Counted from the first letter of the stretch, positions 1 to 64,000 are shown. The stretch is 64,000 bases of DNA from Oligoflexia bacterium (GCA_963758495.1 CAVWVI010000001.1:1-64000), one strand, 5' to 3'. Notes: a model not told the origin generated them from the letters alone. Translations and numbers: made by a program.

Positions 1-19
1 CCGAAAAAGTGGACACTTT

Positions 20-886
20 TTACGCAGCTAGAGATGCCTCGTATTGGACAGGCGTCATATATCCAATAGAAGAATGAATTCGTTTTCTGTTGTACCAGAC
101 TTCAATGTATTCAAAAACTGATTTCTTCGCCTCTACGTGAGTTTTGTAACACTCCCGATATACTAACTCTTTTTTTAGCGTAGCAAAAAAACTCTCAGCA
201 AAAGCATTGTCCCAGCAGTTTCCCTTTCTCGACATACTAGCCCGAATATTCAAAGTAGCAAGTTTGCTGCGATATTGATCGGATGCATACTGGGTCCCCC
301 GATCAGAGTGACTCAATAGCTGCCCTTTGATAAAACCTTGTCTCCCAAGAGCCATATCTAGGGCCGACTCTATCAAGTCAGTTCGCATATGATCGTCAAT
401 TGAAAATCCCACAATTTTTCTTGTATAGAGATCCAAATAGGTAGCGAGGTAAAGAAACCCCTGCTCTGTGGGTAAGTAACTAATGTCACTTGCCCATAGC
501 TGATTTGGAGCAGTGGGATGCGTGGACACTTCCTCTGTCTTGAATACTCGGTCTGCTATTGGATTATCATGGTTAGAATCAGTCGTACGAACTTTAAAAC
601 GACGCTTAATTAAACCAGAAATTCCAGCTTTTTTCATAAGATTTCCAATTCGGGTCTTGCCACAAGATAGTCCTAGATTTTTAAGATCCGCCTTAATACG
701 AGGCAGCCCGTAAGTTCCTCGACTTACCTTATGAATCTCTCTTATGTGTTTTATCAAAACGTCATTCGCTTTTTTCCGTTCGGACTCTGGGCGATCAAGC
801 CAAGCGTAGTAGCCAGATCGGCTGACTTCTAGAACCCTGCAACAAAGTCTAGCTGGCATTTTTTCGCGTACCATTGTTTCGACCAA
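20..886 (-). CDS. IS3-family transposase OrfB (rve integrase core)
   Basis: Motifs WASDISY, HSDRGTQY, SRKGNCWDNAFAESFF and YNRKRIHSSIGY. Confidence 0.95.
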   Translation of the reverse strand: MVETMVREKMPARLCCRVLEVSRSGYYAWLDRPESERKKANDVLIKHIREIHKVSRGTYGLPRIKADLKNLGLSCGKTRIGNLMKKAGISGLIKRRFKVRTTDSNHDNPIADRVFKTEEVSTHPTAPNQLWASDISYLPTEQGFLYLATYLDLYTRKIVGFSIDDHMRTDLIESALDMALGRQGFIKGQLLSHSDRGTQYASDQYRSKLATLNIRASMSRKGNCWDNAFAESFFATLKKELVYRECYKTHVEAKKSVFEYIEVWYNRKRIHSSIGYMTPVQYEASLAA

Positions 887-894
887 TTGGAATT

Positions 895-1179
895 TTACTT
901 CAGATGGTCCTGCGAAAAAAAAGCTGCAGCTCCTTTGAGAATATGAATCACCTTCTTTTGCTCAGCCGTCTCGCGTCTCAACCTCTGGAGCTCATCCAAC
1001 AGGGCTTCACCTTCACTAGAACTAGCTTTAGAACCCACAGGATTGAATTTCTTTTTCCACTGATGGAGAGCGACCGTTGAAATGCCTAACTGCTGTGCGG
1101 CTTTACTGACTGACCCAAGGGTCTCAACCAAGCCAATAGCCTGCTGTTTAAACTCAACTGTATACTTACGATTTTGCAC
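895..1179 (-). CDS. IS3-family transposase OrfA (HTH_Tnp_1)
   Basis: RKYTVEFKQQA N-terminus, HTH, coiled coil and ILKGAAAFF end. The -1 frame at a T8 run continues into OrfB. Confidence 0.93.
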   Translation of the reverse strand: MQNRKYTVEFKQQAIGLVETLGSVSKAAQQLGISTVALHQWKKKFNPVGSKASSSEGEALLDELQRLRRETAEQKKVIHILKGAAAFFSQDHLK

Positions 1180-1246
1180 TTAAACTACCTCAATCGACAC
1201 CTTGTTTATCATAAAGCTGCGTGTCCATCAAATCGGGGTAGGTTCA

Positions 1247-1827
1247 TCATTTGCTACAAGCATTTCGTTAATTTGGAGAAAAGTATCAAAGGATGACAAT
1301 ACTCGAAGTTTATTGAGTACAGTATTGTTAAATACACAAATTACGGACAATAACAGCATTGATAAACTGTCAGAGATTAATAAGGCCGAGGCATTATCGT
1401 TAGCTGCAATAATGAATTTCCCGTTTGGGCTGACTTCTATGTAAAAACAAGAATTACCGTCAATATTACCAAAGACACCCTCTTTTCTTTACCTTTGCCG
1501 AACCTGGCTTCATGCAATGTCCAAGCCGCTGGGTATTTGTATGGCTATCATATTATGGGAATTTCCAAGAGCATTCTGAATAGACTTTTTTCGGTAGAGT
1601 CGGTTAAATTGGCTGAATCCCATTTAGGCCGAAAAGTAGAGACGTGGCAGAAAACACTAGCTGTTATCGATGTATGCTTACAGGAGGCGTACAAAGTGGA
1701 TCGTTCGTTGATGTGGGAACTGTTGAATCACAGATTCCGAGGGTTTCTTCACAGTAATCCCGAGTACTTCAATGAAATGCAGGAACACATTCAAAGTGAC
1801 GGTCGAAAAAAGAAAACAGCAGCATAA
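1247..1827 (+). pseudogene. Remnant of an unknown gene, interrupted by the IS and frameshifted near 1385-1440
   Basis: An open frame runs from the IS boundary to 1444; a second frame is open 1384-1827. No family recognised. Confidence 0.4.
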
Positions 1828-1836
1828 GGAATACCT

Positions 1837-2711
1837 ATGACCACGCTTGGTAAAGACGCTTTCATATTTTCACTTGCTCTTGTCGAGCTAGAGTTTTTCC
1901 CGACTGTTGTCGAGTTAGAGTCAGGAAAAAAAAAGAAATTGTCTCATACAGACTTTGCTTTGCATGTGCGTTAATACCCTCGCACCGGAATGGTTGAGTA
2001 AGCTTACCTCCGACGAAACCATTGATAAAGATCGTTTACTTGAGGGTTCATTTCCTAAGGAATTTCTATCCTATAGACTGGGTAGACGTGTGGGGACTCA
2101 GCCTTCAAACGGGAACTTTCTCCGTTTTGAATTTTCAGATGAAATGAGACTTATGAAGTAATCGCTTTATTTTCTAGCACAAACGGACAAAAGAATAGAC
2201 TTCCCATTAAAATTCGATTTTCAAAAAAATTCATAAGTGAAATGATGCCATTTGAAATGTATAGAGAAATGGTTGCTAAAGTACTGTCAATACACATTAA
2301 TGAGACCTCGCCCCGAGAAATTAAATACGGCGAAAGATCAGACCTATGACACTCTTTTGAAACACGGTTTTCAAGATTGGGCCAAATTGACCTATAAGGA
2401 ACTGTTTGAAAAAGTGAAAACGACCTTTTAGCAGGAAATGCAAACAAGAGAGCGCTTAATTTTTTGGTAGGTTACAGTGATGATCATAAGAGTGTATGTA
2501 GGCTTGTAGAAGATGAAAAAGAAGAGTTGTGCGACTAAATAGATTATTGGTGCTGCACTCTCTTTCAAGAGTGGAAACAGAAATAAGTTCGAAGGCCTTG
2601 TCTAGTGCCGATGCGTATCTTGCATTACTTTTGGATAGCTTCAGTTTGGAAGATTCGACCGGTGAAAAAAAGACGACCGGACGAACCGAAGTCAGTAAAG
2701 GGGTTCAATAA
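1837..2711 (+). pseudogene. Frameshifted 5' region, probably the N-terminal (specificity) part of the McrB-like gene
   Basis: RBS AAGGA then ATG at 1837. Overlapping open segments in alternating frames (first shift probably at the A9 run 1926-1934) lead into the AAA domain. Confidence 0.5.
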
Positions 2712-3657
2712 ACTAGTTTTCGGTGCTCCTGGTACCGGGAAGAGTTTTGATCTCCAAAAGGACCATCCGCAGGCTCTTCGAACCGTGTTTCATTCGGAAT
2801 ATGCGAATGCTGATTTTGTGGGAATGTCTCGCCCTAGTGCGGAACCAAGAGCAGACGGAACATCTGCAATTGTTTACAAATTTGTTCCTGGTCCTTTTGC
2901 AAAAGCTGTTGTGGCAGCAATTGAGGAGCCTGGAAATCTTGCTGTGCTGGTAGTTGAAGAAATTAATAGAGGAAATGCTGCAGCAATTTTTGGTGAGATT
3001 TTGCAGCTTTTGGATCGCGATTCTGACGGAAAGAGCACCTATTCTATTTCCATAGACGACGCATTTCACGAATATCTTATAGCTGTCTTAGGTGATAAGG
3101 CGCCCTCTCGGAATAAATTTAGGATTCCTAAGAATTTAGCGATAATTGGAACAATGAATAGTGCAGATCAAAGCGTGAATCCTTTGGATTCTGCCTTTAA
3201 AAGAAGATGGAACTTTGATTACAAGCCATTAGACTTTGAAAAGTGCTCGCTTAAGAACGAAATGGTTCAATATGGTGGTAGATCGATAGAATGGAAGAAA
3301 CTGGCCTTGGCTCTAAATCAAGCTTTGCTTGATGCGGGGTTTCCGGAAGATCGATGTGTTGGACCTTACTTTTTACATGAAGGTGAACATGGAGACAAGG
3401 AGCGAGTCGCTAATAAACTCATTCATTATCTCTACGAAGATGTTCTCAGGTTTGAAGAAAATAAATCTTGTATTTTCAGAGTCAAAAATGCTGTTAAAGA
3501 TGTGGAGTTGTCTTTTCAAAGTATGAAGGCACTCTTTGTAGAAGGGCAAAAAATTTTCAGCGACAAGATAAATATAGAGCTTTTTGACTCTTCAGTTTCG
3601 GAGTTTCCAGTCAAAAACACCCAGAAAGCGAAGGATAGTGGTGAAAAGGCCGCTTGA
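2605..3657 (+). CDS. mcrB: McrB-family AAA+ NTPase (LlaJI R1-like); start uncertain
   Basis: Walker A GAPGTGKS, Walker B VVEEINRGN, McrB signature TMNSADQS and LDSAFKRRW. Confidence 0.9.
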   Translation: MPMRILHYFWIASVWKIRPVKKRRPDEPKSVKGFNKLVFGAPGTGKSFDLQKDHPQALRTVFHSEYANADFVGMSRPSAEPRADGTSAIVYKFVPGPFAKAVVAAIEEPGNLAVLVVEEINRGNAAAIFGEILQLLDRDSDGKSTYSISIDDAFHEYLIAVLGDKAPSRNKFRIPKNLAIIGTMNSADQSVNPLDSAFKRRWNFDYKPLDFEKCSLKNEMVQYGGRSIEWKKLALALNQALLDAGFPEDRCVGPYFLHEGEHGDKERVANKLIHYLYEDVLRFEENKSCIFRVKNAVKDVELSFQSMKALFVEGQKIFSDKINIELFDSSVSEFPVKNTQKAKDSGEKAA

Positions 3658-5017
3658 ACCTAACCCCATTGTGTTGGTTGATGGGAATCCCCTTCCTACG
3701 AATATTAAGTTCTTCAATGAGCTTTTGAATTTTTTGCGTTATAATGGCTTAGTTTCTGGTAGAAATAGTATTGAACGCGTTGACTTTTGTGGCCTTGTCC
3801 AAATACATGATCAGTTATTTCTTTTTCTTCCAAAAACTCTTGATCCCCATCTGTCACAACAAACTCTATCGCAGTTCAAGCTCCTTTTAAGAGTGCTTCG
3901 AAAGTATAGTCGCTCCGAATCAGAGGAGATAGCTGAGTCTAAAGGTGGGCTGATAGGTGAGCACGCGACTTTCGATTTGGCTTGGAACATCCTTGAAGAT
4001 TGGGGTCGATATGGCTTCTACAGACCAGAGCAGAAACAAATTTTATTATATAATCAAGGAAAAATAAATTGGTCACGGACTATCAGGTCAGTGGGACCAA
4101 TCTATTCGAATGAAGGCCCAATTTATACTGAGTTCTATAGAAATATGTCTGAACAACATCACGAGAATTTTATAAGGAAGCTGCACAGGTATGTTGTTAC
4201 ACGATGCTATAATCAGTTTGGGTGGCTTCAATCTGGGTCGATTCCAGAACTTTCAGATTCTGATGCCTTAGAGTTTAAATATAAGAAGCAGTTTGCAATA
4301 GCCCAACTTAAAATAGAGCGAGGTAAGACCAGTTCTGACAGGAATATGCGCCTATTTGATCTTATTGAAGTATTTATTCGAACTGAGGGAATGAAAAGTA
4401 ACGAGATTAAAGCGGCTTTTGGGTTGAACTCATTTTGGAGAGTGTGGGAGAAAATGTGTGCTGAAATTCTGGGTAACGACTTAAGGTCTATTGCCAGCAT
4501 TCTTCCTCAGCCGGAATATCGAACTCCTGATAAGCGCTTCACAAATACTGCGTTTGGAGCAATTGAAACGAGAACGACTCAGAGGCCAGATATTGTGTTA
4601 GTTTCTAGCGATATTGTTGCTGTGCTAGATGCAAAATACTACGATACAAATCATTCGATGCCATCGTGGCCTGATCTGGTTAAGCAGTTTCTATATGCGA
4701 ATACTTTGAAAACTGTTTTTAATGATAAAAAAATTTTGAATATTTTGATCTTTCCAGGAAAAAGAGAAGTAGTTCCGGAAGCACTGACGTCTGCGCCCTT
4801 TGCAGCACTTTATTCTGATGGAAAGATGCTAAATGTACTGGGTCATGTTTTTTGCCTTTGCTGCGATCTCGAAGATTTTATGAGAAAGTATGTGCATGGT
4901 ATCTCTGGATTTGAATTGAAAGAAAGGTTGCTTGAACTGGGTCGGTCGCATCAAACTGGGGATGATAAATTAAAGGAAACACATCCGGTTGAAATGCTGA
5001 AGACAAAGATTAGATGA
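3638..5017 (+). CDS. LlaJI-family / McrC-like PD-(D/E)XK restriction endonuclease subunit
   Basis: GKINWSRTI, QRPDIV...VLDAKYY...WPDLVKQFLY. Overlaps the end of mcrB. Confidence 0.88.
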   Translation: MVKRPLEPNPIVLVDGNPLPTNIKFFNELLNFLRYNGLVSGRNSIERVDFCGLVQIHDQLFLFLPKTLDPHLSQQTLSQFKLLLRVLRKYSRSESEEIAESKGGLIGEHATFDLAWNILEDWGRYGFYRPEQKQILLYNQGKINWSRTIRSVGPIYSNEGPIYTEFYRNMSEQHHENFIRKLHRYVVTRCYNQFGWLQSGSIPELSDSDALEFKYKKQFAIAQLKIERGKTSSDRNMRLFDLIEVFIRTEGMKSNEIKAAFGLNSFWRVWEKMCAEILGNDLRSIASILPQPEYRTPDKRFTNTAFGAIETRTTQRPDIVLVSSDIVAVLDAKYYDTNHSMPSWPDLVKQFLYANTLKTVFNDKKILNILIFPGKREVVPEALTSAPFAALYSDGKMLNVLGHVFCLCCDLEDFMRKYVHGISGFELKERLLELGRSHQTGDDKLKETHPVEMLKTKIR

Positions 5018-5292
5018 ATAGATCTTGGATTTTCTCTGGCTGAAGATCCCGAAATCAACCAATTCGCTCCAAGTTGTAAAAACAGAGAACTCTTGTCTGG
5101 ATGGGTAGGTCTTGTCTTTGGAAAAAAAGCCCCGGACGGAACACTGAACAAGGTTTACGAGTGCTAAGAGGAAATGATTCGTTGCAAAAAGCTTATGCCC
5201 CACATTTTGGGGAAGACCCAGATCACCGGAGAGATTCGAGGTGATTTTCTGTGATGTTCTTTCGAAGAGACTTAGCTAATCCAATGATTGAG

Positions 5293-5341
5293 GACGCACC
5301 TCCGCCCTCTTCCGCCCCTGACTTTTTTTCGGGAGCAGGAC
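5293..5341. repeat. Copy 1 of a ~49-bp imperfect direct repeat (copy 2 at 7141-7189)
   Basis: GACGCACCTCCGCCCTCTTCCGCCCCTGACTTTTTTTCGGGAGCAGGAC versus GACGCACCTCCACCTTCTTCCGCCCTCGAAAAAATTTCGGAAGCAGGAC. Confidence 0.8.
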
Positions 5342-5510
5342 CAATGAGACACGCCCATTTGTGGGATGTGTGGGGGATGACTTCGGTCCCAAAATCGTTA
5401 GCCAAAAGCTAGCCAAATTTTAGCCAATTCGGGTAACGTCGGGACATTTCGGGTAATGAAGAAGCAGTATGGACTCGTAAAACTACAGGGAAATGTTCTG
5501 AGTGATATTA

Positions 5511-5542
5511 AAAAAAAAGCACCGTTTCGTAAGAAACGGGGC
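5511..5542 (-). terminator. Intrinsic terminator downstream of the tRNA remnant
   Basis: Stem CCGTTTC-GTAA-GAAACGG preceded on the plus strand by an A-run (U-tract on minus). Confidence 0.6.
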
Positions 5543-5550
5543 GAAGTTTA

Positions 5551-5577
5551 TGGGGTGACTGTCGGGGATGGACCCCG
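5551..5577 (-). other. Degenerate tRNA 3'-end fragment (tRNA-His-like), putative att core
   Basis: Minus strand CGGGGTCCATCCCCGACAGTCACCCCA resembles a T-arm plus acceptor strand and CCA; the ...CACCCCA end is typical of tRNA-His. Confidence 0.6.
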
Positions 5578-5657
5578 TTTATTGGAATGTAACCGCGAGA
5601 AGTATTATTCTGGGATTCAATGTAGTGGCTTGTCCCAGAATGCTATGGATACATCAT

Positions 5658-6164
5658 ATGAAAATCACATTCGAACCATTTCAAGAAAAGCACTTTGACT
5701 TACTGGTGGAGTGGCTCAAGGCTCCTCATGTGAGGCAATTCTGGAGCGAACCCGACGACGAAATGGACTGAAAGGAAAAGATCCTTTCAAAAAGCTAAAC
5801 CAGAGGGGAATTAAGCCGCAAATGATTCTGCTTGATGAGAGGCCGGTTGGCTACATTCAGTCCTACCAGGCATCTCAAGTCGGTGGTGGCTGGTGGCCTG
5901 GAATTGACAGTTGTGTTTTTGGTATGGATCAGTTTATTGGAGATCCCTCTCTTGTTGGGAAAGGCTTGGGTCCAAAATATTGCCGAGTTTGTCAGGAAGC
6001 TTACGAACGACATTCGAGTCAAGGAAATCATTGCTGACCCGGATCCCTCGAATTTGAGAGCAATCAAGGCTTACGAGAAGGCGGGTTTTATTTCAGTTGG
6101 AGTTATTTCAACTCCGAACGGTCAGGCTATGTTGATGAAATTTTATTTGAAACGCTGGAAGTGA
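5658..6164 (+). pseudogene. GNAT acetyltransferase related to AAC(6')-Ib, two frameshifts
   Basis: Three frames join: WLKAPHVRQFW / GYIQSY..GGWW..GMDQFIG..GKGLG / DPDPSNLRAIKAYEKAGF..TPNGQA. Confidence 0.8.
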
Positions 6165-7038
6165 TGATGGCCGCGAACAAAGATCTAGAGTTTTTAGATG
6201 AACTGATTTGCTCCCTGAAAAACACAAAAGGAGTAGTGGGAATTGTTTTAGGAGGCTCACGCGCCAAGGGGACTCACCATCCCGGATCTGATTTTGATCT
6301 CGGACTATACTATGATTCTGAGACTCCCCCACATATTGGCGAACTCTGCCAGGTGGCAAGAAGGTACGACGATCGAAGGCAAGATGGTCTTCTCACTTCA
6401 TTTGGCGAATGGGGTCCATGGATAAACGGAGGAGGGTGGCTCAAAGTCAAATCCATGCAAATTGATCTCCTCTATCGAGACTTATCAACGGTCAGAACCG
6501 TGTTCCAAGAGTGTCTGAATGGCCAGGTTTCGATTGCCTATCAGCCGGGCCATCCGCATGGCTTCGCGAACTCTATTTACTTCGCAGAGATTGCTCATTG
6601 CCAGATACTCTGCGATGAATCGGGCATCATTTCCGAGCTGAAGGCCCAAACAATCTCGTATCCGATAGCGCTCAAGGAAGGCACCATTCAGAAATTCTTA
6701 TGGGAAGCAGAATTCTCGTTGGCGGGAGCAAAGAAAGGAATTCCTTATTCAGATGTCTCATATGTGGCCGGTTCCTGTTGGCCGTGTCGTGCCTGAACCA
6801 AGTTCTGTTTGCTTTGAATGAGTGTCATTGGATGAATGAAAAGGGAGCCGTGAAGTCTATTTCATGTTTCCCCCTCTCACCGCCCGGTTTTGAAAAAAGA
6901 GTGAACAGTGCATTTTCCAAATTATGGCCGGGTCGAAAGTACCTCAATCATGGGATTAAAATACTTACTGAACTGCTTCAGGAGACCACTGCGCTCGTAA
7001 AGGGCCTTCAGGGGAAGGATGTCCTTACTGAGACATAA
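6161..7038 (+). pseudogene. Pol-beta-like nucleotidyltransferase domain protein, frameshift near 6775
   Basis: LGGSRAKG...SDFDLGLYY motif; the C-terminus continues in ORF 6700-7038 (LNQVLFALNE..NEKGA). Confidence 0.8.
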
Positions 7039-7086
7039 GTAAAACTTCTCAAAGAGTTCTCCTCAGGAATTTTGGACAAAAAAATA

Positions 7087-7112
7087 CCCTGAATGGAAAA
7101 ATCCATTCAGGG
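7087..7112. terminator. Hairpin / terminator after the nucleotidyltransferase gene
   Basis: CCCTGAATGGA-AAAA-TCCATTCAGGG, perfect 11-bp stem. Confidence 0.6.
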
Positions 7113-7140
7113 CAATAATGAAACTTAGAGGGGACCACAA

Positions 7141-7189
7141 GACGCACCTCCACCTTCTTCCGCCCTCGAAAAAATTTCGGAAGCAGGAC
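7141..7189. repeat. Copy 2 of the ~49-bp imperfect direct repeat
   Basis: See 5293-5341. Followed by three TT(G/A)GGCCCA units at about 7243-7275. Confidence 0.8.
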
Positions 7190-7426
7190 ATCGCAAATAA
7201 AAAAATTTCGCCAAAGTTTCTCAAAAATTAAGTCAGGCCACGTTGGGCCCAAGTTAGGCCCAGAGTTGGGCCCAGATTGCGAAATGCGATGAAATGTTGT
7301 GGAATGGTTTGAAGCACGATGAAATGCGGTTTTTTTCAAGAATTTCCGGGCTTTGTCTTCACTTCAGCCGCGATCTGTTTGTTTTCAGTTGGTTACGATT
7401 TATTTGGTTTTTGGTGGGGTTTATAT

Positions 7427-7502
7427 TGGAGGTGACGTCCGGGCTCGAACCGGAACAAAACGGTTTTGCAAACCGTCCCCTTAACCATTTGGGTACGTCA
7501 CC
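7427..7502 (-). tRNA. tRNA-Cys(GCA)
   Basis: GGTGACG/CGTCACC acceptor stem, anticodon arm ACGGT-TTGCAAA-ACCGT, GGTTCGA T-loop, encoded CCA. Confidence 0.96.
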
Positions 7503-7607
7503 CCTATAAAACAGACTTTAGACTTTTACTTGCTAACAAGGGGGAGGCCGCTTTGTCAACGTAGGAATTCTATCAATTCAGTTTTCGCACCCAGCAGGGG
7601 GCGGAGG

Positions 7608-8282
7608 TCAAACTCCTCGCTGATATTTTCCCCAAATAATCTTGTGAAGCTGAAATTGTAGCCGGACATTTAAACGATCTTCTAAGATGCGCTCAGCCAA
7701 CCACGTAATATTCATGTCTGCCGAAGATCCTGGGGAGTCTTGAGCCGCTACAACTGGGGAGAAAAGAATTTCATGGGTGGGAATTCGGCCGCTTTCAACG
7801 ATCGCTTTAGCCCACGAGTAGTCTTCTTGGGTTCCAATGACAAACTTCACCTCATCGGTAGGCTTTAAGTGTTGAAGGTTAGATTCAAAATTTCCCCGTG
7901 CCATCCCGCTCGAGGGTGTTTTGATATCCATAATAATTCGGGCAGTTTTCGCTACAGGAGCGATGGAGACTTCTCCGTGAGTCTCGATACTTACTAGATA
8001 ATTTTCAGCTTGAAGCGCCTCCACTAAGGTGGGTGTCTGCCTCTGGATGAGAGGTTCTCCTCCCGTGATGAGGGCATGTTTGACTTGGAAGGGGCGAATG
8101 GACTCTACAACTTCGGATATCCTCATCCTCGTCCCACCTTTAAAGGCATAGGTTGAATCACAATAGGAACATCTTAAATTGCAGCCAGTGAGTCGAATAA
8201 AAGCAAAAGGGACCCCTATGAGGGAAGTTTCGCCCTGTAGGCTATGGAATATTTCAGTAACAAGTAAATCTTGGAATGCCAT
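7608..8282 (-). CDS. queE: 7-carboxy-7-deazaguanine synthase (radical SAM)
   Basis: EIFHSLQGE, CNLRCSYCD, ITGGEP, QLHKIIW. Confidence 0.92.
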   Translation of the reverse strand: MAFQDLLVTEIFHSLQGETSLIGVPFAFIRLTGCNLRCSYCDSTYAFKGGTRMRISEVVESIRPFQVKHALITGGEPLIQRQTPTLVEALQAENYLVSIETHGEVSIAPVAKTARIIMDIKTPSSGMARGNFESNLQHLKPTDEVKFVIGTQEDYSWAKAIVESGRIPTHEILFSPVVAAQDSPGSSADMNITWLAERILEDRLNVRLQFQLHKIIWGKYQRGV

Positions 8283-8424
8283 TGTGGACGTATCCTATCA
8301 TAAAAATGGCGAAGCCCCAGCCCCATTCATGTGGCTAGAGCCTCGTAAGATGAAGAGAAGATCCTTTTGAGGACCCACTTTGAATTTACTTCGTGGACCT
8401 GCTTGGTCCCTCGTTCGTGCCTTA

Positions 8425-8520
8425 CTTTGGCAACCCGGCTAACAAGAGCTGTCGGGGTATTCAGCTCGTAGTCCCGTGGCTTTGCGTCCCGGCCTTTCGA
8501 CCGGTTTGCCTTTTTCAAAG
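8425..8520 (-). promoter_or_regulatory. Cyclic di-GMP-I (GEMM) riboswitch aptamer
   Basis: Minus strand CTTTGAAAAAGGCAAACCGGTC-GAAA-GGCCGGGACGCAAAGCCACGGGACTA...TAGCCGGGTTGCCAAAG matches the GEMM-I consensus; P1 is CTTTG/CAAAG. Confidence 0.9.
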
Positions 8521-8858
8521 AGGGTTATAGTTAACCCAGCTCTTCCAACGGTCCCTCCTTGGTCCTAAGTTTAATAGTTATTAAATGATTCATGTTTTGA
8601 TTCTTTATATTTACTCCTGCGTTCATTCATTAAACTGCAACAAAATAAATACGTGAAACTATGACTTGGGGGTATGATTCAGTAGTATTGATCTATGTTT
8701 AAATGATAAAAAAGATCAACACACCCGCCCATTTCATTAAGAATAACGCATGGTGTTGTGAGTTGCAAGTCTAATTTATTATCTAGCTGTATTGACATAT
8801 GTTTTTTAAATATTACTGATTGTCTATCTGCATTGACTTTATTGATTGGGAGGTAGGA

Positions 8859-9953
8859 GTGAAGAAAATAATAGTCATATTATTATGTATTTATTTTAAA
8901 ATAAATTACGCCTATTCGTCCGAATTTATAGACGAAATAGAAAAAGATTACTCATTACTTTCTATTGGGAATTTGAGTGTGACAAACACCAAAGGTGATA
9001 TTCACATTGAAGGTAAAGCTATAGATAAGATTAAAATCAAAATTAGAAAAACGGCAATTGCTGAGAATTCGGAAGCAGCGAAAAAGCTATTTGAATTAGC
9101 TGATTTCCGCTACCAGGCGTCTGGAGGCGGTAATATAGAGATATCTAGTCAATATAATAAAGAATTGAGTATCGAAGAGCGATTGCATGAAGGCGAAAAT
9201 ACGAAAATTCATTCTGATATCTACATCTCTGCTCCAGCAAAGTTAAAATTAAAAGTTTGGTCCATTAATGGAAAAGTAATTCTAAAGAATTGGCACTCTG
9301 GAATTTCCATTCGCTCAAATAGTGGAACGCTACAATTAGAAAACTTAAAGGCCGATGAAGTTTCGATCCTTTGCTCTTCTTGCGCAGCTGATTTAAAGAA
9401 TATAAATGCATCGATTCGGTGTATGGCTGGAGCTGGGCAAATAAAATTAAATAATGTGAGTGGGAAAAATATTTATATAGAGACAAGTTCTGGTCCGATT
9501 CATCTTTTAAATGTTCAAGGTGGACAGCTCTATATTTCAAAATCAGGACCTATAGAAGGACAAGTATTAAATGGAAAAATTGAATTTCGTGCCCAAGAAT
9601 CATCAGTCCTACTTCGTGAGGTTTCGGGCTCCTTAAGCGGAGCGGTAAAAACAGGAGACATTACGGCTACAGTTAAAAATTGGGTTTTCACAGACAAAGC
9701 ATTAATTGAATCCCTTAAGGGTGACATCCGTCTTACTCTGCCTAAAGTCTTCTCTGGGGACATAGACGTTTGGAGCATTCATGGCCAGGCTAGCGTAGAT
9801 TTCCCAACCACGAGCATCCAAGAATCGCCCAATTCTTCCAATTCCGCAGCAAGTAACCTCAATCATATCGTTGGAACTGTAAAAGACGGCGGAGAACTTT
9901 TAAAAATATTTACTACAGACGGTAATATCCATGTTTTTAAAGGGAAATTATAG
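8859..9953 (+). CDS. Exported DUF4097-type beta-strand repeat protein
   Basis: GGAGG RBS and GTG start, signal peptide, repeated xTxxGxI beta motifs. Confidence 0.8.
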   Translation: MKKIIVILLCIYFKINYAYSSEFIDEIEKDYSLLSIGNLSVTNTKGDIHIEGKAIDKIKIKIRKTAIAENSEAAKKLFELADFRYQASGGGNIEISSQYNKELSIEERLHEGENTKIHSDIYISAPAKLKLKVWSINGKVILKNWHSGISIRSNSGTLQLENLKADEVSILCSSCAADLKNINASIRCMAGAGQIKLNNVSGKNIYIETSSGPIHLLNVQGGQLYISKSGPIEGQVLNGKIEFRAQESSVLLREVSGSLSGAVKTGDITATVKNWVFTDKALIESLKGDIRLTLPKVFSGDIDVWSIHGQASVDFPTTSIQESPNSSNSAASNLNHIVGTVKDGGELLKIFTTDGNIHVFKGKL

Positions 9954-9991
9954 GGTGTTCATTTTTTTTGATCTTTTTTTAAAAAAACCTA

Positions 9992-10116
9992 TTGCCAAGT
10001 AAACGAAATAGCGATAGACCCAGTTTCACTCTGAACGCGAGTGACTCTGACGAAAAAACGAAGCAGTGAGCTTTGGCTTTCTGTTTTTGATTTTAGATGA
10101 GATAGATCTTTGACAA
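9992..10116 (+). promoter_or_regulatory. Putative rrn promoter and boxA
   Basis: TTGCCA-17-TAGACC with upstream T/A tracts. boxA-like GATCTTTGACAA at 10105-10116 recurs in the ITS at 12272-12283. Confidence 0.55.
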
Positions 10117-10382
10117 GATGTGATGAATTTTTTGAAAGAGAAAGTGGGGGCGAGTAGGCAGGCAGCTCTATCCTGATCGGCAAGCGTAAGCGAGCGGATT
10201 AGCAAGATAGGGTGATGTCGAAAACTCCGAATCAATATCTTTGAAGCAAATAATAACTTACGAGCGCGTAATGCTTAGGCATTATATATAGAGAAATTGA
10301 GTCGAAGGATTAAAAACTGTTTGATTTTAACTAGGACCTACGCTGAGGAAACGAGGCGTAAGAGACCTAGTCACAAAAAGTA

Positions 10383-11944
<1,562 letters not shown>

Positions 11945-12111
11945 ACATTTCTCACGCAAGTGACGAAACATTCCGGTCAAGTCTCATTTACTTTTTGGAA
12001 GTTTTAGGATGACCAAAAATTTTATTGAGATTTAAAGTCCTCTCTTCTCCATTTTCTCTTTCAAGCGATTCACCACATCAGTTTTAATTAGCAATCTGGC
12101 TGCGATCCAGC

Positions 12112-12188
<77 letters not shown>

Positions 12189-12687
12189 AGATTGTTAAGA
12201 ATGATAAGTTTAGCCAAGGAAGTAATTCTTTGGGTCACGGGCAGTGGATTTATCCAGGGTCAGTGATGAGGGATCTTTGACAACAGAATAGTACAGTTAA
12301 AATAAAGTGTGATGAATGGATTAGACTTTTTAACGAAAGTTTATGAAGTGGCATCACGCTCTCATGAATAAGAAAATGCTGAAGGAGCTTTTTATGGAAG
12401 TTAAATTTCATAAGAAGTTAAAATGTATACTGATAGAAGGAAGTCGAAGGAAAGCTTTTTATTTTTTAAAAGGAATAGGAAGAGTTCACGAGATGGATGG
12501 AAATCAGGAACACGAACAAAATATCTGAACAAAGAAACGAGCGAACCGAATAGATGGATTCGAGACGACTTTGAACTGAAAAATCTGAATGGAGCGAAAG
12601 TGAAGTGAGGAGATTTCAGAGATCTGCGAATAGGCGAAGAGTAGAAAAAGTGAGCTAGGCAACTAGGTCATTGATTCAAGCTAGAAA

Positions 12688-15678
<2,991 letters not shown>

Positions 15679-15858
15679 ATTTTTAATAAAATACCTGTAA
15701 AGGTATCGAGTTAAAATGAATTCTGATGCGAAAATCAAAGAGTTAAATCTCTTTTTTTATTCTTCCCTATTCTCAGGTTTCTGAGAAGGGACTCAGCCTT
15801 TGTCTAAAAACAGTTTTAACTGTGCTTCATTCTGTCGCACAGAGATCTCTCCCAAGTT

Positions 15859-15976
15859 TGGGGGTGTCTATAGCGGCGGGGTTACACCTGATCCCATCCC
15901 GAACTCAGAAGTTAAGCCTGCCCGCGGCGAAACTAGTACCGAGGTAGCTCGGCGCTAACATAGCTCGATGCCCCCA
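15859..15976 (+). rRNA. rrf: 5S rRNA
   Basis: CACCTGATCCCATCCCGAACTCAGAAGTTAAGC core, terminal helix TGGGGGTGTC/GATGCCCCCA, then a T-tract. Confidence 0.95.
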
Positions 15977-16098
15977 TTTTTTTTATTTCTTTTGAATCTT
16001 ATTTTTTTATCTAAAAATCCTAATTCCAATGTAATTTAATAATTGAATTGAGCGCTTTTTCTAGCCGCTCTAATAATCGTCCTGTAATCTAAAATTGA

Positions 16099-17133
16099 AT
16101 GACTTCAAAACGATTGATTCTGAGATTAAGTAGTCTTGGCGATGTGATATTAGCAACCTCGGCGCTTGAAGCCATACAGGCTTCACAATCTACTGAACAA
16201 TCTACCGACTGGGTTATTTCTAAAGATTATTCTGAACTCCTTCGAAACCATCCAAAAATAAATCAACTTCTAGAATTTGATCGCTCCTTAGGATTGAAAG
16301 GCTGGATTCGCTTTTGTAGGACCCTTTGGGAATCTCAATACAATGAAATCTATGACCTTCATGGAAGTCTACGGACAAAAGTGATGAAAATCCTTTTTAG
16401 AGGTTGGAGTCTCACTGAGGGACGCCATTTTCCAAAGTGGAAATCAATCTCAAAGGGTAGGTTGAGACTCTATTGTTATTTTTTATTGAAAGGACTTTGG
16501 CCTAAGAGTTTACGTCCAACTCCTTGGGTGGTTAAGTTTTCAAGGAGAGTAGGAGGTACTGGACGTGAGAAACCCGACCTGACTCATTTAATTCAAAATC
16601 AAACATTACCTCCCGAACTCATTGATGCCTCGAAGAATACGGAGGGAAAGTACCTCTGTGTGATGCCGAGTTCTCGCTGGGACGGCAAGAAATGGCCTGT
16701 TGAAAATTATTTACAAGTTTTAAAAAAATTTCCCTACCTTCCAGTCATTCTTGGAAGCAAGAGTGATAAAGAAAGTATTCATCTCGTAGAAAAGCTTCAA
16801 CGTCTAGGGATTCCTTACTTTTCAGGTGTCGGGAAATGGGGCTTGACTCAGACAGCATCTATTTTGAAAAACTCAGTGGGATATCTGGGTGGAGATACCG
16901 GTCTTGCACACTTAGCGGAATCAGTAGGAGCCTCTGCAACGGTGATTTTCGGTCCCACTCAACCGGATATGGGTTTTGGTCCTTGGAGAAAGAACAGTCG
17001 CTCTATAGGAATGTCTCTCTGGTGTCGACCTTGTGGGAAAGATGGGCGATCCTGTTTCCGTATCAAACAACGGCATCTTTGTTTAAAAGCGCTTTCGGCA
17101 GAAACTGTACTTAAAAACTTAGGTGACCTTTGA
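16099..17133 (+). CDS. GT9 ADP-heptose:LPS heptosyltransferase (WaaF/WaaQ-like)
   Basis: ILRLSSLGDVI, DLHGSLRT, KKWP, GGDTGLAHLA, IFGPT. Confidence 0.92.
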   Translation: MTSKRLILRLSSLGDVILATSALEAIQASQSTEQSTDWVISKDYSELLRNHPKINQLLEFDRSLGLKGWIRFCRTLWESQYNEIYDLHGSLRTKVMKILFRGWSLTEGRHFPKWKSISKGRLRLYCYFLLKGLWPKSLRPTPWVVKFSRRVGGTGREKPDLTHLIQNQTLPPELIDASKNTEGKYLCVMPSSRWDGKKWPVENYLQVLKKFPYLPVILGSKSDKESIHLVEKLQRLGIPYFSGVGKWGLTQTASILKNSVGYLGGDTGLAHLAESVGASATVIFGPTQPDMGFGPWRKNSRSIGMSLWCRPCGKDGRSCFRIKQRHLCLKALSAETVLKNLGDL

Positions 17134-18479
17134 ATCTAGGATTTATATATTTTTTAAAAACCAGTTATAGATGGATTCAAGCTAAAGTGATTCGAGTTTA
17201 TCTGTTGCCCTTTTTCTTTTCTAAAAAGAGAATTTCTGACTCTAATAAAAATGCCCTCAATCGAGTGAGTCTTTCTATCCATAGCAAAAGCCGAATCTGG
17301 TTCCACGCGGCTAGTGTCGGAGAATTAGAATCTCTCTGGCCTCTGATTGTTTCTTGCTCTGAACTTAAACATGAGCTGATTTTAACAGTCTTCAGTGAAT
17401 CCGCTTTTGCTTCCTTAGCTCGTCTTCAAGAATCTATAAAGACTGAAAAATCTAAAGGGAATGGGGTTATCTTGTTTTCTGGTTACTCTCCCTGGGAAGG
17501 AGAATGGACTACCGCTCTCAGAAAAATGAGACCTTCCTTATTTGTCACTGCTAAGTATGAGGCTTGGCCAGATCTTTGGATGTCACTCAAGGAAGAAAAG
17601 GTGCCTTTAGCTATAGTCTCCGCACGCGCCCGGAAATCTTTGCGTATTGCTAAATGGTTTTGCGATCTCCTGGTGAAAGGTCCACCTCGGTTGATTTTAT
17701 TTTCTTGTGTGGAATCAGAAGCTCAAGGGCTTCGAAAGCTTTTCCCCGACACCCTCAATGTGATGATTCATGTTGTAGGAGAGCCCCGATGGGATCGGGT
17801 TTATTCACGTGCTCAAATCGGAAATCCCAGGGCAAGAGAAGTGATTCAAATTTTTAAGGACTTTCCAAAACCTTGGGGAGTCATCGGTAGTGCCTGGGTA
17901 GAAGATATGAAGTTCTTGGGTTCAGCCTTAGGTCGATTGAGGGGCACGCTTTGGGTAGTTCCCCATAAAGTAGATGATGAAAACACGAAGACCATTGAGA
18001 AAATTTTGATGGATCAAGGTTTGAAACCGATTAGAACGTATGGGGCCAAGGAGTGGGGAGATCAACAGAAGCAAACCCATCAACATACTCATTTGGCTTG
18101 CGTTCTTGTGGATGAACTTGGTTTTTTATCTGAATTGTACTCAGTAGCCGATTGGACTTTTATAGGGGGTGGCTTTGGTGCTGGAATTCACAGTACAATT
18201 GAACCCGCAATTCATGGAATACCGATTGGGGTTGGACCTAGAGGTGTAGAAAAATTCAATGAGGTAGAAGAACTCATCTCTACAGGCCAATTAAACATCC
18301 TTCGTACTCAGAAAGATCGGGAGAAGTGGATTGAGTCCCTAGAGTATCAACCAGATGGTAGACCAAGTAATAAACCAAGTAGTAAAATAGACGATAAAAA
18401 AACCACATGGAAGCAGGATGCTCGGTCTCGACTCGGGGCTTCTCAAAAAATTCTCACAATTCTCGAGAAATTTATATGA
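17130..18479 (+). CDS. waaA: Kdo transferase (GT30)
   Basis: IWFHAASVGE, GEPRWD, GGGFG..HSTIEPA. Confidence 0.9.
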   Translation: MNLGFIYFLKTSYRWIQAKVIRVYLLPFFFSKKRISDSNKNALNRVSLSIHSKSRIWFHAASVGELESLWPLIVSCSELKHELILTVFSESAFASLARLQESIKTEKSKGNGVILFSGYSPWEGEWTTALRKMRPSLFVTAKYEAWPDLWMSLKEEKVPLAIVSARARKSLRIAKWFCDLLVKGPPRLILFSCVESEAQGLRKLFPDTLNVMIHVVGEPRWDRVYSRAQIGNPRAREVIQIFKDFPKPWGVIGSAWVEDMKFLGSALGRLRGTLWVVPHKVDDENTKTIEKILMDQGLKPIRTYGAKEWGDQQKQTHQHTHLACVLVDELGFLSELYSVADWTFIGGGFGAGIHSTIEPAIHGIPIGVGPRGVEKFNEVEELISTGQLNILRTQKDREKWIESLEYQPDGRPSNKPSSKIDDKKTTWKQDARSRLGASQKILTILEKFI

Positions 18480-18537
18480 GCATGGTAATCTTTTTAAAAG
18501 ATGACTTTTAATTCATTCACTCTCAGTAAGGATTCAA

Positions 18538-20154
18538 GTGCGTTTACGTGAAAAGTACGACTGGATCGTCATGGGTAACCATCCAGGAGCACTTCTAAGT
18601 GCAGGTTTAGCTGCACGTTTAGGATTGTCGGTACTCATTGTTCCTCTTGCAGACCATTTAAAATTTACAATTTCTCATTCAGGACAGTATTTTGATCCAG
18701 AGTCGAATTATCTTTTGGGATTAAATAAGTCAGAAAAGGGCAACGGACTCATCTATGAGTGTCTGACTCGATTAGGAATCCAATCTGACGAAGAGGCTTT
18801 GACTCATCAGGGTACTCCTCAAGTATTGACTCCTGATTGTCGCCTTGTCCTCAGTGCAAATGAGAGTTTACAAGCAGAATTTGACCGCGAATTTGGGAAG
18901 CTCAATGAAGATCAGTTCGGGATAGTCTCTGCACTTAAATCTACAGAGTCTGCTTGTTTATCTTATTGGAATCAATTACCGAAAAGATTGACACTGAGTT
19001 CAAATCGAAAACCAAGCAGAATTGAACCCCTCACATTGGATGATTTACGACGTAATTTGACCAAAAACTTGAAATCCACCTTGGGTTCTATGTTATCGCC
19101 AACGATGAAAATTTCCCAAATTAAATCTATCTCGGGCACGATTCACCTGCATGAAGCCTGTTTAGGATTATGGCATTTATTAAGCGGTAATTTGGACGCT
19201 GACCCTTCCTTATTTGATTTCCTTCATATTTTAAATCTTTCAAGGACGGGTGGCTCTTATCAAGGGGGATTAACATCCTATAGAAATTTGTTAATGACTC
19301 TCTCGGGACGCCTGGGAGCTCATATCGTAACCGAGGATGAATGTCGTAGAATTTTTATTGAAAAAGGTCGTTTCCTAGGAATCCAAATTGGAAATCAAGG
19401 CAGTATGATCTCTTCCTTGGGGGGAGTGTTAGGGAGTTCCTTGGAAAAAGCTTATAACAGGATGACCGGTATTGAAAAGAATCGACTGGATCGAAATAAA
19501 AAAGGGATGAAGAACCTAGGTTGGAAGTTTTCATTGGCTCTGACCGTGCACAAAGAAGTGATTCCAAACGCAATGAAGTCGAGAGTGATATGGCAAGAGA
19601 AAGGCGCTCCGTCATTAGAAATTGAGGTAGTTGACCCAGAAAGTTATTGCATACATAAAGCTGAGAATAAAACCGAGAATAAAACTAAGAATGAAGCTGA
19701 GGATCGAATCTTATACGTCAGAACGAGGATGCCCTTTACAGAGGAAAGTTTGAAGAGCGATTTTCAGAGATTAATAGCCAGTAGGATGTTGAGGAAGACG
19801 ATTGAGATTTTGCCATTCTTGGAGTTTCATATAAAACGCATTTATCCAGATTTTAGGCCAGATATTAGATCAGATATTAGATCAGATATTAGATCAGATT
19901 CTCGCTCAGACTCTAAGTCCGATTCATCCAATGAACTTTCAGAGCTTTATAATTTTACCTCCTTGGATTCAATCCCAGATCATTTAATCTTCTATTCAGG
20001 TGATGGTGTGGGTTCGACTACGGGCATTGATCATCTTTTTGTCGCGTCAGATGAGTCTTATCCCCTGTTGGGAAGTTTAGGGGGTAGCATTGCAGGAATT
20101 GAAGCAGTGTCTTGGCTCGCTCATCGTTCGGGTTTTGCCGGCCCATTTCATTAA
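18538..20154 (+). CDS. FAD-dependent oxidoreductase-like protein (phytoene dehydrogenase-like, divergent)
   Basis: N-terminal YDWIVMG..PGAL.SA..AARLG Rossmann-like motif; C-terminal GIDHLFVA..YP.LG. Confidence 0.55.
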   Translation: MRLREKYDWIVMGNHPGALLSAGLAARLGLSVLIVPLADHLKFTISHSGQYFDPESNYLLGLNKSEKGNGLIYECLTRLGIQSDEEALTHQGTPQVLTPDCRLVLSANESLQAEFDREFGKLNEDQFGIVSALKSTESACLSYWNQLPKRLTLSSNRKPSRIEPLTLDDLRRNLTKNLKSTLGSMLSPTMKISQIKSISGTIHLHEACLGLWHLLSGNLDADPSLFDFLHILNLSRTGGSYQGGLTSYRNLLMTLSGRLGAHIVTEDECRRIFIEKGRFLGIQIGNQGSMISSLGGVLGSSLEKAYNRMTGIEKNRLDRNKKGMKNLGWKFSLALTVHKEVIPNAMKSRVIWQEKGAPSLEIEVVDPESYCIHKAENKTENKTKNEAEDRILYVRTRMPFTEESLKSDFQRLIASRMLRKTIEILPFLEFHIKRIYPDFRPDIRSDIRSDIRSDSRSDSKSDSSNELSELYNFTSLDSIPDHLIFYSGDGVGSTTGIDHLFVASDESYPLLGSLGGSIAGIEAVSWLAHRSGFAGPFH

Positions 20155-20167
20155 AAAGGTCATTTCA

Positions 20168-21166
20168 ATGATGAAAATTTTACTCTATCATCCTGTACTC
20201 TTGCCTCCAAAAGATTATGGTGGAACAGAGAGAGTCGTTCTCTGGCTCGCAAAAGGACTGATTGAAAGAGGACATCAAGTGTTTATCGCCGCACTGGAGG
20301 GAAGTCGCCTGCCCAAAGGCTGCGAGCATGTCGTAGTAGAAAAAAAAAATTACACATTAGAAAATCTTCAAGCTATTTTGCCCAAGAGTCTAGATGTCAT
20401 TCATTTTATGGCACCGATTGAGGAGAGGGTGTGGCATCAGTTGCCCTGTCCCGCACTCTTGACTGTTCATGGAAATGGAAAACCAGGAGAGACATTTCCA
20501 AAAAATACGGTGTTTCTCAGTAAAAATCATGCAGAGAGGCACCAGGGCAAGGTGTTTATTTACAATGGAATTGATCCCATCGAATATCAATATGCACCAG
20601 AGAACTTAAAATTGAAGGAAAGCTGGTATTTCTTCCTTTCAAAAACAAACTGGAGCGTGAAAAATTTAGCGGGTGCTATGCGATATTGTAAACAAGCAAA
20701 TGTTCCTCTGAAGATTGCGGGAGGACGGCGCCCCTATCTTCGGCGGCTTGAATGTTATTTGAGACCTTCTTTAGAGTGGATAGGACCTGTATCGGCAGAA
20801 AAAAAAGCAAACTACCTTGTGCGTGCAAAGGCTCTTATTTTTCCGGTCCTCTGGCCCGAGCCGTTTGGTTTAGTGGTAGCAGAAGCCTTGATGTCAGGGA
20901 CTCCGGTGATCGCTTCTCCTCGTGGAAGCTTGGAGGAAATCATCCCTCCGGAAGTAGGCATTTTACCTCGATCCGATGAGGAATGGGTAGAGACATTAAT
21001 GAAAAAAGATCTTTTATTGAATCCAGAGAGGTGCCGCCAATGGGCGCTTGAAAAATTTCACTACTCCCTCATGGCAGAAAATTACGAGAAAGTTTATCGA
21101 CAAGTAGGGGGTGGCGAGTTACTTCATGTGCAATCCCCCAGAGGTGGTGATAGGAGGACTGGATGA
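20168..21166 (+). CDS. GT4 glycosyltransferase
   Basis: PPKDYGGTERVV, IYNGID, EPFGLVVAEALMSGTPVIA. Confidence 0.92.
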   Translation: MMKILLYHPVLLPPKDYGGTERVVLWLAKGLIERGHQVFIAALEGSRLPKGCEHVVVEKKNYTLENLQAILPKSLDVIHFMAPIEERVWHQLPCPALLTVHGNGKPGETFPKNTVFLSKNHAERHQGKVFIYNGIDPIEYQYAPENLKLKESWYFFLSKTNWSVKNLAGAMRYCKQANVPLKIAGGRRPYLRRLECYLRPSLEWIGPVSAEKKANYLVRAKALIFPVLWPEPFGLVVAEALMSGTPVIASPRGSLEEIIPPEVGILPRSDEEWVETLMKKDLLLNPERCRQWALEKFHYSLMAENYEKVYRQVGGGELLHVQSPRGGDRRTG

Positions 21167-22512
21167 TTGTAAGGTATTCAAGGCCGGAGATGTCTCAAGT
21201 TTGGGATGATCGAAATAGATACTTAGTTTGGCTCAAGGTAGAGATGGCTGTATGCCGGGAATTGGCACATAACGGTCTTATCCCTAGAAAAGATTGGCTT
21301 GAGCTTCAAAAACAAGTCAATTTCCTCATTAAAAAAGGGGGCGTGAACCCAAAAAGAGTCATAGAACACGAAACGATCACTCGACATGATGTGATCGCAT
21401 TTACGACCTCTGTTGCAGAAGAGATCGGTCCTATTTCACGCTATATTCATTTTGGGCTCACTTCGTCAGACATTGTCGACACGAGCTTGTCCATCTTATT
21501 GCAGAATACGGGCGAAATTTTATTAGCTGACCTCGATTGCCTTTTAAAAACTTTAAAAAAATTGGCAGAAAAATATAAAAAAATTCCAACCATAGGTCGC
21601 TCTCATGGAATCTTTGCTGAGCCTACGAGCTTCGGCTTAAAGTTTTTAAGTTGGTTCTCTGAATGGGAAAGAAATAGAGCGCGACTCTTGGCATCTTTAG
21701 AAGGAATGAGAGTAGGAAAGCTATCTGGAGCAGTCGGAGTGAATCCACATTGGAATCCAGAATTTGAAGAAAAGGTTCTTAAAACCTTAAATTTAAAACG
21801 TGAAACCGTCAGCACCCAAGTGATTCCGAGAGATCGACACGCTGAATTTATGACTGTCTTAGCGATCCTTGGCTCTTCGTTAGAAAGAATTGCTATCGAA
21901 CTCAGACACTTGCAACGTTCGGAAGTCCGAGAAGTGATGGAAGGATTTCAAAAAGGCCAAAAGGGATCGAGTGCAATGCCTCATAAGAGGAATCCCATTT
22001 CATCCGAAAACATTACGGGCTGTGCGCGACTTCTGAGATCCTATTCCCAAGCGGCGCTAGAAAACGTAGCCCTGTGGCATGAACGAGATATTAGTCATTC
22101 TTCAGTCGAGAGAGTGATCTTTCCAGATGCGACTTTGATTTTAGATTATGCGTTGAATCGAATGGATCAAGTTCTCAACCAGCTTGTAGTCAATCCAGAC
22201 CAAATTCAAAATAATTTAAAACAAGCAGGCTCAAGCATGTTTTCAGGACATTATTTACTGGAGCTGGTAAAAGTAGGTGCGACGCGAGAGCAAGCTTATC
22301 AGTGGATTCAGGAATGTGCACTTTCTTCATTAGAAGGAAAAGGCGAGTTTGTGGACTTAATTTCAAAGCATCTTGAAATTAAACAACTATTAGACAATAA
22401 AACAATACGCAAACTAGGATCCATTCAGCATCAATTACGAAATGTCGATGAAATTTACAAAAAGGCACTCCGAAAACAAAAAACAAAATTAAAAACGAAG
22501 GGTCATTCGTGA
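21163..22512 (+). CDS. purB: Adenylosuccinate lyase
   Basis: TRHDVIAF, HFGLTSSD, GSSAMPHKRNP, WHERDISHSS. Confidence 0.97.
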   Translation: MIVRYSRPEMSQVWDDRNRYLVWLKVEMAVCRELAHNGLIPRKDWLELQKQVNFLIKKGGVNPKRVIEHETITRHDVIAFTTSVAEEIGPISRYIHFGLTSSDIVDTSLSILLQNTGEILLADLDCLLKTLKKLAEKYKKIPTIGRSHGIFAEPTSFGLKFLSWFSEWERNRARLLASLEGMRVGKLSGAVGVNPHWNPEFEEKVLKTLNLKRETVSTQVIPRDRHAEFMTVLAILGSSLERIAIELRHLQRSEVREVMEGFQKGQKGSSAMPHKRNPISSENITGCARLLRSYSQAALENVALWHERDISHSSVERVIFPDATLILDYALNRMDQVLNQLVVNPDQIQNNLKQAGSSMFSGHYLLELVKVGATREQAYQWIQECALSSLEGKGEFVDLISKHLEIKQLLDNKTIRKLGSIQHQLRNVDEIYKKALRKQKTKLKTKGHS

Positions 22513-22733
22513 TTCGCGGGATTCGACAAAAATGTCTGAACTTCCTCAGAGATGAAGAAGGGCAAGCTACGACAGAATATATTTTGATGCTTTCAATTGC
22601 CGTTATGATGGCGGTTATGGTGATGAAGAAACTGATTGGACCTGTCTATGCGAAGCTAGCAGGTGCAGTTTCAAATTCGCTTCAAAATAAACTTTTTAAC
22701 ACCAACTTACATGTGTTTAAAATTGGACAGTAA
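22509..22733 (+). CDS. Flp/Fap family type IVb pilin
   Basis: FLRDEEG/QATTEY prepilin cleavage motif followed by a hydrophobic helix. Confidence 0.85.
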   Translation: MIRGIRQKCLNFLRDEEGQATTEYILMLSIAVMMAVMVMKKLIGPVYAKLAGAVSNSLQNKLFNTNLHVFKIGQ

Positions 22734-22738
22734 GATAG

Positions 22739-22853
22739 CAGGGGCTCCCGGTAAAAAGATGTCGGGGCCGGGCTCCTGCCCTTTTCGCGCCGATTACGTC
22801 GGCTAGCGGCATCCATGCCGCGAAAACCCCTCACTTTTTACCGGGAGCCCCTG
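22739..22853. mobile_element. 115-bp MITE/REP-like element
   Basis: Perfect 20-bp terminal IR CAGGGGCTCCCGGTAAAAAG; GC-rich interior with the hairpin GCGGCATCCATGCCGC. Confidence 0.75.
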
Positions 22854-22906
22854 AACATGACTGCCATGACTTGACAAGCCTATTGAGGCGATTATACTTA
22901 TTATTT

Positions 22907-24526
22907 ATGCTAAAAATATTAAATATGTCTAGAGTGACGGGGGTGGTTATCTCGCGACGGCGACATGACTTGCTTATTTTAATCAGCCTTTTTTCTATTC
23001 TATTATCCAATTCCACAAGCTATGCATTTTTTGGCAATAACGATCAACTTCTGTTTTCAATAAAATTGAATCAAACCGAAAAATCCTTGAAGATCATTCA
23101 ATCAGAAAAACCTAAAAAGAAATCTTCCTTTAAACTATTTTCCAGACTTTCAAAGAAAAAGTCTCCGTTAGAAGCTACGGACCAAGATGGAAAGACACCT
23201 TTGATGCTTGCTATTGAAATGGATCAGAAAGAGATTGCGAAAGCCTTGATCATGAGAGACGTTGATCTGGATCACCGTGATAAAAATGGAGACGCTGCTC
23301 TCATGTATGCTCTTAAAAAGGGAGACATTCAGTTAGCTGGCGAAATGGTGGATCGGGGAGCGGATTTAAATTTTAAAAATAAATTAGGACTGGCTCCATT
23401 AGATTTGCTTTTACCCCAGCTCACTGTATCTCATCCTCGTTCAACAGAACTCCAAACTTTAACTGCCCAAACTTTAGCTGCCAAAAATTTAGTTGTCCGA
23501 AATTTAGTTGTCCAAAATTTAGTTGTAAAAATGCTGAAGAAAAGATCTCAGATTTCTTCGAAAATAGGGAAGGAGTGGCTTGAGAATTTCGCTCGTACTG
23601 GCAAGTTTCCTGAAGTAGTTCAAGCTTTAAAAGAAAAAGGAATCCAATACAACGGGAGTCAGAGTGTTGAGCGGTTGACCGCAGCGGACAAGGAAAATGG
23701 GGGCGAGAAAAATAAAACGAACCCATTAAAATTATTAACACTCAATTTATGGCAATTTCCCTATGGAATAGAATCAAAAAATAATAATAAGAGAGCCCAT
23801 TTACTGACAGATAAAATAAATTTAAAATCAGATCAATTCGATGTCCTTACTTTTCAAGAGTTATGGTCGAATAAAACTCGAAAAGGGATCTACGACCGTA
23901 TAAAAAACAAATATCCTTTTAAAGCGGAAGATCAATCGTTGGGAGCCTACGGTGTGGCTTTTCACTCTGGCTTAGCTATTTATAGCAAGTTTCCCATTCT
24001 GAGAAAAGTTCAGCATGTTTTTAAACATTACCGAGGCCACGAAAATTTTGCTAAAAAAGGAGTACTAGGAGTGGAATTGGATGTGAATGGAGAGTCCGTC
24101 TATGTTTTTACGACCCACCTTCAAGCAGGGAGTGGTGGACCTGTATTTGAGAAATACATAGATCGTGGAAAACCTTCTACAACTGAAATGAGTGCCTTGC
24201 AGTTAAAAGAAGCTAAGGAAGTGATTCAGAAATTTATCCGTAATAAAGACGCTCCTGTTCTGTTAGCGGGAGATTTTAATATTACTGCTGGCAACGAAGA
24301 GTATGACGATGCCTTGAAGGCACTCGAAAATGCGAGAGATACCTTTAATCCTTCAAAGTCAAAATATAAAGCCACCTCGTGGAATGATCCATGTGGCAAG
24401 AATAGAATTGATTACATCATGGCTTTAAGTGAAAAAGTGAAGGGGATCTCAGAAGTGGTCGATTATTTTGGCCCTGATGTCACGGATCATTTAGGAGCCA
24501 TGGGTTCTTTTGATATCTCGAGATAA
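22907..24526 (+). CDS. Exported ankyrin-repeat / EEP (sphingomyelinase C-like) fusion protein; start 22907 or 22925
   Basis: Signal-like hydrophobic stretch ending SYA; ankyrin motifs GKTPLMLA, GDAALMYA, GLAPLDL; EEP motifs TLNL, TFQELW, KKGVL, TTHLQAG, AGDFNI, RIDYI, TDH. Confidence 0.85.
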   Translation: MLKILNMSRVTGVVISRRRHDLLILISLFSILLSNSTSYAFFGNNDQLLFSIKLNQTEKSLKIIQSEKPKKKSSFKLFSRLSKKKSPLEATDQDGKTPLMLAIEMDQKEIAKALIMRDVDLDHRDKNGDAALMYALKKGDIQLAGEMVDRGADLNFKNKLGLAPLDLLLPQLTVSHPRSTELQTLTAQTLAAKNLVVRNLVVQNLVVKMLKKRSQISSKIGKEWLENFARTGKFPEVVQALKEKGIQYNGSQSVERLTAADKENGGEKNKTNPLKLLTLNLWQFPYGIESKNNNKRAHLLTDKINLKSDQFDVLTFQELWSNKTRKGIYDRIKNKYPFKAEDQSLGAYGVAFHSGLAIYSKFPILRKVQHVFKHYRGHENFAKKGVLGVELDVNGESVYVFTTHLQAGSGGPVFEKYIDRGKPSTTEMSALQLKEAKEVIQKFIRNKDAPVLLAGDFNITAGNEEYDDALKALENARDTFNPSKSKYKATSWNDPCGKNRIDYIMALSEKVKGISEVVDYFGPDVTDHLGAMGSFDISR

Positions 24527-24561
24527 CATCATAAATGATGACATTATCTCGAGATGATTCA

Positions 24562-24936
24562 TTAACTCGATTGAACGATTTTCGTTAGAATTTCTTGAGC
24601 AAAATCTTTATTCCATTTAAGAGTCCCTTGTTTAGCTGTAACGATCACATGAGTTAGATTGGAAGGGTTTTGCGTCAGTTGAATTTGAACATCCATATCA
24701 TTCTTTTTCCCTTGAATCGTTTGTTTAGAACCAGAGTTCTCGGTATTGACGGCTGTCGTCTGAATCCCCTCTTGTTTGAGCACATTCACAACTCGGCTAT
24801 TGACATCTGTCAGTGAGCCTTTGACGTCACTTTCTGTACCTTCAGCAGTTTGAATAATTGAGCCAACGTCTGCAAATGCAAAAGTTGAAGGAATACTCGC
24901 TACGCATAAGGCCAACAAAATAAATCCTTTATTCAT
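24562..24936 (-). CDS. Small exported hypothetical protein
   Basis: Signal peptide ending AFA, RBS GAGGG, 124 aa. Confidence 0.75.
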   Translation of the reverse strand: MNKGFILLALCVASIPSTFAFADVGSIIQTAEGTESDVKGSLTDVNSRVVNVLKQEGIQTTAVNTENSGSKQTIQGKKNDMDVQIQLTQNPSNLTHVIVTAKQGTLKWNKDFAQEILTKIVQSS

Positions 24937-24975
24937 GGATTCACCCTCTCTTTCATTGTTTTTTCTTTTATTGAA

Positions 24976-24992
24976 TGCAGAAAAGAAGCCAA
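24976..24992 (-). promoter_or_regulatory. Putative sigma54 promoter for the 24936 gene
   Basis: TTGGCTTCTTTTCTGCA = GG-N10-GC, about 40 nt upstream of the ATG. Confidence 0.5.
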
Positions 24993-25059
24993 TCAGAGCA
25001 GGGAGGTCAATGCAGCGATTTGTTTTATTTTAAGCCTGGGGAATAAAAAACTTTGTTCA

Positions 25060-25149
25060 AAATAAAAAATAACAAACAGATTGGCTAACCAAGGGGACAT
25101 TAAGGGGGTTAGGGGGGATATAAATGCTAGCCAATCTGTTTGTTACGGA
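25060..25149 (-). ncRNA. Candidate sigma54-dependent sRNA with a C-rich loop
   Basis: Perfect 18-bp stem 25070-25087/25128-25145, 40-nt loop with C6, C5 and C4 tracts, then a U-tract; sigma54 box directly upstream. Confidence 0.6.
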
Positions 25150-25159
25150 TAATCCCTAA

Positions 25160-25176
25160 AGCAAGTGTGATGCCAA
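25160..25176 (-). promoter_or_regulatory. sigma54 (-24/-12) promoter
   Basis: TTGGCATCACACTTGCT, near-consensus. Confidence 0.75.
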
Positions 25177-25550
25177 CGATTTGAAGATAAAATATTTAAT
25201 TATTTTAGCTAGATAGCGTAAAATGATCTTTGTAAAAATTACCTAGTGAATAAAAAATATTCTAGATTATAGGCAGTTCTGACTCTGAACAGGCCAATAA
25301 AAAACGAATTGAAGAAAAAAGTGCAAATTAAATCAGGGTGTTATTTTGACGTGGCTAATCTTTAGACGCATCATGTAAAAATTTCAACACCACGCATTGT
25401 AGAGAATTCAACCCCACGCATTGCTGGTCTTAGAGAAAACCGGCAGGAAATAGAGAAAAAGTGAGGGAAAAGGTTAGGGACCTGAGGAAGTCGCTAATTT
25501 TTTTAAATTTGCTTTTTTTGCTATAAAAACTTGTTATGATCCGCAAACCT

Positions 25551-27903
25551 ATGGAAATTCAAAAGCAAGTTACAACAGAGGTTGATCAGTCCCATTCAAA
25601 GTCAGTCCAAGCAGCTCAGGATAAATCCACTCAGGGAGCGGTCTTTAAATTAGAAGATCAAACTTCCCGTTGGGGGGGGGATTAAGCTGTGGACTCTCAC
25701 CTTTGATCTCCCGGGCGAGAAGGTGAACAAACTGAGTAAACGAGTTATGGATGAGTTTGATTCTATCCTTTCTCGTCTCGAGACATTGGGGGCTGAAAAT
25801 AAGGTTGAAAACAAGGCTGAAAATAGGATTGACGCTTTAGTTCTTTTATCTGGAAAAACTGGAAATTTCATCGCAGGAGCCGATATTGAGCTCATTCAGT
25901 CCACTCAGACGGCTCAAGAAGCTCAAGAGTTATCGCGCTCTGGGCAAAAGCTGATGTATAGGTGGGAAGATCTTCCCTTTCCAACGGTTGCAGGAATCCA
26001 CGGCGCCGCTTTAGGCGGAGGTTTTGAGTTTGCATTAGCATGCTCTGCCATCGTCATGTCGAATGATCCGGCTGCCCGAATTGGGTTGCCAGAAGTCCTG
26101 TTAGGATTGATTCCGGGGATGGGCGGTACCATTCGGTTACCCCGAAAAGCCGGCTTGGCTACTGCTTTAGATTTAATTCTTACCGGCAAGACCCTTCCTG
26201 GACAACGCGCTTACCAGCAAGGTTTGGTTGAGGCATGTTTACCTAAGGAGAATTTTGAGGAATCAGTTCTTCGCTGGACCCAGGTCAATTTTCGTGCACT
26301 CAAAGCAGGCAAGCGTCTTGCTAAAGAGCCCAAACTCGGTGGAGTGGGTGGACGGATGGGCGGTCTCTTAGAGCACTCTCCTATGAGAACGTACATTCTT
26401 AAGAAAGCTCGTGAAACTGTGCTCTCTCAGTCCAAGGGCCATTACCCGGCTCCTTTAGAAGCGCTGGATGTCATCCAGGCGACTCAAGGGGTTTATGGTA
26501 AAAAGTTGAAAGGCTCCGAGCGAGACCTTGCCATGATTCGAGAAGCTCAGGGATTTGGTAAATTAGCTGCTACAGAGATCTCAAAAAATCTGATCCGACT
26601 TTTCTTTTTAACCGAAGGAGTTAAAAAATCCAAAGGTCTCTCTTTAAGTAATTTAGGTAATTTAGGTAATTTAGGTACTTCAGCCACTTCAGTGAAGGAA
26701 CGTGAAATTGCTACGGCTGCAGTTTTGGGCGCCGGAGTGATGGGCGGAGGGATTGCCCAATTGTTTGCTGATAAAAATATTCATACTCGAATGAAAGACT
26801 TGAACTCCCAAGCTCTTTCGTTAGGGATTTTGTCGGCCTCGAAGGTATTTAAAAAGCAGCTTCAGAAAAAGAAAATCAATTCCAGACAATATCTCCAAAA
26901 AATGAATCTTATTTCTCCAATTGTAGATTATTCTGGATTTCATAAAGTAGATATTGTGGTTGAAGCTATTATTGAAAACATGGAGCTTAAAAGAAAAGTA
27001 TTTCAAGAATTAGAAACTCAGGTCAAACCTGAATGTGTGATAGTCTCCAATACTTCTTCTCTCTCTGTCACGAAAATGCAGGACGTATTTCAACATCCTG
27101 AACGATTTGCAGGGATGCATTTTTTTAATCCGGTCAGCAAAATGCCATTAGTGGAAGTGATTCGTGGAGAAAAGACTTCAGATGAGGCTGTGGCAACTGT
27201 TTTTCAATTTAGTAAAAAATTAGGAAAAACCCCCATTGTTGTTAAAGATTCTCCTGGATTCCTAGTGAATCGATTATTGGCGCCTTACTTAAACGAAGCT
27301 GTTTATCTGGTAGCCGAAGGGGTGTCTATTCCTGAGATCGATCGTGTTCTCCTCAACTTTGGAATGCCGATGGGACCGATGGAGCTGATTGATGAAGTCG
27401 GGGTGGATGTCGGTGAAAAAGTGGGCCATATCCTTCATGAGGCTTTTGGGGCAAGATTAGCTCCCGCGTCTTTGAATCACAAACTAGTGAATGCTGGAAG
27501 ATTAGGGAAGAAGAATGGAAAGGGTCTTTATGTTTATACTGGGCCCAAAAACACCCAGGAATTCGATCCTAAAATTTATGAAATTTTAGGCGTGACCCCT
27601 TCTAAAAGGGCTCCTGCAGATGAGGAAGTCCTTGAACGGTGTATTTTGCCTATGATTAACGAGGCTGCTCGCTGCTTAGAAGAAGGAATTGTTTCATCAG
27701 CATCTGAAGTTGATCTTGGAATGATTATGGGAACAGGGTTTCCTCCCTTTCGGGGTGGACTCTTGCGGTATGCAGATACTCTCGGCGCACGAACGATTGT
27801 AGATCGTCTCCGAAAATATGAAGCTAAATTGGGTGCTCGGTTTGAACCGGCACCTGCCATTTTAGCTCGGGCAGAGCATGATCAAAGATTCTACTGCTCT
27901 TAG
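25551..27903 (+). CDS. fadJ: Fatty acid oxidation complex alpha subunit (enoyl-CoA hydratase / 3-hydroxyacyl-CoA dehydrogenase); frameshift at or near G9 25672-25680
   Basis: FIAGADI, LGGGFE, LPEVLLG, VLGAGVMGGGIA, GMHFFNP. Conserved TFDLPGEKVNKL begins upstream of the ORF-track start 25723. Confidence 0.9.
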
Positions 27904-29179
27904 ACATTTATGGCAAAGTCCATGGACCGTGTGGGTTGGATTTCGTTATTTAAAGTCTAAAAAAAATTCACGTTTCTTAAGCTTTATTACTCTTTTATCC
28001 ATTGCCGGAGTGGGACTGGGTGTGACGGCCATGATCGTCGTGCTTTCGGTGATGGATGGGTTTGAGGCTGAATTGAAGAAGAGAATGGTCTCTTCAAATC
28101 TCCATATATTGGTGCAACCCACTCCTCAGACTCCTGGATTTGAAGGAGGGTTTGTTCCTGAGGATTCATTGAGTTCGGATCAAATCCTGAAATGGAAAAA
28201 TGATTCTGATCAACAGATTCTCAATTTTTGGCCCATAGTATCGACAGAAGCGATCCTTAAATCAGGGCGAAAAGTGACCGGTATTGTTTTTAAAGGTGTG
28301 ACTCAGGATAGGATCAAGCATCTGGAGAAGCAGGTGGTGGAATCCGCTGAGCCACAAATGTTGGAGAGTAAAGAAGGGAAAGATACTGTTCGAATTCCAG
28401 GAGTTTTTATAGGGCAAGAATTAGCCTATGAAATTGGATTAGCTCCCGGAGATCAGGTGACCTTGATTTCTCCCACGGAAACGGAAGGACCCGTCGAAGG
28501 TGTGCCTCGACTCAAGCGGTATGTCATCGAAGGAATCTATCACTCAGGACTCCCTGAACAAGAACTTCATACCGTGTTCGCTCAAGAATCATCTGTCTGG
28601 TCTTTTTTAAGGCGTTCTCATGTGCTTTCGCAGTGGGAAGTCACTGTAAAAGATTTTGATCGCGCTCCCGAAATTGCAGCGCATATTCAAGCGGCGATTC
28701 CTCAGCTCAAGGTGCAAGATTGGGTGCAGATGAATTCACATCTTTTTGCTTCTCTCCGATTAGAGAGATTTTCGATGTTTATCATACTTGCTTTTATTAT
28801 TGTTGTTGCATCATTTAATATCGTAACGACCTTGACTCTGATGGTGCTTGAGAAAAAGAAGGAAATTTCCATTCTAAAAGCCATGGGTGCAAGACATGGG
28901 CAAGTGGCAGCAGTTTTTCTTGCAGAAGGAATTCTCATTGGAACGCTGGGGGTCGGCGGGGGGGTTGGTTTAGGGTTTTTAATTTGCTCCATCCTTCGTC
29001 GATACGAATTTATCACTTTGCCTGATATCTACTATGATCGTACCCTGCCTGTTACTTTTGAGTGGAGCTATTATGTGATGGTCTCTTTGTGTTCATTGAT
29101 GATTGTGTTAGCCGCTTGCCTTTATCCCAGCAAAAGGGCAGCCAAACTCAATCCCATTGATGGAATTCGTTTCGGATAA
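27878..29179 (+). CDS. Lipoprotein-releasing ABC permease LolC/E
   Basis: VLSVMDGFE, VASFNIV, KKKEISILKAMGA, YPSKRAAKLNP. Confidence 0.93.
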   Translation: MIKDSTALRHLWQSPWTVWVGFRYLKSKKNSRFLSFITLLSIAGVGLGVTAMIVVLSVMDGFEAELKKRMVSSNLHILVQPTPQTPGFEGGFVPEDSLSSDQILKWKNDSDQQILNFWPIVSTEAILKSGRKVTGIVFKGVTQDRIKHLEKQVVESAEPQMLESKEGKDTVRIPGVFIGQELAYEIGLAPGDQVTLISPTETEGPVEGVPRLKRYVIEGIYHSGLPEQELHTVFAQESSVWSFLRRSHVLSQWEVTVKDFDRAPEIAAHIQAAIPQLKVQDWVQMNSHLFASLRLERFSMFIILAFIIVVASFNIVTTLTLMVLEKKKEISILKAMGARHGQVAAVFLAEGILIGTLGVGGGVGLGFLICSILRRYEFITLPDIYYDRTLPVTFEWSYYVMVSLCSLMIVLAACLYPSKRAAKLNPIDGIRFG

Positions 29180-29209
29180 AATGAGCAAGTTCAAAAAGGG
29201 CCGTTCTTA

Positions 29210-31114
29210 CTATCCCACTTTTTTAAAATCAGCATCGATGATTTCGTCTTCTCCCTTTTTTTCCTCCTTCTTGGGTTCGGCTTGTTCTTGTTTTGCTTGA
29301 GCGCCTGTTGTTTTATAAAGTTCTTCTGACATTTTATTAGCCGCAGTAGTGAGCTGGTTTGTCGAGTTTTTTAGAGTTTCTAATTCGTTGCTGTCTAAAT
29401 GACTTTTTGCTTCTATCAAGGCACTCTCTACGGACTGTTTGACGTCTGCACTGATTTTGGCATCCTGTTCTTTCAAAGTTTTCTCGACCGTGTAAATCAT
29501 GCTATCCAACGCATTTCGGGCATTGACTAACTCTCGACGTCTTTCATCATCAGCCCGATGAGCTTCTGCTTCCTTTTGCATCCGATTAATCTCGGCTTCA
29601 TTCAGTCCGCCGGATGCTGTGATCTGAATCGATTGCTGTTTGCCCGTGCCTAAATCTTTTGCAGACACGTGGACAATTCCATTTGCATCGATATCGAAAG
29701 TCACTTCAATTTGTGGAATTCCGCGGGGCGCAGGTGGAATACCGACTAAATCAAACCTTCCTAATGATTTATTGTACTCTGCAAATTCACGCTCACCTTG
29801 TAAAACATGAATCGTAACCGCAGGCTGTTGATCTGCAGCAGTGGAGAATACTTGGGATTTTTTAGTAGGAATGGTGGTGTTCTTTTCAATCAGTTTCGTG
29901 AAAACGCCGCCCAGGGTTTCAATTCCTAAAGAAAGAGGGGTGACGTCCAGGAGTAAGACATCTTTTACTTCTCCTTTTAATACGCCACCCTGTATGGCTG
30001 CACCTACTGCGACCACTTCGTCGGGATTGACCCCCTTATGAGGTTCTTTTCCGAAAAGGGTTTTTACTTTTTCCTGAACTTTAGGCATTCGAGTCATTCC
30101 GCCGACCAGGATGACCTCATCAATATCATTTTTTGAAATTCCAGCATCATGAATACAAACTTCACAAGGTTTCGTTACTTTATCAATTAAATCGGCAACA
30201 AGAGCCTCCATTTTTGAACGAGAAAGACGCAGACTTAAATGTTTGGGTCCTGTTGCATCGGCCGTGATAAAGGGTAAGTTAATTTCGGTCTCAGTGGTGC
30301 TTGAAAGCTCATGCTTTGCCTTTTCTGCAGCTTCTTTGAGTCGTTGCAGCGCCATTTTGTCTTTTCTTAGGTCAATTCCTCCATTTTCCTTTTTGAATTC
30401 ATCGGCAATCCAATTTAAAATCCGTTGATCAAAATTGCCTCCACCTAAAAAAGTATCCCCATTCGTTGCTTTGACTTCAAAAACTCCTGAACCTAATTCT
30501 AAGATCGAAATATCAAAAGTACCACCACCCAAGTCAAACACGGCTACGGTTTCGTCATTTTTCTTTTTATCGAGGCCATAAGCTAATGCCGCTGAAGTCG
30601 GCTCATTAATGATTCGCTTGACATCGAGTCCTGCAATTCGCCCGGCATCTTTGGTGGCTTGGCGTTGCGCATCATTGAAGTAAGCGGGAACCGTAATCAC
30701 CGCTTCGGTAATAGGTGTTCCAAAATAATCTTCGGCTGTTTTTTTCATTTTTTGTAGGATTAAGGCTGATATTTCTTGAGGAGAATATTCTCGATCCCCA
30801 ATTTTCACCCACGCATCCCCATTTTTTGCTTCTATTATTTTAAAGGGAGCAGTCTTTATAAACTCTTGGACTTCGGGTGAGCTGAACTTTCTTCCGATGA
30901 GGCGCTTGACTTCAAAAACAGTCTTTTCCGGGTTAGTAATGGCTTGGCGCTTTGCAGCTTGCCCGACAAGTTTTTCTCCTCTCTCTGTAAACGCTACAAT
31001 CGAGGGCGTCGTGTTAGATCCTTCAGCATTCGGAATCACTTTGGGTTCTCCGCCTTCGAGAGTTGCGACACAGGAATTAGTGGTTCCTAGGTCAATTCCG
31101 ATTACTTTTGACAT
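29210..31114 (-). CDS. dnaK: Chaperone DnaK (Hsp70)
   Basis: [33 protein letters not shown]. Confidence 0.99.
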
Positions 31115-31144
31115 AAAGCCTCCTCAGGTTTCTCCATTATTTTA

Positions 31145-31161
31145 AGCAAGGATGCTGCCAA
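31145..31161 (-). promoter_or_regulatory. sigma54 promoter of dnaK
   Basis: TTGGCAGCATCCTTGCT (GG-N10-GC) about 30 nt upstream of the ATG; RBS GAGGAGG. Confidence 0.7.
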
Positions 31162-31221
31162 GGCTTTTAGATGCGGGCAGACTTCAGGTATACTGATTCA
31201 GTCACATCGGAGATTAAGCCT

Positions 31222-31995
31222 ATGCTTCCAGTCATCAGAACTGATTTACCTCCCCTTGTAATTGGTCATCGAGGCGCTCAAGCCTATTCTTATGAGAATA
31301 CAATGGCCTCCTTTAATAAGGCACTCGATTGTGGTGTGGATCTCGTGGAGTGTGATGTTCATATGAGTAAGGATGGGCATCTTGTAGTGATTCACGATGA
31401 AGATGTGAATCGTACTACTGGCGGAGTCGGTCTTGTAGGGGAAATGACTTTTGCACAGCTCCAGAAATTAGATGCAGGTTCTGGAGAGAAAATTCCAAGT
31501 CTCCATGAACTGTTAACTTGGATTGCTTCAAAGTCTAAATTAGGAATTGCTATTGAGATTAAAAAAGGAAAAAAAAATTACCCTGAAATTGCGAAAAAAG
31601 TAGGTTTAGAGATTCAAAGTTTAAACCTTTTTGATCGTGCTATTGTGATTAGCTTTGACGCTGCGGTGATTCAAGAAATAAAAGCCCTTTTCCCGCACTT
31701 AGCGGTAGGACTTCTTTATTATTCTTCTATGCCCCCTTTGGGCTTTCCCTTGGGACTTCCTCTGAAGGAACTCTTTGAAACCGCCAAGCGTATAGGGGCG
31801 GAAGCGATTTTACCTCCCCATCAATGGATTCAAGAGGAGCTTGTGAGTGAAGCGCACCGAATGAATCTTGGCGTTTTTACCTGGACTGCCAATCGGCCAG
31901 AGGACATAGAGCGAGTTTTAAAATGTCATGTAGATGGTGTCGCGAGTGATTACCCTGACAGGGTGCGAACCGCCGTGTTGGGCCAGGAAATTTAA
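31222..31995 (+). CDS. Glycerophosphodiester phosphodiesterase
   Basis: IGHRGA, ENT, ECDV, HD, WTAN, SDYP. Confidence 0.93.
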   Translation: MLPVIRTDLPPLVIGHRGAQAYSYENTMASFNKALDCGVDLVECDVHMSKDGHLVVIHDEDVNRTTGGVGLVGEMTFAQLQKLDAGSGEKIPSLHELLTWIASKSKLGIAIEIKKGKKNYPEIAKKVGLEIQSLNLFDRAIVISFDAAVIQEIKALFPHLAVGLLYYSSMPPLGFPLGLPLKELFETAKRIGAEAILPPHQWIQEELVSEAHRMNLGVFTWTANRPEDIERVLKCHVDGVASDYPDRVRTAVLGQEI

Positions 31996-32009
31996 TTAGG
32001 AAATTGAAC

Positions 32010-33110
32010 TTAGGATGTTTCAAGGGATCGTTTCTTTCCTGCATATGAATCTTTTTCAGCCAATAAAACAGCCCAGGGCTGTAAATCCTTTGAGGCTTCA
32101 AGGATAATTCTTAATATACCTAAGAGCGGAATGCTGAGTACCACTCCCCAGATTCCCCAAAGCATCTCGCCGCCAAAAAGACCTATAAAAGTAGCCAATA
32201 GATTTAAATTCAGTTGACGTCCTAAGTACTTTGGCGTGACCCAATGGATCTCCGTAGTAGAAACCAGATAAAGAAGGAGAATCGTCAGACCTGTTTTTGC
32301 CATCGAGTGCCCCATGGCAATGGAAAGTGCGATAGGCGGTAGAATAGCTATCAGAAATCCCACAATTGGAATGAGCGTACTTAATCCTAAAAGGCATCCC
32401 AGTAGCACGCTATAATGAGAACCGAGCAGTTTTAAAATGATCGCATCGAGACATGCGACAAAGAGGGCAATTCCGATACGAGCGAGTAGAAATTTTTCGA
32501 TTAATTGAATAATTTCGTCGAGGGTACGGGTATTGGATAGAAGTTTTTCTGCGCTTTTTCTTAATTGAAATCGAGACGCAAGCATGACGATTGAGAAAAA
32601 TAAGATGACAAAAAGATGAGCTCCCGCTTCCGCTATGGCTTTCAGGCCATCTAGAAATAAAGAGAGGCCTTTACCCGCTTCTTCCCCTAGTCGTTCGCCT
32701 AAGTAAGAAATATCTAAGTATTCGGAAAGATGAAAATTTTGAATAAAAGAAGACGAGCCAAGTCTCAACCAGTGCTCTTTTAATGAAGCTAACAAATGAG
32801 GATAATCCCGGAGGAGGATGGCACCTTCATTAAAGAGGAGAATGATAATTCCAAAAACCGGAAGAAAAAGAAGAATTGAGCTCAGTGTAAGGGCAGCCCA
32901 TTCGGGTAGCTTCTTTTTTCGAAGCTGATTCACGACGGGCGCCATGAGGAAAGCTAAGAGGGAGGCTAGAAAGAGGGGGATGAGGAATGATTTTGCTTGA
33001 GTGACTCCCCATAGGATCACAACCCAAGCTGCCCATCGTAGTGTATTTCTGGGCAGAGTATTTTTGGGTAGACTATTTCTGGGTGGAGCATCCCGGGATG
33101 GAGTTTGCAT
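32010..33110 (-). CDS. AI-2E family transporter
   Basis: Multi-TM protein; LIPIVG, PKYLG, LWGIWGVVLSIP. Confidence 0.88.
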   Translation of the reverse strand: MQTPSRDAPPRNSLPKNTLPRNTLRWAAWVVILWGVTQAKSFLIPLFLASLLAFLMAPVVNQLRKKKLPEWAALTLSSILLFLPVFGIIILLFNEGAILLRDYPHLLASLKEHWLRLGSSSFIQNFHLSEYLDISYLGERLGEEAGKGLSLFLDGLKAIAEAGAHLFVILFFSIVMLASRFQLRKSAEKLLSNTRTLDEIIQLIEKFLLARIGIALFVACLDAIILKLLGSHYSVLLGCLLGLSTLIPIVGFLIAILPPIALSIAMGHSMAKTGLTILLLYLVSTTEIHWVTPKYLGRQLNLNLLATFIGLFGGEMLWGIWGVVLSIPLLGILRIILEASKDLQPWAVLLAEKDSYAGKKRSLETS

Positions 33111-33246
33111 AGATTGAGTCTAGCAGACTTACTCGTTAGGTCACTATAAACTTTCTTAAGAGGAAGGGATTGGTTTTTGCTTACTGCCAAGCAACTATTG
33201 AGACATGAAAAAAAAGAGCTTAAGTATTCCTTTAGGGCTGTTGACT

Positions 33247-33318
33247 AAGCATTACAAGGAGTCCTGTCGCGGCGGGAATCCAAATCTTTACGGTGCGACA
33301 GGACTCCTTGCAGTGCTT
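33247..33318. repeat. 72-bp inverted repeat element
   Basis: AAGCATTACAAGGAGTCCTGTCGC ... GCGACAGGACTCCTTGCAGTGCTT (24-bp arms, 2 mismatches). Confidence 0.7.
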
Positions 33319-33344
33319 GGTCTTTTCTATTTAAGGTCTTGAAG

Positions 33345-33674
33345 TTATTTTTTTTTAGCTTTGGTTTTAGCTTTGGCTTTCTTTTTTGGTGCTTTTGCTG
33401 GAGCGGTAAAGGGAGTGATGCTGTCCTCGACCATTTCCATTTCAACGGCTTTTTTATTCATACCGACTTTTTTAAGAAAGCCGAAGAAGGGAGTTTTTTC
33501 TCCAATTGTAAGATTTACAGCAACTTGATCGCTCTGTGCGACTTTGACGATTTCAGCAGCCATCTCTTGCACTTCGTTCATAGTGGAAAATTGAAAAATA
33601 TCTCCACCTTCAGGGCGGCCAGACTCGTCAGTAAATTCGTAGCGAAAGTAAATGGTACTCTTATTTTTTTTCAT
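33345..33674 (-). CDS. Hypothetical protein with Lys/Ala-rich tail
   Basis: AAGGAG RBS, 109 aa, KAPKKKAKAKTKAKKK tail. Confidence 0.75.
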   Translation of the reverse strand: MKKNKSTIYFRYEFTDESGRPEGGDIFQFSTMNEVQEMAAEIVKVAQSDQVAVNLTIGEKTPFFGFLKKVGMNKKAVEMEMVEDSITPFTAPAKAPKKKAKAKTKAKKK

Positions 33675-33713
33675 CGATTCTCCTTCGATATCATTTGTAG
33701 ATTGTACCCATAA

Positions 33714-33804
33714 ATAAAAAAACCCGCTTTTGCGGGTTTACTCATGTATGAGTCCGAAGCGGAGGATTTATATTCCTGACACTTCTCAGTAAATAGTTCT
33801 TAGA
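33714..33804 (-). ncRNA. Candidate ~90-nt sRNA or attenuated leader
   Basis: TTGCAA-17-TATAAT promoter (33839-33811) and intrinsic terminator AAACCCGC-AAAA-GCGGGTTT plus U-tract; no credible ORF between them. Confidence 0.55.
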
Positions 33805-34047
33805 TGCCCTATTATAAATATAAATTTTAGTAATTGCAATACAATATTAATTAAATCCTTGACTTGAGTCCAGTTACCTATTTAATCAAAAAACTTTATT
33901 AAAGTTAACAGAGGTAAATATTACGGTGCTTGTCAGCAGCCCTAAAGGAACTGCTTACTTCGATATTTTAGAGCCATTTCAGCCTTTTATGTACCACTTA
34001 TGTAAGTGTTGAGTTGAATTCCGACCCTATTAATGCTAATAAGCGCT

Positions 34048-35109
34048 ATGTTTTATAAATTAATTATATTAATAATAACTTTGGTTTCATTCGAAAGTGC
34101 TGCATTTTGTGCAGGTCGAGGTTTGCAAACTGAGAAATTACATTCAAATAATGAATTTAATCCACATTCGGCACGTATTAATAAACTCATGAATAGAATT
34201 CATGAGGCAGAAGGTTATTGTGTTTTTAGTGACGAAATAGTCATGATTCCCGAAGATGATCATTCTGAATCACCCTCTAAGCATTCCGAAAGCATTGAGC
34301 CTTCGAACACGGTTGTGTCGAATCAACACCTAGCTAAAATTTCTTCGGCTTTTGCGTCGACCCTTTTTTCATCTTTAGTGACTTATCCTCTTGATGTCAT
34401 AAAAAAGCGAAGCCAATTCAATACCTCACAACAGGGGCAATGGTTCAAAGGAAGTGGCGCTCACGCAGCTGCCATGTGTTTTTCTGTAGGGATAGGGATG
34501 TCTACCTATGAGGTATTAAAAGGTGAGCAGTGGTCCCCCTTTGCGGCTGGGGTTGTGGGTACCTTGTTAGCAAATACGACTACGACTCCCTTGTGGGTTT
34601 TTCAAGTCCGTACAGCCATGGCACCGGAGAAGCAGCCCTATAAAATCTCCCACTTTCTGAGAGATATCAAAGCACAACCTAAAACAGCCTTTCGAGGACA
34701 ATATGCCAACTTGCTTTCATTGGGGCCGCAGGCTGGATATTATCACTTGTATGAAGAATTTAATGATTTGCTCAAGCGCTCTATGAATCCTTCAGAACCC
34801 CCCTCAGGGAATTCCTCAGAGTCGTCTGATGGAATGTTGAATGAGATGGGTCAGCATGCACTGGCAGCAGGGAGTGCCAGAATTCTGGTCTTGATTCCTT
34901 CTTATCCTATAGATACCCTTCGGCTTCATCGCCAACAATATGGGACCTCTTATTCTGAAATTGCGCAAAAAATGCTGACTGAGGGCGGAGTTGCCAGATT
35001 TTACCGAGGATTTTTTTGGGCTACGTTAAGAGGTGCTGCTGGAACAGCGGTTTATATGGGTTTCTATCAAAAATTGAAAAAAAACATCGAGTCTTTTGAG
35101 GTAAACTAG
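34048..35109 (+). CDS. Mitochondrial carrier family (SLC25/MCF) protein with N-terminal signal peptide
   Basis: Three carrier repeats YPLDVIKKRSQ, TPLWVFQVRT, YPIDTLRLHRQ, each followed by a F/Y-K/R-G motif (WFKG, AFRG, EGGVARFYRG). Confidence 0.88.
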   Translation: MFYKLIILIITLVSFESAAFCAGRGLQTEKLHSNNEFNPHSARINKLMNRIHEAEGYCVFSDEIVMIPEDDHSESPSKHSESIEPSNTVVSNQHLAKISSAFASTLFSSLVTYPLDVIKKRSQFNTSQQGQWFKGSGAHAAAMCFSVGIGMSTYEVLKGEQWSPFAAGVVGTLLANTTTTPLWVFQVRTAMAPEKQPYKISHFLRDIKAQPKTAFRGQYANLLSLGPQAGYYHLYEEFNDLLKRSMNPSEPPSGNSSESSDGMLNEMGQHALAAGSARILVLIPSYPIDTLRLHRQQYGTSYSEIAQKMLTEGGVARFYRGFFWATLRGAAGTAVYMGFYQKLKKNIESFEVN

Positions 35110-35142
35110 CGGGGCACGCATGTCTTTTATAGAGCGAGAATC

Positions 35143-36948
35143 TTAGGCAGCCGAATTCACAAGAACTCGAGTTTGTTCGGGGGCTTTTAGGGGAAGTTCA
35201 ATGATGAAAGTAGACCCCTTGCCTAATTCACTCTCAACATGAATGCGGCCATTGTGAGCCTCAATGATTTGAGTGACGATATAGAGTCCTAAGCCAAGCC
35301 CGGAAGAATGCTTACTCGATACTCCTCTTTCAAATCGGTTAAATATTCTTTCCTGATCTTCCTTTGCGATTCCCATGCCTTGATCTTTGATGGCTACTTT
35401 AACCCTATCCTGCTCAAGCGAAGTTAAAATATGAATGGGGTGGTCTGGACCATATTTTATGGCATTAGTGAGAAGATTAATCATGACTTGCTCAGTTCTA
35501 AATCGATCCCAATGAACTAAAAGTGGATTTGATTTCTTAAATTCCACTTGGCAATTGGCTAGATTTAAATCGTTAGAAAAGCGATCGAGGATATCTTGTA
35601 TGAGTTCAATGAGATCGAACTCTTCAAGGTTGAGCGTAAGTTTTCCGATGGTGATTCGTGAGATATCCAGTAAGTTGTCAATCAGTCGTGAGAGTCTTTC
35701 TAGTTGTCTATTTGATATTTGGATTATTTTCTCTATTCTTTCAGGATTAATATCACTGAGTGAGCCCGCATTTAAGGTACGCAAAAGTAATTGAATTTGG
35801 ATCTTTAAAGGCGTTATAGGGGTTTTTAATTCGTGAGAGGCAATTGAAAGAAATTCGTCTCGCGTACGGATTGCTGTTTGTGCTTGTTTATATAGATTTG
35901 CATTATCGATGGCAATGGCAGCGCGATGGGCTAGATCTTCGAACATGACAAGGTCGAGTTCGTCGTAGCGATGTTCAGTTTTTCCAGAGAGGATGGTCAT
36001 GACTCCTATTGTCTTTCCACGAGCAATAAGAGGAATGATTATAATTGATTGTGGAACAAGGTTTTTGAGTAAGTTTAATTCGTCTTCATTATGTGCGACT
36101 TTCCTAAGAAGTTCGTCTGAAATGGCTTCATAGTATTCCGCCTTTCTGGTGTGATGGGAGAATCGATCTTCAAGGTTTATAACTCCTAATGTTGTCTGTA
36201 AGTGAGTACCGGGCAATGTAAAATATTTTATTTGTCCAAGTTCATCTAAGACATCAATTGAATACCAGTCAGCCAGTTTAGGGACTGCAAGGTGTCCAAC
36301 TTGAAAAATCGTTGATTCGTAATCCAAGGATTCTGAGAGGAGTAAGCTTGCTTCAGCTAAAAAGTCAGAGCGTCTTTTGTTTTTTTGTAACGTTTCTTCT
36401 GCCTTCTTGAGATTCCTGATTTCAAGTTGAGCTATTTGTTGTTCTCGTTTTTTACTTTCACTCTCTCGGAGTTGCTTTTCAACTTGAAGTAATTTTTTAG
36501 TTTTTCTTGATAAATCAACAAAAACGGATATTTTCGATTTTAATACATGAACATCATAGGGTTTGTAGAGATAATCTACAGCACCGTGATTATATCCTTT
36601 ATGTAGATAAATCACATCATTATTGGTTGCAGTTATAAAAATGATAGGAATTTCACGAGTTCGCTTATTTGACTTGATTAATGATGCCGTTTCAAACCCA
36701 TCCATATTTGGCATCTGTACATCCATAAGGATGAGTGCAGGCTCTTGATGGAGTAGATATCTAAGAGCGGCTTCACCTGAGTTTGCTTTGATTAAATTAT
36801 AATAAGGAGAGCCTATAACGGCTTCAAGGGTAAGGAGATTTTCTACTCGATCGTCTACAAGGAGTATATCTATTTTATCAAGATCTGTATCAGGATTATT
36901 GCTTGTTATCATGTGTAAGAATCTCCAGTTTTGTATGTTTTCACTCAA
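35143..36948 (-). CDS. Hybrid kinase REC-GAF-HisKA-HATPase
   Basis: ILLVDD, MDVQMP, ASHELKTP, NAIKY, DQGMG, GLGLGL. Confidence 0.93.
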   Translation of the reverse strand: MSENIQNWRFLHMITSNNPDTDLDKIDILLVDDRVENLLTLEAVIGSPYYNLIKANSGEAALRYLLHQEPALILMDVQMPNMDGFETASLIKSNKRTREIPIIFITATNNDVIYLHKGYNHGAVDYLYKPYDVHVLKSKISVFVDLSRKTKKLLQVEKQLRESESKKREQQIAQLEIRNLKKAEETLQKNKRRSDFLAEASLLLSESLDYESTIFQVGHLAVPKLADWYSIDVLDELGQIKYFTLPGTHLQTTLGVINLEDRFSHHTRKAEYYEAISDELLRKVAHNEDELNLLKNLVPQSIIIIPLIARGKTIGVMTILSGKTEHRYDELDLVMFEDLAHRAAIAIDNANLYKQAQTAIRTRDEFLSIASHELKTPITPLKIQIQLLLRTLNAGSLSDINPERIEKIIQISNRQLERLSRLIDNLLDISRITIGKLTLNLEEFDLIELIQDILDRFSNDLNLANCQVEFKKSNPLLVHWDRFRTEQVMINLLTNAIKYGPDHPIHILTSLEQDRVKVAIKDQGMGIAKEDQERIFNRFERGVSSKHSSGLGLGLYIVTQIIEAHNGRIHVESELGKGSTFIIELPLKAPEQTRVLVNSAA

Positions 36949-37081
36949 TTAGAAATTCAATGGCTTTTTTACCGTTTTTGGCCGTGATTACGCCGTAGTT
37001 TTCGCTTTCAGAGACTTCTCGTAGGGATTCCCTAATGTCGTCTTCATCTTCGATAATCATGAGCTCATGCTTAGTTTTCAT
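36941..37081 (-). pseudogene. Truncated receiver domain
   Basis: LMIIEDEDDIRESL..AKNGKKAI stops before the phospho-acceptor Asp. Confidence 0.6.
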
Positions 37082-37352
37082 CAAAATACTTATTACTGTA
37101 ATCTGTTTTTTATTGAAAGAGCGTAACATTTAAATGTTTAATTTAAATGTTACATAGTTAAAAAAATAATAAATTTGTATCTAACAGCTATAGTAAGGAA
37201 AATATTAATTAATTAATAATATGTGACTTGCAGCTTTTTAGAGAGAATGTTAAATTATGAAATATTTTATATTTTTATTAAAGGGCGGCAAAAAATTAAG
37301 ATAAATACTTTTCGTCGGTAAGCGAATATTTTATTAAAGAGATATGTTTTAG

Positions 37353-39134
37353 ATGGCCAAGAAAAACAAAATACCCCTAAGTGATCTTGTGGCACCTGCA
37401 AATGAAGTCGTTCGTGTGATTAATGCAGTTGCTAAAGGAGATTTATCTCAAAAAATGTCCCTTGAGATTGAGGGTCGTCCGGTGTGCGACGAGTTCCTGC
37501 GTATTGGTACCACAGTGAATTCAATGATAGACCAGCTTAATTCGTTTGCCGCTGAAGTCACACGTGTTGCAAAGGAAGTGGGTAATGAAGGAAAGCTCGG
37601 TGGACAAGCTGACGTGAAGGGTGTTTCAGGTACGTGGAAAGACCTGACGGATAACGTCAATCAGCTTGCTCGAAATTTCACCTCCCAAGTACGTGCGATT
37701 GCCGATGTATCTACAGCAGTGACGAAAGGCGATTTGACTCGTTTGATTCATGTCGAAGCGCAAGGTGACCTTTTTCAAGAACTCAAACGTTCTAACGCAG
37801 AGCTTGAGGCTCAAGTAAGTGAATTGAATCAGAAAGCAAAGCTCCTTGAAGCCAAAAACCGGGAGGTTGAGCTGGCATCTAAGAGTGTGGAAGAAAAAGC
37901 GGAACAATTACAGCTGATCTCAAAATATAAATCTGAATTTTTGGCTAATATGTCACATGAGCTCAGAACCCCTCTGAGTAGCTTGTTAATTCTCTCGAAG
38001 GTGCTTTCTGAAAATAAAGACGGCAATCTGACGCTGGAGCAGGTTAGGTTTGCGAATACAGTTTTTACCTCAGGTAATGATCTGCTGGGTTTAATTAATG
38101 AAATATTGGATCTGTCCAAAGTTGAATCGGGTAAAATGCCCATCAATCCAAAGGAAATTCAATTGCCTAGTGTTCAAGATTATATTGAACAAATTTTTAG
38201 ACATATAGCTGAACAAAAATCAATAAAGTTTGAAATTAGAATAGATGAAAAACTGCCTCAAACCATGGTTACTGATGCTCATCGACTTTACCAAATTTTG
38301 ACGAACTTAATCTCCAATGCGTTTAAGTTCACTGAGCAGGGAAGTGTGGAGCTCGTTATTCATCCTGTTGATAAGTTTAAAAAGTTTTCCTCGGCAAACT
38401 TACCTTTAAATTTAAATCTAATCGCCTTTGCTGTGAAAGATACGGGTATTGGAATTTCAGCCGATAAGCAAAGTCTGATCTTTGAGGCTTTTCAACAAGT
38501 GGACGGAAACACAAGTCTTAAGTACGCTGGGACAGGTCTGGGTCTTACGATCAGTCGAGAAATTGCAGGATTACTGGGTGGCTGGATTGAGGTTCAAAGT
38601 GCTCCCTGTGCTGGAAGTGTATTTATTCTTTATTTACCCCAAGACTACACAAGGGTCGAAGTGACAAGCTCTGGACAAAAAACTCATTTGGTGTCGGACG
38701 CGGAAAGCAACCTCACTATTCCTAGACTTCCTGATGACGCAGACTTCACTGGTAAGAAAATCCTTATCATGGATGATGATATTAGAAATATTTTTGCTAT
38801 TAATAGCGTTCTTGAGTCCAGAAAAATGAAAGTATTTCATGCGGAAAATGGAAAACTTGGAATTCTTCTCCTAAATCAGAATCCTGACGTCAATCTCATC
38901 CTGATGGATACGAGGATGCCCGAAATGGACGGGCTGACTGCCACTCAAGAGATTAGAAAAGTACCCAAGTTCAAGAATCTTCCGATCATTTCTCTTACCG
39001 CCAAGGCAATGAAAGGTGATCGAGAGAAGGCGATTCATGCTGGCGCTTCAGATTATGTAACAAAACCAGTGGATCCTGAGAAGTTGCTCTCGGTTATGCA
39101 CATTTGGCTTAAGAATCCTAGGAAAACAGCTTAA
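37353..39134 (+). CDS. Soluble HAMP-repeat hybrid histidine kinase (HAMP-HisKA-HATPase-REC)
   Basis: [45 protein letters not shown]-terminal REC. Confidence 0.93.
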
Positions 39135-39406
39135 AGAGTAATGAGGCTCTTGATGTCTTTTGCTTTTGCATAGACGGCGAGAACTTCATCGCTCGAGTTC
39201 ATTTTAGTTTTGATACTCAGAGAGAGATACTTACCTTTTGATGACTCTTTAAGCGTGATTTCACATTCTTCAAACATTTTTTCAAAAAATTTGCGTGCGT
39301 CATCTATAAAGGTTTTCTCAATGATAAACTTAAATAAATAATCACACGGCCAGACATGGGTTGCGTCTAATAGTTCCTTAAAGTTTGTAGAGGGTTCAGA
39401 AGTCAT
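39131..39406 (-). CDS. DUF493 (YbeD-like) protein
   Basis: WPCDYLFKFI, SSKGKYLSLS. Confidence 0.85.
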   Translation of the reverse strand: MTSEPSTNFKELLDATHVWPCDYLFKFIIEKTFIDDARKFFEKMFEECEITLKESSKGKYLSLSIKTKMNSSDEVLAVYAKAKDIKSLITL

Positions 39407-39559
39407 TAAAAATGAATACCATACTTTTTAGATACAATCTAAAATTATCAGTTTTTATGCGAGGCGTATTTTATCGGAGTATTTTAAAGGAGTCTGGTTA
39501 AAATTTCTTAATTTGTACTTTTAATTTGAAGACGAGAAGATAGGTCGCAGGGTGAACTC

Positions 39560-39766
39560 ATGAAAAAATGCTGCGACGAATGGCTTATGAAGCTGTTACC
39601 AAAAAATAAAAAAATAGGAAAATTTGAAGAACTCCACACTTGTCCTGCCTGTAACGATAAGCACGTCATTACCTTTGAAACCTTCGCTCTCATGGGCGGC
39701 GCAAAGACTTGCACTACCCTCACTACGGATTGGCCTAAAAGCAAATCAAAAGCCTTAAGAAAATAA
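39560..39766 (+). CDS. Small Cys-containing hypothetical protein (possible Zn ribbon)
   Basis: CC...CPAC...H; purine-rich RBS. Confidence 0.55.
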   Translation: MKKCCDEWLMKLLPKNKKIGKFEELHTCPACNDKHVITFETFALMGGAKTCTTLTTDWPKSKSKALRK

Positions 39767-39808
39767 CTAGGGAGGGGAAGCAGTAGGGTAGGAGTAAAAA
39801 TATTAATT

Positions 39809-39940
39809 TTAAGTTTTTTTATATGATCTTAATTGTCTTTTCCAATGTTGGACTAATTTTTTACAATTCTTTAAAAATGAGCCATCTTTATTCTCTTTAA
39901 TTCCTGTTGCGTGGATATATTTTATGTCATTGTTAGCCAT
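39809..39940 (-). CDS. Putative 43-aa basic small protein
   Basis: GGAG RBS then MANNDIKYIHATGIKENKDGSFLKNCKKLVQHWKRQLRSYKKT; below the ORF-track cutoff. Confidence 0.35.
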   Translation of the reverse strand: MANNDIKYIHATGIKENKDGSFLKNCKKLVQHWKRQLRSYKKT

Positions 39941-40125
39941 GCTTTTCTCCCACCCAATCTTCCCACGCCAACTGCATATCTAAAACTTAAGAAATATTAA
40001 CCGAAGTAACTATCTAATATAATTAATATAAATAAGTTAAAACTGATCTCCCTATTGTAGGCCATTATCCTCTAATAAAGGTATGTCAACCCTTTCCGGG
40101 ATAGCCTCTTCTTCATAATAGCTGG

Positions 40126-43100
40126 TTATTTCGCTTTGAGTTTGCTCTGCTTCATAGCGCTTAAGTGGCTGGGGCTTAAAACGAGTACCCCCTGGTGATT
40201 ATCCTGGGTTGGACCCAGAGGGGTCTCATAAATGGGAAGTGTAAAGTAAAAACAACTTCCTTCGCCAACCTTGCTCTCTACCCATATTTTCCCTTTGTGT
40301 ACTGCGACGATGCTTTTGGCGATAGATAGACCGAGACCCGTTCCCTTTTGTACCGCTTCTTTGGCTTGCCAGTATCTTTCGAAAACGTGAGGCAATTCTT
40401 CAGGGGAAATCCCTTTTCCAGTATCTGCTACCGAGAAACACACCTCTTGGCCTTTCTTTTGAGCGCCAATGGTGATTATTCCTCCCTCCGGAGTGAATTT
40501 CAATGAGTTCCCCACAAGGTTTGAGAGCACCTGCATGACACGATCGTGGTCACATAACACCTTGGGTAGATTGGGTTCTAGATCTTCGACTAAGTGAATT
40601 GATCTTGCACGAGCAATGGGGTTCATAGATTCGATGAGTGTTCTTATAATTCCCGCCCCATCCTGGGCGCTGGGGTTATTTGCAAACGATCCAGCTTTGA
40701 TCTTAGTTAAATCCAAAATATTTGCTATAAGGCGCTCCATCACTTTAGCTGAATGTGCAATACTATCCGATGATTGTTTTAGGCGCTCACTTACAAGAGG
40801 ATCGGTTGTCTTAATGAGGAGAAGCATTTGCGCGTTTAATGCTATTGCGCTCAGTGGATTTCTTAAGTCATGGGAAATGATAGCCATCACATCTTCTCGA
40901 GTTTGAATTGCCTCCTGCGCTTCTAGATAGAGTTTCGCATTTTCAGCCCCTAACGCGCATCGGTTTGCAATGAGTTCTAAAAAGGGAATGTCATCGCGAC
41001 TCAATTTGCGACCTGAGTCGGTCATTGAAAAAGTAACTGTACCCAAAATGCTATCTCGGCCTTTCAGCGGAAGGGTAACGAAAGATGTTATCCCGATTAG
41101 CTCCACGCGCTTTTTTTGGTCCTCGTCAACGTCAAGCTGATTTAAAAGGTCTGACTTAACATCCTCGACCAAAAGAGGTTCACCGGTTTTTAAGGCATAA
41201 TCCGCTGTATACCGACCATCCTTTGCTGATACAATGTGAGAAGCGAAAGTTTGCAAAAGTTCGCGAGATGACCGATGTTGCGTCCCAATTGCTTTAAATT
41301 TGAGTTGATTTTCTTCAAGTATCGCCACAACACATAAGTCAGCTATCTTCGAAGCGACAGTATCGGCGGCCAATTGGAGTCTCTCCTGATAGTTCATTGT
41401 TTCGGACAGTGTTTTGCTTAAATGGGATAAAAATGTCACTTGGTTTTCAAATGTCTTTCTTGCAGTCATGTCCCTAATAATGGCGTTAATTTGCTTCCCA
41501 TCACGGGTCATGACTGGGCTAAGGTTAATATCTATTGGAAACTCACTCCCGTCTTTTTTACGGCCATAGAGATCAAGTCCAGTTCCCATAGCCCGAGCAT
41601 GTGGATTCTTACTATAGGTATTGCGATGTTCTACATGGCTCCGTCTAAACCTTTCAGGAATTAAAATCTCAATAGGCTGGCCAACGAGTTCGTTTTTTGT
41701 GTAACCGAACTTTTTTTCTAATTGAGGATTTATCGAAACCATTTTTCCATTTAAGTCCGTAACAAGAATGGCGTCATAAGCCCCTTCAAATAAAACTCGA
41801 TATTTTTCTTCAGATGTGGCGAGAGCTTCTTCGGCACGTTTCATTTCTTCGATGTCAGTACAAGTGCCGAACCATTCAATCACCTTTCCGTTCTCATCAT
41901 GTAGTGACGACCCGCGAATCAACCACCACTTATAAACTCCATCGAAACGCCGAAGCCTGCATTCAAGCGAATAGACCCCATCGGTTTTCACCGCTTTTTG
42001 CCAAGCATCCCAGGACCGCTGTTGGTCATCGGGGTGAAATGGCTTGTTCCAACCGTGACAATAGCTTTCTTCCAGCGTCATTCCGGTGTAATCCACCCAC
42101 TGTTGATTGAAATAAGTATTCATGCCTTCGGAATTGCAGGCCCAAACGATCTGTGGCATAGCCTCGGCTAATGTGTGAAATTTTCTCTCGCTTGCTTCGA
42201 GCATTTCCTTATCTTTTTTTCTAACTGTGATGTCACGAACAAATCCACGCAACATTTGATCGGGGTAGAGTTTTCCGCTCAGTTCTACAGGAAGATAACT
42301 CCCGTCTTTTTTCTTAAGATGCCATTCAGCAACCTTGGTCGCGCCAAATTTTTGGTAATCCTCCACATTCTGAAGTGCTCTGGGAAGTTCCTCTGCTGGG
42401 AGAAGATCATCGATTTTTAGTTTAAGCATTTCATCCCGGGAGTAACCCAGCAATTCAAGACCAGCATGATTGACATCGGTATAGTGTCGCTGAAGGTTTG
42501 CCTCAAAAATCCCATCGCTCGCTTGGTCTAAAATTAATCTGAATTTTTCTTCGGATTTTCTATGTTGATCTTCGGCCCGAACGCGTAATCTCAGGTTTCG
42601 GAATATCCAAATGAAGAGAAGAACAGTCAAAATTGAGAGCATACTCAAGAGCCTAATTGAATCTTGTTGTACTCTAGCAACCCGCTTGACTTTGAGTTGT
42701 TCTTCCTCAGAACGCATTTCTTCAATCATTGTACGTATTGAGTCGATAAGGTGCTTTCCACGACCGCTCTTAACTTGAGAAGGAGCGTCGGCCCCGATCT
42801 TAACAAGATGGATTTCAGCCTCCCCAAAAATTTTCCACTCCGCCTCGGTCGCCTCTATTTGATTCAAACGGTTCCCTTGTGGAGGATTGTCACGCGTGAG
42901 GCTCCGAAGTCTGTGAATCGTAGAAGGAAGGTCTGTCGTTGCTTTGTCGTATGGCTCTAGAAAATCAGGATCGCCTGTAATGACAAAACTCAGGACGCCT
43001 GTTTCGAGATCAATGATCTCCTTTTCTAGAATATTTACGTTCGCAATGACTTGATCAGTGTGATTTACCCAATTATTCAGGGAATGAAAGCGGCTAAGCT

Positions 43101-43191
43101 CCCAGAATAACGTCAATGTTACGCATCCCATAAGAACGAGGGGAAAAAGGAGATGGGGAGTTTTGATGTAGGTTAGCAGCCGTTTAGGCAT
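40126..43191 (-). CDS. Sensor kinase CHASE3-PASx3-GAF-HisKA-HATPase
   Basis: WVNHTDQV..DLETG..FVITGD (CHASE3), three PAS/PAC domains, ISHDLRNP, GTGLGL. Confidence 0.93.
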   Translation of the reverse strand: MPKRLLTYIKTPHLLFPLVLMGCVTLTLFWELSRFHSLNNWVNHTDQVIANVNILEKEIIDLETGVLSFVITGDPDFLEPYDKATTDLPSTIHRLRSLTRDNPPQGNRLNQIEATEAEWKIFGEAEIHLVKIGADAPSQVKSGRGKHLIDSIRTMIEEMRSEEEQLKVKRVARVQQDSIRLLSMLSILTVLLFIWIFRNLRLRVRAEDQHRKSEEKFRLILDQASDGIFEANLQRHYTDVNHAGLELLGYSRDEMLKLKIDDLLPAEELPRALQNVEDYQKFGATKVAEWHLKKKDGSYLPVELSGKLYPDQMLRGFVRDITVRKKDKEMLEASERKFHTLAEAMPQIVWACNSEGMNTYFNQQWVDYTGMTLEESYCHGWNKPFHPDDQQRSWDAWQKAVKTDGVYSLECRLRRFDGVYKWWLIRGSSLHDENGKVIEWFGTCTDIEEMKRAEEALATSEEKYRVLFEGAYDAILVTDLNGKMVSINPQLEKKFGYTKNELVGQPIEILIPERFRRSHVEHRNTYSKNPHARAMGTGLDLYGRKKDGSEFPIDINLSPVMTRDGKQINAIIRDMTARKTFENQVTFLSHLSKTLSETMNYQERLQLAADTVASKIADLCVVAILEENQLKFKAIGTQHRSSRELLQTFASHIVSAKDGRYTADYALKTGEPLLVEDVKSDLLNQLDVDEDQKKRVELIGITSFVTLPLKGRDSILGTVTFSMTDSGRKLSRDDIPFLELIANRCALGAENAKLYLEAQEAIQTREDVMAIISHDLRNPLSAIALNAQMLLLIKTTDPLVSERLKQSSDSIAHSAKVMERLIANILDLTKIKAGSFANNPSAQDGAGIIRTLIESMNPIARARSIHLVEDLEPNLPKVLCDHDRVMQVLSNLVGNSLKFTPEGGIITIGAQKKGQEVCFSVADTGKGISPEELPHVFERYWQAKEAVQKGTGLGLSIAKSIVAVHKGKIWVESKVGEGSCFYFTLPIYETPLGPTQDNHQGVLVLSPSHLSAMKQSKLKAK

Positions 43192-43679
43192 TGCGTCTTT
43201 CCTGTAATAAGTTTCACAGAGTCCATAGAAGAGTGACAAAATGTCTCAACTTCATGACAAGAGGGCCCATCTTACACTCTGGGAGCGGTATATAGAACAC
43301 CTGGTAAAAAATCAATGCCTATAGCCAATCCTGTACTATAGGAATATTGCCTATGCACTTAAAGCATAAGAAGCTGGCGACAATATGACGTTCAAGTAAA
43401 CGCTGAAAGTTCATTAAAATTTATTGAATAAATATCATTTGGATGTGGATGGAATTTCTCATATTCAAAGTGAAAGCAAGATTGAAGGATTGGGAATTAA
43501 TTATATCGCGATAGAATAAATAGTGGATTCGAATTCCAGCGGTTTACCGAAAGGAGGTTAAGGATGTGATGAGAGGGGGTAGAAACCTTACAATCTGCCG
43601 AATGAGGAAGAGCCCGAGTCTGATTTAGACTCACTTTTGGACGTTTCCCTGAGTGATTTCAATGAGTACTTGACTAAAA

Positions 43680-43766
43680 TGGTGCTCAGGACAGGACTTG
43701 AACCTGCACGGGTTTAACCCCACTGGCACCTCAAGCCAGCGCGTATACCAATTCCGCCACCTGAGC
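43680..43766 (-). tRNA. tRNA-Leu(GAG)
   Basis: GCTCAGG/CCTGAGC stem, CTGGC-TTGAGGT-GCCAG anticodon arm, long variable arm, CCA. Confidence 0.96.
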
Positions 43767-43862
43767 AGGAAAGAGGTTTTGAGAATATTGATCAGGAAGG
43801 CTAAAAAGTCAACGGGAACTCGCCGTTTAAGCAGTTCTTTTTAAGCGAGTTCGTTTCATATT

Positions 43863-44603
43863 TTAAAACTCAAAACGGAGACCAAAATAGGAGGAGAGTC
43901 CCGAAATGGTAATGGGGAGGCCTACGACATTGTTGGGGGAGCTGCTGCTGAGGTTACGAAGTTCAAAAATAGCGTAACTTCTCAAGATCCCATTATTGAT
44001 GAAAAACTGGGCAGCTGAGGAGGGTTCAAGGAAGTTAAGCAAGACCATCGCTCCAAAAATCGGACTCTTGACTACGGCGATACCCGAGGCTCCCGTAGTA
44101 AATTGATAATTTAAATATTCCATAGAATAGCCTGCGAAAGGAACAATGGGCTGTTCCCGAAAGAAGCGGGCTTGATATCGAATTTGCCCACCTACGGACA
44201 CGATGGAAGCAGCTTGGTAGGTGACGGGGTTATTAAAAATAGGGTAAATAGTTGCTGAAGGACCGATTCCCATGACGCCTAAACTTTGTAAAAAAGCAGG
44301 TTGGTATTCGACCAAGAGTTGAAAAGCATAAATGGGATTAGTGCCTTGTTGTGATGTAAGGGCACGTCCTCCCAGTGCATTCAGGGAGGAGTTCAGTCCA
44401 ATCGCCCATTGAGGTCGAAGGGTAGTGTAAAGAGGGATTCTATAATCTCGTGCAGGAAGCTCGGAGCTTAAAGCCTTTTCTTCATCTGCTGCAAAAGTGG
44501 GGTGAGCCCAAATAAGACAGGCGAGACAGATGAGGTTGCTGCCACCGGTCAGTATCAAAAACTGGGATAAGAGAAGTCTAAATTGATTCATGGTTTTATT
44601 CAT
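43863..44603 (-). CDS. Putative outer-membrane beta-barrel protein
   Basis: Signal peptide, amphipathic beta strands, C-terminal YFGLRFEF. Confidence 0.65.
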   Translation of the reverse strand: MNKTMNQFRLLLSQFLILTGGSNLICLACLIWAHPTFAADEEKALSSELPARDYRIPLYTTLRPQWAIGLNSSLNALGGRALTSQQGTNPIYAFQLLVEYQPAFLQSLGVMGIGPSATIYPIFNNPVTYQAASIVSVGGQIRYQARFFREQPIVPFAGYSMEYLNYQFTTGASGIAVVKSPIFGAMVLLNFLEPSSAAQFFINNGILRSYAIFELRNLSSSSPNNVVGLPITISGLSSYFGLRFEF

Positions 44604-44740
44604 AGTTCAGCCCTTATAGTCGCTCCGTTCAGGGGGTCCTGCAAAGCACAAAAAGCACAAAATAGACCATTTATTTTAACTTCGCATATCCTCTAGCTCT
44701 TTATTCCCATTCTGGAAACCTAAAACAAAAACCAAAGGTA

Positions 44741-45541
44741 CTATTCACCTAAATAGGCTTTTCGGACTTCATCTGACGCTAATAAACTCTCTGAAGGTCC
44801 TTGGAGTACCATCTTGCCAGTTTCAAGTACAATCCCTTTATGAGCAATTCGAAGAGCCTGCAAAGCATTTTGTTCCACAAGAAGTACGGTTACGCCTTCT
44901 TGATTAATTTTTTGGATAATTTCAAAGATTTTTTCAATCACTTGAGGGGCTAATCCAAGACTAGGTTCATCTAGAAGCAAGAGATGAGGATGGGCCATGA
45001 GGGCGCGAGCAATAGCAAGCATTTGCTGCTCACCCCCTGAGAGCGTTCCCGCATTTTGCTTTCGTCTTTCCTTTAAGCGGGGGAATAAGTCAAATGCATG
45101 AGCTAAATCTGCAGGGTAAGACTTTGGATCCGGTGCAGTCCACGCTCCTAAATCAAGATTTTCTTCGACGGAGAGGTTGAGAAATATGCCTCTTCCTTCT
45201 GGGGCATGGGAGATCTTTTTTCGCACAATGAGATGAGCTGGAAGATTAGAAATCACCTGATTCTGATAAAGGATTTGACCGGATGAAGTATTTACGAGTC
45301 CAGAGATCGCTCGAAGGGTGGTTGTCTTTCCGGCCCCATTCGCTCCAATGAGAGTGACAATTTCACCGGAATGAATGTCAAAGCTAACGTTATGGAGGGC
45401 TTGAATAGCCCCGTGTTGGCCGTAATGGCCATAATGACCATAGTAAATTGACACGTTTTCTAGGCGAAGAAGGGGGTCTTGAGGGGGGGAGTAAGGAGAG
45501 GGAGAGGGAAGAGAAGAGGGCGCGGTTTTAAAACTAGGCAT
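44741..45541 (-). CDS. livF: Branched-chain amino acid ABC ATPase
   Basis: GANGAGKTT, PEGRGIF, LSGGEQQMLA, LDEPSLGLAP. Confidence 0.95.
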   Translation of the reverse strand: MPSFKTAPSSLPSPSPYSPPQDPLLRLENVSIYYGHYGHYGQHGAIQALHNVSFDIHSGEIVTLIGANGAGKTTTLRAISGLVNTSSGQILYQNQVISNLPAHLIVRKKISHAPEGRGIFLNLSVEENLDLGAWTAPDPKSYPADLAHAFDLFPRLKERRKQNAGTLSGGEQQMLAIARALMAHPHLLLLDEPSLGLAPQVIEKIFEIIQKINQEGVTVLLVEQNALQALRIAHKGIVLETGKMVLQGPSESLLASDEVRKAYLGE

Positions 45542-46361
45542 GAACTGCAGCCTTTCCTAAATAAGCTTCAATCACTCGAGGATCTTTTTGAACTTGCGAG
45601 GGTGTTCCTTCAGATATTTTCACACCATAATCCAAGACTGCAATTCGTTCGCAGACGCCCATGACCAGCTTCATATCATGTTCAATTAAAAGAATGGTCA
45701 TATGGTAGTGATCTCGAATGAGTCGAATCGTTTGCATCAGAGAATGAGTTTCACTTGAATTCATCCCAGCAGCAGGTTCATCTAAGAGTAAGAGTTTAGC
45801 TCGTGTTGCCATGGCTCGAGCGATTTCGAGTCGGCGCTGATCTCCATAGGGAAGGTTTCGAGCGAGCTCATTTTTGCGATGATCAAGTTTAAATATTTCT
45901 AAAATTTCAATCCCGTAGTGCTCTTGTTCAAGTTCATGTTGGACGAATGAGCGCGTTTTAAGAATTGAATTCAGTATTCCGAAATGTTTTCTGGTGGGGT
46001 CATTATCCATGGCGATCATAATATTTTGGAGGACCGAAAGATTTTTAAAAAGTCGAATATTTTGAAAAGTACGGGCCACTCCTCTTCGCGTAATTTCGAA
46101 GGGTTTAAAGTTGATCAAGCTATTTCCAAAGGCATAGATTTGGCCTTCGGTGGGTTTATAAACACCTGTGAGCATGTTGAAAACGGTTGTTTTCCCCGCT
46201 CCATTTGGGCCAATCATGCCAAAAATGAATCCCTTGGGTATCTCAAGCGACAAGTTACTTACGGCTCTTAAACCACCAAATTGCATCGTCAAGGCGCTTG
46301 TTTTGAGAGCAAAGTTTTGGAGGTTTTGGAGAGAGTTTGGATCGCTCATGAGATCATTCAT
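45534..46361 (-). CDS. livG: Branched-chain amino acid ABC ATPase
   Basis: GPNGAGKTT, RTFQNIRLF, LPYGDQRRLE, IEHDM. Confidence 0.95.
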   Translation of the reverse strand: MNDLMSDPNSLQNLQNFALKTSALTMQFGGLRAVSNLSLEIPKGFIFGMIGPNGAGKTTVFNMLTGVYKPTEGQIYAFGNSLINFKPFEITRRGVARTFQNIRLFKNLSVLQNIMIAMDNDPTRKHFGILNSILKTRSFVQHELEQEHYGIEILEIFKLDHRKNELARNLPYGDQRRLEIARAMATRAKLLLLDEPAAGMNSSETHSLMQTIRLIRDHYHMTILLIEHDMKLVMGVCERIAVLDYGVKISEGTPSQVQKDPRVIEAYLGKAAVHA

Positions 46362-47434
46362 TAGGTAACCTCCTTGATGGCGTTTTTAGTGAGGTCCTCT
46401 TGAGTTTGACCTTTTAATTTCTTGCGGAGCCAAGGAGGCAGAAAGTCAAAATATTCCTTCGTGCCAAAGATTCCATTGGGACGGGTCAGCATGAGTATAA
46501 TTAACATCAGGGAGTAAATGATCATTCGAAAATCAACATGAGTCAGTTCTTGAAGGGGGCGTAATGCTTCTCGTATGCCTGTGAGAAAGACCGCTGCGAA
46601 TACAGAACCCGTGATACTTCCCATTCCACCTAAAACTACCATAATGATGATTTCGAAACTGCGATTAAAGTCGAAGGTCTGGGGATTTAAATACCTCAAA
46701 TAGTGAGCGAATAATCCACCTGCAATCCCCGCGAAAAATGCGCCTATCACAAAAGCGAGGACCTTGGCCCGCGTGGTATTGACGCCCATCGCTTCAGCTG
46801 CAATTTCATCTTCTCGTACGGAGAGAAATGCTCTACCGTGAGGCGAATGAATTAATCTCCAAATGACAAAGGGTGTGAAAATGACGAAGGTATAGACCCA
46901 TCCAAAGTGAGCAAGGGGTGGGATATTCGGCAATCCGCGCGCGCCTCCGACACTATCCATATTCAGAATAACGACACGAATAATTTCTCCAAATCCTAAA
47001 GTAACGATAGCAAGGTAATCCCCTTTGAGACGAAGAGAAGGGAGACCGACTAGGTATCCAACGACACTTGCACCAAGACCTCCTGCAAGCAGTGCTCCCA
47101 GGAAAAGAGTAGATGCGAGGGCAGATTGTCCAGCCTGGCCAGTCTGGAGCAGCCATTCAGGGTGTTTTGTTTCAATTGTTGTTGTAATAAACGCAGCAAT
47201 ATAGGCGCCCACGGACATGAAGCCCGCATGTCCCATTGAAAACTGTCCGGTGAAACCGGTCACAAGATTGAGACTGACGGCTAAGATAATATTGATTCCC
47301 GCATACATAATAATTGCAAAAAAATAGGGATCAATTTCATTAGCTATAAAATACTGAAAAATCCAAACTCCTGTTAATGCAGTAAGCCAGATAAGAAAGG
47401 TTTGAATTCCATAAGAACGTATGGAGGAACGCAT
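46361..47434 (-). CDS. livM: Branched-chain amino acid ABC permease
   Basis: GFTGQFSMGHAGF, LKGDYLAIVTLGFGE, VREDEIAA. Confidence 0.95.
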   Translation of the reverse strand: MRSSIRSYGIQTFLIWLTALTGVWIFQYFIANEIDPYFFAIIMYAGINIILAVSLNLVTGFTGQFSMGHAGFMSVGAYIAAFITTTIETKHPEWLLQTGQAGQSALASTLFLGALLAGGLGASVVGYLVGLPSLRLKGDYLAIVTLGFGEIIRVVILNMDSVGGARGLPNIPPLAHFGWVYTFVIFTPFVIWRLIHSPHGRAFLSVREDEIAAEAMGVNTTRAKVLAFVIGAFFAGIAGGLFAHYLRYLNPQTFDFNRSFEIIIMVVLGGMGSITGSVFAAVFLTGIREALRPLQELTHVDFRMIIYSLMLIILMLTRPNGIFGTKEYFDFLPPWLRKKLKGQTQEDLTKNAIKEVT

Positions 47435-47437
47435 GGC

Positions 47438-48340
47438 TTATACCTTTTCAGTTCGTTTGACTCCAAAGAGTCCTGTTGGCTTCACAAGAAGGATTAAAAT
47501 AAGGATCGCAAATGCAAGCGCATCTCGATAAGTGGGTGCCCAATATCCCACCAAAAACTCCTCTGCTAACCCAAGAGTAATCGCTCCGACTACTGCGCCC
47601 GTCACATTTCCGACTCCACCTAAAACAGCGGCCACAAACGCTTTGAGGCCCGGCATGGTTCCCATGAGGGGGTCAATTTTTGGATAAGCCAGGCCCACTA
47701 AAACACCTGCAGCACCTGCTAGCGCTGAACCGAGCATAAATGTATAGGAAATAACCCGATTTGTAGGTATTCCCATGAGACTTGCATAATCGTGGTTGAA
47801 ACTGACAGCTCTCATGGCCCTTCCTAAACGTGTTTTAAAAATAATATATTGAAGAATTGCCATGAGGGTAATGGCGACTAGGAATACGATCAATTGAATT
47901 GGATTTATTTTTAATTCTCCAACAGATAAATCCCATGTGGGATGAAATATTTGGGGAAAGAACTTAGGATCTGATCCAAAAAGAAGTTGCCCAGAGAATT
48001 CAAGAAATAGGGACACTCCAACAGCCGTGATTAAAACATTAATTTTTGGAGACTTTCTCAGGGGACGGTATGCAAATCTTTCAATTAAAAAGCCTGTTCC
48101 GGCACAGGTGACCATTGCTGCTACCAAGGTGATTAGAAGTGAAGAGAGAGACGAACTCTCTCCAAAATGGAGTGCACGTGCCGTGTACATGCCAACAAAG
48201 GCGCCCAGCATGTATACATCACCATGTGCAAAGTTAATTAATTGTAGGATACCAAAAACCATCGTGTATCCGAGTGCAATTAATGCATAGATACTGCCGA
48301 GTGATAAACCGTTTACTAAGTGCTGAGTAAATTCTAGCAT
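47438..48340 (-). CDS. livH: Branched-chain amino acid ABC permease
   Basis: GSIYALIALGYTM, INFAHGD, KAFVAAVLGG. Confidence 0.95.
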   Translation of the reverse strand: MLEFTQHLVNGLSLGSIYALIALGYTMVFGILQLINFAHGDVYMLGAFVGMYTARALHFGESSSLSSLLITLVAAMVTCAGTGFLIERFAYRPLRKSPKINVLITAVGVSLFLEFSGQLLFGSDPKFFPQIFHPTWDLSVGELKINPIQLIVFLVAITLMAILQYIIFKTRLGRAMRAVSFNHDYASLMGIPTNRVISYTFMLGSALAGAAGVLVGLAYPKIDPLMGTMPGLKAFVAAVLGGVGNVTGAVVGAITLGLAEEFLVGYWAPTYRDALAFAILILILLVKPTGLFGVKRTEKV

Positions 48341-48342
48341 GA

Positions 48343-49518
48343 TTATGGATTAACCGTAGTTTGATATTTAAATAAACCATTTTCAACTTTTAAAACAACG
48401 GCTGACTTAATTGCATTTCGTTTTTTATCAAGAGTGATCACGCCAGTGACTCCAGGGTAGGAGGCTGTAGTCGCTATAGCATCTCGAATATCGGAAGGGT
48501 TTAAGCTTTTGGAGCGTTTCAAAGCATCCACTAACACCAGGACAGCATCATAGCCCATTGCCGAAAGTCCATCAGGGAGAACGCCAAAGCTTTCTTTAAA
48601 TTGTGAAATAAAGTTTTGAATCTGGGGGTCTTTATTTTCATTAGAATAATGATTTGAGAAATAAGCATTGTCCATGGCTTTACCACCAATTTCGACAAGC
48701 TTGGGTGAGTCCCAGCCGTCCCCACCGAGAAGAGGTATGTTCATACCTAATTCTCGAGTTTGCCGAGCAATCATGCCGACTTCCGTATAATAGCCTGGAA
48801 TCAGAATGGCTTGCGGACCTTTAGCGCGAATTGCTGTTAGCTGAGATTTAAAATCAATATCTCCAGATTCATAACTTTGGTCCAGGACAATCTGCCCCCC
48901 CCCTTTTTTGAAGGCGGTAGCAAAGAACTCCGCAAGGCCGGTGCTATAATCACTTTTCACGTCTCTTAAGATAGCCACTTTCTTTACTTTGAGATGGTCG
49001 AGCGCAAATTTCGCCATGACTTCTCCTTGAAATGGATCAATAAAGCAAACACGAAAAATGTAATCTCCAAGTTCTGTAACTTTAGGATTAGTTGAGGAAG
49101 GGCTGATCATGGGAATTTTGTTGTCTTGAGCAATGGTCGCCATAGCCAGGCTTCTTGAGCTCGATACTTCGCCCAGGATTGCTTTTGCATTGGATTGAGT
49201 AATGAGCTTTGTAACAGCAGTGGCTGCTTCATCGGGTTTACTTTGATCATCGAGAGAGGTTATTTCGAGTTTTTTCCCCTTGACGCCGCCTGCTGCGTTG
49301 ACTTGCCGAATGGCAAGCTCAATGCCTTGGTGCGTTGAGATTCCAAAAGTAGCTTCTGATCCGGTCATAGAGCCAACTTCACCAATAGAGATGACTTCTG
49401 TGCCGTTAAGAGGGTGTTTTTTACAAGCGGATACTACGGCGACTATGGCTACTACGGCCGACAAAATATTTCTGAATAGGCTATTTCTAAGGATACTTCT
49501 TAAGTTTGGATTTCCCAT
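48343..49518 (-). CDS. Branched-chain amino acid ABC substrate-binding lipoprotein (LivJ/K family)
   Basis: Lipobox VSAC, NAAGGVKG, FRVCFID, GGDGWD. Confidence 0.93.
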   Translation of the reverse strand: MGNPNLRSILRNSLFRNILSAVVAIVAVVSACKKHPLNGTEVISIGEVGSMTGSEATFGISTHQGIELAIRQVNAAGGVKGKKLEITSLDDQSKPDEAATAVTKLITQSNAKAILGEVSSSRSLAMATIAQDNKIPMISPSSTNPKVTELGDYIFRVCFIDPFQGEVMAKFALDHLKVKKVAILRDVKSDYSTGLAEFFATAFKKGGGQIVLDQSYESGDIDFKSQLTAIRAKGPQAILIPGYYTEVGMIARQTRELGMNIPLLGGDGWDSPKLVEIGGKAMDNAYFSNHYSNENKDPQIQNFISQFKESFGVLPDGLSAMGYDAVLVLVDALKRSKSLNPSDIRDAIATTASYPGVTGVITLDKKRNAIKSAVVLKVENGLFKYQTTVNP

Positions 49519-49590
49519 GTAGCAGAATTCTCCATAAAAGGTTATTCAAATTGACCTCGGAATATGTAGACAGTAATATGCGGCCATAAG

Positions 49591-50523
49591 GTGGGTGTCA
49601 AACGAATGCAAGATAAAAATAGACGAAATGACATAGATTTTCCATACGCAATACGAAGTTTTGTCGGCTATTTAGAAGGTACTCATAAATCTACTCACAC
49701 CATTAAAAATTATCAGCTCGACATCTTTGCTTTCCAAGATTTTATTCTTGATGAATATGGTGGCAAATTAATACGAGTAGATCAAGTCAGTCGTGCCGAT
49801 TTAGAACGATACGGTGATTATTTGAAAAGCAAAGGATTAAAAACGAATACACGACGGAGAAAGATCCTTACGGTAACGCAGTTTATGAATTTTCTCGCAA
49901 AAAGAAAAAAACTTGCACCTGAAATGGCGCAAAAAATGCCAGCGCCTCATAAAATTGAACGCATTCCTTTTACTGTTTCGGCTACTCAATTAATGGATTC
50001 AATTCGAAAATTGCAAGAAGACACGGTCCTTGATGCTCGAAATAAGGCGCTTCTTTGGACGCTCGCAGAGACAGGCTGCCTAGTGAGCGAAGTGACAGAA
50101 CTTCGATTTGAACAGTGTTTTCAGTCCTCCGAGTCCCACACATTTGTGGCTTTAGGAAAAAAAGTGAAAAGAAACATCCCCATTTCCAAGGATCTCTATC
50201 AAGTGATTCAAGGCCTGAAAGAAAGAGGTAAGGAATCGCCTTGGATTTTTTTAGGATTCAATAAAGTGGGCTCCCTTGGGTTTCCGATTACTCCTCGGGG
50301 AGTCGAAATGTTGGTGAAGCTCTATGGCCCAAAACTAGGGTTTGAGCAATTAACCCCTCGGACCTTCAGACACTCCATTATTTTAAAATGGTTTGAAATG
50401 GGTATATCACAAGGAGAGATTCAATCCCGCTTAGGTTTGAAAACCACCTATGCTTTTCGGTCTTATGAACCTTTAATTAAATCCAGCTTGGGAACCACAT
50501 CCAATTTCGATAAGCGCCAATAG
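49591..50523 (+). CDS. XerC/D-like tyrosine recombinase homologue with degenerate active site
   Basis: SAM-like N-domain (STHTIKNYQLD); ETGCLVSE, TPRTFRHS, LGLKTTYAFRSY; promoter TTGACC-17-TAATAT. Confidence 0.8.
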   Translation: MGVKRMQDKNRRNDIDFPYAIRSFVGYLEGTHKSTHTIKNYQLDIFAFQDFILDEYGGKLIRVDQVSRADLERYGDYLKSKGLKTNTRRRKILTVTQFMNFLAKRKKLAPEMAQKMPAPHKIERIPFTVSATQLMDSIRKLQEDTVLDARNKALLWTLAETGCLVSEVTELRFEQCFQSSESHTFVALGKKVKRNIPISKDLYQVIQGLKERGKESPWIFLGFNKVGSLGFPITPRGVEMLVKLYGPKLGFEQLTPRTFRHSIILKWFEMGISQGEIQSRLGLKTTYAFRSYEPLIKSSLGTTSNFDKRQ

Positions 50524-51820
50524 GAATTTTTAGGCCCGCTAGAATCGGATAGAAGTAAATAAAAAGCCCAAAGGAGGCGGCTAGAAACGCCCATTGGACC
50601 CAGTTTTGCCCTTGCTTGGAGTTCCTCTGTTGAAAAAAGTAGGCGAGCGCTAAACTGAGCATCATTCCTGCGGGGTAATAGTAATAGTAAAAAGCAATTT
50701 TTCTCGGAATCACAATCCAGCAGCCTAGAAAAATGAGATAAAAAAATGAGATCAGAAATGCCGTTCGGTTCTTCCGGGTTAGAAAATCCCAAACGCAATT
50801 GGCTAGAGCAAAAACGCCTGCCCACATCACCAATGGATTGCCCAGTAAAAGAACCCCTCGGACCCAGCGTGGGTCAGCCGGATCTCGATCAAAAGCATAC
50901 CAAATGGGGCGTGTGATGAATGGCCACTGGGTCCAATGACTCATATAAGGATGGCTGTTCACCACTCTGAGTTGCCCGTCCCACATTTTGAATTGCATTG
51001 AAAATAAATCGAGAAAACTATGATCCGCTCCATCCGTAAATAAAAGTGGAATAAAGGTCAGAAGGTACACGCTCATTGGAATGACCCCCAGGGCTATTGC
51101 CCAGTTCTTCCAGCGCATTTCTTTCCATAGTTGAGGGTGGTACCAATCTTCTTCACGAGGATTTTTAAAAAAAGTTTGCCAGCTTTGGAGAGTGCGCACC
51201 ACGAAGATAAGAAATAAGCAAGCCATCCATGGAACAATAGAAAACCACTTACACGCTACACTCAAGCCGATCAGAAGGCCCATCCATTTAAAAAGTCGTC
51301 GAATCTGAATGGAACTTAATTTTGAATCCCAAGTCGCACAAAAAGCCGCCAACGCCCACACCAAAAAAGCGAACATGAAAGTGTCTAGCATTCCAATTCG
51401 AGCTTGGACGTAGAGAAGCTGGTTGCAGAGGGTGATCAGGGCGACCCAAAGGGCTGTTTGCTCCTTTCTAAAGAGAGCCAAGCCTAAAAAATACATCCCC
51501 ACTAAAGTAAGAGAACCGAAAAGGGTGCTCATAAAGCGCCAACCGATAGGTCGATCTCCCCAAGTGGCAATTCCCACTGCCATGAGTTCTTTCCCTAAAG
51601 GGGGGTGCTCCCAATTGTGATTTTCTTTCATTTCAAGAAATTGTTTAGCCGAAGGAACGTAATGAAATTCGTCAAAGTTAGGAGTGGCCGGAAATTGAAT
51701 ATTAATGAGAAAGAGAACTAAGCTCAAAAAAAAGAGAATGAAGGAAGTATTAAGAATTCGTCGGTTGATCCACACACTCAGCAGAGTAATTCTCAAAATC
51801 GATCGGGTCAAGGGTGACAA
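50477..51820 (-). CDS. GT39 protein O-mannosyltransferase (PMT) family
   Basis: FDEFHY, EHPPLGK, GWRF, HPYMS.W..WP...RPIWY, LGNP. Confidence 0.9.
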   Translation of the reverse strand: MSPLTRSILRITLLSVWINRRILNTSFILFFLSLVLFLINIQFPATPNFDEFHYVPSAKQFLEMKENHNWEHPPLGKELMAVGIATWGDRPIGWRFMSTLFGSLTLVGMYFLGLALFRKEQTALWVALITLCNQLLYVQARIGMLDTFMFAFLVWALAAFCATWDSKLSSIQIRRLFKWMGLLIGLSVACKWFSIVPWMACLFLIFVVRTLQSWQTFFKNPREEDWYHPQLWKEMRWKNWAIALGVIPMSVYLLTFIPLLFTDGADHSFLDLFSMQFKMWDGQLRVVNSHPYMSHWTQWPFITRPIWYAFDRDPADPRWVRGVLLLGNPLVMWAGVFALANCVWDFLTRKNRTAFLISFFYLIFLGCWIVIPRKIAFYYYYYPAGMMLSLALAYFFQQRNSKQGQNWVQWAFLAASFGLFIYFYPILAGLKIPIGAYRNWMWFPSWI

Positions 51821-51850
51821 ATCGAAAACTCTTCGGTAGAACCCTACTGT

Positions 51851-52531
51851 ATGACTGAAACTTCATCCATTGGACGAAATGAGCCCTGTCCCTGCGGTAG
51901 TCGCAAAAAATATAAGCGTTGTTGTGGTGTCAATGCGGCACCTAAGCTCTCAGCACCCAAAAATCCCCCCCCTGAGATAGGAACTGAGGGTGGACCTGGG
52001 GGTAGGCATGGAGCCGGAATGGATCCTTCCATTCTTCAAAACATGGATCCCGAAATGATTTCTCAGGTTTCACAAGCCATTCAAAGGTTGCCCAAAGGGC
52101 AAATGCAGCGCTTACAATCCATCATGCAAAGAGCCATGAGTGGTAAGGATGTAGCAGCCGAGGCGGAAGCGTTTGAAAAGAGCTTACCTGTCCATTTCCA
52201 AAACATGATCCGATCCATGAGCATGTCTGCTGGATTTCCAGATATGGCAGGTCTGGGGTCTGAAGCTTCTGGCTTCCCAACCGAAATGCCCGACAATAGC
52301 AGCGGGAATAGACTCGAAGGTCCACCTGAAGGTCCAGTGGAACAGATGACCGAAGAGCAAGCTCGTGCCCTCGTGGCTCAAGCCGCCGCAGAGGGTAAAA
52401 TTTCAAAAGATCAAGCACAGACCCTATTAACCTCTGCCCAAGAAACGAATCCTAGCTCAAGCGAGAAGGAAGCATCCTCTTCGAAGTTAGGTAAGTTTTG
52501 GCGAAATATTTCGGGCAAAAATTCTCCATGA
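51851..52531 (+). CDS. SEC-C motif protein
   Basis: GRNEPCPCGSRKKYKRCCG at the N-terminus; Met/Gln-rich helical remainder. Confidence 0.85.
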   Translation: MTETSSIGRNEPCPCGSRKKYKRCCGVNAAPKLSAPKNPPPEIGTEGGPGGRHGAGMDPSILQNMDPEMISQVSQAIQRLPKGQMQRLQSIMQRAMSGKDVAAEAEAFEKSLPVHFQNMIRSMSMSAGFPDMAGLGSEASGFPTEMPDNSSGNRLEGPPEGPVEQMTEEQARALVAQAAAEGKISKDQAQTLLTSAQETNPSSSEKEASSSKLGKFWRNISGKNSP

Positions 52532-53331
52532 ACACTATGACCACTTCACTGCCCCATCTGATTGGCGTCATTCAATTACCTTCCCTTGCGGGTGCTCCCT
52601 CCGGTTCAGATCGGCACCCAGCTGATTTACTTCAAACAGCGGGGCTATTAGCAGTACGCGAAGCTCAGATTTTCGCTCAAGCAGGATTTGATGGGGTTCT
52701 TTTAGAGAATACAGGAGATGCACCTTACTATAGAACTGCGACCCCCCCTGAGACCGTTGCCAGCATGGCGATCATTGCTGCTGCCGTACGTGAAGCAGTT
52801 AAAATACAACTCGGCATTCAAGTTTTAAAAAATGACGCACAGGCTTCTCTCGCGATTGCTGCAGTCACCGGGTGTGATTTTGTTCGAATGGCATTTTCCA
52901 TAGAAAACGATCCTGCATTTTTACTCCGAGAGAGAGAACGACTTTGTGGTCCTTTGACCATTTTGGCAGATTTAGCAAGTGAAGAGATAGAAGCTCTTGC
53001 TTTGAATGGGGTAGAGGGTAGAGTGATTTCAGGACGGACCCCTCCTTTAGCGACTCTTCAATTGATGAGCCAAGTTGCAAGAGAAAATAACATTCCTCTT
53101 TACTTGAGCGAGGGTGTGAGTCTTGATAAACTATCTGAACTCCGGCCTTGGATCGATGGGGTTTTGATCGGCTCAGCATTCAGGAAGGGAAAAGGTTCGG
53201 GATCTACTTTGGATTCAAAAAAAGTTCGAGAATTTGCCCGAACCTATAATCGGTCTGATCATCGGTCTGGCCGTGGGAAGAGAAGGATGGATGGTAAAGC
53301 CAAGAAGGGGCTTAGGAAAATTTCTTCTTAA
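52528..53331 (+). CDS. BtpA/SgcQ family TIM-barrel protein
   Basis: LIGVIQLPSLAGAP, GFDGVLLEN.GD.PY, DGVLIGS. Confidence 0.88.
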   Translation: MNTMTTSLPHLIGVIQLPSLAGAPSGSDRHPADLLQTAGLLAVREAQIFAQAGFDGVLLENTGDAPYYRTATPPETVASMAIIAAAVREAVKIQLGIQVLKNDAQASLAIAAVTGCDFVRMAFSIENDPAFLLRERERLCGPLTILADLASEEIEALALNGVEGRVISGRTPPLATLQLMSQVARENNIPLYLSEGVSLDKLSELRPWIDGVLIGSAFRKGKGSGSTLDSKKVREFARTYNRSDHRSGRGKRRMDGKAKKGLRKISS

Positions 53332-53413
53332 AGGGTTTCAGAGGGCGAATCTAGAAAGGCCCCTTCGAAAGCCGAGAGTGAGGCGATCCCATTATTCCTT
53401 ACGATTATCCCAG

Positions 53414-54580
53414 ATGCAGGCTAGGGATGATCGGGATAACCTGGGTGAATCAACGGATGAATCTGCGAAGGTAAAGGGGGAGAGCGAGGTTCATCAAGAA
53501 CTTCTTGCGCCTGCCATTACACCCACGCCAGAGATACTGGCACCTTCCGTCGAGATGAGCTCTCTTGCTCTCATTGAGAACGAAAGACAGTACTTATCCA
53601 CCCAAGATATTCTAAAACCTAATGATCGACTCAAGCAAAGCATTGAAGGATTTCTTGCAGACCAGCGATCCATCCATACTCGAAAGGCTTATGGAAAGGA
53701 TTTAAAGCGATTTATTAAATTCCTCCTGAGCAGAAGTCATCAAAATGGATTTGAAGGTTTGAACCGCACCATTTTAATTGCTTATAAAGAGTCTTTGATT
53801 ACTGAAGGACTCGAGCACACCACGATTGATCGACACCTGGCCACCTTAAGGAGTTTTTTTAAATGGCTTGTGGATGATGGCCATCTGATGAGAAGTCCGG
53901 CGGATGGAGTTCGATTTCTCAATCCCAAACGGGTTTCCCGAACGATTGGCTTCACTGATGAAGAGGTGAAAAAGATTTTAAGCATACCAGACCTCCACAC
54001 ACGCACAGGATCTCTCCACTATGCAATCCTCATGATTCTATTTTATTGTGGCTTGAGAAGATCCGAGCTTTGTTCTTTAAGGACAACTTATATTGGAGAG
54101 GAAAGAAATCAAAAAATTCTTCGCCTTCGAGGTAAAGGGAACTCAGAAAGAGTCATTGTGATGATTCCGCCCGTTTGGAATGCATTAAAATATTACTCTT
54201 ATATCACTCATAGAGATCTAAAAGTAGACGAGTACCTTTTCACGCCCCTTCGCAATAATAGGACCGGAAATATAAAAAAAGCAATTGATCCATCGATGAT
54301 TTTTTATATTGTTACACGCTATGCGCGATTGGCAGGTATTGCAAATCGAGTATCACCCCACTCGTGTCGTGCTACCGCGATTTCAAATGCACGTGATCAC
54401 AATGTGCCGGATCGAGCAATTCAAGAATTTGCGGGCTGGGCATCACCGGATATGATCACTCGCTATGATAAACGTAAGAGTTCTATTGAAAACTCCGCTG
54501 CACATTCTATCTCTTATGGTGAGGAAAGTCGATTGCCTGCCGTACCACTGGAATCTACTCCACAAAGTGAATTAAAATAA
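53414..54580 (+). CDS. Tyrosine recombinase/integrase (start uncertain)
   Basis: CGLRRSEL, GKG, SPHSCRAT, AGWASPDMITRY: full R-K-H-R-W-Y catalytic set. Confidence 0.9.
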   Translation: MQARDDRDNLGESTDESAKVKGESEVHQELLAPAITPTPEILAPSVEMSSLALIENERQYLSTQDILKPNDRLKQSIEGFLADQRSIHTRKAYGKDLKRFIKFLLSRSHQNGFEGLNRTILIAYKESLITEGLEHTTIDRHLATLRSFFKWLVDDGHLMRSPADGVRFLNPKRVSRTIGFTDEEVKKILSIPDLHTRTGSLHYAILMILFYCGLRRSELCSLRTTYIGEERNQKILRLRGKGNSERVIVMIPPVWNALKYYSYITHRDLKVDEYLFTPLRNNRTGNIKKAIDPSMIFYIVTRYARLAGIANRVSPHSCRATAISNARDHNVPDRAIQEFAGWASPDMITRYDKRKSSIENSAAHSISYGEESRLPAVPLESTPQSELK

Positions 54581-56397
54581 ACTTGAGTTTGAGTGTTATC
54601 AAATAATACATCTTGACTCTCTTGGGCTAAAGCATTTTTACAAAGTAAAGATTTTGGGCCTACACAATTCTTTTTCCATTGAAGTTGTAATGGATTTTCT
54701 GATGGGCCATCCACATATAGACAAGCTAAAGTGGGATCTAAAGTACGACAGAGATCAATCATGGCAGAGAGCGCGCGTTTTCTGACTGAGAGCGAATGAG
54801 TCAGTTTTGTTTTTTTCAGAAATTTATGACCTTCTAAGGTCGAGTGATATTCCTTCATCATAGAAGTAAAACTGCTTTTTACGAGAGTATTTCCTAATTC
54901 ATTAATGAGTCTTTGGTAATTGAGGCGAGACGAATTACCGGCTAACGGATTTTTATACTGTTCAATCGACTTCTTGAGTTGTTCAAAGTATTTTTGAGAC
55001 TCCCAAGTAGTTGCAATTCCGTTTGGATTCATAATTAAGTCAGGTGGATCTGCATCTTTCAAGGTTTTAACATCAAGTTCTTTTGATGTTTTAACATCAA
55101 GTTCTTTTGATGAGATCGGTTTTCGGATCGATTCAAAGTATTTTTTTAAAGTCAGTAGGCTCCAATAGGAGTCAGTTAAAAGTGTCACTGTTTCAGGTTG
55201 ATGGGTGACCGTCCAGTTAAATGAATTGATTTTATTACAAGTGAGTTGAATGGACGTAATGGCTGTTTTAATAAAGGGAGGATGTGCGTCTGGAGCTTTT
55301 AATTCCGAAATTTTTCGTTGAATACACCAAGCTTGTAATGTGTCAAACAGGGAGTAGGATTGAAGGGTGAGATCCTTTGCTTCTTTCATTTGGGAAAGAA
55401 ACAAGTCGGCGCTGCTTCCTATTTCTCTCAGCTCTTTAATATCTTCCAGAAGATCGGGGGCTTTCTCTTTGATTTTTTCTATAGATTGCTCAGTCGTAAA
55501 TGCGGGACCTGTTTTGAATGTTGTGTCTAAACCATTAATGATGAGGTCTTTCTCAGTAGCAAATAGAAGACACGATGTTTTTTGCATTTGTCGGTATAAA
55601 CAAAGAAAAGATCCGCGTTCGTTGATTTCATCGTACTTTTGAAAGACTTCAAGGGCCTTATCGATTTCATCTCGAAAGATAGGGATATTTCCAAACAGTT
55701 GCCCTCCTGATGCAATCAGAATTCCTTGCCAGCCTCCCATGAAAAGTCCTGTGATTGTCATAATCTGACCTATCAGTTTTTGAATGACAACTTTATCGCT
55801 TATAGAGGTAATGCATTCTCGTTGCATCATGTCGGACGCCGTGAGAACGAGCATGTTGAGTGCCCCTGCCTGCTGAGTCTGAGTGTTGATCAGACTTTGC
55901 GTAGCACTGGCAGAAATTGAAGCATTAGCAATAAATTGATATTTCATGGCGTCTGAGAGTTGAGATTGAGAGGCTTTCATTCGATCATTGAGGGCGGAAC
56001 ATTGATCTCCTCGAGTTTTCTTTATATTAGAGACGGAATCTCTTACTTTAGTGACGAGCTCTTTCACTGCTAGAGAGAGTTCGGGTGGCATTGAGTCGAG
56101 GGGACAAGAGGAAAGCGGGTCACTGGTTGAGATGTTAGCGTATTGAATGATGGGATCGTTACGGTCTTTTTGAAATTGAATTTTAGACAAGCTGGGATCA
56201 CTGGGTTGCGTAGGCTGTGGTGGAGGTTGTGCAAGCTGTGTAAGTTGCGTACTCTGTGTAGGATTATTTTGAGTGATTCCCTGATTTTGCTTCGCTACAG
56301 AACCCTTCAGTTGAGCTCGTCCAGATGCGATTGCAAAAGGAGCTGTATAAAAGAAACTACAGAAAAGAATACTCAAAATACAAAATAAAAACTTCAC
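54514..56397 (-). CDS. Exported Cys-containing hypothetical protein
   Basis: 627-aa ORF with signal peptide; no family recognised. Confidence 0.75.
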   Translation of the reverse strand: MKFLFCILSILFCSFFYTAPFAIASGRAQLKGSVAKQNQGITQNNPTQSTQLTQLAQPPPQPTQPSDPSLSKIQFQKDRNDPIIQYANISTSDPLSSCPLDSMPPELSLAVKELVTKVRDSVSNIKKTRGDQCSALNDRMKASQSQLSDAMKYQFIANASISASATQSLINTQTQQAGALNMLVLTASDMMQRECITSISDKVVIQKLIGQIMTITGLFMGGWQGILIASGGQLFGNIPIFRDEIDKALEVFQKYDEINERGSFLCLYRQMQKTSCLLFATEKDLIINGLDTTFKTGPAFTTEQSIEKIKEKAPDLLEDIKELREIGSSADLFLSQMKEAKDLTLQSYSLFDTLQAWCIQRKISELKAPDAHPPFIKTAITSIQLTCNKINSFNWTVTHQPETVTLLTDSYWSLLTLKKYFESIRKPISSKELDVKTSKELDVKTLKDADPPDLIMNPNGIATTWESQKYFEQLKKSIEQYKNPLAGNSSRLNYQRLINELGNTLVKSSFTSMMKEYHSTLEGHKFLKKTKLTHSLSVRKRALSAMIDLCRTLDPTLACLYVDGPSENPLQLQWKKNCVGPKSLLCKNALAQESQDVLFDNTQTQVYFNSLCGVDSSGTAGNRLSSP

Positions 56398-56492
56398 ACT
56401 GAACCCCCGCCTCTTTTTTTGGAGGCTTCTAGGGCAGTGCGTCTACCATGGTTTTTGTTCTTAAGTACAGAAAATAACGAAACTGCTTAAAT

Positions 56493-57731
56493 TTAGGCCT
56501 TCAGAGGAAGGTGCGTTATATGAGTCCAATTTTTATATCTTGTTAACAGCAGAAGTCCAGGGAGCGCTAAAAGGATTGCAATGAGAAAATAAGCTTCCCA
56601 GCCGACAGTTTTAGCAAGCCAACCGGTAGGTACACCCACTAGATTTCTTGAAATAGCCATAAGGCTAGTCAAGAGAGCATATTGAGTGGCGGTGAACTTT
56701 GGATTGCAAAGACTCATCAGGAATGCAAAATAAGCAACGTTTCCCATGCCACTGAAAAAATTTTCTACTGCAATGGTAGTCATCATCATTGAATAATTGT
56801 GGCCAAGATGTGCAAGTAGATAAAAGCAGAATCCGGAAACTCCTTGAAGAATCCCAAATACCCAAAGAGATTTGTGGATACCTAGCTTTGTCATCCACGC
56901 CCCTCCGAAAAAAGTTCCTGCTAATGTAGCAACCAGTCCAAATCCTTTGGTCACAGCCGCAATTTCTGTTTTTGTAAAACCCAAACCCAAAATAAAAGGT
57001 GTCATGAGAGAAAGAGTAACGACCACATCTAGCTTATAAATCGTGACGAAGGTGAGGAGCTCAAGCGCTCCTTTACGACGAAAAAATTCCACAAATGGAT
57101 CGAGAAGGGCTTCCTTCAGGCTTTTAGGTGCGCGGGGTGCAAGAGCAGGTTCAGGTGAAAAAAAGCTCGTGACCAGTCCTACAGTCATGATTGCAGCCAT
57201 TAAAAGATAAACTGTATTCCAAGAGTAATGGTCAGCTAAGATGAGAGCAATCGCTCCCGAAAAAAGCAGGGCGACACGAAATCCTAAGTTTGCGACGGCC
57301 GCTCCCATGCCATATTCTTGCTGATCTAAAATCTCAGCTCGATAAGCATCTACTACAATGTCTTGGCTTGCACTTGAGAATGCAACACAGACCGCAAATA
57401 TCGCAATGAGCATAGGTGTATCAAAGGGATCACAAAAGGCCATGAGGACAATCGACAGGATCAGACTCACTTGTGTAATGATCATCCACCCCCTGCGACG
57501 ACCCAGAAAGGGAGGGATGTAGCGATCCATTAAGGGTGACCAGAGAAATTTGAGGCTGTAGGGAAGCCCCACTAAAGAGAAAATGCCAATGACAGTCAGG
57601 TCTACATTTCGTGTAGTCATCCAGGCTTGAAGGGTTCCTCCCGTGAGAGCCAGGGGGAGTCCTGAGGAAAATCCCAGTAGACAAACGGATAGAAGACGTC
57701 TGTTGAGGAGGGTATTAAGAAATGAGTTCAT
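56493..57731 (-). CDS. ampG: AmpG muropeptide MFS permease
   Basis: LGFSSGLP, LKFLWSP, GRRRGW, SASQDIVVDAYR, TATQYALL. Confidence 0.95.
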   Translation of the reverse strand: MNSFLNTLLNRRLLSVCLLGFSSGLPLALTGGTLQAWMTTRNVDLTVIGIFSLVGLPYSLKFLWSPLMDRYIPPFLGRRRGWMIITQVSLILSIVLMAFCDPFDTPMLIAIFAVCVAFSSASQDIVVDAYRAEILDQQEYGMGAAVANLGFRVALLFSGAIALILADHYSWNTVYLLMAAIMTVGLVTSFFSPEPALAPRAPKSLKEALLDPFVEFFRRKGALELLTFVTIYKLDVVVTLSLMTPFILGLGFTKTEIAAVTKGFGLVATLAGTFFGGAWMTKLGIHKSLWVFGILQGVSGFCFYLLAHLGHNYSMMMTTIAVENFFSGMGNVAYFAFLMSLCNPKFTATQYALLTSLMAISRNLVGVPTGWLAKTVGWEAYFLIAILLALPGLLLLTRYKNWTHITHLPLKA

Positions 57732-58029
57732 TTGAATAGCGTAAACATTAAGCTTTTCAAATGTCAAAAATTTATTCTGAAAAAGCTCATCTAAGCAATC
57801 TAATTCATTATTAATGGGATTTTCGATCGTGGTTGTCCATAATTATGACTTAATGCGGAGTATTTAAAAACGGAGATTAATTTTTCACAATTAAATAAAT
57901 TTAGATTAATGATTATTTTGTCTATTTTTTTATTCCTATTGTGAATATTTTTTTTTAATGTTACATAGCGAAAATATTAAAAACTATTAATGTATTTTAA
58001 ATAGTGCGTATACTAAATAAAAGGTATTT

Positions 58030-59456
58030 ATGAAAAAACTTATTTCGTTATTTATGATTGCTGTAACTCTAGGCGTGAACGTTAGCGTTAGTTACGGTAT
58101 GGAAGCCTCTGTGATCGATTGCTCACCGGAGAATCAGTTCGTTTCCGAAGAACTTCAATTACCTTCATCATCGGAAGATCAAACAACTCCTCACGGTGTG
58201 TTTAATGAAAATTCAACACCACTGCAAGAAATGAATCAAAGCGAGAGTGAATTAGAACATCAGAGTTTTTGTAAGGCTTTCTTACATAGATTAGGTAATT
58301 TAAAAGGAAATTTCTCTGGTTTAAACCTTGGAAAAATTACAAAATTGGTTGTTTTAGCTACTGCAGTAGTGGGTGCGAATCATGGGACTGTATTGGCAGA
58401 CTTCGGGACTTCCAGTTCAGTTGATGTGATACCTTTCAGCTCGAGCGGTGCAGTTTTTAGTGCAGTTTCTAGCGCAGCTTCCAGTGTAGTTTCTAATGCA
58501 GTTTCTAGTGCAGCTTCCAGTGCAGTTTCTAATGCAGTTTCTAGTGCAGCTTTCAGTGCAGCTTCCAGTGCAGCTTCCAGTGCAGCTTCCAGTGTAGTTT
58601 CTAATGCAGTTTCTAGCGCAGCTTCCAGTGCAGCTTCCAGTGCAGCTTCCAGTGCAGTTTCTAATGCAGTTTCTAGTGCAGCTTCCAGTGCAGTTTCTAG
58701 TGCAGCTTCCAGTGCAGCTTCCAGTGCAGTTTCTAGCGCAGCTTCTAGTGCAGCTTCCAGTGCAGCTGTTCTAGTGCAGCTTCTAGTGCAGCTTCTAGTG
58801 CAGCTTCTAGTGCAGCTTCTAGTGCAGCTTCTAGTGCAGTTTCTAGCGCAGCTTCTAGTTCGACTGATGTAGCTTCTAGTTCGACTCATATAGCTTCCAG
58901 TTCGACTGGTGTAGCTTCCAGTTCGACTCATATAGCTTCTAGTTCGACTGGTGTAGCTTCTAGTTCGACTGGTGTAGCTTCTAGTTCGACTCATGTAGCT
59001 TCTAGTTCGACTGGTGTAGCTTCTAGTTCGACTGGTGTAGCTTCTAGTTCGACTCATATAGCTTCCAGTTCGACTGGTGTAGCTTCTAGTTCGACTCATA
59101 TAGCTTCCAGTTCGACTGGTGTAGCTTCTAGTTCGACTCATATAGCTTCCAGTTCGACTGGTGTAGCTTCTAGTTCGACTCATATAGCTTCCAGTTCGAC
59201 TGGTGTAGCTTCCAGTTCGACTGGTGTAGCTTCTAGTTCGACTGGTGTAGCTTCTAGTTCGACTGGTGTAGTGAGCTGTCTCTGTAGCGATGGAACGAAT
59301 TGTCCTAATGAAGACCTACAATCCTGCCCTAACGTGAGTCAGTCAAGTTCAAGCTGGATTGACCATAACTTGTGGATTGTGCCAGTTGCCGGTGGATCAG
59401 CAATCATTTTGGGTGTTTTGGTAAAATCATTAGTAAATTTGCCTGCAGAGCAGTGA
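58030..59456 (+). CDS. Ser/Ala/Thr-rich membrane-anchored repeat protein with a 1-nt frameshift near 58768
   Basis: Signal peptide, SSAA/SSAV repeats; after restoring the frame come VASSSTG/IASSSTH repeats, a Cys motif and a C-terminal hydrophobic segment (ORF 59271-59456). Confidence 0.7.
58456..59267. repeat. Compound VNTR: about 32 x 12 bp, then 20 x 21 bp
   Basis: TC(C/T)AGTGCAG(C/T)T units, then (G/A)TAGCTTC(T/C)AGTTCGACT(GGT/CAT) units over 58848-59267. Confidence 0.95.
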
Positions 59457-59573
59457 GTCCTGCAATATTTAAAATTCACTATGCTGTCAGTGCCACTGAG
59501 TAGTGAATTAAATTATTTAATAAATATATAATTTATTAAAATGTATTAAAAATAAAAAGAGTATGACGTTCAT

Positions 59574-60488
59574 ATGAGTTTATTTATTTTTTTAGCACTT
59601 TTGAACATAGGGAATTCGTTTGCCGGAAAATTGGAGGCTGAAACAAGTCAAATGATTCATGCCGAAAATCAAAGAAAGTCCAAGCATCTGAATGTATTCA
59701 TCATTGCTCATGCTGATGATTGGCAGCTTTTCATGGGTGAGAACGCCTATAAACTATTGAGAAACGATAAAAATATATTTATCTACCTCACGGCAGGTGA
59801 TGCTGGTCATGATGAACCTTACTGGCTGGCTAGAGAGGCAGCGGCAATCGCATCTATTCACCATGCCCTAGGTTCTAAGGACTCATCTTCAGAAAATAAA
59901 TTTGAACAAGTTAAAGTGGGCAAGATGGTTCGGAGTATTCTCAGAGTAAAATCAGAAGAGAACATGAGTTACTACCTTCGTCTTCCTGATGGATTCCATC
60001 AAGGACAGGGGTCTAAGAACTACCAGAATGAATCGATATTCAAGCTATGGCATGAAGAAGTATTACAGGTAAATACGGTCGATAAAACCCAAAACTACTC
60101 AAAGAAAGAGCTGTTGGAAACGATTCATGCAATTATTTCATCAAATATGAATAAAAATGAAAGACTTACGATTCATGGTTTGGATACCGGCGCAAACTTA
60201 ATTAAAACCCACAGTGACCACTATGTTGCTTCTCAGGTCGCACATCATGTGGCTAAAAAATTCGAGAACTGTTCTGGAGTAATCTATAGCGATTATATAA
60301 TTTCAGAAAGACCAATCAATTTGGATCCTCTTCAATCTCACATTAAGAGCGAATTATTCAGAGCCTACGACGATTACATGAAGCGAGAGGTTTGCGAAAC
60401 GCGTTGGGACGATCACCGATATCAATCCTGGTTATATCGGTCGTATTCTCGCCAGCGATCCTGCTCTGATTTGGTTGACGGACTCTAA
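59574..60488 (+). CDS. Exported PIG-L/LmbE family deacetylase
   Basis: IAHADD, YLTAGDAG, LRLPDG, HSDH. Confidence 0.85.
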   Translation: MSLFIFLALLNIGNSFAGKLEAETSQMIHAENQRKSKHLNVFIIAHADDWQLFMGENAYKLLRNDKNIFIYLTAGDAGHDEPYWLAREAAAIASIHHALGSKDSSSENKFEQVKVGKMVRSILRVKSEENMSYYLRLPDGFHQGQGSKNYQNESIFKLWHEEVLQVNTVDKTQNYSKKELLETIHAIISSNMNKNERLTIHGLDTGANLIKTHSDHYVASQVAHHVAKKFENCSGVIYSDYIISERPINLDPLQSHIKSELFRAYDDYMKREVCETRWDDHRYQSWLYRSYSRQRSCSDLVDGL

Positions 60489-60560
60489 TCCGAGCATAAT
60501 CGACTTGTGACTCTTTTGAAGTGTTTACTCCGAGATTTGAAGCGAGAGTGCCGAGCTTTA

Positions 60561-60612
60561 TCAAATAAAAAGGGAGCTTACCTATTACTAGGTAAGCTCC
60601 CTTTTTATTTGA
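60561..60612. terminator. Bidirectional intrinsic terminator
   Basis: 24-bp perfect IR (…AAAAAGGGAGCTTACCTA-TTAC-TAGGTAAGCTCCCTTTTT…) between convergent genes. Confidence 0.85.
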
Positions 60613-60652
60613 ATCAACAGGCTTTTAAAGCCTAAGAATTCAGTGAAAAATC

Positions 60653-61021
60653 TTAGAATCGGCTGCGTCGGCCACCAGCGCCGCCGCCACCAAAGCCACC
60701 ACGGCTTCCACGATCCCGATTGCCACCACCGAAACCACCACCACCACCACCAGCGCCGCGATTTTCACGGGGAGCCATTGGGCGAGCTTCGTTCACGGTC
60801 ATTGCGCGACCATTGTAATCGAGGCCATTGAGCTTAGTAATAGCAAGCTGGGCTTCTTCGTCTGAGGACATTTCAACAAAGCCGAAACCTTTGCTACGAC
60901 CGGAGTCGCGATCCATAATAATTTTCGCAGATTCTACAGTTCCACACTGTGTAAAAGTGTCATGAAGAATTTGATCGGTTGCGGAAAAAGGTAGGTTACC
61001 TACGTATAGTTTTTTACCCAT
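60653..61021 (-). CDS. RRM RNA-binding protein with Gly-rich tail
   Basis: KLYVGNL (RNP2), KGFGFVEM (RNP1), GGAGG RBS. Confidence 0.95.
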   Translation of the reverse strand: MGKKLYVGNLPFSATDQILHDTFTQCGTVESAKIIMDRDSGRSKGFGFVEMSSDEEAQLAITKLNGLDYNGRAMTVNEARPMAPRENRGAGGGGGGFGGGNRDRGSRGGFGGGGAGGRRSRF

Positions 61022-61318
61022 ATGACCTCCATAAGGCTGGGAGCCGCTAAAGAGGACGGGAGCCTTATGCTCGGGGACTCTGACGCGACGAAATAATGAC
61101 TGGCACAATAGCATACTAGCCTAAAAATGGTAACCAAAAATTAACTCAAGGGCTGACGAAAATGACAGAGGTCCCCTTTGGTTGTATAATTTTTAACGAA
61201 ATTTAACAAAATTTAACAAAATTTTAATGAAGTCTTTACTTTTTCTCGCCCGGTAGGTTCTGAGTTCTATTTGTAGTGAGTCGAAACCTTTTTTTATCTG
61301 TCTCGTATCACACCTACT

Positions 61319-62245
61319 ATGAAGAAGTTTTTTAAAGAAAAACCACAACAGAAGGGTGTTCGTTTGATGATTTCAAATCAGTTTTCAGTAAAATTCAAAC
61401 AAAGTGTGGCAATGGCAGTTTGCTTTTTTTCGCTTTTTTTAACCCCCCTTGCTTGTAATGCGGCTGATGGGGCAAGCGGAGCATTCAATTCTTCCTCACT
61501 CAGCGGCGATAGGGGTCGGTTTTCATCGTCGATACCTCGAGATTATAAAGTGGGTGCTCTCATATACCAAGGTGTCTCCACTGCTTACGGCGATGCAGAA
61601 GCGATTTCGAGTATTTTGGATAGCCATGGAGTCTCTTATCAAGTGGTTGATTCAAATGAACTCAATGGAATGACTTTGGATGATTTCGCTCAATTCGGAA
61701 TGATTATTTGGCCGGGAGGCTATGCCGGTCAAATGAGCGACAGTTTGTTTGCCAGCACGCGAGAAAATATTCGCAAAGCGGTTAATGAATTGGGAGTGAG
61801 CTATGTGGGTTTTTGCGCAGGGGCATTTATGGCAATCAGCCCGCCTGCTCAACCAGGTGAAGCCGGACCTGCATGGGGGTTGGCTATTATTCCCTCTTCA
61901 AACCTCCTTCCTTACTATCACTTAGAATATGATGGAATTGAAGATTCTATTGTGAGTGTTGATTTACCAGGTGGGAAAACTCGTTCGCTTTTATGGTGGG
62001 GTGGACCTACGCTACCAGAGGTTGCAAAGGGTGTGATTGCGCGATATTCGGACACTAAAGAACCTGCAATTACTGAAACATGGGCAGGTAAAGGGTTTGT
62101 GCTATTATCTGGACCTCATCCAGAATCTCCCGAAAATTGGCGTACAAAATTAGGCCTCTATGATCCAGATGGTTTGGATCAAGATATTGCTTGGGATATG
62201 TTTGATGCAGCACTGAAGCAGGTGCCAATGCCTGGATTAAACTAA
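61319..62245 (+). CDS. Exported BPL_N / class I glutamine amidotransferase-like protein
   Basis: WPGG, YVGFCAGAF, SGPHPE. Confidence 0.8.
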   Translation: MKKFFKEKPQQKGVRLMISNQFSVKFKQSVAMAVCFFSLFLTPLACNAADGASGAFNSSSLSGDRGRFSSSIPRDYKVGALIYQGVSTAYGDAEAISSILDSHGVSYQVVDSNELNGMTLDDFAQFGMIIWPGGYAGQMSDSLFASTRENIRKAVNELGVSYVGFCAGAFMAISPPAQPGEAGPAWGLAIIPSSNLLPYYHLEYDGIEDSIVSVDLPGGKTRSLLWWGGPTLPEVAKGVIARYSDTKEPAITETWAGKGFVLLSGPHPESPENWRTKLGLYDPDGLDQDIAWDMFDAALKQVPMPGLN

Positions 62246-62282
62246 TAAGCACTGCAAGGAGCTCTAAAGGAACTACTTTATT

Positions 62283-62957
62283 CTATTCTGTTAATTTCAA
62301 GATGACTGAAAGCACTTCTTGATCCACATCATGCCCTAAGTCGGGGAGAGTGTGAAAGCTTCCTTTTATCCCGCGATCTCTCAATTCCTGATAAGCTTTT
62401 TTTGCTTCATGATGAAGGATGATTCCATCTTTTTCTCCATGAATGGCATCGACTTTCCAATTCACTTTTTCAGGATAAAATTCCTTGGGGTGATTACAGG
62501 ACATTCCTATAGTGTGTACTACTTGTGTGATTTTACGCGCTATAAAAGGAGCTAAAAACCCACCTTGAGAAAATCCGATAATGCGAAGAGGTTGATTTTC
62601 TGCTTGGATCTTCTTCAAAAGCTCCTGAATTAATACAACACCCGTCTCTGGAGGAATTAAAGTTGTCCTAGTGCTATGATCATAAAAATACCATGCATAG
62701 GCTTCTTTTATTCCATCTTCTGTGAGTCGAGGTATAGGGAAAAATCCATTTGGAATAATAAATTGGATATGAGGTAAGCGTGCAAAAAGAGGTGCAAATC
62801 GCCGAACCATAGTGCTTGCTCGTTCTCCGTATCCATGAAGGAGAAGCCAAGTTTCTTTTGCCTCTTTTGAAGTGGGACCGATCAGCTCAGCATGGCAAGG
62901 AAGGGTTGGATTTCCCTCCCATTTAAAGGGACGTGGTTTTAAATTTTCAGTGTTCAT
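62283..62957 (-). CDS. Alpha/beta hydrolase (phospholipase/carboxylesterase)
   Basis: LLHGYG, GFSQGG, HGEKD, GH. Confidence 0.88.
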   Translation of the reverse strand: MNTENLKPRPFKWEGNPTLPCHAELIGPTSKEAKETWLLLHGYGERASTMVRRFAPLFARLPHIQFIIPNGFFPIPRLTEDGIKEAYAWYFYDHSTRTTLIPPETGVVLIQELLKKIQAENQPLRIIGFSQGGFLAPFIARKITQVVHTIGMSCNHPKEFYPEKVNWKVDAIHGEKDGIILHHEAKKAYQELRDRGIKGSFHTLPDLGHDVDQEVLSVILKLTE

Positions 62958-63580
62958 GATTTTAATCCTTTTGCAATTTGTTCAAGTTGTTTTCGATGAA
63001 TGTATTGATGGCTTCCCATCAGCCAATTCCACTGTCGTGCGGTGATAGGACCAAACCAAGGATGTACGAAGCGAGTTAATGAGTTTTGATCTCCTATCTG
63101 AGCACGACGTTGGTTCATTTCTGTTATTGCAAATGCCTCATATTGAGCTTCTGCTTTTGGCGCAGTGAGGATTCCTAGAGGTTTCACTCGAGCAATATTC
63201 GCTTCCCCTTGAGGGATTCGTTTATGAGTCAGTTCAACAATGACCTTTGCGATTTGAGACCCTACAATAACGAGATGTTCAAGGACCATTGCAGCTGACC
63301 AATAACGGGAACTGTCTTCAAGTCCTTGGAGTCTAGGTACTAATATGCAAGTAGAGAGATCCAGTTCCGGGATGGAGTGATAGATTTCAAGAATTTTTTG
63401 AGTTTCTCGGTTGAATTGCATTTCACAAGCTTTCCAAGAGACTTTCTTAGAAGCACGAGGAAGTATCCAGTAGCGCGCAACTAAGTGTTCAAGCCAGGGT
63501 AAGCCTTTTCCGGGTGCCTCAAGTTTGACTTCATTTGGGGTGGCGCGACGAGGGAGCGTTTTGGTATTTGAGAGTGGCAT
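62954..63580 (-). CDS. DinB family protein
   Basis: WSAAMVLEHL, HPWFG, H...H..Q. Confidence 0.82.
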   Translation of the reverse strand: MPLSNTKTLPRRATPNEVKLEAPGKGLPWLEHLVARYWILPRASKKVSWKACEMQFNRETQKILEIYHSIPELDLSTCILVPRLQGLEDSSRYWSAAMVLEHLVIVGSQIAKVIVELTHKRIPQGEANIARVKPLGILTAPKAEAQYEAFAITEMNQRRAQIGDQNSLTRFVHPWFGPITARQWNWLMGSHQYIHRKQLEQIAKGLKS

Positions 63581-63651
63581 AGAGAGTCCTTTTTTTTGAA
63601 CTATATATCCAGAAAGAGAGCAAGTCGCCACAGACTTCATTCATGAATGAC

Positions 63652-63870
63652 TTAATTAATGAATTTACAATGAAAATAGGTAGGCTTGTCTCGGTAGTCA
63701 CCCGTGGTTGTATTATATTTTCTGCTACCGTATTCGACGCCTGAGCACTGTCCACCATGTCGAATGCAATAGGTATCGCAGGTGTCAGATAAATGAGCAC
63801 AGGAGGGAGTGAAGACTGCGGATAGAGTAAGTAAAAGATAAATAATTTTCATATTCATACGTTCGTTCAT
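63652..63870 (-). CDS. Small Cys-rich putative lipoprotein (start may be 63852)
   Basis: MKIIYLLLTLSAVFTPSC lipobox-like sequence, four further Cys. Confidence 0.55.
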   Translation of the reverse strand: MNERMNMKIIYLLLTLSAVFTPSCAHLSDTCDTYCIRHGGQCSGVEYGSRKYNTTTGDYRDKPTYFHCKFIN

Positions 63871-64000
63871 ATGATCTATCGGTTACCTAGGAGAATCTAT
63901 TTAAAATTTTTATGAAGAATTTTATAGTATATTGCATCATTGGGGGACGCGGTGCATGAATATTCAAGAATTACAGGACAAATCAAAAGTATTAGAACCA

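Follow-up and report, generated by a model that had tools for sequence, protein, structure and literature searches.

A mitochondrial carrier (SLC25) homologue with a predicted Sec-type signal in a bacterial chromosome, probably a transporter of the producer's own inner membrane

The SLC25 family of mitochondrial carriers is commonly regarded as a eukaryotic invention, and the bacterial cases that have appeared in print are few and consist of effectors or of annotations that were never examined. A single gene on a contig of an Oligoflexia bacterium raises the question of whether a bacterium can encode a genuine member of this family and, if so, in whose membrane the protein does its work. The window analyzed here, a stretch of 64,000 nucleotides, forms the start of a contig of 578,263 bases belonging to a 3.66-Mb genome (G000) that was assembled in 5 contigs and is 92% complete. 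An earlier note, made from this sequence alone, had proposed that the gene encodes a horizontally acquired carrier that is exported to a eukaryotic host or prey. The features that bear on this proposal are as follows.

33675 to 34032, + strand: AT-rich upstream intergenic region; the carrier gene is apparently monocistronic
34033 to 35109, + strand: carrier gene, 358 codons plus stop, from the open reading frame and Pfam; alternative start at 34048
34033 to 34110, + strand: signal-peptide-like segment, residues 1-26, with K9 in the n-region, a hydrophobic core and a putative AFC/AG cleavage site
34111 to 34320, + strand: acidic disordered linker, residues 27-96 (pLDDT <50; 12 D/E versus 6 K/R)
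34321 to 34524, + strand: carrier repeat 1, consisting of H1, a short matrix loop without a matrix helix, and H2
34387 to 34410, + strand: motif PLDVIKKR of repeat 1
34525 to 34785, + strand: carrier repeat 2, consisting of H3, a matrix helix and H4
34588 to 34611, + strand: motif PLWVFQVR of repeat 2
34825 to 35100, + strand: carrier repeat 3, consisting of H5, a matrix helix and H6
34906 to 34929, + strand: motif PIDTLRLH of repeat 3

The open reading frame spans 34033-35109 on the + strand and encodes 358 amino acids in a single frame without introns. The start at 34048 that had been given in the earlier note lies in the same frame and is its second ATG, corresponding to Met6. A protein begun at that codon would read MFYK..., and relatives begin similarly with MFK.... 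Neither ATG (34033 or 34048) has a clear Shine-Dalgarno sequence ahead of it, and the intergenic region upstream holds 4 promoter-like sites against 4.6 expected from shuffled sequences, which is no excess.

The description of an intron-free gene amid bacterial genes proved accurate. Neighboring genes on the two sides include those for LPS glycosyltransferases, purB, a fadB-like gene, an FtsX-like gene, dnaK and a GDPD gene, as well as an AI-2E permease, three histidine kinases and a branched-chain amino-acid ABC system. The carrier gene is 18 kb from a complete bacterial 16S-tRNA-23S-5S operon (10383-15976), and an ankyrin-phosphoesterase protein is encoded 10 kb away (22871-24526). The best orthologue of the adjacent AI-2E permease (72%, genome G070) sits on a 5.4-kb contig that holds none of the other neighbors. 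One public DNA run (share 0.06) provides two identical 151-base contigs, at 33526-33676 and 33692-33842, which fall outside the gene and its junctions.

The analysis confirms that this bacterial chromosome encodes a genuine homologue of mitochondrial carriers with three repeats. The Pfam Mito_carr profile (PF00153) matches with 88.7 bits (E 2.2e-25) against a cut-off of 22.3, and it does so in the three stretches that the earlier note had expected, at 34330-34434, 34531-34779 and 34846-35088 (20.6, 32.6 and 42.6 bits), with the stretch in repeat 1 covering profile positions 6-40 only. The three repeats of the P-x-[DE]-x-x-[KR] type that had been read from the sequence are likewise present, as PLDVIKKR, PLWVFQVR and PIDTLRLH at residues 119, 186 and 292. 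Among the NCBIfam models none matches the protein. When the protein and its relatives were combined into a profile, UCP1 (E 2.2e-21) and UCP2 (E 2.2e-20) matched it along the entire length of the carrier domain. An AlphaFold2 run with 16 sequences reached a mean pLDDT of 76 and a pTM of 0.67, and the six-helix domain at residues 97-356 is modeled confidently, with block-mean pLDDT values of about 60-96 that are mostly 83-96. The absence of a fold match had been named as an outcome that would overturn the carrier assignment. When the model was compared with the PDB by Foldseek, there were 13 matches at E<=0.001, and 13 of the 13 are mitochondrial carriers (best TM-score by target 0.67), namely UCP1, ADP/ATP carriers and one from Tetrahymena; the next ones are unrelated proteins with TM-scores <0.2. 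Thus, profile, predicted fold and structural matches all agree with the family assignment made earlier.

The resemblance to eukaryotic SLC25 proteins extends to the three tandem repeats, the proline-kinked odd-numbered helices, the [YF][DE]xx[KR] motif of H2 and the six-helix barrel, as judged against UCP1 (8hbv), UCP2 (2lck) and the ADP/ATP carrier (1okc, 4c9h and 6gci). However, identity to solved carriers is only 13-18%, and several features set the protein apart from its eukaryotic counterparts. It is encoded in a bacterial chromosome, it bears a predicted N-terminal Sec-type signal followed by an acidic tail of about 70 residues, and in repeat 2 a Trp and a Gln replace the charged pair. 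Furthermore, the model shows no matrix helix in repeat 1, where the loop is 22 residues long in 11 of the 16 aligned members, shorter than the loops of repeats 2 and 3 (about 45 and 35 residues). Viral carriers from giant viruses, nudiviruses and a hytrosavirus (BFVD) adopt the same fold, with 14 matches at E<=0.001 and a best TM-score by target of 0.75, and, at 14-20% identity, they are no closer to the protein than eukaryotic carriers are.

The protein is not alone. An exhaustive phmmer search of 1.84 billion representatives returned 212 proteins at E<=0.001. The best of these after the query are 15 full-length proteins of 318-392 amino acids (P0002-P0016; E 2.5e-53 to 3.6e-13; 27-41% identity), below which the scores drop to those of generic carriers (E 2e-9 or weaker). 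One further match, P0017 (E 3.6e-10), comes from genome G059, where the member itself is full-length and the gene call is cut short. The resulting clade holds 17 proteins that are 19-43% identical to one another and, apart from one relative's genome, it is known from metagenomes only. All ten relatives that were checked come from metagenome assemblies and are annotated as 'hypothetical protein'. A word-indexed protein search gave nothing beyond the query protein, a protein atlas gave generic carrier clusters only (below 0.9), single-protein scans of genome contigs with P0001 and P0152 gave no match, and plasmid and phage records held no tblastn match to the carrier.

In two trees, the 17 rows of the clade are monophyletic with respect to 69 and 74 other carriers (SH-aLRT 99 in both), and the stem of the clade is long, at 0.9-1.1 changes per column in these unrooted trees. 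For the trees, 53 of the 133 general matches were left out by length or start residue; tree 1 leaves out 15 more rows with less than 75% fill, including four rows of the g9 type described below, and tree 2 leaves out the six longest branches.

The distribution of the family among bacteria is narrow. PF00153 occurs in 5 of 116 genomes of the order, namely the window's own genome, which holds exactly one such gene, and all 4 genomes of a genus that we call g9. A sixth apparent match, in G077, was a false positive inside a histidine kinase and was dropped from the count. Across the phylum, 401 sampled genomes yielded two with a match to the clade profile, G000 and G059, and no member of the carrier family was found among 14 control prokaryotes. 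The g9 carriers represent a second and very different subfamily (Pfam 68.6 bits) that also has a signal and an acidic linker; an AU test (p 0.44) neither establishes nor rejects a single origin for the two subfamilies. The closest relative of the window's protein (P0151/P0002; 41% identity by phmmer and 35% by BLASTP) is encoded next to gidA-gidB-parA-parB-bactofilin-atpFHAG (contig L016). This gidA-to-atp block is syntenic with contig 3 of G000, and the encoded AtpA, ParA, GidA and ParB proteins are 91%, 81%, 74% and 68% identical, respectively, so the relative's gene belongs to a related bacterium. Its carrier sits at a different locus from that in G000.

These observations bear directly on how the gene came to be where it is. 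Its GC content is 0.422 in a genome of 0.4217, and its GC, GC3 and codon use fall between the 42nd and 57th percentiles of the genome's 1510 long ORFs (GC3 at the 57th, codon score at the 52nd). Because these values are typical of the genome and the contig is bacterial, the gene is taken to be neither a contaminant nor a recent import. An assembly chimera or a eukaryotic contaminant is also very unlikely from context and composition, to the point that we give it next to no credence: the gene lies 34 kb into a contig of 578 kb with bacterial genes on both flanks, its composition is unremarkable, it has no introns, and relatives occur in two other bacterial contexts. The horizontal acquisition proposed in the earlier note survives in part. 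A recent event does not fit the mid-range composition or the old, divergent clade, but an old transfer from a eukaryote into the bacterial lineage, followed by adaptation to Sec and much divergence, is favored because the distribution is patchy and narrow and the clade lies beside one particular carrier group. The gene might instead descend from a bacterial SLC25 lineage that predates eukaryotes and was never taken from them, for which one could cite the monophyly and the long stem of the clade and the full adaptation of the gene to its genome. We attach very little probability to this idea. A lineage of such age is hard to reconcile with 5 of 116 genomes in the order, 2 of 401 in the phylum and none of the control prokaryotes. 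Moreover, in one tree (tree 1) the clade does not fall outside all carriers, and instead lies beside a sister group in which 16 of 18 leaves carry the P-x-W variant of the signature motif, with weak support (71).

The pattern of conservation among the 16 aligned members indicates which parts of the carrier mechanism have been kept. Contact points and gates were assigned to alignment positions by analogy with the carrier literature, and these assignments are presumptive. At the matrix gate, H1 (PLDVIK) and H5 (PIDTLR) are canonical and H3 (PLWVFQ) is a variant. At the cytoplasmic gate, with the motif [YF][DE]xx[KR], H2 (YEVLK) is complete and H4 (YEEFN) and H6 (YQKLK) are partial. The kink prolines P119, P186 and P292 are present in 16/16 members, as are the loop glycines G140 and G222, with G326 in 15/16. 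In H1 the acidic residue (D/E) is found in 13/16, the basic residue (K/R) in 15/16 and the Gln brace (Q128) in 15/16. For H5, the acid (D/E) is kept in 14/16 and the base (R) in 15/16. Each position of the H2 motif Y-[DE]-x-x-[KR] is kept in 14-15/16, and if F is allowed beside Y the three positions (Y/F, D/E and K/R) each stand at 15/16. A conserved basic residue of repeat 3, R333, which we take to be the position of substrate contact point III, is basic in 14/16. Repeat 2 departs from this pattern. The Trp that the earlier note had pointed out there is W188, and this position holds W in 13/16 members and never D/E; the basic position is R in 11/16 and Q (Q191) here, leaving the matrix salt-bridge network weakened in this repeat. 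Partial motifs are also the norm in H4, where the base (K/R) is found in 3/16, and in H6, where the acid (D/E) is found in 4/16. Because gate residues are kept among members that are only 19-43% identical, the transporter appears to be under selection, and the conservation pattern argues for a protein that is predicted to work as a carrier.

Where this carrier would act depends on how its N terminus is read. The signal-peptide-like segment was assigned by heuristics (n-region, core and small-residue site) and by its conservation in the family. Its core, LIILIITLVSF, comprises 11 residues, has a best 10-residue Kyte-Doolittle mean of 3.21 and lies in the N-terminal signal, which exceeds every other part of the protein in hydrophobicity; AlphaFold2 places a helix at residues 3-23 and gives pLDDT <50 for residues 23-94. 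A hydrophobic N-terminal segment is found in 15/16 aligned members (best 10-residue Kyte-Doolittle means of 1.8-3.3), and in 15/16 the segment ends at an A-F-A consensus site, which reads AFC/AG here. The hydrophilic linker that had been estimated at about 75 residues is indeed present and comprises 70 acidic, disordered residues. A linker of 45-94 residues with a net charge of -3 to -16 occurs in 15/16 members, and the mean over all 16 is 62 residues with a net charge of -8.0. The sole aligned member without a signal and without an acidic linker is P0016, and the member in genome G059 shows the same signal and linker layout as the window's protein. Within the linker, residues 62-72 form a hydrophobic-acidic motif, YCVFSDEIVMI, whose strict pattern recurs in 7/16 members and in looser form in others.

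The distribution of charge over the rest of the protein is equally uneven. The three matrix-side loops contain on average 4.9, 7.1 and 6.2 K+R residues and have mean net charges of +2.9, +4.4 and +2.8, compared to means of 0.2 and 0.1 K+R residues in the two outer loops and a C-terminal net charge of -1.2 (16 members). Because these loop charges match the positive-inside rule, both ends would lie in the periplasm, and the charge distribution is compatible with such a topology. The six helices are weakly hydrophobic, with a mean Kyte-Doolittle value of 0.54 versus 0.71 in other carriers (p 0.0002).

We consider it probable on balance that the protein serves as a transporter in the inner membrane of the bacterium itself, and its cargo may well be nucleotides or cofactors. 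This reading draws on the very hydrophobic signal, on the fitting charge pattern and on a search for the VirB4-type type IV secretion ATPase (PF03135), which found none in the 92% complete genome. It is also suggested by the g9 subfamily, which shares the layout of signal and acidic linker. Sufficiently hydrophobic segments are described, in one review, as directing proteins to SRP and the inner membrane, and membrane effectors that leave the bacterium are described there as mostly avoiding segments of SRP-grade hydrophobicity (PMC12981334). In the scheme that we propose, the N-terminal signal would bring the nascent chain to SRP/Sec, signal peptidase would cut at AFC/AG, and the acidic tail of about 70 residues would remain on the periplasmic side. 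The six helices, weakly hydrophobic as they are, would insert with both ends outside and with the K/R-rich 'matrix' loops in the cytoplasm, which would be the same orientation as in mitochondria. A phosphorylated solute, most likely a nucleotide or else a dinucleotide or other cofactor, could then cross the bacterium's own inner membrane by alternating access, and this transport might serve uptake from prey or a host, or perhaps exchange with the periplasm. Mitochondrial carriers can function in the membranes of E. coli and Lactococcus. Several observations count against this reading. Because the helices are weakly hydrophobic, Sec might pass them into the periplasm rather than release them into the membrane. 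The genome is rich in ankyrin repeats, with 67 Ank_2 matches that constitute the highest number among 75 genomes of its family (the next have 35 and 29), and together with the ankyrin-phosphoesterase gene near the carrier this hints at dealings with eukaryotic cells. No matching auxotrophy was seen, given that NadA, FolP, RibH and PyrF are all present. Finally, the weakened salt-bridge network of repeat 2 and the missing matrix helix of repeat 1 also weigh against it.

The same observations lend some appeal to the destination proposed in the earlier note, which had taken the signal peptide to mean export to a host. As an effector, the carrier would pass through Sec, stay soluble in the periplasm and be released, whether in vesicles, at a contact site or otherwise, whereupon it would insert into host mitochondria or, from the periplasmic face, into the inner membrane of bacterial prey and drain or disturb the pools of nucleotides and cofactors. 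There is precedent in LncP, a Legionella carrier described as being delivered to host mitochondria and as carrying ATP (PMC3252375). Helices whose hydrophobicity does not exceed that of post-translationally imported carriers would suit such a journey, as would the ankyrin-rich genome and the lack of an evident need for NAD, folate, flavin or pyrimidines. A patchy distribution with fast divergence, here 19-43% identity between carriers against 68-91% between housekeeping proteins of relatives, is often seen in genes for host interaction. Regardless, the signal is predicted to be of the Sec/SRP type, and together with the acidic tail and K/R-rich loops it fits the producer's own membrane, in which the charges would obey the positive-inside rule. 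Known carrier effectors travel otherwise, with LncP reported to use the Dot/Icm type IV system (PMC3252375). Here no VirB4 was found in the 92% complete genome and the predicted signal is of the Sec type instead, and there is no known means for a six-helix protein to pass the outer membrane. Furthermore, we know of no counterpart to the conserved acidic tail among mitochondrial import signals. Export therefore seems unlikely to us. A more specific form of it, in which Sec passes the weakly hydrophobic helices into the periplasm and the carrier is then handed to a prey or host membrane, which it enters from the side equivalent to the mitochondrial intermembrane space, and there siphons off the victim's nucleotides or cofactors, is somewhat less likely still; if true, it would constitute a mitochondrial-type carrier installed by a predator.

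A separate doubt is whether the protein transports anything. It could retain the carrier fold and serve another role in the membrane as a channel, leak, scaffold or sensor, and the repeat-2 matrix motif that is uncharged at both positions (W188 and Q191), the incomplete H4 and H6 motifs and the short repeat-1 loop without a matrix helix could all be understood in this way. We regard such a loss of transport as distinctly improbable, because the prolines, the glycines and most gate charges are kept across great sequence divergence, along with the Gln brace and the basic contact point III. In addition, P-x-W is found in eukaryotic carriers that transport NAD, pyrimidine nucleotides and folate/FAD, which speaks against the notion that this variant marks a carrier that has ceased to work.

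The same P-x-W variant offers a lead to the substrate of the protein. P-x-W in repeat 2 is a mark of eukaryotic carriers for NAD+ (Ndt1/2), pyrimidine nucleotides (Rim2 and SLC25A33/36) and folate/FAD (SLC25A32 and Flx1). The variant is found in 21 of the 133 other carriers recovered and in only 3 of the 33 best phmmer matches outside the family. Of the 10 leaves outside the clade that lie nearest to it, 7 carry the variant in each tree; in tree 2 the grouping shows in path distance only. Carriers with P-[IL]-W thus share with 13/16 clade members the same Trp at the acidic repeat-2 position, and they are the nearest outsiders to the clade in both trees, with a sister relation that is weak (71). 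Because NadA, FolP, RibH and PyrF are present, the organism has no apparent need to import NAD, folate, flavins or pyrimidines. ThiC was not found in the 92% complete genome. A search of the genome for the TLC ATP/ADP translocase also came back blank, which is a weak blank since no control genome gave a match. We tentatively suggest a nucleotide or a phosphorylated cofactor as the substrate, and we hold this more loosely than the proposed location.

Few known systems invite comparison. LncP and the carriers of L. longbeachae and Neorickettsia sennetsu are described as bacterially encoded proteins with six helices and the triple signature (PMC3252375), and in these respects they resemble the protein reported here. 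By description, LncP differs in being delivered by Dot/Icm into host mitochondria (PMC3252375), whereas the present protein bears a predicted Sec-type signal; the term 'signal peptide' has 0 occurrences in the text of the LncP paper. In Babela massiliensis, a member of TM6/Dependentiae, transporters of the mitochondrial carrier family appear in a listing of the bacterium's own uptake systems, and these would also be bacterial carriers, in another phylum (PMC4378268). A 2026 preprint still states that SLC25 has no known prokaryotic homologues (10.64898/2026.03.31.715626). In the literature covered, which lies outside subscription journals, we found no account of bacterial carriers that bear signal peptides, and no carriers in Bdellovibrionota or Dependentiae beyond the mention in Babela.

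Taken as a lineage-specific variant of SLC25, the feature is real, and its mode of action is plausible as predicted from sequence and model. The clade apparently represents a carrier that was rebuilt for the bacterial export machinery by the addition of a signal peptide and an acidic periplasmic tail. As such, it would offer a natural test of how the carrier fold can be inserted by Sec/YidC rather than by TIM22, and it may provide an easily expressed version of the fold for structural work. It is also a candidate for the systems by which bacteria that feed on other cells take up nucleotides or cofactors. Any explanation of how the family arose and spread must find a place for these bacterial sequences.

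The carrier, an SLC25-type protein of 358 aa, holds a conserved motif within the acidic linker (residues 27-96) that follows its signal-peptide-like segment and is otherwise disordered:

34216-34248, hydrophobic-acidic motif YCVFSDEIVMI, carrier residues 62-72

A similar motif is present in 7 of the 16 aligned relatives, and this element could serve in docking or as a plug.

A second, very divergent Mito_carr subfamily is present in all four genomes of g9, another genus of the same order (loci L004, L006, L007 and L008 in genomes G008, G059, G060 and G058). Its Pfam score is 68.6 bits and its motifs read EFPAEN..VRMQ. Like the window carrier, these proteins are hydrophobic at the N-terminus and contain an acidic linker. 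At two of the four loci (L004 and L006), the carrier gene lies downstream of a gene whose product, 376-412 aa long, has no Pfam assignment and carries ...MWGF or ...MWGDS at its C-terminus. Furthermore, a CBS-domain gene faces the carrier at three loci (L004, L006 and L007). At L008, no ORF of at least 250 aa was found for either neighbor.

Genome G059 also encodes a member of the window carrier's own family, which is adjoined by the following gene:

L015 2865-3674, DUF2608 protein, weakly similar to acid phosphatases of the HAD type

The window also contains these features:

8425-8519, minus strand, c-di-GMP-I-GGC riboswitch aptamer (72.9 bits)
22871-24526, plus strand, 551-aa protein with ankyrin repeats and an endonuclease/exonuclease/phosphatase domain
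33345-33674, minus strand, 109-aa ORF divergent from the carrier, with no Pfam family and a histone-H1-like tail rich in lysine and alanine

Regarding cofactors, the source genome, G000, encodes NadA, FolP, RibH and PyrF. The thiamine pyrimidine synthase ThiC was not found in this genome, which is 92% complete, and thiamine auxotrophy is possible.

The ankyrin gene is located 10 kb from the carrier, and its predicted domain fusion is a eukaryote-like, effector-type architecture. Within the bacterial family, 52 of 75 genomes contain at least one Ank_2 match. G000 has the most, with 67 (for example, at C4:926-935 kb and C5:43-51 kb), followed by genomes with 35, 29 and 23. This abundance of predicted repeats suggests that the organism has dealings with eukaryotic cells.
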